The position numbers and the translations under genes are program-made. Source: Chloroflexota bacterium (GTDB lineage Bacteria; Chloroflexota; Dehalococcoidia; Lucifugimonadales; UBA3495). Taken from it: a stretch of DNA of 64,000 nt. The stretch's first letter is position 1. Each line of letters starts with the position of its first letter. The notes below the pieces were generated by a model. That model was given only the letters and a program-made list of their open reading frames with translations, made no database searches and was not told the DNA's origin. The stretch lies in contig JAQBVF010000013.1 in NCBI GenBank assembly GCA_027623675.1, positions 1-64,000 of the forward strand, written 5' to 3'. Below are positions 1 through 64,000 of this stretch, in pieces.

Positions 1-518
1 TGGATACGCCTTCACATAGCACGCATCGCTGTGAGGGAGATCCATGGCCAAGTAGTGGGCTTTCTGCTTCGCTCCACCGATGACCACCCAAGCTTCGCCG
101 AAGGCCGTCCTGAGCTTGCCGAAGGATCGGCCGGGGCGTGCCCTGGAGCATGTGCCAGCGGCACGAACATCTCTCGGGTCTGGCGACGACGCTCCCGGAC
201 GTAGTCCTTGACTATCGTGTACTTGCCCAGGAACCCGTGCTCATCTGTAAGGCGGTCAAAGATACGCCTGGCCGTGTGACGCTGCTTCTTCGGAAGCGAC
301 TGATCGTCCTCCAAGATACGGTCGATCACTCCCTTGTACGGGTCGAGCTTCGGTCGACGGGGTGGTTGTTCCCTCCGGTACCCGGGAGGCACGGAGTACT
401 CCAGCATCTTGTTGACCGTACTGCGGTGCAGATCGAACATCCGGGCCGCCTCCCGGATGCTCATCCCTTCAACGAAGTGGGCCCGACGAACTCTCCGGTA
501 CAGATCCACGATGTACAT
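1..518 (-). pseudogene. istA: IS21 transposase IstA, N-terminal part, frameshifted by a 23-bp insertion at 103-125
   Basis: MYIVDLYRRVRR..GMSIREAAR HTH, PKKQRHTARRIF and EMFVPLAHAPG are typical of IstA. The continuation FGEAWVVIGG..HYLAMDLPHSDACYVKAYP is in another frame, and deleting 103-125 restores ..AD-FGEA.. Confidence 0.88.
103..125. repeat. 23-bp REP-like insertion (GGCCGTCCTGAGCTTGCCGAAGG) within istA
   Basis: GCCGAAGG occurs at 97-104 and 118-125. The core resembles the CCTGAGCTTGTCGAAGG-type short interspersed repeat (recalled, not searched). Confidence 0.6.
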
Positions 519-617
519 CCCTTCAGCCTCCCACCCAATGCTTACTCTTAGCATAGGGAGAAGGCTTGGGGCGGTACAATTTTAAACCGCCGCTACCGCC
601 GCGGCTCTACCGCCTCT

Positions 618-1187
618 GTGGCACATTATTACTCCGCCGTTTACAGCCTGAAGGCGGCGATCGCGCCGCACACCAGGCGATACCTTCGGCAGAACTGGCT
701 GGAGGTCCTGATTGTGGTTGTGCCCTTCTTTCGGCCGCTCCGCCTGTTTCGGATTCTACTTTTCGGGTCCCGATTTTTCGTTGGGTTCCGGAGAGCGGTG
801 CAGGTCGATTTCCTAGTGGTCTACGCTGTCGGCATGGTCATGATTGGCGCCACGGCGGTCTTGACCATGGAGCAGGGTCATTCGGAGGCGACGATCACCA
901 CCTTCCCGGGCGCACTCTGGTGGGCGGTGGTCACGGTGACAACCGTAGGTTACGGAGACCTGGTCCCCATTACCGCTGGGGGCCGGATCATCGCTTTCTT
1001 CTTGATGTTGGGCGGGATCGCGTTCTTCTCGGGGATCACCGCCAATCTGGCTTCGGCGCTGGTGGGGTCCGGCCATTCCCAAGATGCCGCATTGAGTCAA
1101 CTGAGGCAGGAAATTCAGGCTATGAGAGCGGAGATTGCCAGCTTACGCAGCGGCCCGCCGGTTGACGCGGGAAATGACCAGGCGTGA
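618..1187 (+). CDS. voltage-gated-type potassium channel, 5'-truncated by IS21 (native sequence begins at 646)
   Basis: S4-like RPLRLFRIL, pore helix ALWWAVVTVTTVGYGD, S6 and a C-terminal coiled coil are present. The first 9 codons derive from the IS end. Confidence 0.85.
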   Translation: MAHYYSAVYSLKAAIAPHTRRYLRQNWLEVLIVVVPFFRPLRLFRILLFGSRFFVGFRRAVQVDFLVVYAVGMVMIGATAVLTMEQGHSEATITTFPGALWWAVVTVTTVGYGDLVPITAGGRIIAFFLMLGGIAFFSGITANLASALVGSGHSQDAALSQLRQEIQAMRAEIASLRSGPPVDAGNDQA

Positions 1188-1198
1188 GTATGCTGGGG

Positions 1199-2095
1199 CT
1201 AGACGTTGCGCTGTTTGGGGTCTAGGCGCTCCCGCAACCAGTCTCCGCATAGATTGAAGGCCAGCACCACCAGCATTATGGCGATGCCGGGCGCGGTGGT
1301 GACCCACCAGGCGGTGGAAACGTACTCTCTTCCCTCGGCCAGCATGCCGCCCCAGGCTGGCGTGGGGGGTGGAATCCCAGCGCCCAGGAAGCTCAATGAT
1401 GCTTCAACGATGATAACCCAGCCCACCTGTAGCGTGAGCAGAACGATCAGGGTCGGCATCACGTTGGGTAGGAGATGCCGCATCATGATCCGCCAGTCGG
1501 AAGCGCCGGAAACCCTGGCCCGGGCGATGAAGTCGCGCTGCATCAGGCCGAGAACCTCGCCTCGAATGACCCGGGCGTAACGGGCCCAGAGCACCAGAGC
1601 GATGGCCACGATGACGTTCATCATGCTGGGGCCTAGAACCATCACCAACAAGATGGCAAATAGGATCAACGGGAAGGCCAAGGTGATATCGGCGAGCCGC
1701 ATCAAGATGGTGTCGATCTTGCCGCCGTAATACCCGGCGGTCAGCCCGATCAAGGTCCCGAAACCACCGCCGATCGCCAACGCGGCGCCGGCGATGATGA
1801 TTGAGACCCTGGCCCCGTATATGATCCGAGTGAGTACGTCCCGGCCAAGGGGGTCGGTTCCCAACGGATGGGACCACGATCCCCCGTCTTGCCAGAACGG
1901 GGGAATCAGCCGATCGGGAAGTCTGACCTGATAGGCGTCATGAAACGTGACCACGTCCGCCAGGACCGCCGCTAGAACGAACACCACGATTATGGACAAC
2001 GGTATGAGAGGAGCCGCCCTTAAGGCAGCATAAATCTTGGGCCATCGACTGGCCTTTACCGGTTGAATCGCTGCGGTTTCAATCGCTTTGGCCAT
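1199..2095 (-). CDS. peptide/nickel ABC transporter permease (DppC/OppC-like)
   Basis: HPLGTDPLGRDVLTRIIYGARVS, EAA-like loop FIARARVSGAS, EASLSFLGAG..P.WG. Confidence 0.92.
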   Translation of the reverse strand: MAKAIETAAIQPVKASRWPKIYAALRAAPLIPLSIIVVFVLAAVLADVVTFHDAYQVRLPDRLIPPFWQDGGSWSHPLGTDPLGRDVLTRIIYGARVSIIIAGAALAIGGGFGTLIGLTAGYYGGKIDTILMRLADITLAFPLILFAILLVMVLGPSMMNVIVAIALVLWARYARVIRGEVLGLMQRDFIARARVSGASDWRIMMRHLLPNVMPTLIVLLTLQVGWVIIVEASLSFLGAGIPPPTPAWGGMLAEGREYVSTAWWVTTAPGIAIMLVVLAFNLCGDWLRERLDPKQRNV

Positions 2096-2097
2096 GA

Positions 2098-3015
2098 TTA
2101 CTGAAGCCTTATTCTGGGGTCCAGATATGCGTAGGCTATATCAACGACTAGGCTGCTGAATATGACGATTGCGGCTGAGATAAGTACGACAGCTTGGACT
2201 ACGGGGAAGTCCCTGAATACTATACCTTGGAACATCAACCGCCCCATTCCCGGCCAGGCAAACACCACCTCCACCAGGATTCCCAATGTGATCAAGATGG
2301 CGATGTAGATACCGCCCAGGGTGATCACACTGATTAGGGAGTTTCTGAGCGCGTGTTTCCAGACCACTTTGAATTCAGACAGGCCTTTGATCCTGGCCAG
2401 CTTGATGTATTCACTGTCCATCGCTTCCAGCAAGCTGGACCGCAGCAGCCTTTGAATGGCCGCCACCGTGAAGAAGCCCAACGCGAAAGCCGGCATGACG
2501 TAGTGGTCCAACCCGCCCATTCCGGAACTGGGCAGCCAACCTAACTTTACGGTGAAGAGCTGGATCATAAGGATGCCCAGCCAAAATACGGGAACCGCCT
2601 GACCCAATACCGCAAATCCAGTGGCTAGAGTATCGATCCAGGTGCCTTTGTAGACCGCCGATAGAACACCCAAGGGAATTGATATCAGCAACACGATCAC
2701 GGCCGCGGCCCCGACCAACTTTAGAGAGTTGGGAAGTCGTTCTTTGATCAGGTCGGAAACCGGGGTTTTGCTCCGGAGAGAGTCGCCGAAACTACCCTGA
2801 GCGTAGTCCCGGATAAACAATCCGTATTGGACGACCAATGGTTTATCCAGGCCCATGGAACGCTGAATGTCTTCCAGGGCATCCGCGCCGGCATCGGGCG
2901 GTAGCATCAGAAGCGCCGGGTCCCCGGTGAGGCGCACCATTAGGAAGATGATGATTGATAGTGCGAAGAGGGCCAGTACGGCCTCTCCGACGCGTCTCAC
3001 GATGTATCTTTGCAT
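2098..3015 (-). CDS. peptide/nickel ABC transporter permease (DppB/OppB-like)
   Basis: GDPA, GLDKPLVVQY, EYIKLARIKGL..HALRN, VEVVFAWPGMG, DPRIR. Confidence 0.92.
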   Translation of the reverse strand: MQRYIVRRVGEAVLALFALSIIIFLMVRLTGDPALLMLPPDAGADALEDIQRSMGLDKPLVVQYGLFIRDYAQGSFGDSLRSKTPVSDLIKERLPNSLKLVGAAAVIVLLISIPLGVLSAVYKGTWIDTLATGFAVLGQAVPVFWLGILMIQLFTVKLGWLPSSGMGGLDHYVMPAFALGFFTVAAIQRLLRSSLLEAMDSEYIKLARIKGLSEFKVVWKHALRNSLISVITLGGIYIAILITLGILVEVVFAWPGMGRLMFQGIVFRDFPVVQAVVLISAAIVIFSSLVVDIAYAYLDPRIRLQ

Positions 3016-3082
3016 TCTCTACCCTGGCCATCGGAGTACGGATGCATTCTTGGGACGGGGTTGAGGCGCCAATCCCGGGACC

Positions 3083-3118
3083 AGACCACCCTGGACGATA
3101 CTTGGTCCAGGGTGGTCT
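3083..3118 (-). terminator. 14-bp stem-loop after the SBP gene (terminator or mRNA stabiliser)
   Basis: AGACCACCCTGGAC 3083-3096 / GTCCAGGGTGGTCT 3105-3118 is a perfect inverted repeat. There is no clear U-tract. Confidence 0.6.
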
Positions 3119-3124
3119 TAAAGT

Positions 3125-4792
3125 TTAACGCTGGAACAGGTTGGTGAAGCCATCGTCCCAGACCCGCTTGCCCAGGTCCCAGGACTCAATCTTGTCGTTG
3201 GTGGCGTAGGAGATATTCATGTTGCAGCAAGTAAGCCCCGAGTATTGGGCGTGCATGTACTGGTAAAGCTCCACGCTGGCCGCTTCTACGTCGGCCGGAG
3301 CTATCTCCGTCTCCATTTTTACGATGAGGCGGTCGATCTCCGGGTCGTTGGTGGACGTGAATGTCCCTTCGGAGTGGTTGAGGACCCGCATCAACCCAAC
3401 GAAGCCCGCCAACGGCCGGTTGGGGGCCGCCAGGTAACCCATTCCGTTGTCCAGTGTGTGGGCCAGTCGTTCTTGGCGGTAGGAAGCGTATTCGGTGGGG
3501 ATGATCTTCACGTTGACGCCGATATCGGTCAGATACGCGCCGACGGCCTCAATGAACCGTGGTCCTTCGGGAACGTCAGCCCTGGGGTATGACCGAATAC
3601 CTATTTCTTCCCCGTTGTAATCCGAAGCGTCCAGCAGCCGTTTGGCTTCAACCGGATCGAACGGATAGGCCTTCAGGGAATTGTCGGTGCCAGGGGCGAC
3701 GTCCGGCCAGGGATAGACCGCGGCGGGTGTGCATTGCCCAGCGAAAACGAATTCGCAGATCTCTTCACGGTTGATGGCCAGGTTAAAGGCCTTTCTGACA
3801 TTTATGTCCTTCCAGACCGAATTATCCCGCCATTGTTCATGAAAGTAGAGGCCGTTTACGCTGGCCCCTTCCTTGCTGAATATGTTGAGGCCGTCTTTCT
3901 TCAACTGAGGCGCCCGTTCGCGGGAGACGGAGATAACGTCAACCTCGCCGGCCTTGAGGGCTGCTATCCGGGTGCTCTCTTCCGGGATGATGCGCCAGAG
4001 GACGGTCTTGAACTTGGGGGCGCCGTCTCTCCAGTGATCATCCAAGGCTTCCATTTCCATGAAGTCGCCCTTCCGTTGGCCAACCCACTTGTAGGGGCCG
4101 CTGCCAACGGGGCTCTTGGCGAATTCATCGTTGCCAACCGACTCTGTGTAGTTCTTGGGTTGAATCAAGCCCTCAACACCTTGGATGTCGGATATGGCCC
4201 AGTTCAGGAACGCTGAAGGCTGAGAAGTGTCGATCACCAACTCCGTTGGCGATACTACGGTGATGCTGTCTTGGTCGGCGATACTGGCTTTGACAACGCC
4301 TTTATACGAGGTTATCGAGTCCTCGCTGGTTACCAAACCTATCGAGAATTTGACGTCTTCAGCGGTGAGCGGATCGCCGTTGTGGAACTTGATGTTGTCC
4401 CGCAGAGTGAAGGTCCACTTTCTTGCGTCGGGGCTCATGCTCCACTCTTTGGCCGCGCCGGAAGTTTTGTCCACTTCGCCGGCATCGTTGGTGCCGGTTA
4501 GCGGATCAAAGAGGAAACGCATGTAGGCTTTTCCAAAGGCGAATTCCTGCCACACGCTCGGGGTCTCGTTCCCCATGTCGGTTATGGCGATGGTCAGTTT
4601 GCCCTCAGGTTTGGCGGCTGCCGGGACGGATGTGGCGGCAGCGGTGGCAACCGGCACTCCGGTGGCCGTTGACCCGCCACTCGGGGCTTCGGTGGATTCG
4701 GAAGACGAGCCGCAGGCCACTGCCACGATAAGCATCGTCGCGGTGAGCACTGCGATGAGAAACGGAACGCGCAACATTCGGTGCCTAGCCAT
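3125..4792 (-). CDS. ABC transporter substrate-binding lipoprotein, family 5 (peptide/nickel)
   Basis: Lipobox VAVAC, WTFTLRDNIKFHNGDPLTAEDVKFS, PVGSGPY, VRKAFNLAINRE. Confidence 0.92.
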   Translation of the reverse strand: MARHRMLRVPFLIAVLTATMLIVAVACGSSSESTEAPSGGSTATGVPVATAAATSVPAAAKPEGKLTIAITDMGNETPSVWQEFAFGKAYMRFLFDPLTGTNDAGEVDKTSGAAKEWSMSPDARKWTFTLRDNIKFHNGDPLTAEDVKFSIGLVTSEDSITSYKGVVKASIADQDSITVVSPTELVIDTSQPSAFLNWAISDIQGVEGLIQPKNYTESVGNDEFAKSPVGSGPYKWVGQRKGDFMEMEALDDHWRDGAPKFKTVLWRIIPEESTRIAALKAGEVDVISVSRERAPQLKKDGLNIFSKEGASVNGLYFHEQWRDNSVWKDINVRKAFNLAINREEICEFVFAGQCTPAAVYPWPDVAPGTDNSLKAYPFDPVEAKRLLDASDYNGEEIGIRSYPRADVPEGPRFIEAVGAYLTDIGVNVKIIPTEYASYRQERLAHTLDNGMGYLAAPNRPLAGFVGLMRVLNHSEGTFTSTNDPEIDRLIVKMETEIAPADVEAASVELYQYMHAQYSGLTCCNMNISYATNDKIESWDLGKRVWDDGFTNLFQR

Positions 4793-4898
4793 TTTCCCTC
4801 CTCAACTTGCTACTGTTTGCCGACGGTCCCATCGTTATGAAACGTGTAATAGGACCCCATACTGACCTTGGATGACTGATTCCAAGCTGGTTTCGGGC

Positions 4899-4927
4899 AG
4901 AATAAGCGACAGACGAAATTAAGTCAA
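4899..4927 (-). promoter_or_regulatory. sigma70-type promoter of the ABC operon
   Basis: Minus strand TTGACT-N17-TATTCT. Confidence 0.55.
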
Positions 4928-5098
4928 CAGATTCCGGTTAGCTGTTTCCCTTTGGTTTTCCCCTGGTTTTTCCTCAGGGATTTCCTATGTAACCGAACCA
5001 TGTTCGGGCCTACCCGGTCGCTGAAAATGCTGGGAGGTGGCGGTAAAAATGGCTATTTCAGCAGGGTTCGAGCCACGCTGGGGAGTGGCACTGACGAA

Positions 5099-5131
5099 GA
5101 GAAGGCGCGCCCCAACGAGGCGCGCCTTCTC
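5099..5131 (-). terminator. GC-rich hairpin downstream of the OsmC-like gene
   Basis: GAGAAGGCGCGCC 5099-5111 / GGCGCGCCTTCTC 5119-5131. Confidence 0.6.
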
Positions 5132-5160
5132 CAGAAAAACTGTGGCGGAACGGTTGGTGG

Positions 5161-5661
5161 CTAATCCAGGCTGAAAGCCTTACCGTTCAGCGTCAACGTC
5201 TCTTCGAACGGGGTTGGGTTGGCCACGGCGGCCCTCACCCAGCAGCCGTTCTTAGCGTTCCGCAGCATGGCGGCTACACGTTGCGGGTCGTCGGGCGACT
5301 CGATCTCGTAGCTGGTCTCCACCTTGGGCGCTCCGGCCCGAATGGTGCCCGCTAGTACCGACCCGGCGATATCGAAATGGACCCTCGCTTCGGCGCGGAC
5401 CTTGGTGATGTTCACCTTCATTAATTGAGAGTACCTCTCAATCTGAGTCATCTCTCAAAACAGGATCGATGCGGCGAAATAATGCAACGGCGCCGGGGCG
5501 GAGGAGTGACCTCCGATGGACTCAGGCTCATCGCACATGATCTCGTGGCCTCTGACCTTGGCCCGGCGCAGCATGTTGCCAAGATCATCCACTTCACATT
5601 CGATGACCATGGCCCGGTGGCTGCCCCCCTCGGGAAACGGATCGTAGTTGGGCGTAGTCAT
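5161..5661 (-). CDS. OsmC/Ohr-family protein, 166 aa, probable selenoprotein (Sec at codon 69, TGA 5457-5455)
   Basis: The two track ORFs (5455-5661 and 5161-5451) are in frame: ..DEPESIGGHSSAPAPLHYFAASILF-TGA-EMTQ.. The TGA sits at the first catalytic Cys position and the second Cys is in NAKNGCW. A SECIS-like hairpin follows. Confidence 0.85.
5424..5442 (-). promoter_or_regulatory. candidate bacterial SECIS element
   Basis: mRNA AUUGAGAG-GUA-CUCUCAAU forms a perfect 8-bp stem starting 12 nt after the UGA, with G first in the apical loop. Confidence 0.7.
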
Positions 5662-5891
5662 GTTTTACCCCTTTGCAATAAGTTAATTTCCGTTCATGGC
5701 GGGGACATGTTAATGCCAAACGTTGGGGGATGCTACCAGGCGGACGCCGGGTTGCTGCCGCAGTTTAGGAAACTCGGCGAATATCCTGGCTCGGGGGAGG
5801 CCCGTCAAGATCGGGGGGCCTGATGCGTGGATCGATACTTAGAGGGATGCCGGGGACAGAAGGGAACGGCGTCAGGTCGTGCGTAGCGGAA

Positions 5892-6590
5892 TCAGACCGT
5901 ATACCGCTGCAGGTTTCCGGTGCGCAGCCCGGTCACGGGGTGGAACTTCTTGGAGTGCAGGGCTTTCAGGAATTCGGCCTCGTTCTTAACCTCGTCTTGG
6001 AACTCGGTCAGGAACTTGCCCAGCCCGTGGACCGAGTGAGCATCGCTGCCCCCGGTTACGGGCATCTTGAGAAGCCCGGCGACCTCCATGGCGAAGTCGT
6101 TCTCCCGGTCGATGGTGCCGCCGTTTGCCACCTCCACCGCATCCGCCAACTTGAACACGGGGTGTTCCAGGGCGTCATGCGGAGTCTCGGGAAGATCGTC
6201 GGGCACCGCCTGGTAGATGAGGGCGCGGCTCCGGTTGCCGTTGCTGCTGAGCACGCCCCGGAAGGGATGGGCCGAAACGACGAACCCGCCGGCCGCGGTG
6301 GCTGCTTTCCGCAGTTGCGCGGCCTTGTTGAAACCCGCCTGGTATTGGTCCATGCCGAAGGCCAGCATGTGGCCCATGTCGGTCTCAACTTCCATGGCGC
6401 GGATCAGCACCACGTTATGCAGGGCAGCGAATCGTTTGAACTCGTGGCGGTCCCAGGGGCCGGAGTGTTCGGTCAGGCAGAGGCCGCGCAGACCCAGCCG
6501 GTCGGCTTCCAGGATCAGGTCTTCGGGGGTCAGGCTGCTGTCGCTGCTGCCTTTGGTCGTGTGTATGTGGAGGTCGAATAATCGGGCCAT
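5892..6590 (-). CDS. PHP-domain metal-dependent phosphoesterase
   Basis: DLHIHT, TEH, AHP and GGSDAH motifs. Start placed at ATG 6590 because the upstream extension is heptamer repeat. Confidence 0.88.
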   Translation of the reverse strand: MARLFDLHIHTTKGSSDSSLTPEDLILEADRLGLRGLCLTEHSGPWDRHEFKRFAALHNVVLIRAMEVETDMGHMLAFGMDQYQAGFNKAAQLRKAATAAGGFVVSAHPFRGVLSSNGNRSRALIYQAVPDDLPETPHDALEHPVFKLADAVEVANGGTIDRENDFAMEVAGLLKMPVTGGSDAHSVHGLGKFLTEFQDEVKNEAEFLKALHSKKFHPVTGLRTGNLQRYTV

Positions 6591-6604
6591 TGGTAGCGGT
6601 TCGC

Positions 6605-6639
6605 TCTCTGCTTTCAGCGGTCTGCCCTCAGCCATCAGC
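6605..6639. repeat. five tandem degenerate 7-mers (NNTC[A/T]GC)
   Basis: TCTCTGC TTTCAGC GGTCTGC CCTCAGC CATCAGC. Confidence 0.6.
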
Positions 6640-6710
6640 TGTCGGCAAGCCGCGATTGTGGTTGTTCCAGTCTAGCCAGGGTTACGGATTTCGTCAACGA
6701 CAGGGAAGAG

Positions 6711-7202
6711 CTAGACTCGCGGGTATATTGTCGCTTTCGCCAGTTCGGGGAAGTTTTCGATGGGTAGCGTTTCGCCGGTTTCCTCGAAATGGGTCACCAG
6801 TTGGCGTATGTCGTCGGGCACCCGCTTGGTCGCCTCGGTCGCGGCGTCGTAGCCCACGTAGACCGTCTCGATGGAGGTCAACAACCGGTCGCTGCCTTCG
6901 GGGTATATCTCCAGATGCAGCGTCAGGCTGGTGTTGCCGATGTTGGAGACGCGGACGTATAGGTCGATGATCTCGTCCACGCGCGCTGGGGCCTTGAACT
7001 CCAGGGTGGTTTTAACCACGGCGAAATCGAAGTAGCCGCTCTTGGGGATGATGTAGATGGCAAATCCCAGGTTCCGGTAATACTCGGCCTGGCCGATCTC
7101 CAAGTAGCCCAGATACGCTCCGTTGTAGACGATGCCCTGGGCGTCGCACTCCATCCACCTCACGCGCACCGAAGTTTTGAATCTAAAGTCTTGTTTTGGC
7201 AT
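6711..7202 (-). CDS. acyl-CoA thioesterase, 4HBT/YbgC hot-dog family
   Basis: VRVRWMECDAQGIVYNGAYLGYLE motif; start MPKQDF at 7202. Confidence 0.88.
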   Translation of the reverse strand: MPKQDFRFKTSVRVRWMECDAQGIVYNGAYLGYLEIGQAEYYRNLGFAIYIIPKSGYFDFAVVKTTLEFKAPARVDEIIDLYVRVSNIGNTSLTLHLEIYPEGSDRLLTSIETVYVGYDAATEATKRVPDDIRQLVTHFEETGETLPIENFPELAKATIYPRV

Positions 7203-7210
7203 GCTCGGTG

Positions 7211-7966
7211 TTAGGCTGATCCCGGGTCGTAACCCAGGGTTTCGAGGTATTTGAGATCGTCTTTGGTCAATCCGGCCGTGGCAAGCATGTCGGGGCGGCG
7301 TTCCAGTGTGCGGCGCAGCGACTGCTCGCGGCGCCATTTCTCGATGTTGGCGTGGTGACCCGAGAGAAGTATCTCTGGAGTTTCCATGCCGCGAAATTCC
7401 GCCGGCCGGGTGTATAAGGGATGCTGTAACAAGCCCGACGAGATGGAGTCCTCGGCCACGTTCTCCGGAGACCCGATCACGCCGGGCACCAGGCGCGAGA
7501 CGGCGTCGATCAGGGCCATGGCCGGCAGTTCCCCGCCGGTCAGCACAAAGTCGCCCAGACTGATCTCTCGGGTGGCCAGGTGCTCGGAAACCCGGTTGTC
7601 GATGCCGGCGTAATGGGCGCAGATCAGGGCCAAAGCCGGCGCTTGGGCCAGTTCCTCGACCAACTTCTGGGTCAGCATCACCCCCTGGGGCGTGAACAAG
7701 ATGATGGGTATGGCCTCGCGCTCGGCGTCGGAGTATTCGGCCAGTGCCGCTTCGGCAGCCTCGAACACCGGCTCCGGTTTCATCACCATGCCGTGCCCGC
7801 CGCCGAACTGGTAGTCGTCGGCGGTGTGATGCTGGTCATGGGCGTGATCGCGGATGTCGGTAACCGCGATGGAGACCAATCCCTTTTCGACGGCGCGGGC
7901 CAGCATGCTGTATTCCAGGTGGTCTTGGAAGGCGTTCGGGAACAGGGTTAGAACGTGAAAGCGCAT
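7211..7966 (-). CDS. trmD: tRNA (guanine37-N1)-methyltransferase
   Basis: MRFHVLTLFP, DDYQFGGGHGMVMKPEP, ISLGDFVLTGGE, YTRP, LLSGHHANIEKWR. Confidence 0.95.
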   Translation of the reverse strand: MRFHVLTLFPNAFQDHLEYSMLARAVEKGLVSIAVTDIRDHAHDQHHTADDYQFGGGHGMVMKPEPVFEAAEAALAEYSDAEREAIPIILFTPQGVMLTQKLVEELAQAPALALICAHYAGIDNRVSEHLATREISLGDFVLTGGELPAMALIDAVSRLVPGVIGSPENVAEDSISSGLLQHPLYTRPAEFRGMETPEILLSGHHANIEKWRREQSLRRTLERRPDMLATAGLTKDDLKYLETLGYDPGSA

Positions 7967-8081
7967 CGGTCAATGATACAAGAAACTATATTGAGGCATG
8001 TCCCGTACAATCGACTCGAATACATAACGGATTGAACCAAACACCACGCGGGTTAGGCGCTGAGACGGAGGAATGTAGTAT

Positions 8082-8777
8082 ATGTCGGGATATGGGTTGA
8101 CAGCAGATGAACTGGCGAACGTACTCAATTTTGAAGGGTACGGGAATAAATCCGCCCGTTACTGGTTCATTGGAATGGAGGAGGGCGGCGGTTCGATGGA
8201 CCAATTGACGACAAGGGTTCATACATTCGATCCACACGTCGAAGAGCTCGAATCGGCGATTATGAAGCTTGGCTTCGATATTAATCTATACGTTCCTACT
8301 TGGCGCGTAATGTCTAAGCTGATACTGGCAATGGATGGAGCCGACGAATGGTGGGAAACTGCCAGCGCCAAGAGATATCAGGCCGAAAAACTGGGTCGAT
8401 TCAAGGGGGACACATTTCTGGCAGATCTAATGCCTCTCCCGTGCCCTAGGCTGAACGAATGGCCTTATGAGGCTATCTATCCGACTAAAGCCGAGTACAT
8501 CAAGGCAGTGCGCCCAATGCGGATCGCAATGCTGCGCTCGGAATTATTAGAGATTCAGCCACCTTACGTTTTTTGTTACGGGAAGGGAAACTGGCGATTT
8601 TATAAGGAAATATTTGAAGGCGTTGAGTTCAAGTCTACGTTCGACGGCAAAATTCTCGTTGGCAGGCAAGGAACCAGCACGATTATCTTGTTATATTTTC
8701 TATCCCCATACTTGGTTAAAACCGAATTGATTGGTGAAATAGCTAAAAAATTTGGGATGGAAAAAGGCCGGCGTTAA
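8082..8777 (+). CDS. hypothetical protein, possibly uracil-DNA-glycosylase-like fold
   Basis: 231-aa ORF with a GGAGG RBS. GYGNKSARYWFIGMEEGGG resembles UDG motif A. It is AT-richer than its neighbours. Confidence 0.6.
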   Translation: MSGYGLTADELANVLNFEGYGNKSARYWFIGMEEGGGSMDQLTTRVHTFDPHVEELESAIMKLGFDINLYVPTWRVMSKLILAMDGADEWWETASAKRYQAEKLGRFKGDTFLADLMPLPCPRLNEWPYEAIYPTKAEYIKAVRPMRIAMLRSELLEIQPPYVFCYGKGNWRFYKEIFEGVEFKSTFDGKILVGRQGTSTIILLYFLSPYLVKTELIGEIAKKFGMEKGRR

Positions 8778-10030
8778 TCTCCCACCGGATGCAACTCACC
8801 AACCGGCAGCCGGTCGATGTAGGCGACGCCGCCCTTCATCACCAGTTTGATGCGGTCCTTGGCCCGGAGCACGCTGATGTCCTTGAGGGGGTCGCCGTCC
8901 ACCACCAGGAAGTCGGCGTATCTGCCGGCCTGCACCGTCCCGAAGTTCTTGTCCTGGCCGACGCACTCCGCGGCCCAGCCGGTGGCGCTTTGTATGGCCT
9001 GCATGTTGGTCAGGCCCTTCTCGACCATCAACTCGATCTCCCTCGCGTTGTCGGCGTGGACGAAACCTCCGGCGTCGGTGCCCGATACCACCTTGACCCC
9101 GGCGCTGAGGGCTAGCTGGGTGCTCTCTTGATGGACCTGCATCAACTCTTTGGCCCGCGCCTGCACGTGGGGGGCGCTGATGGTGGAATGAAACTCGTAA
9201 ACCTCGAAGGTAGGCGTAAAGAAGGTGTTCTTGTCGGCCATCATCTTTAGCAGGTCCGGGTCTTCAGCCAGGTAGCAGCCGTGCTCGACCGAGCCGATGC
9301 CGGCCTCGATGCACATGCGCAGCCCGGGGCCGCCCACGGCATGGCACATGGTCAGTTTCTCTTGGGACCGGGCCTCCTCTACCAGGGCCTTCACCTCGTC
9401 GGGTCCGAAGGCGATGTCCTTGGGGCCGTGACCCTGGCGTGAGCTGGCCCCGCCGGTGGTGGCGAACTTGATGACATCGGCGCCGACGCGCACCAATTCG
9501 CGGACGATGGCCCGGACGGCGTCCGGCCCGTTGGCGACTCCCGATGGGTGCATGGGGTCGTCGGCGAAGGCGGTGCGGTGACCGGAAGGGGCGACTCGGT
9601 CTCCGATGCCGCCGGTGGGCGAGACGATGCTGACCGATGTGAGCAGCCTGGGGCCGTTGATCAGGCCCTGCTCCACGGCGTACTTGAATCCGGCGTCCAG
9701 CCCTCCGGCATCGCGGATGCAGGTGTAACCGGCGGCCAGAGAGTCTTCGATGACTTTGGCGGTCTTGAGGTGGTTCAGCGAGGCCGGGTCCTCCAGTTCC
9801 CACCGGCTGGCCAGGCTGTAGGTCTTGTGGGCCAGGTGGTCATGGGTGTCGATCAGACCGGGCAACAGGGTGAAGCCTCTCAGGTCGATCTCTTCCGTGC
9901 CTGGAGGCAGCGCAACGGCAGCCCTGGGGCCTACCTCTTTGACGCGCTCTCCGTCGATCAAAATAGCCGAATCTTGCAATACGGGACCGCCGGTGCCGTC
10001 GATCAGGTTGGCGCCAAGTAACGCTTTCAT
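8774..10030 (-). CDS. metal-dependent amidohydrolase (Xaa-Pro dipeptidase-like)
   Basis: PGLIDTHDH, IKFATTGG, CHAVG, VEHG, GTDAG. Confidence 0.92.
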   Translation of the reverse strand: MKALLGANLIDGTGGPVLQDSAILIDGERVKEVGPRAAVALPPGTEEIDLRGFTLLPGLIDTHDHLAHKTYSLASRWELEDPASLNHLKTAKVIEDSLAAGYTCIRDAGGLDAGFKYAVEQGLINGPRLLTSVSIVSPTGGIGDRVAPSGHRTAFADDPMHPSGVANGPDAVRAIVRELVRVGADVIKFATTGGASSRQGHGPKDIAFGPDEVKALVEEARSQEKLTMCHAVGGPGLRMCIEAGIGSVEHGCYLAEDPDLLKMMADKNTFFTPTFEVYEFHSTISAPHVQARAKELMQVHQESTQLALSAGVKVVSGTDAGGFVHADNAREIELMVEKGLTNMQAIQSATGWAAECVGQDKNFGTVQAGRYADFLVVDGDPLKDISVLRAKDRIKLVMKGGVAYIDRLPVGELHPVGD

Positions 10031-10100
10031 GGCCTACCTCATTTGTCTTTAAGTGAGCTTCGTTTCAAATAACTACGGTTGCAAGCCGTAACTTGGGCAG

Positions 10101-10129
10101 ATGCTAGTTAAGGCTTGTGCTCGTGTCAA
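10101..10129 (-). promoter_or_regulatory. sigma70-type promoter of the amidohydrolase
   Basis: Minus strand TTGACA-N17-TAGCAT. Confidence 0.6.
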
Positions 10130-10271
10130 GACGCCGGTACGCGCCCACGCTACCGGGCAGCCGCGTGGTTTTCGCCCAATCCGGCACCTTGGGCACGGCC
10201 AACCCGTCGGCCGGTTTGGCTATAATCACTGACGTGCGTGGCAGACAGGTTATCTGTTCGCCAGCTAAATC

Positions 10272-11336
10272 GTGTTTGAGGATGCCGGGTTGCGCGGGAT
10301 GGGCGGACAGAAACATAACGCATGGCCAGTAACCACCAGGTTTCTCCCCTTGGCGTTAATCGTTCTGATGGGGTTTGCGGTTGCTTGCGGATCGCCAGGC
10401 GGCGATGAGATCACGTTCGTATCAGAGCTGGACGGCGACGCAGAGATCTACGTGATCGACCCTGATTCGGGCGGAGCCAGGCCGTTAACCGACAACCGCA
10501 GCCGCGATTTCGACCCTGTGTGGTCGCCCGACAGCCGTCAGGTGGCCTTTGTTTCCGACGAGGCTGGCGACCTGGAGATCAACGTCGTGGACCGGAAGGG
10601 CGAGTTGATCAACCGGTTGACCCACATCCCCGGAGATGACGAGTCGCCGCGATGGTCGCCCAACGGCCGCACCCTGGCGTTCGTGTCCCACCAGGACCTG
10701 AATGCGGAGATATATCTGCTCGACATCGGAGGCGGCCAGCCCACCCGCATCACCGCCAAAACGGCGGACGACAGCATGGGCGATTGGTCCCCCGACGGCG
10801 AATGGCTGGCTTTCGTCCGCCAGGGTTCACCCGAGGAACGAGGCATCTGGCTGCGCAATCCGGACGGCGTGAACCTGGTCCATCTGACCAGGGAGATAGA
10901 CTCGGCCCCCGCTTGGTCGCCCAAAGGCGACCAGATCGCGTTCGTGCGAAGTACCGGCGGCAACGCGGATATCTACCTGGTCAGCCGCCTGAAAGGGGCC
11001 ACCTGGCAGGACGACGTCGAAATGACCCGCCTGACCCAACACGACGCCGATGACATCTCCCCGGCCTGGTCTCCGGATGGCCGCACGATAGTTTTCGTGT
11101 CTTTCCGCGACGGCAACGGCGAGGTTTACATAATGAAGGACGACGGTTCCAAGCAGCTTCGTTTGACCACCAATGAGGCCGACGATCTGGCGCCGGTCTG
11201 GTCGCCTAAAGGTGACCGCATGGCATTCGTCTCCCACCTCTACGGACCGGGTGAGATATTTATCATGGACAAAGACGGCAGCAACCAACGCCGCTTGACC
11301 ACCAACGACGCCGAGGACTACTCGCCAGACTGGTAG
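10272..11336 (+). CDS. TolB-like beta-propeller lipoprotein (PD40 repeats); start uncertain
   Basis: Lipobox FAVAC and repeated PxWSPDG..IAFVS..G..EIY..D. Confidence 0.88.
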   Translation: MFEDAGLRGMGGQKHNAWPVTTRFLPLALIVLMGFAVACGSPGGDEITFVSELDGDAEIYVIDPDSGGARPLTDNRSRDFDPVWSPDSRQVAFVSDEAGDLEINVVDRKGELINRLTHIPGDDESPRWSPNGRTLAFVSHQDLNAEIYLLDIGGGQPTRITAKTADDSMGDWSPDGEWLAFVRQGSPEERGIWLRNPDGVNLVHLTREIDSAPAWSPKGDQIAFVRSTGGNADIYLVSRLKGATWQDDVEMTRLTQHDADDISPAWSPDGRTIVFVSFRDGNGEVYIMKDDGSKQLRLTTNEADDLAPVWSPKGDRMAFVSHLYGPGEIFIMDKDGSNQRRLTTNDAEDYSPDW

Positions 11337-11469
11337 CCGGAAGTGATTTTCGGCCGGCTTCCGGTGAATTTTTGCTCATCTTTCTCCGGCGTGCCACAGC
11401 TGCTACACTCACGCTATCGGCATCACGAGACCGGGTGATAGGTTCCGGGAGAACGGGCGGAAGGATAAC

Positions 11470-12054
11470 TTGGAATACGCCGACATCGCCCCGATGATGG
11501 GAAGGCTCTGGTCACCCCTGGCCGCGGTTACCAGCCGCTGGCAGGGCCGGGACAATGTTCAGATCGCGGTGGCCATCGCCGCGGCGTCCATCGTTCCCGA
11601 CCAACCCAGGGTGTCGGTCCAACTGTACAAGACCAACCTGAGCCACGACATGGTCTTCGCCAGCGGTGCGTTCGCACTGAACTTCCTCAGGCCGGACCAG
11701 GTGGACCTGATCGGCGATTTTGGGTTGGTTTCAGGCCGAGACCACGATAAATTGGCCGGCGTTGAACGGTCCGAGGGGATATTTGGCAGCTCGCTCCTAA
11801 CCCAATGCTACGGATACCTAGACTGCCGGGTGATAAACGCCATGGACGGCGGCGACATGACCTGCTTCCTGGCCGAGGTACTGGACGGCGAAACCCTGGC
11901 GGAGGGGGAGCCGCTGTGGTGGCGGGATGCCCGCCGGCAACTGTCTCCGGAAGTAACGGCCCGCTGGGAGGCCAAACAATCGTCCGAGATCAAGACTTCC
12001 CGCGCCACCATGAACAGCATCACATACCAACCCTGGCAGCCAAAACCTGAATAG
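11470..12054 (+). CDS. flavin reductase-like protein
   Basis: SGAFALNFL..FGLVSGRDHDK, LDCRVI..GGD.T.FLAEV; TTG start after AAGGA. Confidence 0.85.
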   Translation: MEYADIAPMMGRLWSPLAAVTSRWQGRDNVQIAVAIAAASIVPDQPRVSVQLYKTNLSHDMVFASGAFALNFLRPDQVDLIGDFGLVSGRDHDKLAGVERSEGIFGSSLLTQCYGYLDCRVINAMDGGDMTCFLAEVLDGETLAEGEPLWWRDARRQLSPEVTARWEAKQSSEIKTSRATMNSITYQPWQPKPE

Positions 12055-12145
12055 CCTTGATCGAAAGTCAAAAGTTCCGTCCCCTTTTGGTTTAGCCCGA
12101 GATAGGGGCGGCGCACGTTCGCCATCCGAACACCGATATGACAAT

Positions 12146-13282
12146 ATGGAAAACATGCGCGACCACATAGAAAAGATCCACGCCACGCCCCACAAGGCGG
12201 TGCTGGCGGTGTCGGGCGCCGGTACTCAGGCGGTGGCCTGGCTGCTGGGCGTGGCCGGCGCCTCTCGGACCATCTTGGAGGCCCTGGTGCCCTATGGCCG
12301 CCGGTCCATGATCGCCTTCTTGGGCTTTGAGCCGGAACAGTCGGCATCGGCCCAAACCGCCAAGGACATGGCCCGCGCCGCATTCCGAAAGGCCAAGTCG
12401 CAATTGGAAGACGACTCGCCTCCCGTTGGTCTGGCCTGCGCCGCAACCATCGCCACCGACCGGCCCAAACGCGGCGAGCACCGGGCCTTCGTCTCAGCCT
12501 GGGACCAACACTCCAACATACTGTACTCACTGCAGCTCCACAAAGGACTTAGAGACCGGGCCGGAGAGGAAGAACTGGTCAGCCGCCTCTTGGTCCACTC
12601 CCTGATGCAGTTATCCGGCCTGGAATCCGGCGTTGAGCTCGGACTAACGCCCGGTGACAGCCTTGAGATTGAACGGATGGAGCACGGTTCGCCATTGGCC
12701 CAACTGTTGTCCGGCGAAGCGGCGTGGGTCGTGGCACGGGGAGGTAACCTTGGTCCAGAAGGGACGGCTCCGGACGCTCTGCTGCCCGGCTCGTTCAGTC
12801 CGGTCCATCAGGGACACCGTGGGATGGCGGCGGCGGGGAAGCTGCTCCTCGACAAGGAAGTCGGATACGAACTATCGGTGACCAACGTGGACAAGCCGGC
12901 CCTGGAAGAATCAGAGATCCTGAAAAGGCTGGCCCAGTTCGGGGCGGAGGAGACCGTGGTCCTGACAAGCGCCGAGACTTTCTTCAAAAAGGCGCGGCTC
13001 TTTCCGGGACGGACTTTCATCGTGGGCTGGGACACGGCCATCAGACTGGTGGCTCCCCGCTATTACGGCGATGACCGGACCCAGATGATGATTGCCTTGG
13101 CCGAGATGCTGGCCAGCGGCACCAGGTTCTTGGTGGCTGGCCGGGAAGACCAGGGCATCTTCAAGACGTTACGCGACGTACCGGTGCCTGAGGGATTCGA
13201 GGCGTTATTCATGGCCCTTTCCGAGGATCGTTTCCGTGAAGATGTCTCTTCGACCCAACTGCGGGCCGAGCAAAAAGACTGA
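12146..13282 (+). CDS. CinA/PncC-like domain fused to an HxGH nucleotidyltransferase (NMN/NaMN adenylyltransferase-like)
   Basis: N-terminal GASRTILE..PY and TAKDMARAA (CinA-C-like). C-terminal PGSFSPVHQGH, VGWDT and VSSTQLR. Confidence 0.7.
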   Translation: MENMRDHIEKIHATPHKAVLAVSGAGTQAVAWLLGVAGASRTILEALVPYGRRSMIAFLGFEPEQSASAQTAKDMARAAFRKAKSQLEDDSPPVGLACAATIATDRPKRGEHRAFVSAWDQHSNILYSLQLHKGLRDRAGEEELVSRLLVHSLMQLSGLESGVELGLTPGDSLEIERMEHGSPLAQLLSGEAAWVVARGGNLGPEGTAPDALLPGSFSPVHQGHRGMAAAGKLLLDKEVGYELSVTNVDKPALEESEILKRLAQFGAEETVVLTSAETFFKKARLFPGRTFIVGWDTAIRLVAPRYYGDDRTQMMIALAEMLASGTRFLVAGREDQGIFKTLRDVPVPEGFEALFMALSEDRFREDVSSTQLRAEQKD

Positions 13283-13356
13283 CCGGTGATTGATTGAGGG
13301 TATGATAGAGGGCATGTATGAGGACCGATATCCAGGTTGTGAAGCGTCGAATTTCG

Positions 13357-13386
13357 TTGACACCATTCGATGGCCGATGATATATT
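13357..13386 (+). promoter_or_regulatory. candidate promoter of the nuo operon
   Basis: TTGACA-N18-TATATT with TG extension. Confidence 0.5.
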
Positions 13387-13538
13387 CCGGGCGCGAAACG
13401 AGCCCATTTCTTTGATCCTACCCGAATCTGACCCGCGCCCCGGAAACCTGGCAGCGGTCTGTTTTTTCTCCTCTCGCTGGGAAGACCATTCAGGCGCCTA
13501 ACCATGGCCTGTTCACCAAACGATAATGCCAAACGAAA

Positions 13539-13940
13539 ATGATCGATACATTTAGCGCCGAACTTTTCACCGAAGCCTGGACGGCCGTGGCCCTGTCCGC
13601 GGTGGTGGCCGTGATGGCCATCGGAGGCATGTTTGCCGCCTCCCGCATCCTTTCAGCGCGCCGGCAGTCCGCCGAGAAGTTGACCACCTACGAGTGCGGC
13701 ATACCGCCGACGCCCTACGCCTGGTCCAACATCAACGTTCGGTTCTACATCTTCGCAATCCTGTTCTTAATCTTCGACGTTGAAGCGGTGTTTCTCTTTC
13801 CCTGGGCGGTGATCTTCATGCAGGAAAAGATAAACGAAGCCAACGTCCTACCCTTCTATGCCATGATGATGTTCTTGGGAGTGCTGTTCTTCGCCATCGT
13901 GTACGCCTGGAAGAAAGGGGTGCTTGAATGGCAGAGATAA
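13539..13940 (+). CDS. nuoA: NADH-quinone oxidoreductase subunit A
   Basis: [40 protein letters not shown]. Confidence 0.96.
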
Positions 13941-14503
13941 TCGTCGGGCCTGGAGCCGGTGGACCCAACCCCGGCGGACCCAACCCAGATGGACCTGTCG
14001 GGCAGGGCAACACGCCGGGGCTCAGCCTTTTCGACCAGACGATGAGCGGCAAGGTGCCCGGTGTCATCACCACCTCCACCAGCCAACTGTTCGCCATGGC
14101 CCGCAAGTCCTCGCTTTGGACCCTTTCCTTCGGCCTGGCCTGCTGCGCCATCGAGATGATTTCGACCTATATGGCCCATTACGACTTCGACCGCTTCGGC
14201 GTGGTGACCTGGCCGTCGCCCCGGCAGTCGGACGTGATGATTGTGGCAGGCACGGTGGTCAAGAAGATGGCCGACCCCATCCGGCTCCTGTACGAGCAGA
14301 TGCCCGAGCCCAAGTGGGTTATAGCCATGGGAAGTTGCGCGACCAACGGCGGGCCCTACTACCGGTCCTATTCGGTGGTCATGGGCGTCGACCACATAAT
14401 TCCCGTGGATGTTTATGTGCCGGGCTGTCCACCGCGCCCCGAGGCGCTGCTGTTTGGGATTCTCAAGCTCCAAGAAAAGATTATGCGGGACGCCGCGAAA
14501 TAG
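13928..14503 (+). CDS. nuoB: NADH-quinone oxidoreductase subunit B
   Basis: [33 protein letters not shown]. Confidence 0.97.
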
Positions 14504-15078
14504 TGGCTGAGCTAGAAGGAAATCCCGAATCTGTCGAACCCGCGCCGGAGTCCGTTGCCGAGTCCGCTCCGGCGATGGTCGAAGAAGAACCGGTCATTGA
14601 CCCCCTCGCCGCGTTGGCCCAGCCCCAGCGAGAGTTGCTGGACGCCGCTCTCGATGCCCTACGCGAACTTGATCCGGAGCCGGGGGTATTGGACGGCCTC
14701 CCCCAAGTTAGCGTCGATAAGAAATACACGCTGCAAGCCTGCCGGTTGATCAAAGACGACCCCCGCCTGTCGGCCAAGATGCTGCTTTGTCTGGCCTGCG
14801 TCGACTACTCGGAGTATTTCGAGTTGGTCTACATGCTGCACTCATTGGAGCCGGAACAGACCCTGGTCCTGCGCACCAACGTCCCATACGACGACGCCGT
14901 GGCGCCGTCGGTGACCTCGGTGTGGCGGGCTGCCGATTGGTACGAGCGTGAGGCCCACGACCTGTTCGGCGTGGATTTTGAGGGTCATCCTGACCTAGCG
15001 CCTCTTCTCCTATATGATGGGTTTGAGGGGTTCCCAGGCCGCAAGGAATTCCCGTTCAACGAATACCAGGAGTTTTAG
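14503..15078 (+). CDS. nuoC: NADH-quinone oxidoreductase subunit C (acidic N-terminal extension)
   Basis: GTG overlaps the nuoB TAG. ADWYEREAHDLFGVDFEGHPDL..GFPGRKEF. Confidence 0.93.
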   Translation: MAELEGNPESVEPAPESVAESAPAMVEEEPVIDPLAALAQPQRELLDAALDALRELDPEPGVLDGLPQVSVDKKYTLQACRLIKDDPRLSAKMLLCLACVDYSEYFELVYMLHSLEPEQTLVLRTNVPYDDAVAPSVTSVWRAADWYEREAHDLFGVDFEGHPDLAPLLLYDGFEGFPGRKEFPFNEYQEF

Positions 15079-15084
15079 ACGCAT

Positions 15085-15372
15085 ATGGAGACGGTGGTTC
15101 TAACGGCCAAGATAGACCGGGCCGGGGCGGAAGACGACGCCCGTTTCGTGGTCCGGATCGATGATCTGGGACTGGAGGGCGAAGGGGATTCCCTGGAGGC
15201 CGCCCAGGACGAACTCATCCAGATCACGCGTGCTTGGATCGAGAGCCACGACGGCACCGACACCCTGAGCGTGGTCCTTTCTGATGCTGGGTATGGCGGG
15301 GTCGATGAGGATACGGAACTCCAATTGGAGTTTGTCGAGGCGGAACCAGACCCGGCGTTAGACGGTGAATAA
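15085..15372 (+). CDS. small acidic HicB-like (UPF0150-type) protein 1
   Basis: FVVRIDDLGLEGEGDSLEAAQDEL..WIE..TL..LSDAGY; tightly spaced within the operon. Confidence 0.65.
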   Translation: METVVLTAKIDRAGAEDDARFVVRIDDLGLEGEGDSLEAAQDELIQITRAWIESHDGTDTLSVVLSDAGYGGVDEDTELQLEFVEAEPDPALDGE

Positions 15373-15374
15373 CA

Positions 15375-15713
15375 GTGGCGAAGAAGCGGGATGCCGGACA
15401 AGAACCGGGCGCGGACGCGGACCTGCCCTTCAACCGCATCGTCTACCAGATCGAGGAAACGAAGGTTGGTTCGGGCTACGAGGCGGTTTGTCCCGAACTG
15501 GTGATCACCGGGTTCGGCGACACCGCTGAAGAAGCTAAGAGCGCCCTGCGCCGCCAAGTGGCGGAATACCTGGAAGACTGCGAGAAGATGGAGGCACTGG
15601 ACGAGACCCTGATCGAGGCCGGGTTCTACTTCAACGGAGAGGTTTGGATGAGCAACGAGGTTGAGCCCGCGCAAGAACCCAAGATCCGGTTTATCGGTCG
15701 TCCGCCGGAATGA
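15375..15713 (+). CDS. small acidic HicB-like (UPF0150-type) protein 2
   Basis: YEAVCPELVITGFGDTAEEAKSAL..EYLE..LDETLIEAGF. Confidence 0.7.
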   Translation: MAKKRDAGQEPGADADLPFNRIVYQIEETKVGSGYEAVCPELVITGFGDTAEEAKSALRRQVAEYLEDCEKMEALDETLIEAGFYFNGEVWMSNEVEPAQEPKIRFIGRPPE

Positions 15714-15714
15714 A

Positions 15715-16869
15715 ATGACCCAGGTCCCTGAAAATAAACTAGCTATAAACCCTCAGGCCGGAAACCCGCAGGGCGAACCGGTTGAGATGCTGCTGAACAT
15801 GGGTCCGCAGCACCCCTCGACCCATGGCGTATTCCGCATGGTGCTGTGGGTGGACGGTGAAAGGGTGGTGGACGTCGAGCCCCACATCGGCTACCTGCAC
15901 CGGGGTTCCGAGAAGTTGTGCGAGGGCGAGCAATATCATCAGGTCATCACATTGTTCGACCGCCTGGACTACATCGCCAACTTCAACAATGAAGATGTTT
16001 ACTGCCGTTCTGTAGAGAAGCTGATGGGCCTGGCAATCTCCGAGCGCTCGGAATACATCCGGGTGATTCTCTGCGAACTGAACCGGATCGCCAGCCACAT
16101 GCTGTTCATCGCCACCATGGGGCTGGACGCCGGCGCGATGACGCCATCCATGTTCTGCTTCCGGGGGCGGGAACGCATCCAAGCGCTGTTCGAGTCGGTC
16201 TCCGGCGCGCGCATGATGCACAACTACTTCCGCATCGGCGGCCTCAAAGAAGACGTGACCGACGACTTTGTGCCCCAGGTCCGGGAACTGTTGGAACTGG
16301 TCAAAGCGGATACGGAAGAGTCGGACAAGCTGCTCAGTTTCAACGAGATATTCCTGGCCCGCCTGAAAAACATCGCCGTGATCTCCGCCGAGGATGCCAT
16401 CGACTACGGCCTCACCGGGCCGTGCCTTCGGGCCTCCGGCGTGGACTATGATGTGCGTAAAGCGGCCCCCTACTCGGTCTACGACCGCTTCCAGTTCAAC
16501 GTGCCAGTCGGCCTGGACGGCGACTGCTGGGACCGGTATTACCTGAGGGTCCAAGAGATCTACGAATCGATCAGCATCGTCGAACAGGCGTTGGACCAAC
16601 TGCCGAAGGGCGATGTTACTTCGTCCCTAGGGCGCCGTTTGATCCGGCCCCCCAAGGGCGAGGTCTACGTGCGGGCGGAGAACCCCCGGGGTGAGATCGG
16701 GGTCTACCTGGTCAGCGACGGCACGGACCGGCCGTACCGGGTCAAGGTCCGGCCGCCATCGTTCTGCAACCTGTCGGCATTGAGACTCATGCTGAAGGAT
16801 TGTTGGATCGCCGACTGCGTGGTGATTCTAGGGGCTTTGGACATAGTTCTGGGTGAGGTGGACCGCTGA
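15715..16869 (+). CDS. nuoD: NADH-quinone oxidoreductase subunit D
   Basis: LNMGPQHPSTHGVFR, GYLHRG.EK, DRLDY, ENPRGE, DIVLGEVDR; no NiFe cysteine motifs. Confidence 0.97.
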   Translation: MTQVPENKLAINPQAGNPQGEPVEMLLNMGPQHPSTHGVFRMVLWVDGERVVDVEPHIGYLHRGSEKLCEGEQYHQVITLFDRLDYIANFNNEDVYCRSVEKLMGLAISERSEYIRVILCELNRIASHMLFIATMGLDAGAMTPSMFCFRGRERIQALFESVSGARMMHNYFRIGGLKEDVTDDFVPQVRELLELVKADTEESDKLLSFNEIFLARLKNIAVISAEDAIDYGLTGPCLRASGVDYDVRKAAPYSVYDRFQFNVPVGLDGDCWDRYYLRVQEIYESISIVEQALDQLPKGDVTSSLGRRLIRPPKGEVYVRAENPRGEIGVYLVSDGTDRPYRVKVRPPSFCNLSALRLMLKDCWIADCVVILGALDIVLGEVDR

Positions 16870-16914
16870 TGCCGCGAGCGATTATCTCGATAAGACTGGG
16901 TGAGGTGGACCGCT
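16849..16914 (+). repeat. 19-bp direct repeat duplicating the nuoD 3' end
   Basis: CTGGGTGAGGTGGACCGCT at 16849-16867 and 16896-16914. Confidence 0.9.
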
Positions 16915-16915
16915 A

Positions 16916-18079
16916 GTGTTCGACGCTGTTCTCTTAGCCATCAGCCTGAGCAGCTTCATCTGGATCATTGTCGCTCTGCTCATCATGTTCACGGCGTTGG
17001 CGGTTGTCACGCTGTCGCTGACGCTGCTGGAGCGCAAGGTCTTAGCCCGGCTACAGCGGCGCCTGGGGCCCACGCGCACCGGCCCCATGGGAGTGATGCA
17101 GCCGGTGGCCGACGCCCTGAAGCTGATCCTTAAAGAAGACATCATCCCGGCCTCGTCAGACAAGGCGATCTTCTGGGTCGCGCCGATCATAGTTGTGGTG
17201 TCGGCCTTCATGATCTGGGTGACCATCCCCGGCACGCAGAACGCAGTGATACAGAACCTGGACCTGGGCCTTTTCTACATCATCGCCTTCTCGGTGGTGG
17301 GTATCCTAGGACTGGTCCTGGCGGGCTGGGGTTCGGCCAACAAATACGGCACCCTGGGCGGACTTCGTGCGGCGGCCCAGCTCATCAGCTACGAGATACC
17401 CATCATCATGGTGGCGATCTCGGTGGCGATGCTGGCGCAGTCGCTGGATCTTCGGGAGATAGTCAACGGGCAAGACCAGTACATCTACATGCTGGTGCAG
17501 CCGCTGGGGCTGGTCCTGTTCTTCACCGCCGGTCTGGCCGAGGTGGGCCGCACTCCATTCGACATCTATTTCGCCGAGTCGGAGATCGTCGGCGGGCCCT
17601 TCGTGGAATACAGCGGCGCCCATTGGTCAGTATTCTTCTTGGCCGAATACATCAACACCTTCGCGATCGCCGCCCTCACCGTGATCCTGTTCTTCGGCGG
17701 CTGGTCCGGGCCCGGACTGTCCGGCGACTGGGGAATCATCTGGTTCCTGTTCAAGGTGTATCTGGTGATCATGGTCATCTTCTGGATACGGGGCACCTTC
17801 CCCAGACTGCGGATCGACCAGTTGATGTCCTTTGCCTGGAAGGTGATGATACCCATGTCCTTCCTATCTTTGGTCATAACCGCCGTTTACCAATTCTACG
17901 AATGGCCGGCCTGGTCCCTGACGGCCATGTCTTCGGCCGGGCTGTTGGTGGCCGGCGCGGTGATTTACAGGCAGATGAACGCCCCGTCCAATCTGGTGGC
18001 CGACGTCCGCGCCAGGCGGAAAGCATTGGAAGCCCGGCGAAGCGCCGCCGCTCAAGCCACGGGAGGCACGAATGTTTAA
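16916..18079 (+). CDS. nuoH: NADH-quinone oxidoreductase subunit H
   Basis: ERKVLARLQRRLGP, QPVADALKL..KED, AQLISYE, RTPFD..AESE, PRLRIDQ. Confidence 0.97.
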   Translation: MFDAVLLAISLSSFIWIIVALLIMFTALAVVTLSLTLLERKVLARLQRRLGPTRTGPMGVMQPVADALKLILKEDIIPASSDKAIFWVAPIIVVVSAFMIWVTIPGTQNAVIQNLDLGLFYIIAFSVVGILGLVLAGWGSANKYGTLGGLRAAAQLISYEIPIIMVAISVAMLAQSLDLREIVNGQDQYIYMLVQPLGLVLFFTAGLAEVGRTPFDIYFAESEIVGGPFVEYSGAHWSVFFLAEYINTFAIAALTVILFFGGWSGPGLSGDWGIIWFLFKVYLVIMVIFWIRGTFPRLRIDQLMSFAWKVMIPMSFLSLVITAVYQFYEWPAWSLTAMSSAGLLVAGAVIYRQMNAPSNLVADVRARRKALEARRSAAAQATGGTNV

Positions 18080-18623
18080 CAGCCTGAAGGGATTGGTTGT
18101 GACTCTGGTGTCCACGGTGAATGGACTGCGCGCGCCGGTGACGCGCCAGTACCCGGCCACGGGCAATCTGCTGTCGCAGCATGCCGAGCCCACGCCGGTT
18201 AAAGACCGGTTCATGGGGTTCCCGTCCTTGACTTGGGACGATGAAGTTGGCGAGCCGTTCTGCACCAGTTGCATGGTCTGTATCCGGCAATGCCCGACCC
18301 AGTGTATGTCGTCGGTGATGAAGGATAACCCGCTGCATGAGGAGGGCAAAAGCTCTCGTAGAAAGATCGTCGAGACGTTCGAGATCAATCTCAATCGTTG
18401 TATACTATGCGGAATCTGCGTCGAGGTGTGTAATTTCGATGCTATCGTGATGACCCACGAGCACGAAATGAGCACCTTTAGCCGCAACGGAGACCGGGTG
18501 GACCTGCCGAAGCTGCTGGAGATCGGGTACAAGTTTCAGAAGGAGACCGATTGGATTCCGCCGACCAAGCGGGTGAAGGGCGGCGAGGCGGAGGCCGAAT
18601 CACTGGCCGCCAAGGCTGAATAG
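18072..18623 (+). CDS. nuoI: NADH-quinone oxidoreductase subunit I (2x[4Fe-4S])
   Basis: CTSCMVCIRQCP and CILCGICVEVCN. Confidence 0.95.
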   Translation: MFNSLKGLVVTLVSTVNGLRAPVTRQYPATGNLLSQHAEPTPVKDRFMGFPSLTWDDEVGEPFCTSCMVCIRQCPTQCMSSVMKDNPLHEEGKSSRRKIVETFEINLNRCILCGICVEVCNFDAIVMTHEHEMSTFSRNGDRVDLPKLLEIGYKFQKETDWIPPTKRVKGGEAEAESLAAKAE

Positions 18624-18831
18624 CGGGCCTTAGGGGGCCGCGTGGCGCCGATACCGGGAAAGGCGACAGGTCCGGGTCTGGGTTGGCGCTTGGGATAGCC
18701 CGGATGATTAACGAAACTAAACAGAGCCGCCGGAATGGTGGCTCGTATCTTGATGGGGCCGGAACACGGCTGGAACTAGGATATTGGGGATGTCCCGGAA
18801 ATCAGTTAAACGACGGGGTCTGACTGGCTAG

Positions 18832-19326
18832 ATGGCCTGGATCATTTTCATATTGCTGGCAGCGATGACCATTGGCGGCGGGTTGGGCGTGGTGCTCAGC
18901 CGGAACGTGGTGCACGCGGCGTTGGCATTGCTGGTCTCTCTGGTAGCCGTGGCCGGGGTCTACCTGGTCCTTTTCGCCGAGTTTTTGGCCTTGGTGCAGG
19001 TGCTCATATACGGCGGGGCGATAATCATCGTGCTTCTGTTCGCCGTCATGATGACCAGAAGCGCCGATTATCCCCGCATATCCGACAACAAACAGTGGCC
19101 GCTGGCCGCCATCGCCGCCCTGGCCCTACTGGGCGTTTTGGTCCCCGCCTTCGCCATCAACTCGGTTGAAGGTACCCAGGCGCAGAACGCATCCTTCACC
19201 GGGATCGGCGAGTCGCTGTTCACCACCTGGGCCGTGCCGTTCGAGATCGCGTCCCTGGTGCTGTTGGTGGCCCTGATCGGCGCCATCATCATCGCGCGGT
19301 CCGATTCAGACGGAGAGCAAGGCTAG
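18832..19326 (+). CDS. nuoJ: NADH-quinone oxidoreductase subunit J
   Basis: NVVHAAL, AEFLALVQVLIYGGA, PFEIASLVLLVALIGAI. Confidence 0.95.
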   Translation: MAWIIFILLAAMTIGGGLGVVLSRNVVHAALALLVSLVAVAGVYLVLFAEFLALVQVLIYGGAIIIVLLFAVMMTRSADYPRISDNKQWPLAAIAALALLGVLVPAFAINSVEGTQAQNASFTGIGESLFTTWAVPFEIASLVLLVALIGAIIIARSDSDGEQG

Positions 19327-19329
19327 ATA

Positions 19330-19650
19330 ATGGTCGATCTGGTCTGGTTCCAACTCCTCAGCGCCGCATTGTTCGTCATTGGCATCTATGGTGTCATGGC
19401 GCGCCGCTCCGCCGTGCTGATCATCATGTCCATCGAGTTGATGCTGAACGCTGTGAACATCAACCTCATCGCCGCTGCTTCGCACCTGGAGGGCACCGGT
19501 AGCTTCGCCGCGTTCGACGGCCAACTGATAGCCATCTTCATCGTCACCGTGGCCGCGGCCGAGGTCGGCTTGGCTCTGGCCATTATCCTGCGCATGTTCC
19601 GGAACAAGTCGACGGTCAACGTTGATGAGATCAACTTGATGAAATGGTAG
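19330..19650 (+). CDS. nuoK: NADH-quinone oxidoreductase subunit K
   Basis: SIELMLNAVN, VAAAEVGLALA. Confidence 0.96.
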   Translation: MVDLVWFQLLSAALFVIGIYGVMARRSAVLIIMSIELMLNAVNINLIAAASHLEGTGSFAAFDGQLIAIFIVTVAAAEVGLALAIILRMFRNKSTVNVDEINLMKW

Positions 19651-19708
19651 CAGTTAAGACATACCTGGCAGATGGCCCGACCTGTCTCGCTTGCCGGGGG
19701 GTGGCAGC

Positions 19709-21634
19709 ATGATGCAGTGGGCCTGGTTGATCCCCGTTTTCTGTTTCGCCGCCATGCCGGTGATCGTGATATTTGGCAAGCACCTGCCGTCCAAGGGCGC
19801 TTTATTGTCTATCTTGGCCATCGCCGGCGGGTTCGTGGTCTTCTGGTTCGTCCTTGGGTCTTGGTTGGACGCCGTTCCAGGCGTTACCAAAGGCTGCTTC
19901 ACCAGCGAGAACACCGGCCTGCTCACCTGCAATTACGAAACAAGCTGGTTCAACGCGGGCGTGATCGGGGCCGCGGGCAGCGTCAGCCTCTACTGGGGCA
20001 TACTGATTGACCCGTTGACCATCGCCATGCTTGGCTTGGTTACCTTTGTGGCCCTGATGGTCCAGATATATTCTATGGCCTACATGAAAGGCGACCCACG
20101 TTTCGGCTGGTATTTCGCGGTCCATTCCCTGTTCGCCGCGGCCATGCTGACGCTGGTTTTGGCCGATAACTTCCTGCTGTTGTACGTGGCTTGGGAGTTG
20201 GTGGGAATCTGCTCCTATCTGCTCATCGGGTTCTGGCACGAGCGAAGATCGGCCCGTGAAGCGGCCAAGAAAGCCTTCATCGTCACCAGGATCGGCGACG
20301 TGGGGTTGCTGGTCGGCATCCTGCTGATCTGGCGGGACGTGGGCAGCTTCAGCATGCTGGATGCTTTCGAGGCCGTGCGCACCGGCGCCATGAGCGAGGG
20401 CGTGGCGACCGCTTCGGCCATATTGCTGTTCTTAGGAGCGATGGGCAAGTCGGCCCAGATCCCGTTCCACGTTTGGCTGCCCGACGCGATGGAAGGCCCC
20501 ACCCCGGTTAGCGCGCTGATCCACGCCGCCACCATGGTTATCGCCGGCGTCTACCTGGTGGCCCGCGCCTTCCCCATCTTCGAGGCCTACGACGCCGATG
20601 CGCTGCTGATAGTGGCCATAGTTGGCCTGGCCACGGCGCTTATGGCCGCGACCATAGCTCTGGTGGCCACCGACCTCAAGCGCATACTGGCCTACTCCAC
20701 CATCAGCCACCTGGGCCTGATGATGCTGTCTTTGGGTGCATTTGGATACACGGCGGCCGTCTTCCATTTAATGGCCCACGGCTTCTCCAAGGCCCTATTG
20801 TTCCTGGGAGCCGGCAGCGTGCTGCACAGCACCGAATTTCAGGAGACGGGCGAGATGGGCGGCTTGAGGAAGGTGATGCCGATAACCGCCATCGTCTTCT
20901 CCCTGGGGGCCTTGTCCCTGGGCGGGATACCCATACTGGCGGGATTCTGGAGCAAAGACGAGATCTTGGTGGCGGTGAACGACAACCGGAACGTTGCGTT
21001 CATCGTCCTGACCCTGATCACGGCCTTGCTCAGCGCTCTGTACATGGCCCGTGCGATGTTCATCGTGTTCTTCGGAGAGTTGAAAGACCAGAACCGCCAT
21101 GCCCATGAGTCTCCCCCAGCCATGGTCGTGCCGATGGTGCTCCTGGGGGTTCTGGCGTTGGGGTTCGGTCTGATCAGTTTCAACTGGCCGGGTAGCTATG
21201 GCGGCTTCGGCACCTTCTTGTACTTCGAGCACGGCGAGGCATTCCATTTCGAGTACTGGCTGGGCGCGGTGTCCATCGTCATGGCGGTGGCGGCCTTTTA
21301 CTTCGCCTACATGGTTTACGTTAAGAGAAACGTCTCCCTGGAGAACACGCGGTCGCGGTTCGCCGGGATACTCAAGGTTGTGGAGAACAAGTATTACTTC
21401 GACGAGGTCTACCAGTGGACCATCGACCGGATCGTGTTGGTGTTCTCCGGGTTCATCGCCTTCTTCGACCGGGCCATCGTCAACGACGTCCTGGTGAACG
21501 GACCCGCGGATGTGGTCCGGGAATTCGGCATAAGGATGCGCCTGCATGTGACCGGCCACGTTTACAGCTACACCCTAGTCATGGCGGCGGGAACCATCGG
21601 TCTCGGCATCTTCGTTTGGACGAGGGCGGTGTAG
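19709..21634 (+). CDS. nuoL: NADH-quinone oxidoreductase subunit L
   Basis: WELVGICSYLLIGFW, KAFIVTRIGD, GKSAQIPFHVWLPDAMEGPTPVSALIHAATMV. Confidence 0.96.
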   Translation: MMQWAWLIPVFCFAAMPVIVIFGKHLPSKGALLSILAIAGGFVVFWFVLGSWLDAVPGVTKGCFTSENTGLLTCNYETSWFNAGVIGAAGSVSLYWGILIDPLTIAMLGLVTFVALMVQIYSMAYMKGDPRFGWYFAVHSLFAAAMLTLVLADNFLLLYVAWELVGICSYLLIGFWHERRSAREAAKKAFIVTRIGDVGLLVGILLIWRDVGSFSMLDAFEAVRTGAMSEGVATASAILLFLGAMGKSAQIPFHVWLPDAMEGPTPVSALIHAATMVIAGVYLVARAFPIFEAYDADALLIVAIVGLATALMAATIALVATDLKRILAYSTISHLGLMMLSLGAFGYTAAVFHLMAHGFSKALLFLGAGSVLHSTEFQETGEMGGLRKVMPITAIVFSLGALSLGGIPILAGFWSKDEILVAVNDNRNVAFIVLTLITALLSALYMARAMFIVFFGELKDQNRHAHESPPAMVVPMVLLGVLALGFGLISFNWPGSYGGFGTFLYFEHGEAFHFEYWLGAVSIVMAVAAFYFAYMVYVKRNVSLENTRSRFAGILKVVENKYYFDEVYQWTIDRIVLVFSGFIAFFDRAIVNDVLVNGPADVVREFGIRMRLHVTGHVYSYTLVMAAGTIGLGIFVWTRAV

Positions 21635-21680
21635 ATGCTCCCGTTTTCTTGCATCGGCTGTCCCTGGAACGGAGGCCTGA

Positions 21681-23189
21681 TTGGATAACTTCGATCAGGT
21701 AGCGCTGCTGCTGCTTATCCTGGTGCCCCTGGCCGGGGCGCTGCTGATGATGTTTCAGTCCAGCGAACAGAGCAAGGAATCGTGGTATTTCGCCATCTTC
21801 ATCGCGGCCATATCGCTGGTCTTGTCCGTGGTTATCTTTGCCCGGTACGACTACAACGCCGGCGGTTTCCAGTTCCTCCGCACCTACGAGTGGTTGCCCG
21901 CGTTGGGCATTGACCTGTCTCTGGGTATCGACGGAATCTCCGCTCCGTTGGTGCTGCTGAACGGTATCGTGCTTTTCGGCGGCGTGTTGATCTCCCAAAC
22001 GGTGAAGCACCGCACCCGTGACTTCTTCGTGCTGTTGTTCGCCCTGGCGGCTGGGGTCTACGGCGTGTTCGCGGTGCGCGACCTGTTCTTCCTGTTCTTC
22101 TTCTACGAGCTGGCCGTGCTGCCCATGTACCTGCTGATCGGCGTTTGGGGCAGCAGCACCGACTTCGGCACCTTCCTCCGCACGAAAGAATACGGCGCGA
22201 TGAAGCTGTTCATGTACCTGGTTGGGGGCAGCATCCTCATCTGGATCGGCATTCTGGCGGTGTACGTGGAGGCCTCGGGCAACGGAGGAGCGACTTTTTC
22301 CCTGCAGAGTCTTGCCCAGATATCCGATGCGGGCGGGTTCGATAGCAATTTCCAGACCTTGGTGTTCCCGCTATTCATGGTGGGGTTCGGTGTGCTGGCC
22401 GGTCTCTGGCCCTTCCACACCTGGTCCCCCGACGGGCACGTGGCGGCGCCAACCGCGGTCAGCATGCTCCATGCCGGGGTGCTGATGAAGCTGGGAGCCT
22501 ACGGTATCATCCGGGTGGGCCTGTTCCTGCTGCCCGAGGGGGCCGACAACTGGATGCCCGTGCTGATCAGCTTGGGCACTGTGAACGTGCTATACGGCGC
22601 GATATCGGCCATGTCGCAGAGCGACTTGAAATACGTTATCGGCTATTCCAGCGTCAGCCACATGGGCTACGTGCTCATGGGCATCGCCACCCTGGACAAC
22701 GTCGGGATGGGCGGGGCGGTGTTGCAGATGTTTTCCCACGGTGTGATGACAGCCCTGATGTTCCTTCTCGTCGGCGCCATCTACGAGCGCACCCACACCC
22801 GAGACATCTCGGTGCTGAACGGGCTTGCCAGCCGCATGCCGAAGAATACCTTCTTCTTCGTAATCGCCGGTCTGGCCTCATTGGGCTTGCCCGGGCTGAG
22901 CGGGTTCGTGGCCGAATTCATGGTGTTCACCGGGGCGTTCCGTACCTATCTGCCTTTGGCTATCCTGGCAGTGGTGGGTGCGGCGCTAACCGCCGTCTAT
23001 ATATTGCGTTTATTGGCCCGGACCTTCCTGGGCGAGGCCGACGAACAGTGGGCCAGCTTGACCGATGCCAGCCCCGTTGAAGTGTCGGTTGGCGCGGCCT
23101 TTGTGGCGATCATTATCTTCGTGGGCGTCTGGCCCGAACCGCTGATGCGCGTCATCAACGTCGGCGTCCAGACCATACCGGGAGTCTAG
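21681..23189 (+). CDS. nuoM: NADH-quinone oxidoreductase subunit M
   Basis: FFFYELAVLPMY, PFHTWSPDGHVAAPT, KLGAYG, YSSVSHMG; TTG start after GGAGG. Confidence 0.96.
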   Translation: MDNFDQVALLLLILVPLAGALLMMFQSSEQSKESWYFAIFIAAISLVLSVVIFARYDYNAGGFQFLRTYEWLPALGIDLSLGIDGISAPLVLLNGIVLFGGVLISQTVKHRTRDFFVLLFALAAGVYGVFAVRDLFFLFFFYELAVLPMYLLIGVWGSSTDFGTFLRTKEYGAMKLFMYLVGGSILIWIGILAVYVEASGNGGATFSLQSLAQISDAGGFDSNFQTLVFPLFMVGFGVLAGLWPFHTWSPDGHVAAPTAVSMLHAGVLMKLGAYGIIRVGLFLLPEGADNWMPVLISLGTVNVLYGAISAMSQSDLKYVIGYSSVSHMGYVLMGIATLDNVGMGGAVLQMFSHGVMTALMFLLVGAIYERTHTRDISVLNGLASRMPKNTFFFVIAGLASLGLPGLSGFVAEFMVFTGAFRTYLPLAILAVVGAALTAVYILRLLARTFLGEADEQWASLTDASPVEVSVGAAFVAIIIFVGVWPEPLMRVINVGVQTIPGV

Positions 23190-23195
23190 CCGGTC

Positions 23196-24695
23196 TTGAA
23201 TAGCCTCACCGACAATCTGGGACTACTGACACCGGAGTTCGCTCTGGCCGGTCTGGCGTTCCTGGTCTTCCTGGTGGACCTGTTCATCCCCGAAGACCGC
23301 AAGGGATACCTGGGTTGGCTGTCCATCGCCGGGCTGCTGGTGCTGATCGCCGTATCGCTGGTCATGCTGTGGGGCGAAGAAGAAAGCCTATACGACGGCC
23401 TGCTGGCGGTGGACGACTTCGCCCTGTTCTTCAAGGTCTTGTTCATGGGGCTCGGCGTGTTCATCATCCTCAGTTCCATGGACTTCGTGAAGAACCGGCT
23501 GCGGCACCAGGGGGAGTTCTACGGCCTGCTGCTGTTCTCCATCCTGGGCATGAACCTGATGGCCCAGTCGCGGGAATTGCTGACCGCCTACATCGCCCTT
23601 GAGCTGCTCAGTTTCAGCCTCTACGTTCTGGCGGCCTACGCCAAGTACGACGCCAAGTCCAACGAGAGCGCCCTGAAATACATCATCGTTGGCGCGGTGT
23701 CGTCGGCCATCCTCCTGTATGGCGTGAGCATGGTCTACAGCACTCTGGGCGTGACAAAGTTCGACGATATCGCCATCGGACTGGCAACGGCCTCTGAAGT
23801 GGCCCCCGCGCTGTGGGTCGGGGTTGGCTTGATACTGGTGGGGCTGATGTTCAAGGTGTCCGCAGTGCCCTTCCACATGTGGGCGCCGGACGTCTATGAG
23901 GGCGCGCCCTACCCGGTGACGGCCTACCTGGCGATCGGATCCAAAGCGGCGGCATTCGCCCTGGTGCTGCGCCTCGTGGCGGAGGGATTCGTCCCGGCTG
24001 CCGACCGGTGGGAACAGTGGCAATTGGTGTTGGCCGTGCTGGCTGCCGCGACCATGCTGCTGGGCAACCTGGTGGCCCTGGCGCAGAAGAACCTGAAACG
24101 TCTGATGGCCTATTCCAGCATCGGCCACGCCGGCTTCATCCTGGCCGGCATCGCCGCGCTGTCCAGCGGTTCCGACCTGGCATCCAACGGCGTCATGTTC
24201 TATCTGGTGGGCTATTCCATCACCAACCTGGTGGTCTTTGCCGCCCTGATCTCCTTCTTCAACATGACGGGCAAAGAGATGATCTCCGACCTGGGCGGAC
24301 TGGCGGACCACCAGCCGTTCCTGGCGGCGTCCCTGGCCATGGGCCTGTTCTCCCTGGCGGGACTGCCCATCTTTGCCGGGTTCACCATGAAGTTCTACCT
24401 CTTCACCGCCGTGGCCACGGAGGGGTTCCTCTGGCTGGCCGGGCTGGCCATCTTCAGCAGTCTCATCTCGCTCTACTACTACCTGCAGGTGTTGCGCCAG
24501 ATATACATCGAGCCTGCGCCGACCGTTGAAGGCGGCGGCAGCCTGCTGCAGGAATATCCTGCGCTGACCAAGTGGCCCTCTTGGTCTTTGCTGTCGGTGC
24601 TGGGCACCGGTATGGCGGCGCTGATCTGGCTGGGGGTGTACCCCAAGCCGTTGATCGATGCCATAGAAGCAGCCAGCCGCGCGGTGATGCCGTAG
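23196..24695 (+). CDS. nuoN: NADH-quinone oxidoreductase subunit N
   Basis: ESALKY, FKVSAVPFHMWAPDVYEGAP, KRLMAYSSIGHAG, SLYYYL. Confidence 0.96.
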   Translation: MNSLTDNLGLLTPEFALAGLAFLVFLVDLFIPEDRKGYLGWLSIAGLLVLIAVSLVMLWGEEESLYDGLLAVDDFALFFKVLFMGLGVFIILSSMDFVKNRLRHQGEFYGLLLFSILGMNLMAQSRELLTAYIALELLSFSLYVLAAYAKYDAKSNESALKYIIVGAVSSAILLYGVSMVYSTLGVTKFDDIAIGLATASEVAPALWVGVGLILVGLMFKVSAVPFHMWAPDVYEGAPYPVTAYLAIGSKAAAFALVLRLVAEGFVPAADRWEQWQLVLAVLAAATMLLGNLVALAQKNLKRLMAYSSIGHAGFILAGIAALSSGSDLASNGVMFYLVGYSITNLVVFAALISFFNMTGKEMISDLGGLADHQPFLAASLAMGLFSLAGLPIFAGFTMKFYLFTAVATEGFLWLAGLAIFSSLISLYYYLQVLRQIYIEPAPTVEGGGSLLQEYPALTKWPSWSLLSVLGTGMAALIWLGVYPKPLIDAIEAASRAVMP

Positions 24696-24742
24696 GCCGG
24701 GCCTTCAGACAAAAGCAGCCAGCCGCGCGGTGATGCCGTAGG
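24667..24742 (+). repeat. 30-bp direct repeat duplicating the nuoN 3' end and stop codon
   Basis: AAGCAGCCAGCCGCGCGGTGATGCCGTAGG at 24667-24696 and 24713-24742. Confidence 0.92.
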
Positions 24743-24790
24743 GCTGGTGTCTTTTCAGGCGTAAAAAATGGGAGTGAGACCGGCCCACTC

Positions 24791-24799
24791 TGCTATAAT
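24791..24799 (+). promoter_or_regulatory. extended -10 promoter for the LOG-family gene and eno
   Basis: TGCTATAAT about 100 bp upstream of the 24899 ATG. Confidence 0.5.
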
Positions 24800-24898
24800 C
24801 GGTCCTCAAGATGAGACCCGGACTAAACGTAAAATGCCCTGCGGCCCCGCCAGATTCCCACGGTTTCCAGATTCCCACGGCTTAAGGTAACAAGATAG

Positions 24899-25390
24899 AT
24901 GATTATTTCAGTGATTGGCAGCAGCAATCCCGCCACCCGCGAACACGTGGACCTTGCCGAGGCCGTGGGACGCGAACTGGCCCGGCGAGACATCAAAGTT
25001 GTCTGCGGAGGACTGAGCGGCATCATGGAGGCTGTCTGCCGGGGCGCCAAGGCCGAGGGCGGAACAACCATCGGAATCCTGCCGGGCCGGGCCGCCGCCG
25101 AGGCCAACAGCTACGTGGACATCCCGATCGTCACCAGCATGGGCTATTCCAGGAACGTGATCGTGGTGCACACCGGGGAAGCGGTCATCGCCGTCGGCGG
25201 GGCCTACGGCACCCTTTCCGAGATCGGCCACGCCCTGAGCGACGGGATCCCGGTGATCGGACTCAAGACTTGGCCGCTGACCACCAACGGCGATGGCATC
25301 GAAATCAACGGCGCGATCATCCAGGCGGATAGCGCGTTTGACGCCGTTGAAAAAGCGGTGGCGGCCGTGGCCTCCCGCAATCACCGCTAG
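24899..25390 (+). CDS. TIGR00725-type LOG/SLOG Rossmann-fold protein
   Basis: VCGGLSGIMEA..GG.TIGILPG, SRNVIVV, GGAYGTLSEIG. Confidence 0.88.
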   Translation: MIISVIGSSNPATREHVDLAEAVGRELARRDIKVVCGGLSGIMEAVCRGAKAEGGTTIGILPGRAAAEANSYVDIPIVTSMGYSRNVIVVHTGEAVIAVGGAYGTLSEIGHALSDGIPVIGLKTWPLTTNGDGIEINGAIIQADSAFDAVEKAVAAVASRNHR

Positions 25391-26788
<1,398 letters not shown>

Positions 26789-26980
26789 CCTTCCAGCCCG
26801 CCGTTTGCCTTTCGTGATTAGCTGGGGTGGCATCGCCTGCCGATGTATGTTCAGGAAGTGCCTAGAATTAGCTTTCCAACCGGTGCGGCAGCGGGTATCA
26901 TGTACGCGTCAAAACTAGGCTATTGGGCATAACGCCGCCAGTATCGTCTGTCCGGCGCCGATCAAACTTCGGGAATATAA

Positions 26981-28006
<1,026 letters not shown>

Positions 28007-28061
28007 GACTCCGGGCCGGCCCGTATAGAGCATGGGGCTTTCGACAGCTCCAGCCGAGCAT

Positions 28062-28107
28062 GGAAAGTCCCCCGTCCCCACGAAAATGGGCCGACGGGGG
28101 ATTTTCC
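28062..28107 (+). terminator. hairpin after gap
   Basis: GGAAAGTCCCCCGTC / GACGGGGGATTTTCC imperfect inverted repeat. Confidence 0.6.
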
Positions 28108-28146
28108 TATGTGGGGGAGTATCAGGGGGCACAAATATAATGTTTA

Positions 28147-31100
28147 ATGTTCCGCGACTCAGGCGGCGTTGCCCTATCAGACCGATCAAGGACCGGCGTG
28201 GAATTTAGCTTCCAACAATTCTTCAGCTTTGGCGGCCGCGTCTCCTGGCCGTTCTACGTGTTGCTGCTCATCTTCGTCGTGGCGATCGGTCTCAGGCTGA
28301 ATGGGGTCAACTGGGACCAGGGCTACGCCTTCCACCCCGACGAACGGGATATCTACATGCGCTCCGGTTGCATGTACGACCTGCTCACCGACGCCCCAAA
28401 CGCCCAGGATTGCGGCTATGTCCGGGCTGAACCCGACGCCCAGCCGGGCCTGCCGGGCATCGGCACGCTGTTCAGCGCCGACCGCAGTCCGTTGAACCCC
28501 CACTGGTTCCCGCTGGGCAGCATCCTGATCTACGTGATGGTGTTCTTCCGCTCCGTGGCGGAGCTGTTCACCGACCTCAACTCCCTGGACATGCGCTACT
28601 TCGGAAGACCCCTGTCGGCATTGGCCGACGTGGGTTCGGTGGCCATGGTGTTCATCCTGGGGCGCAAGCTCTATGGCCAGGGCGTGGGGCTTCTGGCGGC
28701 GGGCCTCACAGCGGTGTCGGTGATCAACATCCAGAACAGCCACTTCTACCGGCCCGAGACCTTCTCAGTCTTCTTCACCCTGGCCAGTTTCTGGGCCATG
28801 TGGCGGATGCTGGAACACAAACGTCCGATCGACTCGGCCATCTTGGGGTTGATGCTTGGACTGGCCATCGCGCCCAAGGTGAGCATCCTGCCCATTCTGG
28901 CGCCCATGTTCCTGATCTATTGGTACTGGGTGCTGGATGAGGTCGAGGGCTATTGGTCCGACATCACTCCGGAATTGGTGCAGAAGGTCTTTAGCCACGC
29001 GGCGCTGGCGGCGGTTGTCGCGGCCGGCGTGTTTTTCATCAGCGCGCCCTATGCCATCTTGGATGTGGGGGCGTTCGTGGGCGACCTGGCGGCGCAGACC
29101 CGCATGGCCCGGACCGCCGGTTTCTGGCCGTTCACCATCCAGTACATCGACACGCCGGCGTTCATCTACCAGATACAACAATCGACCGTCTGGGGTCTGG
29201 GTATCCCGTTGGGCATCGCCGCTTGGCTGTCCATACCCGTTACGGCATTGATCGGAGCATTCAACAAGGCAACCCGCCGGGCCGACCTGTTCCTGCTGGC
29301 ATGGGTCGTGCCGGGGTTCTTGTTCCTGGAGACCTTCGAAGTCCATTTCCTCCGGTACGTCTTCCCGCTGGTCCCGGTCATGATTATCATGGCGTCCCGA
29401 ATGTTGCTTGGCGCCGTTTCGGCCAGCCGTCCTCTGGCGTCGCATCTAGCCTGGCGGTCGGACGACCCTGTCCGGCTGCTGCCTTGGTTCGCCATGGCGG
29501 TGACCGTCGTGGTGGTGGCGTCAACGGCCTTCTATGCCCTGGCGTTCCAGAACGTCTACGAGGAAGACCACCCAGCGGTGACGGCGTCGGAGTGGATCAA
29601 CGCCAACGTGCCTCAGGGCACGGCCATCGTGAGCGACAACCATTGGGACGAGTTCATTCCCAACCTGTATTCCTACGATGTTTGGCAATTCCCCGTTTAC
29701 AACCCCGACACCGTCGAGAAGATGGACGATCTGGCGGCGAGACTGGCGACGTCCGAGTATGTCGTGTTCTACAGCAGCCGGCCCTACGCCAGCGCCGCCC
29801 GCGCTCCGGAACGCTTTCCGTCCAGCAACCAGTATTACCAGCGCCTGTTCGCCGGAGACCTGGGTTACGGCCTGGAGCGAGAGTTCAACAACTACCCGGA
29901 GTTGTGGGGCGTGTCCTTCCGCGACGACGCCATCGGCCGGGCGGGACTGGAGCAGCCGGTGCCTGCGGTACCCAGGCAGAGCTCGGCCATCAACCTAGAC
30001 CTTGGCTACGCCGACGACAACGCCGTGGGTTACGACCATCCCCGGGTGCTGCTGTTCAAGAACAATCAGCGCCTGACTGAAGAAGCGATTCGGGCCCAAT
30101 TCAACATCTTGCCCCAGGTGGTCAACCCCGGCGGCTTGGGGCTGACGCTTTCACCGGAGGACCTGACCGCCCAGGAAGAGGGCGGCACGTTCTCCGACAT
30201 CGTGGACCGGGACGGCTGGACCAACGATGTGCCGGTATTGATATGGCTGCTGGTGGTGGAGATTATCTACCTGCTGGCCCTGCCCCTGACCATGTTCATC
30301 TTCCGGCCGTTACCCGACCGAGGGATCGTATTGGCCCGGGTACTTGGGCTGCTGTTGGTCAGCTACGCCGCCTGGTTTGCGGTGTCCATGGGGTGGATGG
30401 ACTTCTCCCGGTGGGCGGTGTACCTGGGTATGCTGGTAGTGGCCGGGTCCTCGGCGGTGGTCCTGGTCTTCCGCCGGGAAGAGATCTCCGCCTACCTGAA
30501 AGAGCACTGGCGGCTGCTGCTCTTTGGCGAAGGGCTGTTCCTCATCGCCTTCTTGGGGTTCGTGCTGTTGCGGTACGTCAACCCCGACCTTTGGCATCCC
30601 TTCCGGGGCGGCGAGAAGCCGATGGAACTGGCCTACCTGACAGCGGTGGTCCGCTCCACCACGCTTCCGCCTTTCGACCCGTGGTTCGCCGGCGGCTATC
30701 TGAATTACTACTACTGGGGATATTTCGTTGTCGCCAATATCATTCGCGTCACCGGGATCCTGCCCACAACGGCCTTCAACCTGGCGGTGCCGCTGTTCTT
30801 CGCGCTGACGGTCACCGGCGCCTATTCACTGGTCTATAACCTGGCTGAGGGGGTGCGGCAACGCCGGGCCATCGAAAATGTGATCACGATACCCGGTGTC
30901 GGAGACCTGCCGCCGCTGCCATTTGATGATAACCGGCTGTTATGGCGGAAGGTGATGTGGAGTCCGGTGGCCGCTGGGGTAATGGCCGGGCTATTCACCG
31001 CCGTCATCGGCAATCTGGACGGCCTGGTCCAGATGGTGCAGAACACTTGGAACAGAGTGTTCAACAGCACGGCGTTCCCGGCATTCGATTTCTGGCGCAG

Positions 31101-32667
31101 CAGCCGCATGCTGCCCAACCTAGAAAACTTCGACCCCAACATACTGGCGTTCTGGGTGCCGGAGAAGCTGGCTGAATACCCGGAAGTGTCATTCCACATA
31201 ACCGAATTTCCCTTCTTCACCTTCCTGTTCGCCGACCTGCACGCCCATATGATGGCCATTCCGCTGACGTTGCTGGTGATCGGTCTAGGGTTGAATCTGG
31301 TGATTGGATTGAAGGACGGCGGGTGGCTGTGGACGATCCTATCGACAGGGGCGTTGGCGCTGGGTTTGGGCTCATTGTGGGTGGTCAACGCCTGGGATTT
31401 CCCGACCTATCTCCTCCTCACCGTTGGTCTGTTGGCCATCGCGGTATATTTCGCCGACGGCAATCTGTTGGAGAAGCTGGCCCTGTTGGCGGTGTTGGCC
31501 ATCGGCGCGGTCGGTCTAAGCATTTTGGCATTCCTGCCGTTCCATCAGACCTACGAGACATTCAATAGCGGTTTGGACCCGTCCATCTGGCGCACGCCGG
31601 TCAGCCGTTTCCTTGGGATACACGGGCTGTTCCTATTCGTGATTGCGTCATTCCTGCTGTACCAGGCGCGGGAAACGCTGCGCGAACTATTCCTGAGCGT
31701 CAAGGTCCGGGGCTACGTGAGCTCGGTCCCGGGATTGCCCAAGCTGCGGGCCCTTCTGGCGTTGGGATTGCTGATAGGGGTGTTCTTCGCGGCAGCGGGG
31801 TTCTGGAACATCGTCCTGCTGGCCGTTTTCTTGATGCTGGCAGGGATCGTCGCCTGGAATGTCATCGTCTCCGGAGATGAATCACGCCCCTACGAGGTGG
31901 TCCCCCTGGCCCTGCTGGCCATGGCGCTATTCATCGGCATCGGTGTCGACCTGGTGCGGGTTGAAGGCGACATCGGCCGGATGAACAGCTTCTTCAAATA
32001 TTACCTGGAGATCTGGGTGCTGCTCAGCATCGTCTCCGCCTACATGGTCTGGCATCTGGGGGAGGGCGGCTTCCTAACGCCAAAGTTGAACCGGCGCTCA
32101 GGGGCCTGGCTGGTGGTGTTGGCCCTGCTCATCAGCGCCAGCTTGATCTACACCGCTTTGGGCGCCCGGGCCCGCGTGGCTGACCGTTTCACGGACGGCC
32201 TGTCCACGTTGGATGGCACGGCGTTCATGGCCACAGCGGTGCACCAGGAGGAGGGCAAGCCCATCGAGCTCAAGTGGGACCTGGAGGCCATCGAATGGGT
32301 CCAGGATAATGTCAAAGGGTCGCCCGTTATTTTGGAGGCCCACCTGGCCCAGTACCGGTGGGGCGCCCGCTTCGCCAACTACACCGGACTGCCCACGGTG
32401 CTGGGCTGGCCCTGGCACCAGACCCAGCAGCGGAACGCCTATTCCTACGCCATTAACGAACGGGCCAGGGACATCAGGGAGATGTACGAGACCACCAGCG
32501 TCGAGCGGGTCAAAGAGCTGATGCGTCAATACCGGGTGAAGTACGTAGTGGTGGGAGATCTGGAGCGGATAGCCTACCCAGGCCAGGGTCTAGACAAGTT
32601 CGATAACCTGGCCAAAAAAGTGTTCGAGAACCAGGGCGCCGCCATCTACGAGATTCAACCTAACTGA
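28147..32667 (+). CDS. 1506-aa polytopic membrane protein: PMT/ArnT-like GT-C domain plus DUF2298 (Chlor_Arch_YYY) domain
   Basis: N-terminal FHPDER..LNPHWF.GS, GR.LSALAD. C-terminal GGEKPME..PPFDPWFAGGYLNYYYWG, ITEFPFFTFLFADLHAH, TGLPTVLGW.WH..Q.R. Confidence 0.88.
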   Translation: MFRDSGGVALSDRSRTGVEFSFQQFFSFGGRVSWPFYVLLLIFVVAIGLRLNGVNWDQGYAFHPDERDIYMRSGCMYDLLTDAPNAQDCGYVRAEPDAQPGLPGIGTLFSADRSPLNPHWFPLGSILIYVMVFFRSVAELFTDLNSLDMRYFGRPLSALADVGSVAMVFILGRKLYGQGVGLLAAGLTAVSVINIQNSHFYRPETFSVFFTLASFWAMWRMLEHKRPIDSAILGLMLGLAIAPKVSILPILAPMFLIYWYWVLDEVEGYWSDITPELVQKVFSHAALAAVVAAGVFFISAPYAILDVGAFVGDLAAQTRMARTAGFWPFTIQYIDTPAFIYQIQQSTVWGLGIPLGIAAWLSIPVTALIGAFNKATRRADLFLLAWVVPGFLFLETFEVHFLRYVFPLVPVMIIMASRMLLGAVSASRPLASHLAWRSDDPVRLLPWFAMAVTVVVVASTAFYALAFQNVYEEDHPAVTASEWINANVPQGTAIVSDNHWDEFIPNLYSYDVWQFPVYNPDTVEKMDDLAARLATSEYVVFYSSRPYASAARAPERFPSSNQYYQRLFAGDLGYGLEREFNNYPELWGVSFRDDAIGRAGLEQPVPAVPRQSSAINLDLGYADDNAVGYDHPRVLLFKNNQRLTEEAIRAQFNILPQVVNPGGLGLTLSPEDLTAQEEGGTFSDIVDRDGWTNDVPVLIWLLVVEIIYLLALPLTMFIFRPLPDRGIVLARVLGLLLVSYAAWFAVSMGWMDFSRWAVYLGMLVVAGSSAVVLVFRREEISAYLKEHWRLLLFGEGLFLIAFLGFVLLRYVNPDLWHPFRGGEKPMELAYLTAVVRSTTLPPFDPWFAGGYLNYYYWGYFVVANIIRVTGILPTTAFNLAVPLFFALTVTGAYSLVYNLAEGVRQRRAIENVITIPGVGDLPPLPFDDNRLLWRKVMWSPVAAGVMAGLFTAVIGNLDGLVQMVQNTWNRVFNSTAFPAFDFWRSSRMLPNLENFDPNILAFWVPEKLAEYPEVSFHITEFPFFTFLFADLHAHMMAIPLTLLVIGLGLNLVIGLKDGGWLWTILSTGALALGLGSLWVVNAWDFPTYLLLTVGLLAIAVYFADGNLLEKLALLAVLAIGAVGLSILAFLPFHQTYETFNSGLDPSIWRTPVSRFLGIHGLFLFVIASFLLYQARETLRELFLSVKVRGYVSSVPGLPKLRALLALGLLIGVFFAAAGFWNIVLLAVFLMLAGIVAWNVIVSGDESRPYEVVPLALLAMALFIGIGVDLVRVEGDIGRMNSFFKYYLEIWVLLSIVSAYMVWHLGEGGFLTPKLNRRSGAWLVVLALLISASLIYTALGARARVADRFTDGLSTLDGTAFMATAVHQEEGKPIELKWDLEAIEWVQDNVKGSPVILEAHLAQYRWGARFANYTGLPTVLGWPWHQTQQRNAYSYAINERARDIREMYETTSVERVKELMRQYRVKYVVVGDLERIAYPGQGLDKFDNLAKKVFENQGAAIYEIQPN

Positions 32668-32747
32668 TCGGCAGCCGGCTCTCCAGGGCTGGCAGGCGGG
32701 TTGTCAAGGAGTCTGAGAGGCGGATTTACCCGGTGATTGACCAGGGT

Positions 32748-32776
32748 TTGACATAAAGGGATTATTTGGGTAGAAT
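32748..32776 (+). promoter_or_regulatory. near-consensus sigma70 promoter with no long downstream sense gene
   Basis: TTGACA 32748-32753, N17, TAGAAT 32771-32776. Confidence 0.7.
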
Positions 32777-32782
32777 ATAAAA

Positions 32783-33139
32783 ATAGTTATAAAAACTTGT
32801 TAAACAAAGTATTAGATTACGTTGCAAGTTGAGCTTAAGACAGTGCCAAAAGGTTATGGCAACAAGTCATCGGGGCATCCGCAGTCGAGAAGCGGGAGCG
32901 ACGCTGACGATTCAAGAGGAGGCATCTGCTTTAACGGGTAGAAGCCATTAAATTAGACGGGTTCTCGGGCCTCGTGCCTGTGATGTCAGGACTGCCGCGG
33001 AGGGCATTCACTGGGTGGACTGACTGTACAAGGCCTGACCCAGTTGGCCCTTCTCCGATCGGTTGGGTAGCTAAGATGTGCGGTGCAGTGGTGTTTGGGA
33101 AATCTTAGCAAGGCCGTTGGAGGAGGGCCAACTCTTTTT
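32783..33139 (+). ncRNA. candidate structured small RNA (family unrecognised)
   Basis: Lies between the orphan promoter and a long stem (33042-33056/33119-33133, inner 33070-33077/33102-33109) followed by CTTTTT. Confidence 0.4.
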
Positions 33140-33165
33140 GTGGGTCTGGCTGCCGTGGCATGGGG

Positions 33166-33996
33166 CTAAGGTTTATCGTTCCATCTGGGATATGAACCCA
33201 GGACCCGGAGCATACTGATTGGCTCGGATAGCGCCGCCAAGGCTTCCTTCATCGGCGACTCCTCCCGGTGTCCACCACAGTCCACCCAGAAGATATACTC
33301 CCCCAGCATTTGCTTGGTGGGCCGCGATTCGACCTTGAACAGGTTGATTCCCCGCTCGGCGAATTCTCCCAAAACCCGGTAGAGCAGACCCGGCGTGTCC
33401 ACCTCGAACGTGAATGCCATGGAGGTTTTATCGCGCCCGGTGGGAGCGTGGTCGGACTTGCCAATCACCGCGAACCGGGTCACATTGGCCGCCACATCCT
33501 GGATGCTACGGTCCAAGATCTCCACGTCGTATAGCTCCGACGCCCGGCGCGGAGATATGGCGGCCGCCGGAACGGAACTGTTCAGCGCGTCGGTTACGCA
33601 CAAAACGGTGCTGAGTGACGCCATCTGCTCGGCCTGGGGGTAATTCTTCTCCAGGTATTCACGGCACTGGGACAGCGCCTGCGGATGGGAATAAATGACC
33701 TTGATGTCGGCGGGATCAGTCCCTGGCTTGGTCAGCAGGTAGTGTTCGATGGGCAGGTCGATCTCGCCCCGGATGAAAAGGGCTGGCTGGCTGATCAGCA
33801 AGTCCAGGGTGAAGATAACCGAGCCAGCCAAGCTGTTCTCGATCGGGACCACGCCCTCGTCGACTTCACCCGCAACCACCGCTTCCCCCACGGCTGAGAT
33901 GGTCGGGTAGGTCTGGCCGGCGGTGGGCTCGTAGATGAGGGCGGCTTCCTCCGAATAGGTGCCCAGAGGACCGAGGAATCCGACGGTTTTAGCCAT
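33166..33996 (-). CDS. pheA: prephenate dehydratase
   Basis: FLGPLGTYSEEAA, VVPIENS..G.V, SHPQALSQC, NVTRF, ESRP (ACT domain), LGSYP. Confidence 0.96.
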   Translation of the reverse strand: MAKTVGFLGPLGTYSEEAALIYEPTAGQTYPTISAVGEAVVAGEVDEGVVPIENSLAGSVIFTLDLLISQPALFIRGEIDLPIEHYLLTKPGTDPADIKVIYSHPQALSQCREYLEKNYPQAEQMASLSTVLCVTDALNSSVPAAAISPRRASELYDVEILDRSIQDVAANVTRFAVIGKSDHAPTGRDKTSMAFTFEVDTPGLLYRVLGEFAERGINLFKVESRPTKQMLGEYIFWVDCGGHREESPMKEALAALSEPISMLRVLGSYPRWNDKP

Positions 33997-33998
33997 GC

Positions 33999-34658
33999 CT
34001 ACACCCCGGTCAAGATATCATGTAGGATCTGTTCGTCGCCCGTTGGAATCACCGCCACCAACTCGTCGTCCGCTTCCACCACCGACCGGCCCGTTGGCAA
34101 CTCGGCGCCGTCCCGCTTAACCACCAACGTTATGAAACTGTTGGGGGGAAGCTCAATCTCGCTCAGGCGCTTGCCGATGATATTGGCGTCCTCCGGGATG
34201 GAGATGCTGACCAGTTCCATGCCGGGCACCCGCAGGTTCATCAGGTGGACCAAGGGACGCCCCGGTACGCCCTCCTCCAGGCTGGCCAGCACCAGATGGG
34301 TGGAGTTGACCACCACATCTATGCCTACTTCGTGGAAGATGGGCTCGTTCTTGGGGTCTTTGATCAGCGCCATGGTACGGGGGACCTTGAAGATATGCTT
34401 GGTCATTTGGGAGACCACCAGGTTTGTGGCGTCAAATCCCGTCAGGCTCACGACCACATCGGCCCGGGAGACTCCGGCGCGTTTCAATGTCCGTTCGTCG
34501 GTGCCGTCGCCAAGGAGGGCAACGCTGCCCAGCTCTTCCGTTAAGAGTTGGAACCTTTCATTGTTCTTCTCGACCACGACCACCTCATGCCCACCGGCGA
34601 TGAGCGCCTTGGACAGATGATAGCCGGACTCGCTGCAGCCAACAATTACCACATACAT
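33999..34658 (-). CDS. trkA: TrkA-family RCK protein (TrkA-N plus TrkA-C)
   Basis: GDGTDE..LKRAGVSRAD, D..NL, C-terminal IIGKRLSEIELP..D. Confidence 0.85.
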   Translation of the reverse strand: MYVVIVGCSESGYHLSKALIAGGHEVVVVEKNNERFQLLTEELGSVALLGDGTDERTLKRAGVSRADVVVSLTGFDATNLVVSQMTKHIFKVPRTMALIKDPKNEPIFHEVGIDVVVNSTHLVLASLEEGVPGRPLVHLMNLRVPGMELVSISIPEDANIIGKRLSEIELPPNSFITLVVKRDGAELPTGRSVVEADDELVAVIPTGDEQILHDILTGV

Positions 34659-34671
34659 GAATCTATTATAT

Positions 34672-35073
34672 CTACGCCTCTATAGCCTGGCGGACATCCT
34701 GCAATAGGCCGAAAGAATAGCCTACCACGTCCAATCCCAGGGCTGCATACAGCACCTGCAATTGGGGACTGCCCAGGTGGCACACAACTTTGGGGACATT
34801 GAAGATGTGCTTGGCGATCTGCGCCACCAAGATGTTCTGGTGGTCGTCTGAGGACATGGCCAAGAAGACGTCGGCGTGGTCGATCCCGCCTTCCTGGAGA
34901 TAGTCCTGCATCATTGGTTCTGATGTTAGGACCACCCGGACGCCGGGATGAACGGCCACGCTTTCCAGGCAATCGCGTTCGCCGCCCAGGACCGTTATCT
35001 CAGCGGTCCCGTCGGCCAGGTCGGCCACGAGACTCGAGGTGAGACGGTTGCAGCCGAATATCAGAACCCGCAT
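34672..35073 (-). CDS. stand-alone TrkA-N (RCK) domain protein
   Basis: LQEGGIDHADVFLAM..DD..NI..AQIAKHIFNVPKVV. Confidence 0.8.
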   Translation of the reverse strand: MRVLIFGCNRLTSSLVADLADGTAEITVLGGERDCLESVAVHPGVRVVLTSEPMMQDYLQEGGIDHADVFLAMSSDDHQNILVAQIAKHIFNVPKVVCHLGSPQLQVLYAALGLDVVGYSFGLLQDVRQAIEA

Positions 35074-35109
35074 GTTAAATCCCGTCCATAAAAACCGGCG
35101 TGGCCTAGC

Positions 35110-35565
35110 CTAGACTCTGGGGAAGATGGGTGCAGGCGCCCGTTCCCGCCAGAACATCACCTGGCACGAGGCGTTGTGGAAGATGTAGGAGGCTGTGGCG
35201 CCCAGGGTGCAGGAACCGAACCGGCGCAGATAGGGAACGCCAACGATCAACAGGTCCATGAAGCGGTCCTCAGACTCCAGCACTATTGCCGGACCAGCCT
35301 GTCTGGCCCGGAGGAACCTGGCTTGAAGATCCTTGTATTTCTCTTCGGAAGCGATCGCCTCGATACGGGCCAGGATCTCCTCGCCCTTGTTGATGTCGTC
35401 AGCGATCTCTGATTCCAGAGACAACTCCAGCGGGACCTCAATCACATAAACGGCATGGAGTTCGGTTTTGGACTCCCTAGCCATCTGGCAGGCCCACCGG
35501 AACGTCAGTTCACTGTACGGTTTCCCGTTCACCGGAAGCAGGATTCGTTTTGCGTTCAATCGCAT
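35110..35565 (-). CDS. universal stress protein
   Basis: RILLPVNG, HAVYVIEVP, AGPAIV..DLLIVG, LGATASYIFHNASC.V. Confidence 0.88.
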   Translation of the reverse strand: MRLNAKRILLPVNGKPYSELTFRWACQMARESKTELHAVYVIEVPLELSLESEIADDINKGEEILARIEAIASEEKYKDLQARFLRARQAGPAIVLESEDRFMDLLIVGVPYLRRFGSCTLGATASYIFHNASCQVMFWRERAPAPIFPRV

Positions 35566-35657
35566 TGCGGCACATTGCCCTGTATAGGTTGATTAGAGTC
35601 GGTGATGGACTCAAACATAGAGGCTCAACAAGTCCCCCGGCCCGTAATCAAGGGCAG

Positions 35658-35686
35658 ATTATACGAGCAGTATTACCCTATTACAA
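35658..35686 (-). promoter_or_regulatory. sigma70-type promoter of usp-trkA-trkA-pheA
   Basis: Minus strand TTGTAA-N17-TATAAT. Confidence 0.6.
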
Positions 35687-35744
35687 TATGGATTCAGGGG
35701 ACGTCCGGGGCATTCGAAACATGAAGACGCGGCGTGGACCGGCG

Positions 35745-36458
35745 TTAGCCGTGGCGGTGATTGTGGGGCTCAGACGCGGCGGGTTCCAGGTGCCGGGCAA
35801 TCTCCGAAATCTTGCCCAGATGTTCGTTGGTGGCCGCTACAATCAGCACGTCGCCGGCCTTGATCTCTTCGTCCTTGGCGGGGTGGAGGAATGAAGTACG
35901 GCCTCGTCGGATGGCCAACACAGAGATGCCGTGGCGGTCAGCCGTGCCCGCTAGGCCGGCTTCCTCCAGAGTGTGGCCCAGCATCTCCTCGGGTGGCCTG
36001 AGTTTGCTGATGCCGAAATCAGGCACGATGGGCATGTAGTCGATGACGCCGGTCTCAAACCCTACGTGGGCGGTTCGCCGGGCGCTCTCCGACTCGGGGT
36101 AGACCACGCGGTCAGCGCCGATCCTTTCCAGGGTGGCGCCGTGCAGTTCGTTGGCGGCGCGGGCGATGATGAAGGGCACTCCCAGGCTCTTTAACAGCAC
36201 CGAAACGAGGATGCTGGACTGGATGTTCTCGCTGCCCAGGGCCACGGCGCAAACGTCATATTCGGCCACATCCAACTCTTTCAGGATCGACTCATTGGTG
36301 GCGTCGGCCCGGACGGCGTAGGTAGCCCGCCCAAGTTGTTCCTGGACTTTGACCTCGTCCAGGTCGATGGCCAACACATCGTGGCCGCTCTGGAAAAGCT
36401 CCTGAGACAGCGTGGACCCGAACCGGCCAAGTCCGATGACACAAACTTGTTTCTTCAC
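35745..36458 (-). CDS. ktrA: Ktr/Trk K+ uptake regulatory subunit
   Basis: VIGLGRFG, ADATNE, IGADRVVYPE. Confidence 0.88.
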   Translation of the reverse strand: MKKQVCVIGLGRFGSTLSQELFQSGHDVLAIDLDEVKVQEQLGRATYAVRADATNESILKELDVAEYDVCAVALGSENIQSSILVSVLLKSLGVPFIIARAANELHGATLERIGADRVVYPESESARRTAHVGFETGVIDYMPIVPDFGISKLRPPEEMLGHTLEEAGLAGTADRHGISVLAIRRGRTSFLHPAKDEEIKAGDVLIVAATNEHLGKISEIARHLEPAASEPHNHRHG

Positions 36459-36495
36459 TAGGCGATTCCCGAAAACGTTCTAGACATAACTATCA

Positions 36496-37950
36496 TCAAC
36501 CTATTCTAACGCCTTCTTGGGCAAAACGGTACTCTTCGGTATCGTCTTCAGTGGCTAATGCAATGGCCAGGGCCATCGGCCCCAGGCGGCCAACGTACAT
36601 CAGTACCATGTAAATGACCTTCGAGGCCGTCCCGGAATCTGGGATTATCCCGGTGGAAGCGCCGGTCGTGCTAAGTGCGGATACGCTATCGAAGATGATG
36701 TCCAAGAATTCGATGTCCGGCTCTAAGGTGGTGATGATCGTCGCTGATACTAAAAGCAGGGCCAGGCCGAGGACGGCAACCGTGAGCGCGCGGTGCAGTT
36801 GCGATTGGGGTATCTCGCGGCCAAACGCCTCGGCGTGGGGGCGGCCCCGCAGGGACGAGATCACAGCCGCCATCAACACCGCGAAGGTCGATACCTTGAT
36901 GCCGCCGGCCACCGATCCGGCCGACCCGCCGATGAACATCAGTCCGGTGAACGTCGATTTGGTGACATCCTTGGCCTGCCCGAGGTCTATCGTTGAGAAG
37001 CCGGCGGAGCGGACGCTCACCGACTGGAATACGGCGTTCACGACCTTGTCCACCCAACTGAAACTACCCATGGTTTCTGCGTTGGCGAATTCCGCCAGGT
37101 ATAGGACTCCGGCGCCCAATACCCAGAGCAGGATGCTGATGACCAGCACCAGTTTGGTCTCCAGAGCGAATCGGGCGAACCGGCGCTTGCGGAAAACGTC
37201 CATTATCAAGACCCAGCCCAGGCCGCCCAGGATGGTAAGTGATGACATCGTCAGCAACACCACCGGGTTGGACACGAACCGGGCGACGCTGGTCCCCTCG
37301 GGCACTTCGGGTACGATATTTAATCCGGCGTTGTTGAAAGAAGAAACCGCCAGGAACACGGATTGCCACAGGGTCCTGATGCTTCCCAAACCGTCGATGC
37401 CATTGATCTGCCAGAAGATTATGGCGCTCCCGCCGGCGTACAGCGCAAACACCATCAAGATCACAGCACGGCCGACCTGGCGCAATCCCTGCATCTGGTC
37501 AACCCCCACGGTGTCACGCATCAGCGCCCGGGTTAAAAGCCGTTCTTGCAGGGTAGATCTTTGGCCGATCAGCAGTAGGGTAAACGTACTCAGGACCATG
37601 AAACCCAAACCACCAACCAGCATCAGCGCGAATATAACCACCTGGCCGAAGGTGGACCAGTAAGTGCTGGTATCAACCGTTGTATGACCGGTCACCGTCA
37701 CCGCTGAGACCGAAGTGAAGAATGCATTCACCATGGGTGTGAACCCGGAGCCGTTATGGGCGAAAGGAAGGGTTAAAAGCCCCCCGCCGGCCAGGATCAG
37801 CAGCGCGAATCCCGAGAGTATGATGGTGGTGGTGCCCAATAGGGGGCGGCTCGGCCGGGACGGTTCCACATCTGTGACCGAGGGTGATAGCTCCCGCCGT
37901 CTCCGCAGCCGGATGATGTTGTCGATGGGCCGGCGTCGGCGTTCAGCCAT
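36496..37950 (-). CDS. ktrB: Ktr/TrkH K+ uptake membrane subunit
   Basis: Four pore loops with Gly (TVTGH, NNAGL, RSAGF, TTGAS), plus GSVAGGIK and MYVGRLG. Confidence 0.9.
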   Translation of the reverse strand: MAERRRRPIDNIIRLRRRRELSPSVTDVEPSRPSRPLLGTTTIILSGFALLILAGGGLLTLPFAHNGSGFTPMVNAFFTSVSAVTVTGHTTVDTSTYWSTFGQVVIFALMLVGGLGFMVLSTFTLLLIGQRSTLQERLLTRALMRDTVGVDQMQGLRQVGRAVILMVFALYAGGSAIIFWQINGIDGLGSIRTLWQSVFLAVSSFNNAGLNIVPEVPEGTSVARFVSNPVVLLTMSSLTILGGLGWVLIMDVFRKRRFARFALETKLVLVISILLWVLGAGVLYLAEFANAETMGSFSWVDKVVNAVFQSVSVRSAGFSTIDLGQAKDVTKSTFTGLMFIGGSAGSVAGGIKVSTFAVLMAAVISSLRGRPHAEAFGREIPQSQLHRALTVAVLGLALLLVSATIITTLEPDIEFLDIIFDSVSALSTTGASTGIIPDSGTASKVIYMVLMYVGRLGPMALAIALATEDDTEEYRFAQEGVRIG

Positions 37951-38215
37951 GATCTGCGCCGCCCGTTGCCGCAGACCTTAGTCGGCCACCCATTGATGGG
38001 TGGTTGGGTGGGAAACGGAAAGATGGGAGAACTATCGGCATCTGAAACAGGCGGATACTACCTAAAAGACCTGAGAAAGGTTTCGAGGAAATCTTGGGGA
38101 AGAAAGGACTCTGTGACCGACCTTCGTTGGCGGCTAAAACCCTATCTGCTTGGGCGTTTGAATCTGGTATTTTGGGAATCTGTTATTTTATGGAACATCA
38201 AATGAAGTAGGATGG

Positions 38216-38244
38216 ATTCTAGGATTCGGTCTATCCCGTGTCAA
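38216..38244 (-). promoter_or_regulatory. sigma70 promoter of ktrBA
   Basis: Minus strand TTGACA-N17-TAGAAT. Confidence 0.65.
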
Positions 38245-38447
38245 TGAAACCGGCGGTACGATTGGGCCAAAAAATCCGTATCCAGTCACGATAGCTCAAG
38301 GGCATTTCGAGACTGTACGGGCTTCTATGCTACTATGATTGGCGATAGCTTCTCGGGGCTAATATAATTGGCGCGGGCAACGCCGGCCACCGATCCGGGA
38401 GACCGGCGTTCTTAGTCACCGGCTTTCGTGTTTAGAGGTGCAGATAC

Positions 38448-40925
38448 ATGACCAGCAGCTTCCGGCAGGTCGAAGACGGGTTCGACCACGCTGCGATAGA
38501 CCGCAAATGGCAGGCTCGTTGGGAACAGGACGGCCTGCATAAGGTTTCCGACGACGACCCCCGCCCCAAATGGTACGAGATGACCATGTATCCGTACCCC
38601 TCGGGCGACCTCCACATCGGCCACTGGTACGCCATGGCCCCGGCCGACGCCCACGCACGCTTCAGGCGGATGCAGGGCTACAACGTGCTGCATCCCATCG
38701 GTTTCGACGCCTTTGGCCTGCCTGCCGAGAACGCCGCCATCAGCCGCGGGATCCACCCCTACGAGTGGACCATCAGCAACATCGAAAACATGCGCCGCCA
38801 GCTGCGCTCCATTGGCGCGATCTACGACTGGGACCGGGAAGTGATCTGCTGCGAACCCGAGTATTACCGCTGGAACCAGTGGTTCTTCCTGAAGTTCTTC
38901 GAGAAGGGTCTAGCCTACCGCGCCAATGCACCGGTTGTCTGGTGCCCCTCTTGCCTCACCGTGCTGGCCAACGAGCAAGTGCTGAACGGCGCCTGCGAAC
39001 GTTGCGGCACCGAGATCACCCGCCGCGACCTGGAGCAATGGTTCTTCAAGATTACCCAATACGCTGACCGGCTTCTGGATTTCAGCGGACTGGAAGAATG
39101 GCCGGATAAGATTCTGACCATGCAGGCCAATTGGATCGGCCGCAGCGAGGGCGTTCAGATCGCCTTCGATATCTCCGGGTACGGTCTGAAAGAGAAAGAG
39201 ATCAGAACATTCACGACCCGCATCGACACCGTCTTCGGCGTGACCTTCATCGTGCTGGCCCCCGAACATTCGCTGGTCCCCCGGTTGACATTGCCGGAGA
39301 ACCGGGAGGCGGTGGACGAGTACATCAGCAAGGCCCGCCAAACATCCGAGATCGACCGGCTGTCCAGCGACAAGGACAAGACCGGCGTGTTCACCGGCAG
39401 TTACGCGGTTAACCACCTGAATGGCGAACGGGTGCCCATCTATATCGGCGATTACGTGCTAACGACCTACGGCACCGGCGCGGTTATGGGGGTGCCGGCC
39501 CACGACGCCCGGGACTTCGTCTTCGCTCAGAAGTATAAGTTGCCCATTCGGACCGTGGTCGCTCCCATCGAGTGGGACGGGAAAGACCTGACCAGCGCCT
39601 ATCTGGGCGAAGGTTTCATGACCAACTCGGGCGCCTACGACGGCATGACCAACAACGAGGGCAAGTCGGCCATCGCCGACGACCTGGAGAAGAAGGGTTG
39701 GGGCAACCGGACGGTCTCCTACCGGGTACGCGACTGGCTGATCTCCCGGCAGCGCTACTGGGGCACGCCCATCCCCATGGTCTACTGCGACACCTGCGGC
39801 GTGGTGCCGGTCCCGGAGTCAGACCTGCCGGTGCTGCTGCCGCAAGACGCCGAATTCAAGCCCACCGGCGAGTCGCCGCTGGCGTCGAACCATGACTTCG
39901 TCCATACCAAGTGCCCCAGGTGCGGCGCGGACGCCCGCCGGGAGACCGACACCATGGACACCTTCATGGACTCGTCTTGGTACATGATGCGTTACCTGGA
40001 CCCCCACAACGCCGCTTGCCCGGCGGAACCAAGCCTACTGAAGAAATGGATGCCCGTGGACCAGTACACCGGTGGGGCCGAGCACGCCGTCATGCACCTG
40101 CTTTACTCCCGCTTCTTCGCCAAGGGCCTCCACGACATGGGCCTGGTGGAATATGACGAACCCTTCTCCAGGTTGTTCAACCAGGGCGTTATCCTGGGCG
40201 AAGACCACGAGAAGATGAGCAAGAGCCGGGGGAATGTGGTCAACCCCGACGTGGTGGTCGGACGCCTGGGCGCCGACGCGGTGCGCTGCTTTCTGATGTT
40301 CATCGGCCCCTGGGACCAGGGCGGTCCCTGGAGCGACGTGGGCATCAACGGCACGGCCCGCTGGCTGAACCGCGTTTGGGACATAGCCGGACGCGACGCC
40401 AAGCCGCTGGATGACGGCCCGGTGGATGACCATGTGATCCGCGATACCAACCGGCTGCTGCACCAGACCATCCGCAAGTGTCATAACGACCTGGACCGCT
40501 TCAAGTTCAACACGGCCATCGCGGCGTTGATGGAATTGACCAACCACCTGAACCGGGTCTGGGCCGACGGCAGCGTCGACGCCGCCACCTGGCGAGAATG
40601 CACCAAGAGTCTGCTGCTCATGCTGGCCCCCATGGCCCCGCACATGACCGAGGAGATGTGGGAGGCCAACGGCCACGGCTACAGCATCCACCAACAGCCC
40701 TTCCCTTCCTGGGACGACGGCCTGGCGGCCGAAGACGTAATCACCCTGGTGCTGCAGGTGAACGGCAAGGTGCGGGACAAGCTGGAGGTCCCGGCGGGTA
40801 TCGCCGAGGCCGAAGCGCAGGAGATGGCCCTGGCCAGCCCCCGGCTCCAGGCCCATTTGGAAGGTAAGTCGGTGGTGAAAACCATCTACGTGCCCGGCCG
40901 CCTGGTCAACGTGGTGGTCAAGTAG
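38448..40925 (+). CDS. leuS: leucyl-tRNA synthetase
   Basis: PYPSGDLHIGH, GFDAFGLPAENAA, SRQRYWG, KMSKS, QVNGKVR. Confidence 0.98.
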   Translation: MTSSFRQVEDGFDHAAIDRKWQARWEQDGLHKVSDDDPRPKWYEMTMYPYPSGDLHIGHWYAMAPADAHARFRRMQGYNVLHPIGFDAFGLPAENAAISRGIHPYEWTISNIENMRRQLRSIGAIYDWDREVICCEPEYYRWNQWFFLKFFEKGLAYRANAPVVWCPSCLTVLANEQVLNGACERCGTEITRRDLEQWFFKITQYADRLLDFSGLEEWPDKILTMQANWIGRSEGVQIAFDISGYGLKEKEIRTFTTRIDTVFGVTFIVLAPEHSLVPRLTLPENREAVDEYISKARQTSEIDRLSSDKDKTGVFTGSYAVNHLNGERVPIYIGDYVLTTYGTGAVMGVPAHDARDFVFAQKYKLPIRTVVAPIEWDGKDLTSAYLGEGFMTNSGAYDGMTNNEGKSAIADDLEKKGWGNRTVSYRVRDWLISRQRYWGTPIPMVYCDTCGVVPVPESDLPVLLPQDAEFKPTGESPLASNHDFVHTKCPRCGADARRETDTMDTFMDSSWYMMRYLDPHNAACPAEPSLLKKWMPVDQYTGGAEHAVMHLLYSRFFAKGLHDMGLVEYDEPFSRLFNQGVILGEDHEKMSKSRGNVVNPDVVVGRLGADAVRCFLMFIGPWDQGGPWSDVGINGTARWLNRVWDIAGRDAKPLDDGPVDDHVIRDTNRLLHQTIRKCHNDLDRFKFNTAIAALMELTNHLNRVWADGSVDAATWRECTKSLLLMLAPMAPHMTEEMWEANGHGYSIHQQPFPSWDDGLAAEDVITLVLQVNGKVRDKLEVPAGIAEAEAQEMALASPRLQAHLEGKSVVKTIYVPGRLVNVVVK

Positions 40926-41003
40926 CCTTCGGTGTCCCGCCAGCCTTTTCTGGTCCAAGATGGCCGGGGTTGAAACCCAGGCCGAGTCCCACCGGGTGTT
41001 GAT

Positions 41004-42494
41004 ATGCCTGCGTTAAACCCAAATCTTGACCTAAACGACATCTACCGCCGGTTCACCGACGGCGACCGGAGCGGCGCCGTCCGCGCCGGCTGGGTCGAAC
41101 GCTACCTGGATTCGCCGGTCTCCTTCTGGTGCAGTCTCCACGCGCCGTCCGCCGCCAGAGACCCGATGAACGACCAACAGCAGCACATCTTCGACATCGG
41201 CAATACCCACCAGGACCGGGTCAACGCGCTGCTCTACCCCGGGGGAATTCAAGAAGTGTTCACCAGCGAGGAGGACGGCTTTCGCCGCTCGTTGGAGGTG
41301 ATGGCCGAGGGCGGCGTCTATATCAAGGACATGCCCCTGGTCTGCTGGCCCAACGGACTCACGGGACGCCCGGACGTTTTGGAACGGGTGGACGGCGTGC
41401 CATCGGTCTTCGGAGATTATAGCTACCGTGTTGTTGAGATTAAATCGGCCCGCCGCCTGCGGGAGTCCCAGATATTGCAAGGCGCGCTCTACAACCGGGT
41501 GCTTGGCCTGGTCCAGGGCTACGAACCCCCGATCTTCCAGATGGTCAACGGCGACTCCGGTATCGTCCCCGTGGACATGGCTGATGTTGACCACCGGCTG
41601 GACGAAGTGCTGGCTGAGGTCAGGGAGATCATGGGCGGCAAGCCTGTCGATTTCTGTTACGGAGCCGCGCGGTGGCCCTGGATGTCATATGTGGACAGTC
41701 AGGCTGTCGCCGCCAATGACGTGTCCCTGATCGTGGGCGTGGGCGCAACGGTCCGCTCCAACCTGGTGGCAGCCGGGTATGCCACTTTGCAGAGCATTGC
41801 CGAGGCTAATGAGACTGAATTGGTCACCGTTAGGCGGGTGGGCGCCGCAACGGCAAAAAAGATGGTTATCTCCGCCCGGGCGATCCAGGGGAATCAACCG
41901 CTCCCCCGCGGCGAGTTGGCCGTGTTGCGGCGGGGCAGGACCGAGGTTTTCTTCGACTTTGAGGGCGCCCAGGAACAGGAACAGGACGGCGGCTTGGAGT
42001 TGGTCAACTATCTGATCGGGGCCATCCACCGGACTCCCGGCGGAGAGGCCCGATACAAGCCGTTCTTCGCCGAGACCTTTGACGACGAGGACGCCAACCT
42101 GACGGCGTTCCTGCAATGGGCTGGTTCGTTGGATGATCCGGTCTTCTACCACTGGCATAGCTACGAACGCACCCATCTCGAGAAGATGGTGGACCGTTAC
42201 GGCGTGGACCCGGTGTTGGCGGCGGGTGTATTGGACCGGCTGGAAGACCTCTCCCCCTGGGCCACCAAAGGATTCGCCTTTCCAGCCTATGGCGAGTCGT
42301 TGAAGGACATCGCCAAATGCCTGGGCTTCAAGTGGCGTCAGGACGACGTAACCGGGGTCGGGACCATGTCGCTCTACATGAGGTACGTGGATTCAGGGAG
42401 CGCCGACCAGACAGCCAAAGGCAAGATAATCATCTACAATGAGGACGATTGTTTGGCTACGATGTATATCTACGACTGGGTAATGGCCCAATAA
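41004..42494 (+). CDS. TM0106-family RecB-like putative nuclease (PD-(D/E)XK, HhH and RNase H-like domains)
   Basis: GRPDVLER..YRVVEIKS..Q..LY, HhH repeats, FFDFEG, YHW.SYE, SLK.IA..LGF.W, YNEDDC.AT. Confidence 0.85.
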   Translation: MPALNPNLDLNDIYRRFTDGDRSGAVRAGWVERYLDSPVSFWCSLHAPSAARDPMNDQQQHIFDIGNTHQDRVNALLYPGGIQEVFTSEEDGFRRSLEVMAEGGVYIKDMPLVCWPNGLTGRPDVLERVDGVPSVFGDYSYRVVEIKSARRLRESQILQGALYNRVLGLVQGYEPPIFQMVNGDSGIVPVDMADVDHRLDEVLAEVREIMGGKPVDFCYGAARWPWMSYVDSQAVAANDVSLIVGVGATVRSNLVAAGYATLQSIAEANETELVTVRRVGAATAKKMVISARAIQGNQPLPRGELAVLRRGRTEVFFDFEGAQEQEQDGGLELVNYLIGAIHRTPGGEARYKPFFAETFDDEDANLTAFLQWAGSLDDPVFYHWHSYERTHLEKMVDRYGVDPVLAAGVLDRLEDLSPWATKGFAFPAYGESLKDIAKCLGFKWRQDDVTGVGTMSLYMRYVDSGSADQTAKGKIIIYNEDDCLATMYIYDWVMAQ

Positions 42495-42568
42495 CGGGGA
42501 TACACGCCGCCGAATCTCAATACGGATAGTCACTGCGGGAAACGCAGGGGCAGTTTAGGTTTTATTGC

Positions 42569-43297
42569 ATGACAACTAGCGGTTCAAATAACGGTCTGGG
42601 CAGGCTCTACGGCATCGGAGTGGGGCCGGGTGACCCCGAGCTTCTGACCATCAAGGCCCAGAAGACCCTCCAACGAGTGGAGGTTATCTGCTTCACCCAG
42701 CTGGACGATGGACAAGAGAGCTACGCGCTCGGCGTGGTGCGGGGATTATTGGAAGCGGTCAATCCCCAGTTTCTGGCCATCACCATCCCGTCCGACGATG
42801 ACACGCCGGTCGACCCGGAAACCTGGAGCCAAGCGGCCAAAGAAATATCGGGTCACCTTAAAGCGGGCCGTGACGTTGCTTTCATCACCGAGGGAGACCC
42901 CATGCTCTACAGTGAGTTCTTCCACGTGTTGGAGAGCGTGAAAGAGGCGGCCTCCGGCTTTGAAGTTGAGGTCGTGCCTGGCGTTTCATCGGTGATGGCG
43001 GCCGCGGCCAGTTCGGGCATGCCACTGGTTACCCACGGCCAGCGACTGACCATCCTACCCAAGGTATTCGGCATTGACGACCTGCGGGAGGCCATCACCA
43101 ACTCCGATACCACCGTGCTGATGGAGGTGGACCGGGACCTGCTGCAGGCCCTGGCCAACCTGGAGAAGCTGGGCCTCACCGGCAAGGCCACCTACGTGCG
43201 CCAGGCTAGCACCGCCAGGGAGAACGTGGTGGACGACATCTCCAAGCTGTCGGCCGAAGACCTGGACTACTTCTCGCTGCTGATCATCCGGCGGTAG
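42569..43297 (+). CDS. cobI: precorrin-2 C20-methyltransferase (CobI/CbiL-like)
   Basis: LYGIGVGPGDPELLTIKA, FITEGDPMLYS, VPGVSS, YFSLLII. Confidence 0.85.
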   Translation: MTTSGSNNGLGRLYGIGVGPGDPELLTIKAQKTLQRVEVICFTQLDDGQESYALGVVRGLLEAVNPQFLAITIPSDDDTPVDPETWSQAAKEISGHLKAGRDVAFITEGDPMLYSEFFHVLESVKEAASGFEVEVVPGVSSVMAAAASSGMPLVTHGQRLTILPKVFGIDDLREAITNSDTTVLMEVDRDLLQALANLEKLGLTGKATYVRQASTARENVVDDISKLSAEDLDYFSLLIIRR

Positions 43298-43315
43298 GGC
43301 CCGCCAGACTTGCAG

Positions 43316-44278
43316 CTAAACTTCCAATACCAGCTTGATCAGGCCGTCGGCGCGGTCGGCGTAGAGGTCGTAGCCCTTGGGCGCTTCCCCGAAGCCAATG
43401 CGGTGGGTGACCAGCCAAGAAAGATCGGCCTTTCCCTTGCCCCGCCGGTCCACTGCCTGCTGAATCGGCCTGGCGGGCGCTTCGCAGGTGGCGCTGACCG
43501 TTCCGACCATGGTCAGTTGCTTGGCGATAGCGGCGAGGTAGTTGAAGGTGATCCGCGCTTCCTCGGGGATTCCGAACAGGGCCAAAGTGCCATACATGCG
43601 GGCCATTTCCACGCATTGGTCCAGAGCGCCTGCATCTCCGCTGGCTTCCACCACCAGGTCGGCCCCTACGTTGCCAAACACCTCCCGCACCACCTTCTCA
43701 GGAGCGACGCGGCTGCAATTCACGGCTAGATTCGCGCCCAGCTTGCGGGACATCCGCAGCCGGTGTTCGTTGGGGTCGATGGCGATGATCTTGCGGGCGC
43801 CCATCTGCCTGAGAGTCATGGTGAACAGCAGCCCGATGCACCCCTGTCCCAGGACCGCCACGTTCTTCCCGGCCACCGGACCGACGCGGTCCAGAGCGTA
43901 CAGCACCGTGCCCCAGGGCTGGCACATGAGCCAATCCCCCAGGTCGCCGTCGTCCGGCAGCGAAACCAGAGTCTCAGGTTGCGCCACCACGTATTCCGCG
44001 CCGCCGTTCAGGTTCAGCGCCGGCAGATAGATCACCCGCCGGCCCTGGGGCCATTCGGCCAGCTCGCTTTGCACGATGGTCCCAGCGCACTCGTGGCAGG
44101 GAGTGCCCACGCCCAGGGGATACGACACCTCCGGCTGTGGGTGGCGGTAGGCCATCATGTCGGTGCCGCAGACCGACAGCGCTTCCAGCTTGACCAGCAC
44201 TTCTCCGTCGCCCGGTTCTGGAACCGGCGCATCGATCAATTTAAGCTGCCGGGGGCCGGTTACTTGGATCGCTTTCAT
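43316..44278 (-). CDS. zinc-dependent medium-chain dehydrogenase
   Basis: VCGTD, CHECAG, VLGQGCIG, VEASG. Confidence 0.88.
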   Translation of the reverse strand: MKAIQVTGPRQLKLIDAPVPEPGDGEVLVKLEALSVCGTDMMAYRHPQPEVSYPLGVGTPCHECAGTIVQSELAEWPQGRRVIYLPALNLNGGAEYVVAQPETLVSLPDDGDLGDWLMCQPWGTVLYALDRVGPVAGKNVAVLGQGCIGLLFTMTLRQMGARKIIAIDPNEHRLRMSRKLGANLAVNCSRVAPEKVVREVFGNVGADLVVEASGDAGALDQCVEMARMYGTLALFGIPEEARITFNYLAAIAKQLTMVGTVSATCEAPARPIQQAVDRRGKGKADLSWLVTHRIGFGEAPKGYDLYADRADGLIKLVLEV

Positions 44279-44404
44279 GGGATCTCTCGCGGGGGCGTCA
44301 AGGTTGTATTTCGGCCAGCTTAGCACACCAGGCAGCTAGATGCGGAACTCCTTCCGTATGCTAAACTACGGCGCAATTCGGCACGCCCAATAGGAGACGA
44401 CGAG

Positions 44405-45241
44405 ATGGCTACTTCGGTGCAACCCAAGGATAAGACGGTAAACGTCAACGGCATCAACCTGCATTACCTGGACTGGGGGGCCGAGGGCAAGCCCAAGGTG
44501 TTGCTGCTCCACGGATTGCGGGGACACTGCCACTCGTGGGACGACGTCTCCGCCGAGTTCTGCCAGGACTACCACATCTTGGCCCTTGACCAGCGGGGCC
44601 GGGGCGAAAGCGACTGGGCGCCGGGCGGCGATTACTCCAGCCAGTCGTTCGTGGCCGACCTGGAAGGATTCTGCCAGGCCGTCGGGCTGGACTCGTTCAT
44701 CCTGGTGGGACATTCAATGGGCGGCCGCAACAGCATGGCCTTCGCCGGCCGCAACGCCGGGAAGATTCAGAAGATGGTCATCATCGACATCGGCCCTGAC
44801 CTGAATCCCGTCGGCTCCGGCCGGATCACCCAGGAGTTAAAGGACGTGCCCGAGGAGTTCGACACATTTGAGGATGTGGTGGCCTACCAGAGCAAACAGA
44901 ACCGCTTCTGTTCCGAGCCGGTCCTCCGTCGCCGCCTGACCTACGCCACCCGGCAACTGCCCAACGGCAAGTTCGGCTGGCGCTATGACCTGGAGGTGAG
45001 GGAACAACGCCGCAACGGCACCGGCGCTCCCCAGCCCGACCTGTGGCTGGAGCTACCCAAACTCGATTTCCCAGTCTTGATCGTCCGGGGCTCCGAGACC
45101 GACACCCTAGGCTTGGACACGGCAGAGAAGATGGTCGAGGTCCTGCCCAAGGGCAAACTGGTCCATGTTGACCGGGCCGCCCACATGGTCTTCGAAGACA
45201 ACCCCGAGGGCTTCATCGAGGAACTGCGCAAGTTCATCTGA
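44405..45241 (+). CDS. alpha/beta hydrolase
   Basis: LLHG, DQRGRGES, GHSMGG, AAH. Confidence 0.92.
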   Translation: MATSVQPKDKTVNVNGINLHYLDWGAEGKPKVLLLHGLRGHCHSWDDVSAEFCQDYHILALDQRGRGESDWAPGGDYSSQSFVADLEGFCQAVGLDSFILVGHSMGGRNSMAFAGRNAGKIQKMVIIDIGPDLNPVGSGRITQELKDVPEEFDTFEDVVAYQSKQNRFCSEPVLRRRLTYATRQLPNGKFGWRYDLEVREQRRNGTGAPQPDLWLELPKLDFPVLIVRGSETDTLGLDTAEKMVEVLPKGKLVHVDRAAHMVFEDNPEGFIEELRKFI

Positions 45242-45283
45242 GCCAACCGGCTGATTCAAACTAGGATTTTCGCGGATTTAGAT

Positions 45284-45979
45284 ATGGCAGAACAGCAACC
45301 CCAGTCCCGGGAAGAGATCATGACCATCCAGGATGTCGTGCCCATCGACGTCCCGGACGGCGACGCGGGAGAAGGGCTTAATTTCCGGACCAGCCGGGGG
45401 AACTTCAACGGAATCCTGCACCGCGCCCCGGACGCCGATCAAGCGGTGATCTGGGTTTGCGGAGCCAGGGGCGGTTTCGGCGGTCCCGGCCCTGGCTCCT
45501 ACGCCCGCCTGTCAGAGCGATTCGTTGGCGATGGGATCACTTCTCTACGTTTGGACTACCGCTTCGCCAACGATGTCTTTGAGTGCGCCCTGGACCTGCT
45601 CGCCGGAGTGGAGTACCTGAAAAGCGCCGGGCATAAGCCGGTGGTGGTCGTGGGCCACTCCTTCGGCGGCGCAGTGGTAATCGCGGCCGGCGCCAACAGT
45701 AATCACATCAAGGGCGTGGTTGCCCTGTCGCCTCAGACCTTCGGCGCCAACATGGCGGGGCAGGTGACGCCCCGCAAGCTACTGGTGGTGCACGGCAGGG
45801 CCGACACCCGCCTACCGTTCAGTTGCGGCCAGCAGATCTACGACTGGGCGCAAGAGCCCAAAGAGTTGGTGCTGTACGAAGGCGCGGAACACCGCCTGGA
45901 AGAATGCCGGGACGACCTGGAGGTCCTGCTTGGAACGTGGATACCCGAGACCCTGGCCACCGACATCGAACTAGGTTAG
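45284..45979 (+). CDS. alpha/beta hydrolase
   Basis: GHSFGG, VHGRAD, GAEH. Confidence 0.88.
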   Translation: MAEQQPQSREEIMTIQDVVPIDVPDGDAGEGLNFRTSRGNFNGILHRAPDADQAVIWVCGARGGFGGPGPGSYARLSERFVGDGITSLRLDYRFANDVFECALDLLAGVEYLKSAGHKPVVVVGHSFGGAVVIAAGANSNHIKGVVALSPQTFGANMAGQVTPRKLLVVHGRADTRLPFSCGQQIYDWAQEPKELVLYEGAEHRLEECRDDLEVLLGTWIPETLATDIELG

Positions 45980-46145
45980 GCGTCCAACGATAAGAACCCC
46001 CGGCGCGGCGCCAACCTGGAACCCGAGTGGCGTTTCCAAAGGCCCGTCGCCGTCTCTAGACCGGGCGTCATTGTTTACCGGTTAACGACAAATCTACGGA
46101 CGACGAAGAGCGCTCTCGAAACTTGTCGCGAGCGTACGATTCGGG

Positions 46146-46195
46146 AAAAAAGGAAAGTCCCGCCGGAACGACTCGGCGGGACTTTCCCTTTTTTT
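46146..46195. terminator. bidirectional intrinsic terminator
   Basis: A6, 14-bp stem GGAAAGTCCCGCCG 46152-46165 / CGGCGGGACTTTCC 46174-46187, then T7. Confidence 0.85.
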
Positions 46196-46287
46196 GAGAG
46201 CTTGACCGTACCCGGTTTCTGGTCGCGGTTCCGGCCAAAGCGTGGTAGTCTCGGACTGCTATTACCGATACATACATCTGGAAAACA

Positions 46288-48429
46288 TTGGAGCCGCACG
46301 TGACTACTTGGACCGACGACCAATTGGCCTCCATCCACAAGATGCTCAACCCGCGTTCCATCGCGGTGGTTGGGGCCACACCCAGGATGCAATACGGCGG
46401 GCGGATGCTGGCTGCCGCGCTGAAAGCCGGAGACCGAATCAACGTCTATCCGGTTAACCCCCGCTATGACGAGATTCAGGGCATAAAGTCCTACCCCAGC
46501 GTGAGCGCCCTGCCGGAGACGCCGGACGTTGTCGGCGTGGTGGTTAATTCCAAGCAGGTGATGGACGTTCTGAAAGAGAGCCACGAAAAAGGGGTCCGGG
46601 CGGCGATCGTAATCTCCGCCGGGTTCTCCGAACGGGGCACGGAAGAGGGCCGCGACCTCCAAAAAGTGGTCGGTGATTTCGCCAAGGAATCGGGACTTCG
46701 CATCAGCGGTCCCAACTGCCTGGGCTTGGCCAACGTCAAAGACGACATCTGGGCCAGTTCCTCGTCCCGGGGCGCCGATGGGCTGAGTGGGCCGGTTGGC
46801 CTGGTCTGCCAGAGCGGGGCGTCGGCGTTCGGGCCATTCTTGAACCGGGCGGTGGACAGCGGCATCGGCCTCAGCTACATCATATCCACCGGCAACGAGG
46901 CCGACCTTGATTTTTCAGACTTCGTTCGTTACCTGCTGGACGACGATGACACCAAGGTGATCGCCGGGTTCGTTGAGGGTTTCAAGGACGCCGGCAAGTT
47001 CATCGAGGTGGCCAAACTGGCGGCCCAAAGGGGCAAGCCCATCATCCTGATAAAGATTGGCCGGTCGGAATTGGGGGCCAAGGCGGCCCAGTCCCACACG
47101 GCCGCGCTCACCGGCATGGACGCTCTCTACGACTCCGCCCTGGCTCAGTACGGGGTTATCCGTGTTGCCGATTACGATGAACTACTTGAAGTCGCCAACC
47201 TCCTGGCCAACTCGCCTGCCCCGGCGGCGAAGGGCCTGGCGGTGGTCTCGCACTCGGGCGGCATCAGCTCGCTCACGGCCGACATGTGCGGCCAGGCGGG
47301 TTTGGACCTGCCAGTGCTCAGCGACACCGCCCGCGACGGCATCAACAACGTGCTGAAGGGGTTCGGGTGGGCCGCCAATCCATCCGACGTGACCGGCTTC
47401 GCCAACAGCGACTCCTTCCCGGAGATCATGCAGTTCATGGCCAACGACCCGGCGATGGGGATCCTGGTGGTGGCCAGTTCCGGTGGTGACGCCCAAGCCA
47501 AACAGGTTATCGCCCAACGAGATCTGGCCAAAGACATGCCGCTGGCGTTCCTTTGGACGGGCAGCCGGAGGGAGTCGGCGGGCTTGGATATGCTGAAAAA
47601 GGCCCGGATCCCCGTATTCTATACGCCCAACCGGCTGGCTACCGGCCTCCGCAGTCTGCTGGACTACCACGAATGGCAGGGGCGCCGGGGCAAAACAGGT
47701 TTCCCAGAGGTTCCGGCCATCAGCCTGGAACAGCAAGCTGCCGCCACCAGGCTGTCTGCCGCCGGCGGCGTGGCGCTCTCTGAAAATCAGAGCAAGGGCT
47801 TGCTGGCCGAGTGGGGAGTTCCCACCACCCGCGAAACTCTGGTATCGAGCGCCGATGACGCGGCCCAGGCGGCGGGTGAGATCGGCTACCCGGTGGTGCT
47901 GAAAGCGGACGTGACCGGCATGCCGCATAAGACCGAGTCCGGATTGGTCATATTGGGACTTCGAGACGAAAGCGCGGTGCGGACGGCTTACGAACAGCTC
48001 ATGTCGAATGTGGCAGCCGCCAAGATCGGGGCAGGCATGAATGGCGTGCTGGTCCAAGAGATGGTCTCGGATGCCACCGAGGTGATCGTTGGTTTGAGCT
48101 ACGACTCCCAGCTAGGCCCGGCGATTCTATTCGGGACCGGCGGCGTGATGGTCGAGGTCTACAACGACGTTGCCCTGCGTCTCTGTCCCATCGACGCGAG
48201 CGACGCACGGGAGATGATCGAGGAAGTCAAAGGAGCCCGCCTGTTGCAGGGATTCCGGGGCCGCCCACCCGCGGACATCGACGCTTTGGTCGATGCTCTG
48301 GTGCGCGTGTCCCAACTGGGGGCCCAACTGGAGGGCAGCCTGGCCGAGCTGGACATCAATCCCCTGATGGTCCTGCCGGCCGGTCAAGGCGTAAAGGCTG
48401 CCGACGCCGTGGCCATTTTCAAGGCATAG
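46288..48429 (+). CDS. ADP-forming acyl-CoA synthetase (acetate-CoA ligase family, fused alpha/beta)
   Basis: PRSIAVVGA, GPNCLG, QSG, SHTAAL (phospho-His), GYPVVLK..HKTE, ELDINP. Confidence 0.92.
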   Translation: MEPHVTTWTDDQLASIHKMLNPRSIAVVGATPRMQYGGRMLAAALKAGDRINVYPVNPRYDEIQGIKSYPSVSALPETPDVVGVVVNSKQVMDVLKESHEKGVRAAIVISAGFSERGTEEGRDLQKVVGDFAKESGLRISGPNCLGLANVKDDIWASSSSRGADGLSGPVGLVCQSGASAFGPFLNRAVDSGIGLSYIISTGNEADLDFSDFVRYLLDDDDTKVIAGFVEGFKDAGKFIEVAKLAAQRGKPIILIKIGRSELGAKAAQSHTAALTGMDALYDSALAQYGVIRVADYDELLEVANLLANSPAPAAKGLAVVSHSGGISSLTADMCGQAGLDLPVLSDTARDGINNVLKGFGWAANPSDVTGFANSDSFPEIMQFMANDPAMGILVVASSGGDAQAKQVIAQRDLAKDMPLAFLWTGSRRESAGLDMLKKARIPVFYTPNRLATGLRSLLDYHEWQGRRGKTGFPEVPAISLEQQAAATRLSAAGGVALSENQSKGLLAEWGVPTTRETLVSSADDAAQAAGEIGYPVVLKADVTGMPHKTESGLVILGLRDESAVRTAYEQLMSNVAAAKIGAGMNGVLVQEMVSDATEVIVGLSYDSQLGPAILFGTGGVMVEVYNDVALRLCPIDASDAREMIEEVKGARLLQGFRGRPPADIDALVDALVRVSQLGAQLEGSLAELDINPLMVLPAGQGVKAADAVAIFKA

Positions 48430-48471
48430 ACCGGCGCGGGCAAGTCGAACGGCACGCCCTGGGGGATGGCG

Positions 48472-49395
48472 CTACTTCCCGGCCATTCCCAGGGCGGCAA
48501 GTTTCTCGGCGTCCCGCCGCTGGCAGGCCGCGGACATGGCGATAACGACCTTGGCCCATTCGTCCACCGGCACGTCGATCATGCGTCCGGCAAAGGGCAC
48601 GGCGGCCGTCCCGGCGGCGATCGCCTGCGCGAAGACTTCCCGGACTTGGGTGTAGAAGTTCACCTCGGAGTCGGTGGGCGTGAAGGCAGTGTTCACCGAC
48701 GGTATCCAAGATGGATGGGGGCAGATGATTCCCTTGAATCCCAGGTTCTTGGAGTTGGTGGCGATCTTGAGCATGTCCTCGGCGGGCACCAGTTTCGGCT
48801 GGGCGCCCATGGGGTGGGCGATGCCAATGGGCTGCACTTCGGCGGCGGTGGCCTCGATGGCGATGCGGCCCCGGGCGAACACGAATGGGTCGTATTCGGC
48901 CAAAGGGTTTATTCCGAGACTGGCCGCAAGGTCGCTCTCGTCCAAGCCGACCTGAGAAACCCGGCCGCTGGCGGCGATGATTTCCCGCACGCGCCAGACC
49001 GCGTTGGCCGATTCCAACAGTAAGACCAAGCTAAGTGATCCCGGCTCAATCCCCCGCTTGCCCTCGGCGGAGGTCAGGGCCTCTGCCGCCCGGGCAACCT
49101 CTTCCGGAGACTCGACCCTGGGCAGCACGATACCGGCCAGACCGGGCCACACTGAGGCATCGAGGTCGGCCTCCAGGAACCTTTTGTTGACCCGGACGAA
49201 TACCTCGGCCGCGCCCTTCCCCGCTGTCGCGACGGCATCCCGGACCAGATCCCTGGCACCGGCCTTGAGGGACGAGACCACTCCATCTTCCAGGTCGAGG
49301 GTGATGGCGTCGGCCCCGTGACGCCAGGCTCCCTGCACGAACCTGTTGTTGGTCACCGGGACCATCAGATTGGACCTGCGAACTAATATCGACAT
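48472..49395 (-). CDS. CitE/malyl-CoA lyase-family (HpcH/HpaI) protein, paralog 3
   Basis: RRSNLMVP, LDLEDGV, VRVN, LES, ESD, HP, GRMID. Confidence 0.9.
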   Translation of the reverse strand: MSILVRRSNLMVPVTNNRFVQGAWRHGADAITLDLEDGVVSSLKAGARDLVRDAVATAGKGAAEVFVRVNKRFLEADLDASVWPGLAGIVLPRVESPEEVARAAEALTSAEGKRGIEPGSLSLVLLLESANAVWRVREIIAASGRVSQVGLDESDLAASLGINPLAEYDPFVFARGRIAIEATAAEVQPIGIAHPMGAQPKLVPAEDMLKIATNSKNLGFKGIICPHPSWIPSVNTAFTPTDSEVNFYTQVREVFAQAIAAGTAAVPFAGRMIDVPVDEWAKVVIAMSAACQRRDAEKLAALGMAGK

Positions 49396-49398
49396 AGT

Positions 49399-50340
49399 TT
49401 ATCCACCCGCCTGTTCGACCCGCGCCACGGCGTCCGCCTTTTCCTGGTCGCGGCGCGCGCAGACTTGGGCCCATTCCAGCAATCTTCTTGCCCGGTCGGC
49501 CTCGTAACGGTCGATGATCCTGCCATTTATCTCGGACCAGGTCTCGCCGGAAACCTCCAGCTCCCGGTACTGCTCCAATACCTGTTTCGATTCATCAACT
49601 GCTTCCTGGGTCGGAGTGAAGCCGCGGGTCTGGGGTTCCACCACATTGGGATGCAGTCCGCCGCCCACCCGGAAGCCGCATTTGCGGGCCGCCTCCGCTT
49701 CCCGGAACGCGCGGTCGGGGTCGCCGACGCTGCCGGTGGTGTTCGCGGTGAATGGCGCGGTATGGGGCTCAAGCCCCAGGGCCCGGGCGGCCAGTTCAAC
49801 CTCGCCCTTTCCGTAGACGAACTGGTCAAAGCCCACGAACATCTCCACTCCCAAGTTACGGGACATGTCGTAGCCGCCGGCGCCGCCGAACTCTTTCACA
49901 CGGGGGCTGGCGGAAGCGATGCTGTAGGCGTTGGCCACTCCCACGGACGTCTCGATGTTGGCGCCGATCTCCACCGTTCCGGGGCGTATCCCGCGCTCCC
50001 GTTCCAGGCGGCTAATGATGCGGTCCAGCTTCTGTATCTCCTCAGCGTATTCCGCCTTGGGGTAGTTAACCTTGGCCAGTCCCGGCCAAACGATGCCCTC
50101 CAGGTCTGCCTGCACCAGATCGTGATTGATGCGGGTGAAGGCCTCCGCGCCGCCCTTGGTGACGTTGGCGATGGCGTCCTTGATCAGGGTCCTGGCGTAG
50201 CCTTTCAGGTGCTGGGGCACCGAATCTTCCAGGTCCAAGTTTATGAAGTCGCAGCCCCGCCGCCACGCGTTGTCCACGAACCTGGGGGTGACGACGGGCA
50301 TGGTCAAGCCCGAGCGGTGCACTCCTATCTCTTCAGCCAT
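49399..50340 (-). CDS. CitE/malyl-CoA lyase-family protein, paralog 2
   Basis: LDLEDSV, TRIN, PKAE, IET, GYD, LHP, GRIID. Confidence 0.9.
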   Translation of the reverse strand: MAEEIGVHRSGLTMPVVTPRFVDNAWRRGCDFINLDLEDSVPQHLKGYARTLIKDAIANVTKGGAEAFTRINHDLVQADLEGIVWPGLAKVNYPKAEYAEEIQKLDRIISRLERERGIRPGTVEIGANIETSVGVANAYSIASASPRVKEFGGAGGYDMSRNLGVEMFVGFDQFVYGKGEVELAARALGLEPHTAPFTANTTGSVGDPDRAFREAEAARKCGFRVGGGLHPNVVEPQTRGFTPTQEAVDESKQVLEQYRELEVSGETWSEINGRIIDRYEADRARRLLEWAQVCARRDQEKADAVARVEQAGG

Positions 50341-50365
50341 AAAGTGAATCTCCCAACTGGTGTTA

Positions 50366-51316
50366 CTAGGGGGCCGGTACCGGCAGTCCGGCTTTGGCGT
50401 CAGCCTTGGCCTTGTCGTGGAGCTCGATAACTGAGGCCCGGTCGATGAGCGCCTGAGCTTGATGCGCGGCGCCGGAGTCGATGATTCGGTCTCCTTGGCG
50501 CAGGGAAGTCGCCCCTGCCGCTACCGCTGCCTGGCACTGCTCCAGCAACCGGCGGGCTTCTGCGACCTCTTCAGGGCTGGGAGTGAATCCGTTATTCATC
50601 GGGTCTACCTGGTTCTCGAAGACGCAGAACGATCCCTTGAAGCCGATGGCCCGACCCCGCGATGCCGCTTGTCCGGTGTTCTCGGGCGTGGCCATCAGGC
50701 CCCGGTCCGGCTCCCGCCACCATGCGCCGTAGGCCGGGACCCCGGCAGCACCGGCCACCGTGACCAGCCGCTGCATGAGGTATTGCATCAGGTGTATCTC
50801 GCCGGAGGGCTCGGGCCGCAGGTCCATCACCAACTCGGCGCGGCCCAACGTCAACCCGGAGATCCTGGTGCTGGCGGTGGCGATCTCGTAGGCGTCCTGG
50901 TTGGCCTGCGCCGTCTCCAGCGCGGGCACGATCTCCAGTGACCCGGTGAGGATGCCCCGCTCGTCCTCCAGTTGACCCAGCAACTGGTCCGCCTCCTCGA
51001 CCTGCGCGGCCGACTCCAGATGGGCGATGACGATGCCGGTCAACTCGGGCCAGGCACAGGCGTGGATGTCCGCGTACAGTAGCTCGCTGTCGACCTGGAC
51101 GAATACCTCGGCGCCGCTTTCCCTGAGTCCCCGCACGGTCTCGGCCAGACCTTCTCTGGCGGCCGGCTTGTCCTTCTCGGAGACGAATTCCACCAGGTCC
51201 AGCAACACCACGTCGGCGTTGGACTTGGCAACGACCGCGGCGATGTCTTGTTGCGAGGCTGGAATCAGCAGCCAGGACCGCCGTATCTTGCCTGGCAGGT
51301 TTGCGTTATTTGTCAT
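50366..51316 (-). CDS. CitE/malyl-CoA lyase-family protein, paralog 1 (degenerate active site)
   Basis: RRSWLLIP, LET, GFKG, F.PS.EEV and RIID are kept, but DLVEFV, VQVD and GRAE replace the canonical motifs. Confidence 0.85.
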   Translation of the reverse strand: MTNNANLPGKIRRSWLLIPASQQDIAAVVAKSNADVVLLDLVEFVSEKDKPAAREGLAETVRGLRESGAEVFVQVDSELLYADIHACAWPELTGIVIAHLESAAQVEEADQLLGQLEDERGILTGSLEIVPALETAQANQDAYEIATASTRISGLTLGRAELVMDLRPEPSGEIHLMQYLMQRLVTVAGAAGVPAYGAWWREPDRGLMATPENTGQAASRGRAIGFKGSFCVFENQVDPMNNGFTPSPEEVAEARRLLEQCQAAVAAGATSLRQGDRIIDSGAAHQAQALIDRASVIELHDKAKADAKAGLPVPAP

Positions 51317-51441
51317 AGCAGTAAATCAACCTAGACGACTCTCGGGATAAACGGTGTGCGCCGGAGGCGGGGGCCCGTACTCGGCCCACTCTTTCCGGCC
51401 GGTGCGGATTGTAACCCAGGCCCACACGCCTGACAAGAAAC

Positions 51442-52458
51442 CTATACGCCTATCCGGTAGACCTTGGTGGCCGTGTTGTGAAACATGGCCGCGCGCTCTG
51501 AGTCCGAATACCCTTTGGACATCCGCTTGAAGGCGTTGCACATCACGTTGTACGAGAAAGACACCTTGTCCGGTGGGAAGTTGCTCTCGAACATGCAGCG
51601 GTCCGGGCCGAACTGCTCGATGCAATAGGTCAGCCACGGCGACATGGCCTCGGCCAGTTCCTCCGATCCGATGGGTACATCCCGGTTGTGCCAGCCGAAC
51701 CCCCAGCGGGGCATGCCCAGCCCGCCAAGCTTAACCGTGACGTTGGGGCAGGCGGCGGCGGCGGCGATGCCGGTCTTCCATTCAGCCATTACCTCTTCGC
51801 CTCGTCCGGAGTAGATGCCGATGCGGTTGACGCCGCCAACGTGGTTTAGGATTATCGGCAGGTCAGGCACCGAGTTGGCGAAATCGGCCAGTTCCGGCAA
51901 CTGGGGGAATGACAGCATGACATCCAAGGACAGGCCCATGTCGGACAGGACTTTGGCTCCCTCCCGGAATCTGCTGTCGGCCATGATGCCTTGGGTTTCC
52001 CGGTCTTCGAACGCCGGGTCGATGTTCCAGGACACGTTATGCCGAATGCCCCGGAACCGGTTGGGGCTGGCGGCCTTCAAGGCATCCAGCACCGGCCGCA
52101 CCTTGTCCGCCAGCTTAAGGTCGGCGTGTCCAACGATGGCCGCGGCCGCCCTGCTGGGGCCGTAGATGCCGCTGGCGCTGGCCGCCGCCAAACCCTGGAC
52201 GAATTCCACCTCGCCAACCGGGCGCAGTTCGACGGGACCGTCCGGCCGGTACATGGACCGTGCTTCGACAAACACGGTGGAGCGGACGTTATGACCGCTG
52301 TAGATGTCGGCGTTCAATTCGTGGATCAGATATCGCTGGTACGGCGTGCTGTTTGGCCGAAAGTCCCAGAAATGGTGATGCGGGTCGCAGATGGGCAGAT
52401 CGGGTTCCAACGTGGGCTCAACGGTCAACGCGAGCCAGTCATTACCACCGAACGGCAT
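51442..52458 (-). CDS. amidohydrolase_2-family protein (lactonase/decarboxylase-like)
   Basis: ICDPHHHFWD, FRGIRH, IILNHVGG, VKLGGLG, FGPDRCMFESNFPPD. Confidence 0.9.
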   Translation of the reverse strand: MPFGGNDWLALTVEPTLEPDLPICDPHHHFWDFRPNSTPYQRYLIHELNADIYSGHNVRSTVFVEARSMYRPDGPVELRPVGEVEFVQGLAAASASGIYGPSRAAAAIVGHADLKLADKVRPVLDALKAASPNRFRGIRHNVSWNIDPAFEDRETQGIMADSRFREGAKVLSDMGLSLDVMLSFPQLPELADFANSVPDLPIILNHVGGVNRIGIYSGRGEEVMAEWKTGIAAAAACPNVTVKLGGLGMPRWGFGWHNRDVPIGSEELAEAMSPWLTYCIEQFGPDRCMFESNFPPDKVSFSYNVMCNAFKRMSKGYSDSERAAMFHNTATKVYRIGV

Positions 52459-52554
52459 GGGGTTGCCTCCGCTGTCAAGATTCGAGGCTCGATGATAGCA
52501 CGCGGCTGGTTGCCGGGGACCATGTCGTGCCAAAACATCCCCTGATATCCTGGT

Positions 52555-53406
52555 ATGGAGATGACAAGCGATCTGAAACGCCGTCGCCCCAGGCTCAAAC
52601 CGCTCTACCTGTCCGGGTTCTTGGTGCTGCTGGCCGTGACCTGCGGCGGCGGCTTCAATCCTGCATCCCGCTTGGTCGATGTGGGTGGGTATAGACTGCA
52701 CATCCGCTGCTCCGGCGAGGGGGTTCCAGCGGTGGTGCTGCTCGCAGGATTGGCTACCGATAATCACGATTGGCTGGCGGTGGAAGAACGGGTCTCGGGG
52801 TACACCCAGGTCTGCAGCCACGACCGGGCCGGCCTGGGCGAAAGCGACCCCGCACCCGGAGTCCCGACCAGCCAGACGGCGGCCGATGACCTCTACTCGC
52901 TGCTACAGGCGGCAGATATCACCGGGCCGGTTGTGATGGTGGGCCACTCTTATGGCGGCTTGGTCGCGCAGTCCTATGCCGCGAAGCACCCAGAAAGCAC
53001 GGCGGCGGTTTTGCTGTTGGATAGCCTGCAAGCAGACAACCTGGTCCGGGCCGAAGAGATATTGGGGGAGCAGGCCATGGCACTGCTGCTGCGCGGTGTG
53101 GAGTCCAACCCCGAAGGCGTGGACCTGGTGGCAAGCTTGGACCGCGTTGGGGCTGCCGATGGCCTGGGAGACCTGCCGCTTACAGTGGTCACCGCCGGAC
53201 GACCCGGCTTGCCGTCCTTCATCGACGCCGAGGTGCGTGACCGTTTGGCCGGGTCTTGGCTGGACTCGCAACGGGAGTTGGCGCGCCTATCTTCTGCGGG
53301 AGTCCAGGTCATCGCCGAGGACAGCGGGCACTGCATCCAATGTGACCAGCCGGAGTTGGTTGCCGGCGAGATACGCAAGTTGGTCGACCTGGTTAGGGAC
53401 AAATAG
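52555..53406 (+). CDS. secreted/lipoprotein alpha/beta hydrolase
   Basis: Signal LVLLAVTC, DRAGLGES, GHSYGG, SGH. Confidence 0.88.
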   Translation: MEMTSDLKRRRPRLKPLYLSGFLVLLAVTCGGGFNPASRLVDVGGYRLHIRCSGEGVPAVVLLAGLATDNHDWLAVEERVSGYTQVCSHDRAGLGESDPAPGVPTSQTAADDLYSLLQAADITGPVVMVGHSYGGLVAQSYAAKHPESTAAVLLLDSLQADNLVRAEEILGEQAMALLLRGVESNPEGVDLVASLDRVGAADGLGDLPLTVVTAGRPGLPSFIDAEVRDRLAGSWLDSQRELARLSSAGVQVIAEDSGHCIQCDQPELVAGEIRKLVDLVRDK

Positions 53407-53409
53407 TCG

Positions 53410-54819
53410 CTACTCAGTGGTAAGCAGCGCGGCGAATTGCCGAATGTCGCTCACTTGGTCCAGCGACTCCACCGCCGTGATGATTTCGGCCTGCCGCTCC
53501 GGGCTGATGACGGAGGCCGACAGGAGACGGAACTTGTCCTTCATCTCGTCCCAGGTCACGGGGTACTCCGGGTCTCCCTTGGGATAGCCAACATCGCTGC
53601 GCAAGGTCCGGCCGTCGTTGGTGTCCACCTCGGCCCATGCCGCCATCTGCCGGGGCGCGAGAGCGTCTAGCTTGGGGTCGGTGACGCAATGGACCCGCTG
53701 CATGACGTGTTTCACCTGGGGATTCTCAAGCGTGCCCAACTGGTACTCGTCCAACGAAGCCCGGCCGAGGGTTAGCGCCACCGCCGCGCCGAAGGGCATG
53801 CTGAACTGCATGTCCACCACCGTACGGGGGTTGCGCTTGGCTTCGATGGGCTCGGAAACCAGGCTCATCCCCGCGCTGAGCACGCCGCATCTCACTTCGG
53901 CAACATCCATGGGGTCGATGCCATAGGTCCGCCTCAGGTCCAGGAGGCAATCGATGGGGCCCTGCTTGAACCGGCAGCATGTGTGAGGTTTGATGCTGGT
54001 ACCGGTTATCAGGTACGTCTGCCCCAGGTCTTCCAACATCCGGCTCGTGTCAGGGTCGGCTGAGTAGGCTTTCAGAGAGCTGTCGCGGCCCTCGAAGATA
54101 GTTGTGGGGCCGATGAATCCCGATCGGGCCAAAAGCCCGGCCACGATACCGCTGTGAGCCGCCCAACCGGGGTGGAAACGCTTGGTCCAAGCTCCGTTCG
54201 CCAGATATTCCTGACTGCCTGCGGCCTGGCTGCCCGCGATGCCCAATGCGTGAAGGAACGGATCGCCCTGGAGACCTAGTAACCGGGCAGAGATGGCCGC
54301 CGCGCCGAAGGTGCCTGAGATCGCTGTCGGGTGATATCCCCTGGCGTAGAGTTCAGCGCCCTTGAAAGCCCGGCCCAGACGGTATATGACGTCGTATCCG
54401 GCAACAACCGCGGCGATGAAATCCTTGCCGTTAACGTCGGCGATGTCGGCCATCGCCAGCGCCGTTGGGTAGGCGGTGACACCGGCGTGGAGGACCGATT
54501 CATTGTGGACGTCGTCCATCTCAACACTGTGGTGGGCGGTGCCGTTGGCCAGGGCGGCATATTCGGGGAGCATCCGTGTGCGCGTCCCGACAACCACGGA
54601 GGGCCCGCCGCGGCCGACGCTCTCAAATGCATTGACGACCGACTTGGCGGTGTCAGTGGTCGAGCCGTTCAGGGTCACTCCGGCGAAATCGAGGCACAGG
54701 TACTTGGCCCGGTCGATGGCTTCCGGCGACAGGTCTTCGAATCGCAGGTTGGCGGCGAACCCGCCCAACACCCTGGTGATCTGGGTCTTGTCTGCGTCGT
54801 CGATGTTGTTTCGCGCCAT
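53410..54819 (-). CDS. MmgE/PrpD-family protein
   Basis: ALANGTAHHSVEMDDVH, GYHPT, KRFHPGWAA, KPHTCC, QFSMPF, KGDP. Confidence 0.92.
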   Translation of the reverse strand: MARNNIDDADKTQITRVLGGFAANLRFEDLSPEAIDRAKYLCLDFAGVTLNGSTTDTAKSVVNAFESVGRGGPSVVVGTRTRMLPEYAALANGTAHHSVEMDDVHNESVLHAGVTAYPTALAMADIADVNGKDFIAAVVAGYDVIYRLGRAFKGAELYARGYHPTAISGTFGAAAISARLLGLQGDPFLHALGIAGSQAAGSQEYLANGAWTKRFHPGWAAHSGIVAGLLARSGFIGPTTIFEGRDSSLKAYSADPDTSRMLEDLGQTYLITGTSIKPHTCCRFKQGPIDCLLDLRRTYGIDPMDVAEVRCGVLSAGMSLVSEPIEAKRNPRTVVDMQFSMPFGAAVALTLGRASLDEYQLGTLENPQVKHVMQRVHCVTDPKLDALAPRQMAAWAEVDTNDGRTLRSDVGYPKGDPEYPVTWDEMKDKFRLLSASVISPERQAEIITAVESLDQVSDIRQFAALLTTE

Positions 54820-54915
54820 GGTCTACGCCTCCGGAGATCGGTCGATTCAGGCCCATCCAAACGGCCCGCTGGACTGCTCGCATCTTAGCACAGAGCGTGT
54901 TCGGTCTACGCCCGA

Positions 54916-54944
54916 TTGACACCCCTCAACACGGGCACTACACT
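54916..54944 (+). promoter_or_regulatory. sigma70-type promoter
   Basis: TTGACA-N17-TACACT. Confidence 0.6.
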
Positions 54945-54999
54945 CCCCTCTATAGCCCTGAAAGTACCCAAAATCGCCCTACGCGGGAGCATTTCAGAT

Positions 55000-55455
55000 A
55001 TGACCTCCAAACCTGAGTACATCGACCTATTGAACGACATCCGCTTGCAGGAAAACCGGGCCGGCGTGTATCTGGAGGCCTGGGCCAACACCACGGAGAA
55101 CAAGGACCTGAAAGAGTGCCTGTCCTTCGTGGCAGCGCGAGAATACAGCCACGGCGATATCTTTGAGCGCCGGGTCAAAGAATTGGGCTTCGATAACGTA
55201 GAGATTGAGGACCCCGGATTTGATGAAAAGGTCCGCGTGGTCTCCTCGGACATATCGGACGCCGAGAAGATCGCCTGGCTCAAGGAGCAGCGCTCGCGGC
55301 AGGCCACCCCCAGCGTACGGGAACGCTACGAGGCAGCCACGGAAGATGAGTCGGTGGATACCCTCACCCGTTCGTTGCTGCGATGGTTCACCGACGTCGA
55401 GAATGACTCGGTGGTGAAGATGGGCAAGGTTTACTCTCAGATAGAGAACGCCTAG
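55000..55455 (+). CDS. hypothetical helical protein, ferritin-like fold suspected
   Basis: QE..AG..L..W..REYSH..F and a later E.DS pattern; GGGAG RBS. Confidence 0.6.
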   Translation: MTSKPEYIDLLNDIRLQENRAGVYLEAWANTTENKDLKECLSFVAAREYSHGDIFERRVKELGFDNVEIEDPGFDEKVRVVSSDISDAEKIAWLKEQRSRQATPSVRERYEAATEDESVDTLTRSLLRWFTDVENDSVVKMGKVYSQIENA

Positions 55456-55521
55456 CAGTCTGCGCTGCGGCGCTTGGCGGCCGGCGCCGGGGAATAAGTT
55501 CAAATCGCGAGTTGGATAACC

Positions 55522-56637
55522 ATGAAGTTCGGAGCCTTTTTCGTGGGGCAACGGCCCCAGTTGCACGAGCAGTACGACGACGGACACAAGGCCAACCCCA
55601 ACCCGGTCAGCCGGACCGACGTCCAAGTGTACGAAGACATCCTGAAAGGCGCGGAACTGGCGGAGGAGTTGGGCTTCGACTCGGTCTGGATCGCGGAGCA
55701 CGCCTTCAGCGAACACAGCATAATCAGTTCTCCCCACAGTTTGCTGGCCGCCATCGCCGCCCGCACCAAGAAGGTCAAGATCGGTGTGGCCTGCACCATC
55801 GTGCCCTGGCACGCGCCGCTCCGGTTGGCCCAGGACCTGGCCACGGTTGACATAATCAGCGGCGGGCGCGTGGTGGTCGGAGTCGGCCGTGGTTATCAGA
55901 AACGGGAGTTCGACATCTACGGAATCGATATCGCCGAGTCCCGAAACCGGTTCCTGGAAGGCATGGATATCGCCATCAAGGCCTGGACCGAAGACCGCTT
56001 CTCCTACAACGGCGAGTTCTTCTCCTTCCCAGAGGTCATGGTGATCCCCAAGCCGGTACAGCAGCCGACGCCGCCGATATTGATGGCCGTAACGCATAGT
56101 CCCGATTCGGTGGAGATCGCCGTCCATAACCGCTGGGGCCTGTTCACCGTGGGCAGCAGTTTCTTTCCGGCCTCCCCCGACTCGGACCAGAACCTGATCA
56201 GCCTCTACCACAAACGTATGCTGGAAGAGGGCGTGGCCTCGGAAGATATCGAGATCGCCGCCGTCCGGAACGTTTATGTGGCTCCCACCGACGATGAGGC
56301 CATCGACCTGCTGACGCCCCGGTTGGAATGGGCCGGCGACATGGGCGAGTTTCTCCGCAGGCCCGTATCCCTGATGGCGAACGCGCCGGGCGGGTTGCTC
56401 GGCTACGAGAGTTACGTGCGCGATCCGTTCATCGAGCCTGATCTGGTGGCCGAGCGCGGCATTGAGGGGATGGCGGCCATCGGCGGTCCGGAGAAGGTCA
56501 CCCGCGCCATCAAGGACCTGGAAGACAACCACGTGACCAACTTCATCAGCTACTTGGACGCCGGCGGTCTGGACTTCGACCAAGTTTCCAGTTCCCTCCG
56601 ACTATTCGCCGAAAAGGTGATGCCCAACTTTAGATAA
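55522..56637 (+). CDS. LLM-class flavin-dependent oxidoreductase
   Basis: AEELGFDSVWIAEH, PLRLAQDLATVDIISGGR..GVGRGY, PKPVQQP.PP, LFAEKVMP. Confidence 0.93.
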   Translation: MKFGAFFVGQRPQLHEQYDDGHKANPNPVSRTDVQVYEDILKGAELAEELGFDSVWIAEHAFSEHSIISSPHSLLAAIAARTKKVKIGVACTIVPWHAPLRLAQDLATVDIISGGRVVVGVGRGYQKREFDIYGIDIAESRNRFLEGMDIAIKAWTEDRFSYNGEFFSFPEVMVIPKPVQQPTPPILMAVTHSPDSVEIAVHNRWGLFTVGSSFFPASPDSDQNLISLYHKRMLEEGVASEDIEIAAVRNVYVAPTDDEAIDLLTPRLEWAGDMGEFLRRPVSLMANAPGGLLGYESYVRDPFIEPDLVAERGIEGMAAIGGPEKVTRAIKDLEDNHVTNFISYLDAGGLDFDQVSSSLRLFAEKVMPNFR

Positions 56638-56679
56638 TCAACCCGGCTCCTAGTTGGACGCTGGAAAGGAATCGCACGC

Positions 56680-57441
56680 ATGGCAACATTGGACGTATTG
56701 ACCTACGGATTCGCCCTCACCACCGACCAAGGCTCTTTCGGCTACTCCACCAACTCCCTGCTCCGGGTGGGCAATCACAACATCCTCATCGACACCGGCC
56801 CATCATCGCGCCGCCCGTTCTTGGTCAGATCGCTGAAGGCCAAAGGTCTGGAGCCGTCCGACATCGATATCGTGATCCTGACTCATATGCACTGGGACCA
56901 TTGCCAGAATACCGACCTCTTCACCAACGCGCGGGTCCTGGTCAACCCCACCGAGATCGATTACGCCCGCAACCCCAACAAGTGGGACCTGGCCGTTGCC
57001 GCCGGAATGGCCGACATGATGCGCAACATGAAGGTGGATACCGTGTCCGAAGGCGACAAGGTGGTTGACGGAGTTTCCATCATCGAGACTCCCGGCCACA
57101 CCAAGGGGCATCTCAGTGTCCTGGCTGAGATCGACGGCGAGAAGGTGCTGCTGGCCGGTGACGCGATGCCCGAGAGCGGCACCGTGGCCCGTGGTTTGCC
57201 CTACAACGTCTTTTGGGACGTGGCCGACGCCCAGGAGAGCGTGGAAAAGATGGTCTCAGCCTCCAACGTTTTCTATCCGGGGCACGACCGGCCCTTCCGC
57301 GTCGAAGGCGGCGAGATAACGTACTTGGAAGGCCCCGAGAACATCCATGTCATGGACAGCACGGAGGGCGGCGGAACGGCTTCGCTGACCTTCACGGTCT
57401 CCGCCACCCGGAAGGTGAACGTGGACATCGTCCAAAAGTAG
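56680..57441 (+). CDS. MBL-fold metallo-hydrolase (AHL-lactonase-like)
   Basis: THMHWDH, TPGHT.GH, GDA, PGHD. Confidence 0.92.
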   Translation: MATLDVLTYGFALTTDQGSFGYSTNSLLRVGNHNILIDTGPSSRRPFLVRSLKAKGLEPSDIDIVILTHMHWDHCQNTDLFTNARVLVNPTEIDYARNPNKWDLAVAAGMADMMRNMKVDTVSEGDKVVDGVSIIETPGHTKGHLSVLAEIDGEKVLLAGDAMPESGTVARGLPYNVFWDVADAQESVEKMVSASNVFYPGHDRPFRVEGGEITYLEGPENIHVMDSTEGGGTASLTFTVSATRKVNVDIVQK

Positions 57442-57461
57442 CGTTACCGCGCCAAGAGTTC

Positions 57462-57500
57462 TACGGCCCAGGGGACCTGATAAGGCCCTGGGCCGTATTT
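57462..57500 (+). terminator. hairpin/terminator after the MBL gene
   Basis: TACGGCCCAGGG / CCCTGGGCCGTA followed by TTT. Confidence 0.55.
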
Positions 57501-57536
57501 CGTGAGCCCCTAAACCAGCGAAAGAGAGCGCCCATC

Positions 57537-58943
57537 ATGGCCACCACAAGAGCCGCAGCCGACCCCGCCCACACCTTGGCCGTCCACATCTGCGCGTCCA
57601 AAATAGATGACCTTTCGGATAAGACGCTGGAGGCAACCCGGCGCGATGCGCTCGATACCTTTGGAGCCATGCTCGGAGGAAGCGGCGCGCCGGGCATCGC
57701 GGAATTGGCCGGCCTGACCGGTAGATGGGGCGGCCTGGAAGAAGCTACTGTGGCGGTCTTGGGCGGCAAGATGCCTGCCCACCACACGGCGCTGGTCAAC
57801 TCGGCCATGGGCCACGCGCTGGACTTCGACGACACATTTGACAAGGGCGGGCACGTGCATCCCGGCACTTCGGTTTTGGCGGCTAGCCTGGCGGTGGCCG
57901 AGTCGCTGGGCGGGGTGACCGGAGACCGTTTGATGCTGGCGGTCACGCTGGGACTGGACGTCTCATGCCGCTTGGGTCTGGCGGCCCATAATGACCGGGG
58001 CTGGCACCGCACCGCCAGCTTCGGGATATTCGGCGCAACCGCGGCGGCCGGCAAACTGCTCGACCTGACCCAAGAACAGATGGTCCACGCCTTTGGCATC
58101 GCCTACAGTCAGGCGGCAGGCAACCGGCAGTGCATCGTCGACGGCGCGTTGACCAAGCGGTTCCAGGCCGGGCAGGCGGCCCATGCGGCGGTGCTGTCGG
58201 CGTTCCTAGCCAGAGAAGGGTTCACCGGCGCCGCCAACGTGTTTGCCGGGCCATACGGATTCTTCCCCATGTATCAGCCGGATGGCTATGACCTCTCGCT
58301 TGTTACCAAAGACCTGGGACAGGAATACCTGGGCGACCGGTTGAGCTTGAAACCCTATCCGTGCGGCCGCCCCACCCACACCTACATCGACGCCGCCGTG
58401 AAACTGCACCGCGAGTTGGTTCTGGGAGACAACGCCATTGAGTCCGTGGTGGTGCGGACCGACCCGGACACGTTTTCCTCGCGGTACAGCGTGTCTTCGG
58501 GAGTGGCGCGGCCCCAACAGCAGGTAGAGGCCCAGTTCAGTCTGCCCTATCTGATCGGATCAGCCCTGGCTCTGGGCGGCGTGGGCATCGACCAGATCAC
58601 CGCCTTCAACAACCCAGCGGTGCTGGCTGCGGCCCAACTGGTCAAGGCCGAGTGCAAAGACGACGCGCCCAAAGGATGGGCCGAGATTCAGGTCGTCTGC
58701 ACTGACGGAAGATCGGCGTCGGTGGAACTGGAGCCGCCATCGGGCTCGCCGGACAACCCCCCGTCCACCGAACAACTGGAGACCAAATTCCGGGATTGCG
58801 CCGCCCACGCCCTGAACCCCGTGCTTCCGGCCGCGGTCGATGAGATGATTGGCTTGATAATGGGACCGGGCGTGATGTCCGACTCCAGGAAATTGACCGC
58901 GCTGTCGCTGGACTCAGCGCAGGCAAGACCAGACCAGATCTAG
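57537..58943 (+). CDS. MmgE/PrpD-family protein
   Basis: GHALDFDDT..HPG, GWH.T, KRFQAG, KPYPCG, QFSLPY, GSPDNP. Confidence 0.92.
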   Translation: MATTRAAADPAHTLAVHICASKIDDLSDKTLEATRRDALDTFGAMLGGSGAPGIAELAGLTGRWGGLEEATVAVLGGKMPAHHTALVNSAMGHALDFDDTFDKGGHVHPGTSVLAASLAVAESLGGVTGDRLMLAVTLGLDVSCRLGLAAHNDRGWHRTASFGIFGATAAAGKLLDLTQEQMVHAFGIAYSQAAGNRQCIVDGALTKRFQAGQAAHAAVLSAFLAREGFTGAANVFAGPYGFFPMYQPDGYDLSLVTKDLGQEYLGDRLSLKPYPCGRPTHTYIDAAVKLHRELVLGDNAIESVVVRTDPDTFSSRYSVSSGVARPQQQVEAQFSLPYLIGSALALGGVGIDQITAFNNPAVLAAAQLVKAECKDDAPKGWAEIQVVCTDGRSASVELEPPSGSPDNPPSTEQLETKFRDCAAHALNPVLPAAVDEMIGLIMGPGVMSDSRKLTALSLDSAQARPDQI

Positions 58944-58953
58944 GAAGGTTAGT

Positions 58954-60648
58954 TTGACCACAGATAACATAATCAACGACGCCATCGACACCCTGCTCAG
59001 GGTCCGGCCCGGATTCTGGTCGCGGACATCCTGCGGCGTCACTCGCTCTTTAACCCCGATCCCGGCGCTGCTTGACCGCAACGCCTACTCCTTTGAAACC
59101 TCCCGGACCAGGATACTGCTGGTCGGCGGGTTGTCGGGCGAGAAAGCCGACGTGGACATGGCGCTGCACGCCCTGGAACTGTTCGCCGGCGGCGGCGACG
59201 CACTGTCCCTCCGCGTCGCCCTCAGCGCGGTGCCCTGCGCCAACCCCGATGGGCTTCGCCTGAACGTGGCGCCGGGGAATGGGGCCGGAGGCGACCCCTC
59301 CGGAGTCTATCCGCCCGAGGGCAAGTTCTACTACGACCCGGAGAACCCGGAGAAGCGCTATCTGTGGCGGTGGATCACCTTCCAAGCTCCGGAACTGGTG
59401 TTGGAACTGCGCTCGGGCAACTCGGTGAGGTGGGAGCACAACCAGGCGGCAGGTAATCTGGCCCCTGGTCTGGGCGGCAGGACCATCACGGGCGAGCAGG
59501 GTTTGCTGGCCGCGCTGGGCACCGGCCACCCCGACGGCCTGGGCACGATTCCCGGCATCAGACTGACGGCGTCGGACGAACAGATGCCCCGGGAATTGAG
59601 CCGCCTCTTCAGCATGCTCAGAGACGTTGATGTCCTGGTCAAGTCCAACGCCAGGCTGGCCTTGGATGCCCGCCGGGCACGTCCCGGATTGGTTATCGCC
59701 AAGTCACTGGCGGCGGCCTACGGCCACACCTTCGAGCCGGTGGTCTACACCCAAGGGGTGCCCATCAGCGGCCGTCTCAGGCTGCACGGGCTGGATCCCA
59801 AGGGAGAAAACCCTGCGCCCGACGTGGCCCGGCTGCTCGAATCCTTCACGGCGGAAGGCGTGCCTGAGGGTATCGCACCGTCGGCCCTGGCTTCGGTGGT
59901 CTGGGCGGACGAACTGTCCGAAGCCACCGGCGACACCCGCTACAACGGACTGATCATCCAGGCGGCCGACCGGTTCGAGTCCACCGGTCAGGGCAGCGCC
60001 CCCAAACCTTGCGACCCGGATTTCCGCACCGAGGACATGTTCATGGCCGGGTCGGTCCTGGGCCGGGCGTTCAAACTGACCGGAGAAAAGAGATACGCCG
60101 ACATACTGGCCAACTTTATCGTCGACGGCAAGATTCAACAGGACCACGGCCTGTTCTGGCATTGCCGTTCCGCCGCCTACTATTGGGGCCGGGGCAACGG
60201 GTTCGCCGCCATGGGCCTGACCGAGTCCCTAACCTACCTGCCGGAAGACCAGCCCCAGCGCGCGGCCATCACGGCCATGTATCGACGGTTGATGGAGTCA
60301 CTGCGCCGTTTGCAGCATCCCTCCGGGTTGCTGGCCAACGTGTTGGACTTCCCCGGGTCGTATCTGGAGTTCACCGCCACCTGCATGATGGGCTACTCCA
60401 TAGCCCGTGGACTGCGGCTGGGCATCCTCACCGATGACTTCCGGGAGCCGCTGGACCTGGCCTGGGGCGCGGTCGCCGAGCGGATCGACGATGTCGGAGG
60501 CGTGGTTGACGGCTGTGCCAGCACCGGAGTGCAGAACAACGTCCGTGAGTACTTGGACCGGCCGGCCATCTTCGGCTTCGATGACCGCAGCGGCGGCATG
60601 GCCCTCTGGTTCAACCTGGAGATGGAGCGCCTGGCCCGGGGCATTTAA
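58954..60648 (+). CDS. fusion of a degenerate M14 carboxypeptidase-like domain and a GH88/GH105-type (alpha/alpha)6 hydrolase domain
   Basis: N-terminal ILLVGG..GE, VPCANPDG, PE.RYL. C-terminal EDMFM, GLFWH, WGRGNGFAA, LQHPSG, E.TATCM. Confidence 0.75.
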   Translation: MTTDNIINDAIDTLLRVRPGFWSRTSCGVTRSLTPIPALLDRNAYSFETSRTRILLVGGLSGEKADVDMALHALELFAGGGDALSLRVALSAVPCANPDGLRLNVAPGNGAGGDPSGVYPPEGKFYYDPENPEKRYLWRWITFQAPELVLELRSGNSVRWEHNQAAGNLAPGLGGRTITGEQGLLAALGTGHPDGLGTIPGIRLTASDEQMPRELSRLFSMLRDVDVLVKSNARLALDARRARPGLVIAKSLAAAYGHTFEPVVYTQGVPISGRLRLHGLDPKGENPAPDVARLLESFTAEGVPEGIAPSALASVVWADELSEATGDTRYNGLIIQAADRFESTGQGSAPKPCDPDFRTEDMFMAGSVLGRAFKLTGEKRYADILANFIVDGKIQQDHGLFWHCRSAAYYWGRGNGFAAMGLTESLTYLPEDQPQRAAITAMYRRLMESLRRLQHPSGLLANVLDFPGSYLEFTATCMMGYSIARGLRLGILTDDFREPLDLAWGAVAERIDDVGGVVDGCASTGVQNNVREYLDRPAIFGFDDRSGGMALWFNLEMERLARGI

Positions 60649-60691
60649 CCGTGGTATTTAACCGGAGTATTTAATCGGGGTATTTAACCCA
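60640..60691 (+). repeat. four tandem 13-bp units (consensus GGTATTTAACCGG) starting in the stop codon region
   Basis: GGCATTTAACCGT GGTATTTAACCGG AGTATTTAATCGG GGTATTTAACCCA. Confidence 0.85.
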
Positions 60692-60718
60692 GAATCTAGA
60701 CACAGCGGAGGTGGCTTC

Positions 60719-61891
60719 GTGCCATTAACCTACAGTCACAATAGCGTGGCCCAGGAGATTGTTTGCGCCGAGGATGCCATCAGCGGACTTCCCGGCGTTC
60801 TCGACCGGCTGGGCGGCTCCCGGGCGATAGTGATTTGCGGTCCGTCCATACTGGAGAAATCGGACGTGGTGAGCCGGGTGCAAACTGCTTTGGGCGACCG
60901 CTGTGCCGGCCTGTTTTCCGGAGTGGCCCCCCACTCGCCGGTCCATGCCCTGGTCGAAGCCATGCGGCTGGCTGGCGACATCAAACCAGACATCCTGGTC
61001 AGCGTTGGTGGCGGCAGCACCCATGACACAACCAAGGGGATCGCCACGCTTCTCGGAGAAGGCGGGCGCATCCACGACCATCAGGTGATCTTCGAGCCGC
61101 CGGACAAGATCGTTCATCCCAAGCTGTCGTCCGAGCGGGTGCCGATAGTCACCGTGCCCACCACCATGGGCGGCGCCGAACTGAGCCGAGGGGCCGGGTT
61201 CGCCGACAAGGACCTGGGCCGTAAGGTGTTGGTGGCGGACCCTGCCACCATTCCTCGCTCGATCGTCATCGACGGCCAGGCGCTGGCTACCACCCCCATG
61301 CACATCCTGCTGTCCACCGCCATGGGGCAGATGCGCATCGCCGTGGAGACCGTCTATTCCACCAAACACAACCCCATTTCCGATGCCATGGCCCTGCACG
61401 CCATCGCCATGCTGGTGGAGTATCTGCCCAGATGCCCCAGCTTGGACATGGACTGCCTGCTCAATACCAAAACGGCGGCGTCGCTGGCGTCGCTGGCCGG
61501 AGTAGGCGGCCTGGGCTTGAACACGGCCACCGCTCACCACGTCGGCGGCCTTTATGACGTGCCTCACGGCGACGCCAACGCCATCATGCTGCCCCACTCC
61601 ATGCGCTTTAACGCCGAGGCCTCGGCGGACCGGCAGGCGTTGATCGCCCAGGCCATGGGCATCGACACAGCCGGCATGAGCGACGAGGAAGCGGCGCTGG
61701 CGGCGGCGGACGCGGTGGAGGACCTGCGGGTATCCCTGGGATTGCCGGGGCGGTTGCGAGATGTGGGTGTGCCGGAAGAAGGCCTAGAACTCATCGCGGC
61801 GGCAACTCTTCACGACCGCGCCCTGGCAACCAACCCAAGGCCGGTGGTTGATGCCGGACCGATAATGGCCCTGCTGCGTAGTTCCTGGTAA
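60719..61891 (+). CDS. iron-containing alcohol dehydrogenase family (maleylacetate-reductase-like), metal ligands degenerate
   Basis: VGGGSTHDTTKG, VPTT..G.E, VPHG.ANA.MLP, LP.RL.DVG, NPR. Confidence 0.88.
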   Translation: MPLTYSHNSVAQEIVCAEDAISGLPGVLDRLGGSRAIVICGPSILEKSDVVSRVQTALGDRCAGLFSGVAPHSPVHALVEAMRLAGDIKPDILVSVGGGSTHDTTKGIATLLGEGGRIHDHQVIFEPPDKIVHPKLSSERVPIVTVPTTMGGAELSRGAGFADKDLGRKVLVADPATIPRSIVIDGQALATTPMHILLSTAMGQMRIAVETVYSTKHNPISDAMALHAIAMLVEYLPRCPSLDMDCLLNTKTAASLASLAGVGGLGLNTATAHHVGGLYDVPHGDANAIMLPHSMRFNAEASADRQALIAQAMGIDTAGMSDEEAALAAADAVEDLRVSLGLPGRLRDVGVPEEGLELIAAATLHDRALATNPRPVVDAGPIMALLRSSW

Positions 61892-62061
61892 CACTGGTAG
61901 TGGAACGGTTGGCTTGGGAAAGGCTAATGACAAGCCGGGTCTGACGCCTTTCGTCTAAGCCGCAGTCGGCTCCTAGGGGCCCATCTTAGCTTGGCGCTGA
62001 TCGGGGGCGGAATCGCCCCGGCAACAGAGGCGCCGAGATACTGAAGTCCCCGTTTGCCGGT

Positions 62062-62859
62062 CTAGGCGAAGAAGTTACGCACCAGACCCAGGAATTCATC
62101 GGTCTTTTCTATCTCGGGGTGGTGGCCGCAGCCGGATAGTATCTCCAACCGCGCGCCGTTGATCGCCTGCTTGTACGCCTCCCCGGCGCTGAGTGGCACG
62201 ACCACGTCCTGTTCACCCCAGACCAATAGCGTGGGCAGGTCTTTCAACCGGCCCAGCAGATGGGGTAGCGCCTGGTTGTACATGTAGGGGCGCCAGGTCA
62301 GCCGGCACGCTTCCTCCCGCGCCGCCTCCCAGCGTTCGATCTGCTCGGGTCCGGCGTCGCCGGGGCAGTAGACGGCGAATTCCGGGGTCGAGGCCGGATC
62401 GAGAAAGCTGGTTTCCATGTATTCCCTGGTGACGATCAAGAACATGTCCAGTATCTCGCCCGTCGGCGGACGGATGCCGGGCGGGGCCACCAGCGCCATC
62501 TTCTTGAATGTCTGGGGCGATTGGCTAGCCATCTCGGCCGCGAGCCATCCGCCAAGTGACAACCCCAGAACATTCACCTTCTCCAGCCCCATCTCTTCGA
62601 TGGCGCGCAGATACCAACTGGCCAGGTCTCTAACGCTCATGATCCACTCCAACTGGGGGGTGACGCCGAACCCCGGATGGGCCGGCATGTGGACCGTGAA
62701 GTCATTCGCCAGTTCTTCGGCGTACCTGAGGGGGGTCGATAGGCCCATCTCGTCGTGAAGGACCAACAGCGGTTCTCCGCTGCCCCCCGTGACCATGTGG
62801 AGATCGGCGCCGCCTACCTGGGTTGTCCCTTCCGTCCAAATCAAGGAACTGGTGGACAT
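62062..62859 (-). CDS. alpha/beta hydrolase
   Basis: HPGFG, GLSLGGWLAAE, WGEQD, CGH; AGGAG RBS. Confidence 0.9.
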   Translation of the reverse strand: MSTSSLIWTEGTTQVGGADLHMVTGGSGEPLLVLHDEMGLSTPLRYAEELANDFTVHMPAHPGFGVTPQLEWIMSVRDLASWYLRAIEEMGLEKVNVLGLSLGGWLAAEMASQSPQTFKKMALVAPPGIRPPTGEILDMFLIVTREYMETSFLDPASTPEFAVYCPGDAGPEQIERWEAAREEACRLTWRPYMYNQALPHLLGRLKDLPTLLVWGEQDVVVPLSAGEAYKQAINGARLEILSGCGHHPEIEKTDEFLGLVRNFFA

Positions 62860-63031
62860 GGAATCGCTCCTACTGAGTGTTGATTGATCCGCCAAGTTAA
62901 GGAACACGCCAAGATGGGACCGGTCCCGTGGCGGGTTGGCGGCGGTTTCATTGTTGCGCCGGTTGGCTGGACGCCTTGATTTTGGGTTGCCGTGCTTGGG
63001 CTTGTCAACCGCCGGAACGAAACCACCCTGA

Positions 63032-63059
63032 TTGACACGCCACAGGAATGCTCTATAAT
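63032..63059 (+). promoter_or_regulatory. consensus sigma70 promoter
   Basis: TTGACA-N16-TATAAT. Confidence 0.65.
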
Positions 63060-63263
63060 GCCGACAATTTACGAATAAACGGTAAGATGCTAGCCAAATT
63101 GCTGTGATTACCGACCTGCTAATACTCTTATCGTAACGGTTAGAGTATTAGCCACGGTTAATGCACTTGTTCCCCTTGGACGGGAACGTCGTTGGTCTCC
63201 AACATTGTAGATGGGCCTCCCGCCGCTGCATTTGGCGAAACGGTCTTTTGGGATGTATACCTG

Positions 63264-64000
63264 ATGTCAGCGCCTCAAATAGGCCAAGCTTCCCCTGCTG
63301 ACCGTGCTGGCCGTCTCGGGCCGTTCGCCGAACTGACGTTATTCGCCATAGTGCCCTTGCTCTTGCTGGGCGGCCTACTTGCCGGGCTGATCGCCTCCGG
63401 GGCGTTGCCGGCCAAGCCTGCGGGCAGGGATGGCGGCGTGCTGGATGCCTTGTTCCTTGGTCCGGTGGGAGTGTTCATCACCGGCAAAGACGACCTCGAA
63501 CTGCGCTCCAAGGATGGCCGGGTGATGGTGGCGGTGCCAGCCGGTGCCGTAGCGTCTCCCATCTTCCTAAGCTACCAAGAATCTGGCCTGGCCGGGACTC
63601 CACCTCTGCCGCGAGGACACCGCAGCACCGGACGTTTCTTCGAACTGTTAGCACGGCCGGGGCCGCCATTAGGCTCGGACATCGAAGAAACCGAAGAAAA
63701 CCTGAAAGAAGACCCGGTCCGGTTCCAGCGTATGTTATCCATCAGTGTTGGGATCGAGCGAAGTGACATGGCTATGGCCGGGGATGACTACTCGCGTTTC
63801 GCAATTCAGCATTTTCTGGAGCGGGAAGGCGTCTGGGAGACGCTGGAGACAGCCGCCGACCCTGTGAACGCCACGGTGACGGCCCAGGTGGACAGCCTCA
63901 GCCGGTTCGCCCTCACCGTCGGTCCTGTTGCAGACGTTGGTGTCGTTGAAATTGGACTAATGCCGCCGGTGGGCCCCTCAGCCCTCGGTGGCCCGCCGCC
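63264..64000 (+). CDS. membrane-anchored surface protein, 3' end outside the window (absent from the ORF track)
   Basis: Frame is open from ATG 63264 to the window end: MSAPQ.., TM LTLFAIVPLLLLGGLLAGLIA, SKDGRVMVAVPAGAV, WETLETAADPVNATVTAQVDSLSRFAL (ZU5/pre-PGF-like beta domain). Confidence 0.65.
   Translation, partial: MSAPQIGQASPADRAGRLGPFAELTLFAIVPLLLLGGLLAGLIASGALPAKPAGRDGGVLDALFLGPVGVFITGKDDLELRSKDGRVMVAVPAGAVASPIFLSYQESGLAGTPPLPRGHRSTGRFFELLARPGPPLGSDIEETEENLKEDPVRFQRMLSISVGIERSDMAMAGDDYSRFAIQHFLEREGVWETLETAADPVNATVTAQVDSLSRFALTVGPVADVGVVEIGLMPPVGPSALGGPP

Follow-up and report, generated by a model that had tools for sequence, protein, structure and literature searches.

The window analysed here, a stretch of 64,000 nucleotides from a Dehalococcoidia contig, carries on its minus strand a gene of the OsmC-like selenoprotein family, with a reading frame that continues through an internal TGA. 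This UGA is almost certainly decoded as selenocysteine. We hold with high confidence the overall reading of one conserved frame, a UGA that very likely specifies selenocysteine, and a product predicted to act as a selenol/thiol oxidoreductase, with organic hydroperoxides as its most likely substrates. The gene is one more member of a published family, and neither the family nor the use of selenocysteine in this lineage is new. The 'OsmC-like protein' selenoprotein family (COG1765, UXXT motif, three sequences, figured SECIS) was described in 2005 in the selenoproteome of the Sargasso Sea (PMC1088965). PMC9312934 lists it under the UxxT motif, and Table 1 of PMC13188914 places it among families 'predicted with high confidence' rather than experimentally verified ones. 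The present gene shares with this family (COG1765/PF02566) the domain, the UxxT motif (UEMT here), a hairpin of the SECIS type and a score well over the cut-off of the family model; nothing of substance sets it apart in a comparison made by domain, motif and model rather than by representative accessions.

One reading frame across an internal TGA

The locus comprises the following features (window coordinates):

5161 to 5661, minus strand: complete gene of the OsmC-like selenoprotein, 166 aa, from an ATG at 5661 to a terminal TAG at 5163-5161; matches NF041052 and PF02566; predicted OsmC/Ohr fold (pLDDT 91.8)
5455 to 5457, minus strand: codon 69, an in-frame TGA for a putative selenocysteine in the position of the first (peroxidatic) cysteine, in the UxxT motif (U-E-M-T); 70 of the 72 loci that cover the codon have TGA, and 97 of 109 homologs (from the best 150 of 615) as well as PDB 3CJE have Cys
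5423 to 5443, minus strand: hairpin of the bacterial SECIS type, eight Watson-Crick pairs and one G-U; from inverted repeat, RNAfold, covariation, invariant G and synonymous shuffles
5242 to 5244, minus strand: Cys140 (in NGCW), putative resolving cysteine, 71 residues past U69; 69 of the 70 TGA loci have a Cys codon here, and one locus is truncated
5449 to 5451, minus strand: ATG (Met71), taken by gene callers as start of a false second ORF of 96 aa; absent at this codon in 13 of 70 TGA loci
5099 to 5131, no strand assigned: perfect GC-rich inverted repeat of 13 bp that encloses a 7-nt loop and lies 30 nt downstream of the OsmC-like stop codon; from the inverted-repeat search

From 5661 down to 5161 the frame consists of 68 codons, the TGA (5457-5455), directly followed by GAG and ATG, and 97 codons in all after the TGA. 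A plain ORF caller splits the locus into 5455-5661 (68 aa) and 5161-5451 (96 aa). The original prediction had joined these two seemingly separate ORFs into a single frame of 166 residues by read-through, and its coordinates and motifs proved correct; the strand, which it had left unstated, is the minus strand. The read-through protein matched the NCBIfam model NF041052, 'OsmC-related (seleno)protein', with 164 bits, against a cut-off of 95, and the match extends from position 2 to position 144 of the 144-position model. Pfam PF02566 (OsmC) was matched with an E-value of 4e-13 over residues 51-153, a match that spans the TGA and includes the motif U69-E-M-T72; the 68-aa half by itself obtained no Pfam match. 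Judged from sequence, both ORF halves are one protein.

Databases hold this gene largely in pieces. Among 46 near-length database matches, 43 cover at most 58 % of the read-through protein, the NCBI accessions listed for a close cluster comprise just the C-terminal half of 96 aa, and a protein collection stores the 68-aa N-terminal half from the window as a protein of its own. The expectation that standard pipelines would split the gene was thus borne out, and the joined frame is a correct rescue of a gene cut in two. It had also been called a hidden selenoprotein, which is true with regard to the pipelines; from the field it was not hidden, being a member of a published family with its own NCBIfam model.

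The internal stop codon is a conserved character. A tblastn search over 76 loci (L014-L089) aligned 73, and 72 of these cover codon 69. This codon is TGA in 70 loci, the present gene included; the other 69 are 31-90 % identical to it. TGC is present in two loci, both of which score below the NF041052 cut-off. One of them is a Cys-type OsmC-like paralog in the same genome (L015; contig C47, 25819-26205, minus strand), with 63 bits against NF041052 and about 23 % identity. When 301 evenly sampled genomes of the class were searched with NF041052, 26 had a match over the cut-off, and of the 27 matches in all, 26 hold exactly one TGA; the 27th begins past the codon at a contig end. Two further stretches of the genome were rejected: C43:1953, which resembled a second Sec-OsmC, had no tblastn match to the protein, and C10:127291 was dropped likewise. 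The records of the closest relatives are assigned to Dehalococcoidia, Chloroflexota or SAR202. Two short contigs (L045 and L089; 3.3 and 3.8 kb) bear the titles Pseudomonadales and Gammaproteobacteria; their copies of the gene are 88-90 % identical to this one, as in the Dehalococcoidia records, and the contigs are probably mis-binned.

This conservation bears directly on the possibility that the gene is a pseudogene or that a sequencing error turned TGC into TGA. Only the stop codon itself speaks for such a reading; its occurrence in the 69 other loci, down to the most distant of them and with frames intact on both sides, refutes it, and its probability is practically nil. Two DNA sequencing runs carry the whole stretch with zero differences; they belong to one study, possibly the source of the assembly itself, and are not independent of it. 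One metatranscriptome run yielded short contigs of relatives, mostly less than 95 % alike, one of which bridges the TGA; nothing is concluded from them on expression.

Homologs with a sense codon point to the residue that is replaced. Among the best 150 of 615 cluster representatives, 109 span position 69, and they present there 97 Cys, as had been expected, next to 8 Ser, 3 Gly and 1 Ala; none has Trp. The other 41 of these best 150 (of 615) are fragments, and their five N-terminal halves all stop exactly before residue 69. Such halves, present in databases as separate proteins, and the sequence TGA-GAG-ATG in 57 of the 70 TGA loci would agree with two translationally coupled small genes of 68 and 96 aa, in which the TGA is a real stop and translation re-initiates at the ATG one codon later. 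We consider this arrangement very improbable. The ATG is absent in 13 of the 70 loci, one of which is without any Met across the entire downstream part (ATG only was tested). The split would remove exactly the catalytic residue and cut through the central helix 58-80, the homologs are single chains with Cys, and the conserved hairpin described below would be left unexplained.

At the flanks of the gene, the 13-bp repeat at 5099-5131 is possibly a terminator-type hairpin; it is without a T run and was not called by the terminator scan, which requires one. A sigma-70 scan returned a single 9/12 site upstream of the gene (5808-5780), which was not counted as evidence.

SECIS-type hairpin, selenocysteine machinery and genetic code

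In bacteria, the SECIS element is a stem-loop that directly follows the UGA on its 3' side and bears a G in a small apical loop (PMC1088965); its general position is also given in PMC9499178. A stem-loop of this kind, immediately 3' of the UGA and with a small G-bearing apical loop, is present in the OsmC-like gene. It starts 12 nt past the TGA as a perfect inverted repeat of 8 bp, with arms at 5424-5431 and 5435-5442 and a 3-nt loop GUA (5434-5432). The stem and its G-first loop, already noticed in the original prediction, were recovered by inverted-repeat search and by RNAfold, which added a ninth pair, G-U, and gave z-scores of -2.25 for 60 nt and -3.95 for the 27-nt hairpin.

Synonymous shuffling of 15 codons, with the peptide unchanged and the codon usage of this genome, produced a G-loop stem of at least 8 bp in 1 of 20,000 shuffles and an equal folding stability in 3 of 3,000. 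Behind the terminal TGA of long ORFs, a stem of at least 7 bp follows in none of 277 cases. Covariation was studied on 54 distinct sequences of 48 nt; these loci are related and the tested structure was taken from the present sequence, so the shuffle counts are not probabilities. Hairpin cells were paired in 83.7 % as against 25-46 % with slid partners, changes on both sides occurred in 43 cells versus a shuffled mean of 11.8 (reached in 0 of 500 shuffles), and the covariation score was 0.295 (0 of 500). Of the five covariation measures, the two that count pairs or kinds of pair fell short of significance, with 57 and 67 of 500 shuffles. All 70 loci share the G located 20 nt past the TGA (5435), and 66 have GGT as the triplet at this place. 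The codon of Arg76, the source of the G's of the loop, is AGG or CGG in 67 of 67 loci with Arg, compared with 48 % of the Arg codons of the genome. Rare codons also lie inside the hairpin: TTA, TCT and ATT account for 2 %, 7 % and 11 % of their families. As far as alignments and codon choice can tell, the hairpin is under selection as RNA. According to established bacterial selenocysteine biology, SelB would bind the hairpin just 3' of the UGA and deliver the Sec-tRNA(Sec).

The components for this decoding, for which a search of the genome had been proposed, are all present. A full-length tRNA-Sec with TCA anticodon is encoded on contig C23 (Rfam RF01852, 70.4 bits); selA (554.8 bits), selB (347.7 bits) and selD were each over the cut-off, and selD has an in-frame TGA of its own. 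The use of selenocysteine in this lineage, implied by the original prediction, was supported, but for the class it is already in print. Among the genomes of the class, selA was over the cut-off in 218 of 301 (72 %); 25 genomes have the TGA form, and selA exceeded the cut-off in 23 of them. One of the other two (G090, 95 % complete) contains a full selB and had no selA match; in the second (G275) selA is partial, and a fragment resembling selB is located at the end of a contig. Because of the base rate of 72 %, the co-occurrence of selA and the TGA form is consistent with selenocysteine decoding and supports it weakly.

The Cys at the corresponding position of homologs would also suit a changed genetic code in which UGA is read as Trp or Cys. 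Of 1,254 long ORFs, however, 277 still end with TGA as an ordinary stop, and 7,616 TGG codons were counted, which indicates that the code has not been reassigned. Moreover, the only tRNA with a TCA anticodon that was found is the full-length tRNA-Sec, and Trp is absent from this position in the 109 spanning homologs (best 150 of 615). We therefore regard a changed code as extremely improbable and retain selenocysteine as the meaning of the internal UGA.

Gene neighbourhood and further selenoprotein candidates

The gene neighbourhood of the OsmC-like loci gave no functional lead. In the window, a cluster for an Opp-type ABC transporter with a substrate-binding protein and two permeases is located downstream of the gene (1199-4792, minus strand); the substrate-binding gene is kept at more than 70 % identity in the loci of ten close relatives. 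The upstream gene of the PHP-domain CehA/McbA family (5892-6635, minus strand) occurs only at the locus of this genome and at none of the others. Luciferase-like monooxygenase genes, named by eye from their sequence, are frequent neighbours of OsmC-like loci. An ORF at 12-554 of the window (minus strand) we take to resemble the N-terminal part of an IS21-type transposase.

A genome-wide scan for in-frame TGA codons with codon-score filters missed the OsmC-like gene and selD, and its result is thus not the complete selenoproteome. Among the loci L090-L113 of this genome (G000), 23 candidates were scanned, and in 19 the TGA falls on the Cys or the redox motif that characterises a known type of selenoprotein: five of the UGSC family, two rhodaneses, two PrdB/GrdB-like, two DsbA-like and two AhpD/CMD proteins, and six singles (deiodinase-like, thioredoxin-NHL, DUF3179, BtuF-like, peroxiredoxin-like and TlpA-like). 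Together with a sixth UGSC protein (L113, read by eye), selD and the OsmC-like gene, the genome has at least 22 selenoprotein candidates. This richness is consistent with PMC13326102, which places two Dehalococcoidia in the top ten of BSepDB bacteria by number of selenoprotein genes (49 and 46).

One scanned candidate is an NMT1/THI5-like ABC substrate-binding protein (L091; G000, C21:2830-3750, plus strand) of 306 aa by read-through, with the TGA at 3046 as codon 73. It had a weak match to Pfam PF09084 and no NCBIfam match at 1e-6. Over 14 loci in 11 of 401 genomes of the class, the aligned codon is TGA in four (G000, G460, G106, G030), Cys in nine and uncovered in one, and in G000 a hairpin follows the TGA. 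The substrate-binding selenoproteins in Table 1 of PMC13188914 are SaoB, SaoX and BtuF; an NMT1-like name or motif does not appear in that table, and our literature search found no paper on an NMT1-like selenoprotein. By its sequence pattern the protein is a candidate for an undescribed selenoprotein family, possibly of greater novelty than the OsmC-like finding.

A further in-frame TGA was observed in a gene for an MFS transporter (L105; C13:88898-90193, minus strand), at 89464 as codon 244. The six relatives found all have TGC there, the hairpin is weak and the TGA occurs in no other genome. It may be a recent change from Cys to Sec, a nonsense mutation or an assembly error.

Predicted fold and chemistry of the OsmC-like selenoprotein

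An AlphaFold2 model built from an alignment of 41 sequences reached a pLDDT of 91.8 and placed residue 69 in the middle of helix 58-80. It matched structures of the Ohr/OsmC fold, best 2ONF (Z 15.0, rmsd 2.3 Å over 139 residues); unrelated folds appeared only below Z 8. By sequence, the nearest protein of solved structure is PDB 3CJE (Jannaschia jann_2040; E 2e-12), in which a Cys is aligned with U69, its C-V-M-T-Q-I corresponding to U-E-M-T-Q-I here. These two and the other best sequence or fold matches, 1VLA, 2PN2 and 1ML8, are all structural-genomics entries. Proteins of the Ohr/OsmC fold have two redox residues about 60-70 aa apart; from U69 to C140 the spacing is 71, in 41 of 41 aligned proteins. 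The second Cys near the C-terminus was found within NGCW as foreseen, and U69 follows the second Pro of the P.P motif by 11 residues, close to the distance of about ten that had been proposed.

In Ohr and OsmC, an Arg and a Glu assist a peroxidatic and a resolving Cys, and lipoylated proteins recycle the enzyme; another group, the third, named 'Ohr-like' or YhfA and poorly characterised, has kept the two Cys and is without the Arg and Glu (PMC5384416, PMC8945050). The present protein shares the fold with Ohr and OsmC (E. coli OsmC 1NYE, Z 12.5; P. aeruginosa Ohr 1N2F, Z 12.1) and has the two redox residues at equivalent places. It differs in a structural-alignment identity of only 12-18 % and in the spacing, which is 64-66 there, and TIGR03561 (Ohr) and TIGR03562 (OsmC) did not match the read-through protein at E <= 0.01. 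Ten positions before residue 69, the Sec forms have Leu (31 of 41) or Met (10 of 41), whereas Glu occupies this position in 14 of 14 parsed canonical controls (5 Ohr, 9 OsmC; control row L139 was excluded as mis-extracted at a contig edge). The catalytic Arg of Ohr is placed in the loop that joins strands 1 and 2, that of OsmC in the loop preceding the catalytic helix. Counted as ungapped offsets from the Cys, the Arg position of OsmC would fall on Ile49 and that of Ohr on Gly28; an invariant Lys/Arg (41 of 41) is located at 32. With the Ohr-like/YhfA group the protein has in common the Ohr/OsmC fold, the two catalytic positions and the lack of the Ohr/OsmC Glu; Sec in place of the first Cys and the spacing of 71 residues are its differences. 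By these features it falls with the uncharacterised Ohr-like third group and is not a member of the Ohr or OsmC subfamily. To call it peroxiredoxin-like, as was done initially, overstates the function: Ohr/OsmC proteins are structurally distinct from peroxiredoxins (PMC5384416), and the catalytic Glu is absent here.

By analogy with Ohr and OsmC, Sec69 would attack the oxidant, a selenenyl-sulfide would form between Sec69 and Cys140, and a dithiol donor, probably a lipoylated protein, would re-reduce the enzyme. A selenenyl-sulfide redox cycle of U69 and C140 is very probable. A peroxidase activity is inferred from the same analogy, and the chances that a hydroperoxide is the physiological substrate appear about even. 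The fold was counted in favour of hydroperoxide reduction, as was the result that neither a canonical Ohr (TIGR03561, no match at E 0.001) nor a canonical OsmC was found in this 91 %-complete genome. Counted against it were the missing Glu and the conflicting reports on the Ohr-like TvOsmC, for which peroxidase activity was absent in one study and present in another (PMC5384416).

With somewhat less than an even chance, the protein is a true selenoprotein and not a peroxidase, U69 and C140 serving thiol-disulfide exchange, sulfur or selenium transfer, or a redox relay to a partner. The loss of the Ohr/OsmC Glu agrees with this, as does the structural-genomics origin of all best matches; several of these come from organisms with proteins classed as 'Ohr-like' and uncharacterised (PMC5384416), and the biochemistry of the third group 'remains to be investigated' (PMC8945050). 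On the other hand, the fold and the layout of the two residues are the same as in Ohr/OsmC, a selenol may not need activation by Arg and Glu, and the genome yielded no canonical Ohr or OsmC.

Lys/Arg32 and Glu45 are invariant among the Sec forms (41 of 41 each), and Asp44 is present in 40 of 41; in view of this pattern, Lys/Arg32 with Asp44-Glu45 could be an alternative activation pair. A tentative extension, which we consider rather unlikely as it stands, is that the Sec form is a fast selenium hydroperoxidase in which selenium, Lys/Arg32 and Asp44-Glu45 replace the Arg and Glu, and which stands in for Ohr/OsmC in Dehalococcoidia without them. In the literature searched, with most subscription journals outside the search, no description of a selenium-dependent peroxidase on the Ohr/OsmC fold was found, nor any work on the activity of the OsmC-like selenoprotein, SAR202 included.

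As a discovery the gene has low value, the family being known since 2005 and a curated HMM being available. Interest remains on the biochemical side, where the family is so far listed as a prediction and this gene would make a clean test case for assaying Ohr-like function. If the protein were indeed a selenium hydroperoxidase, this would provide a function for the uncharacterised Ohr-like group.
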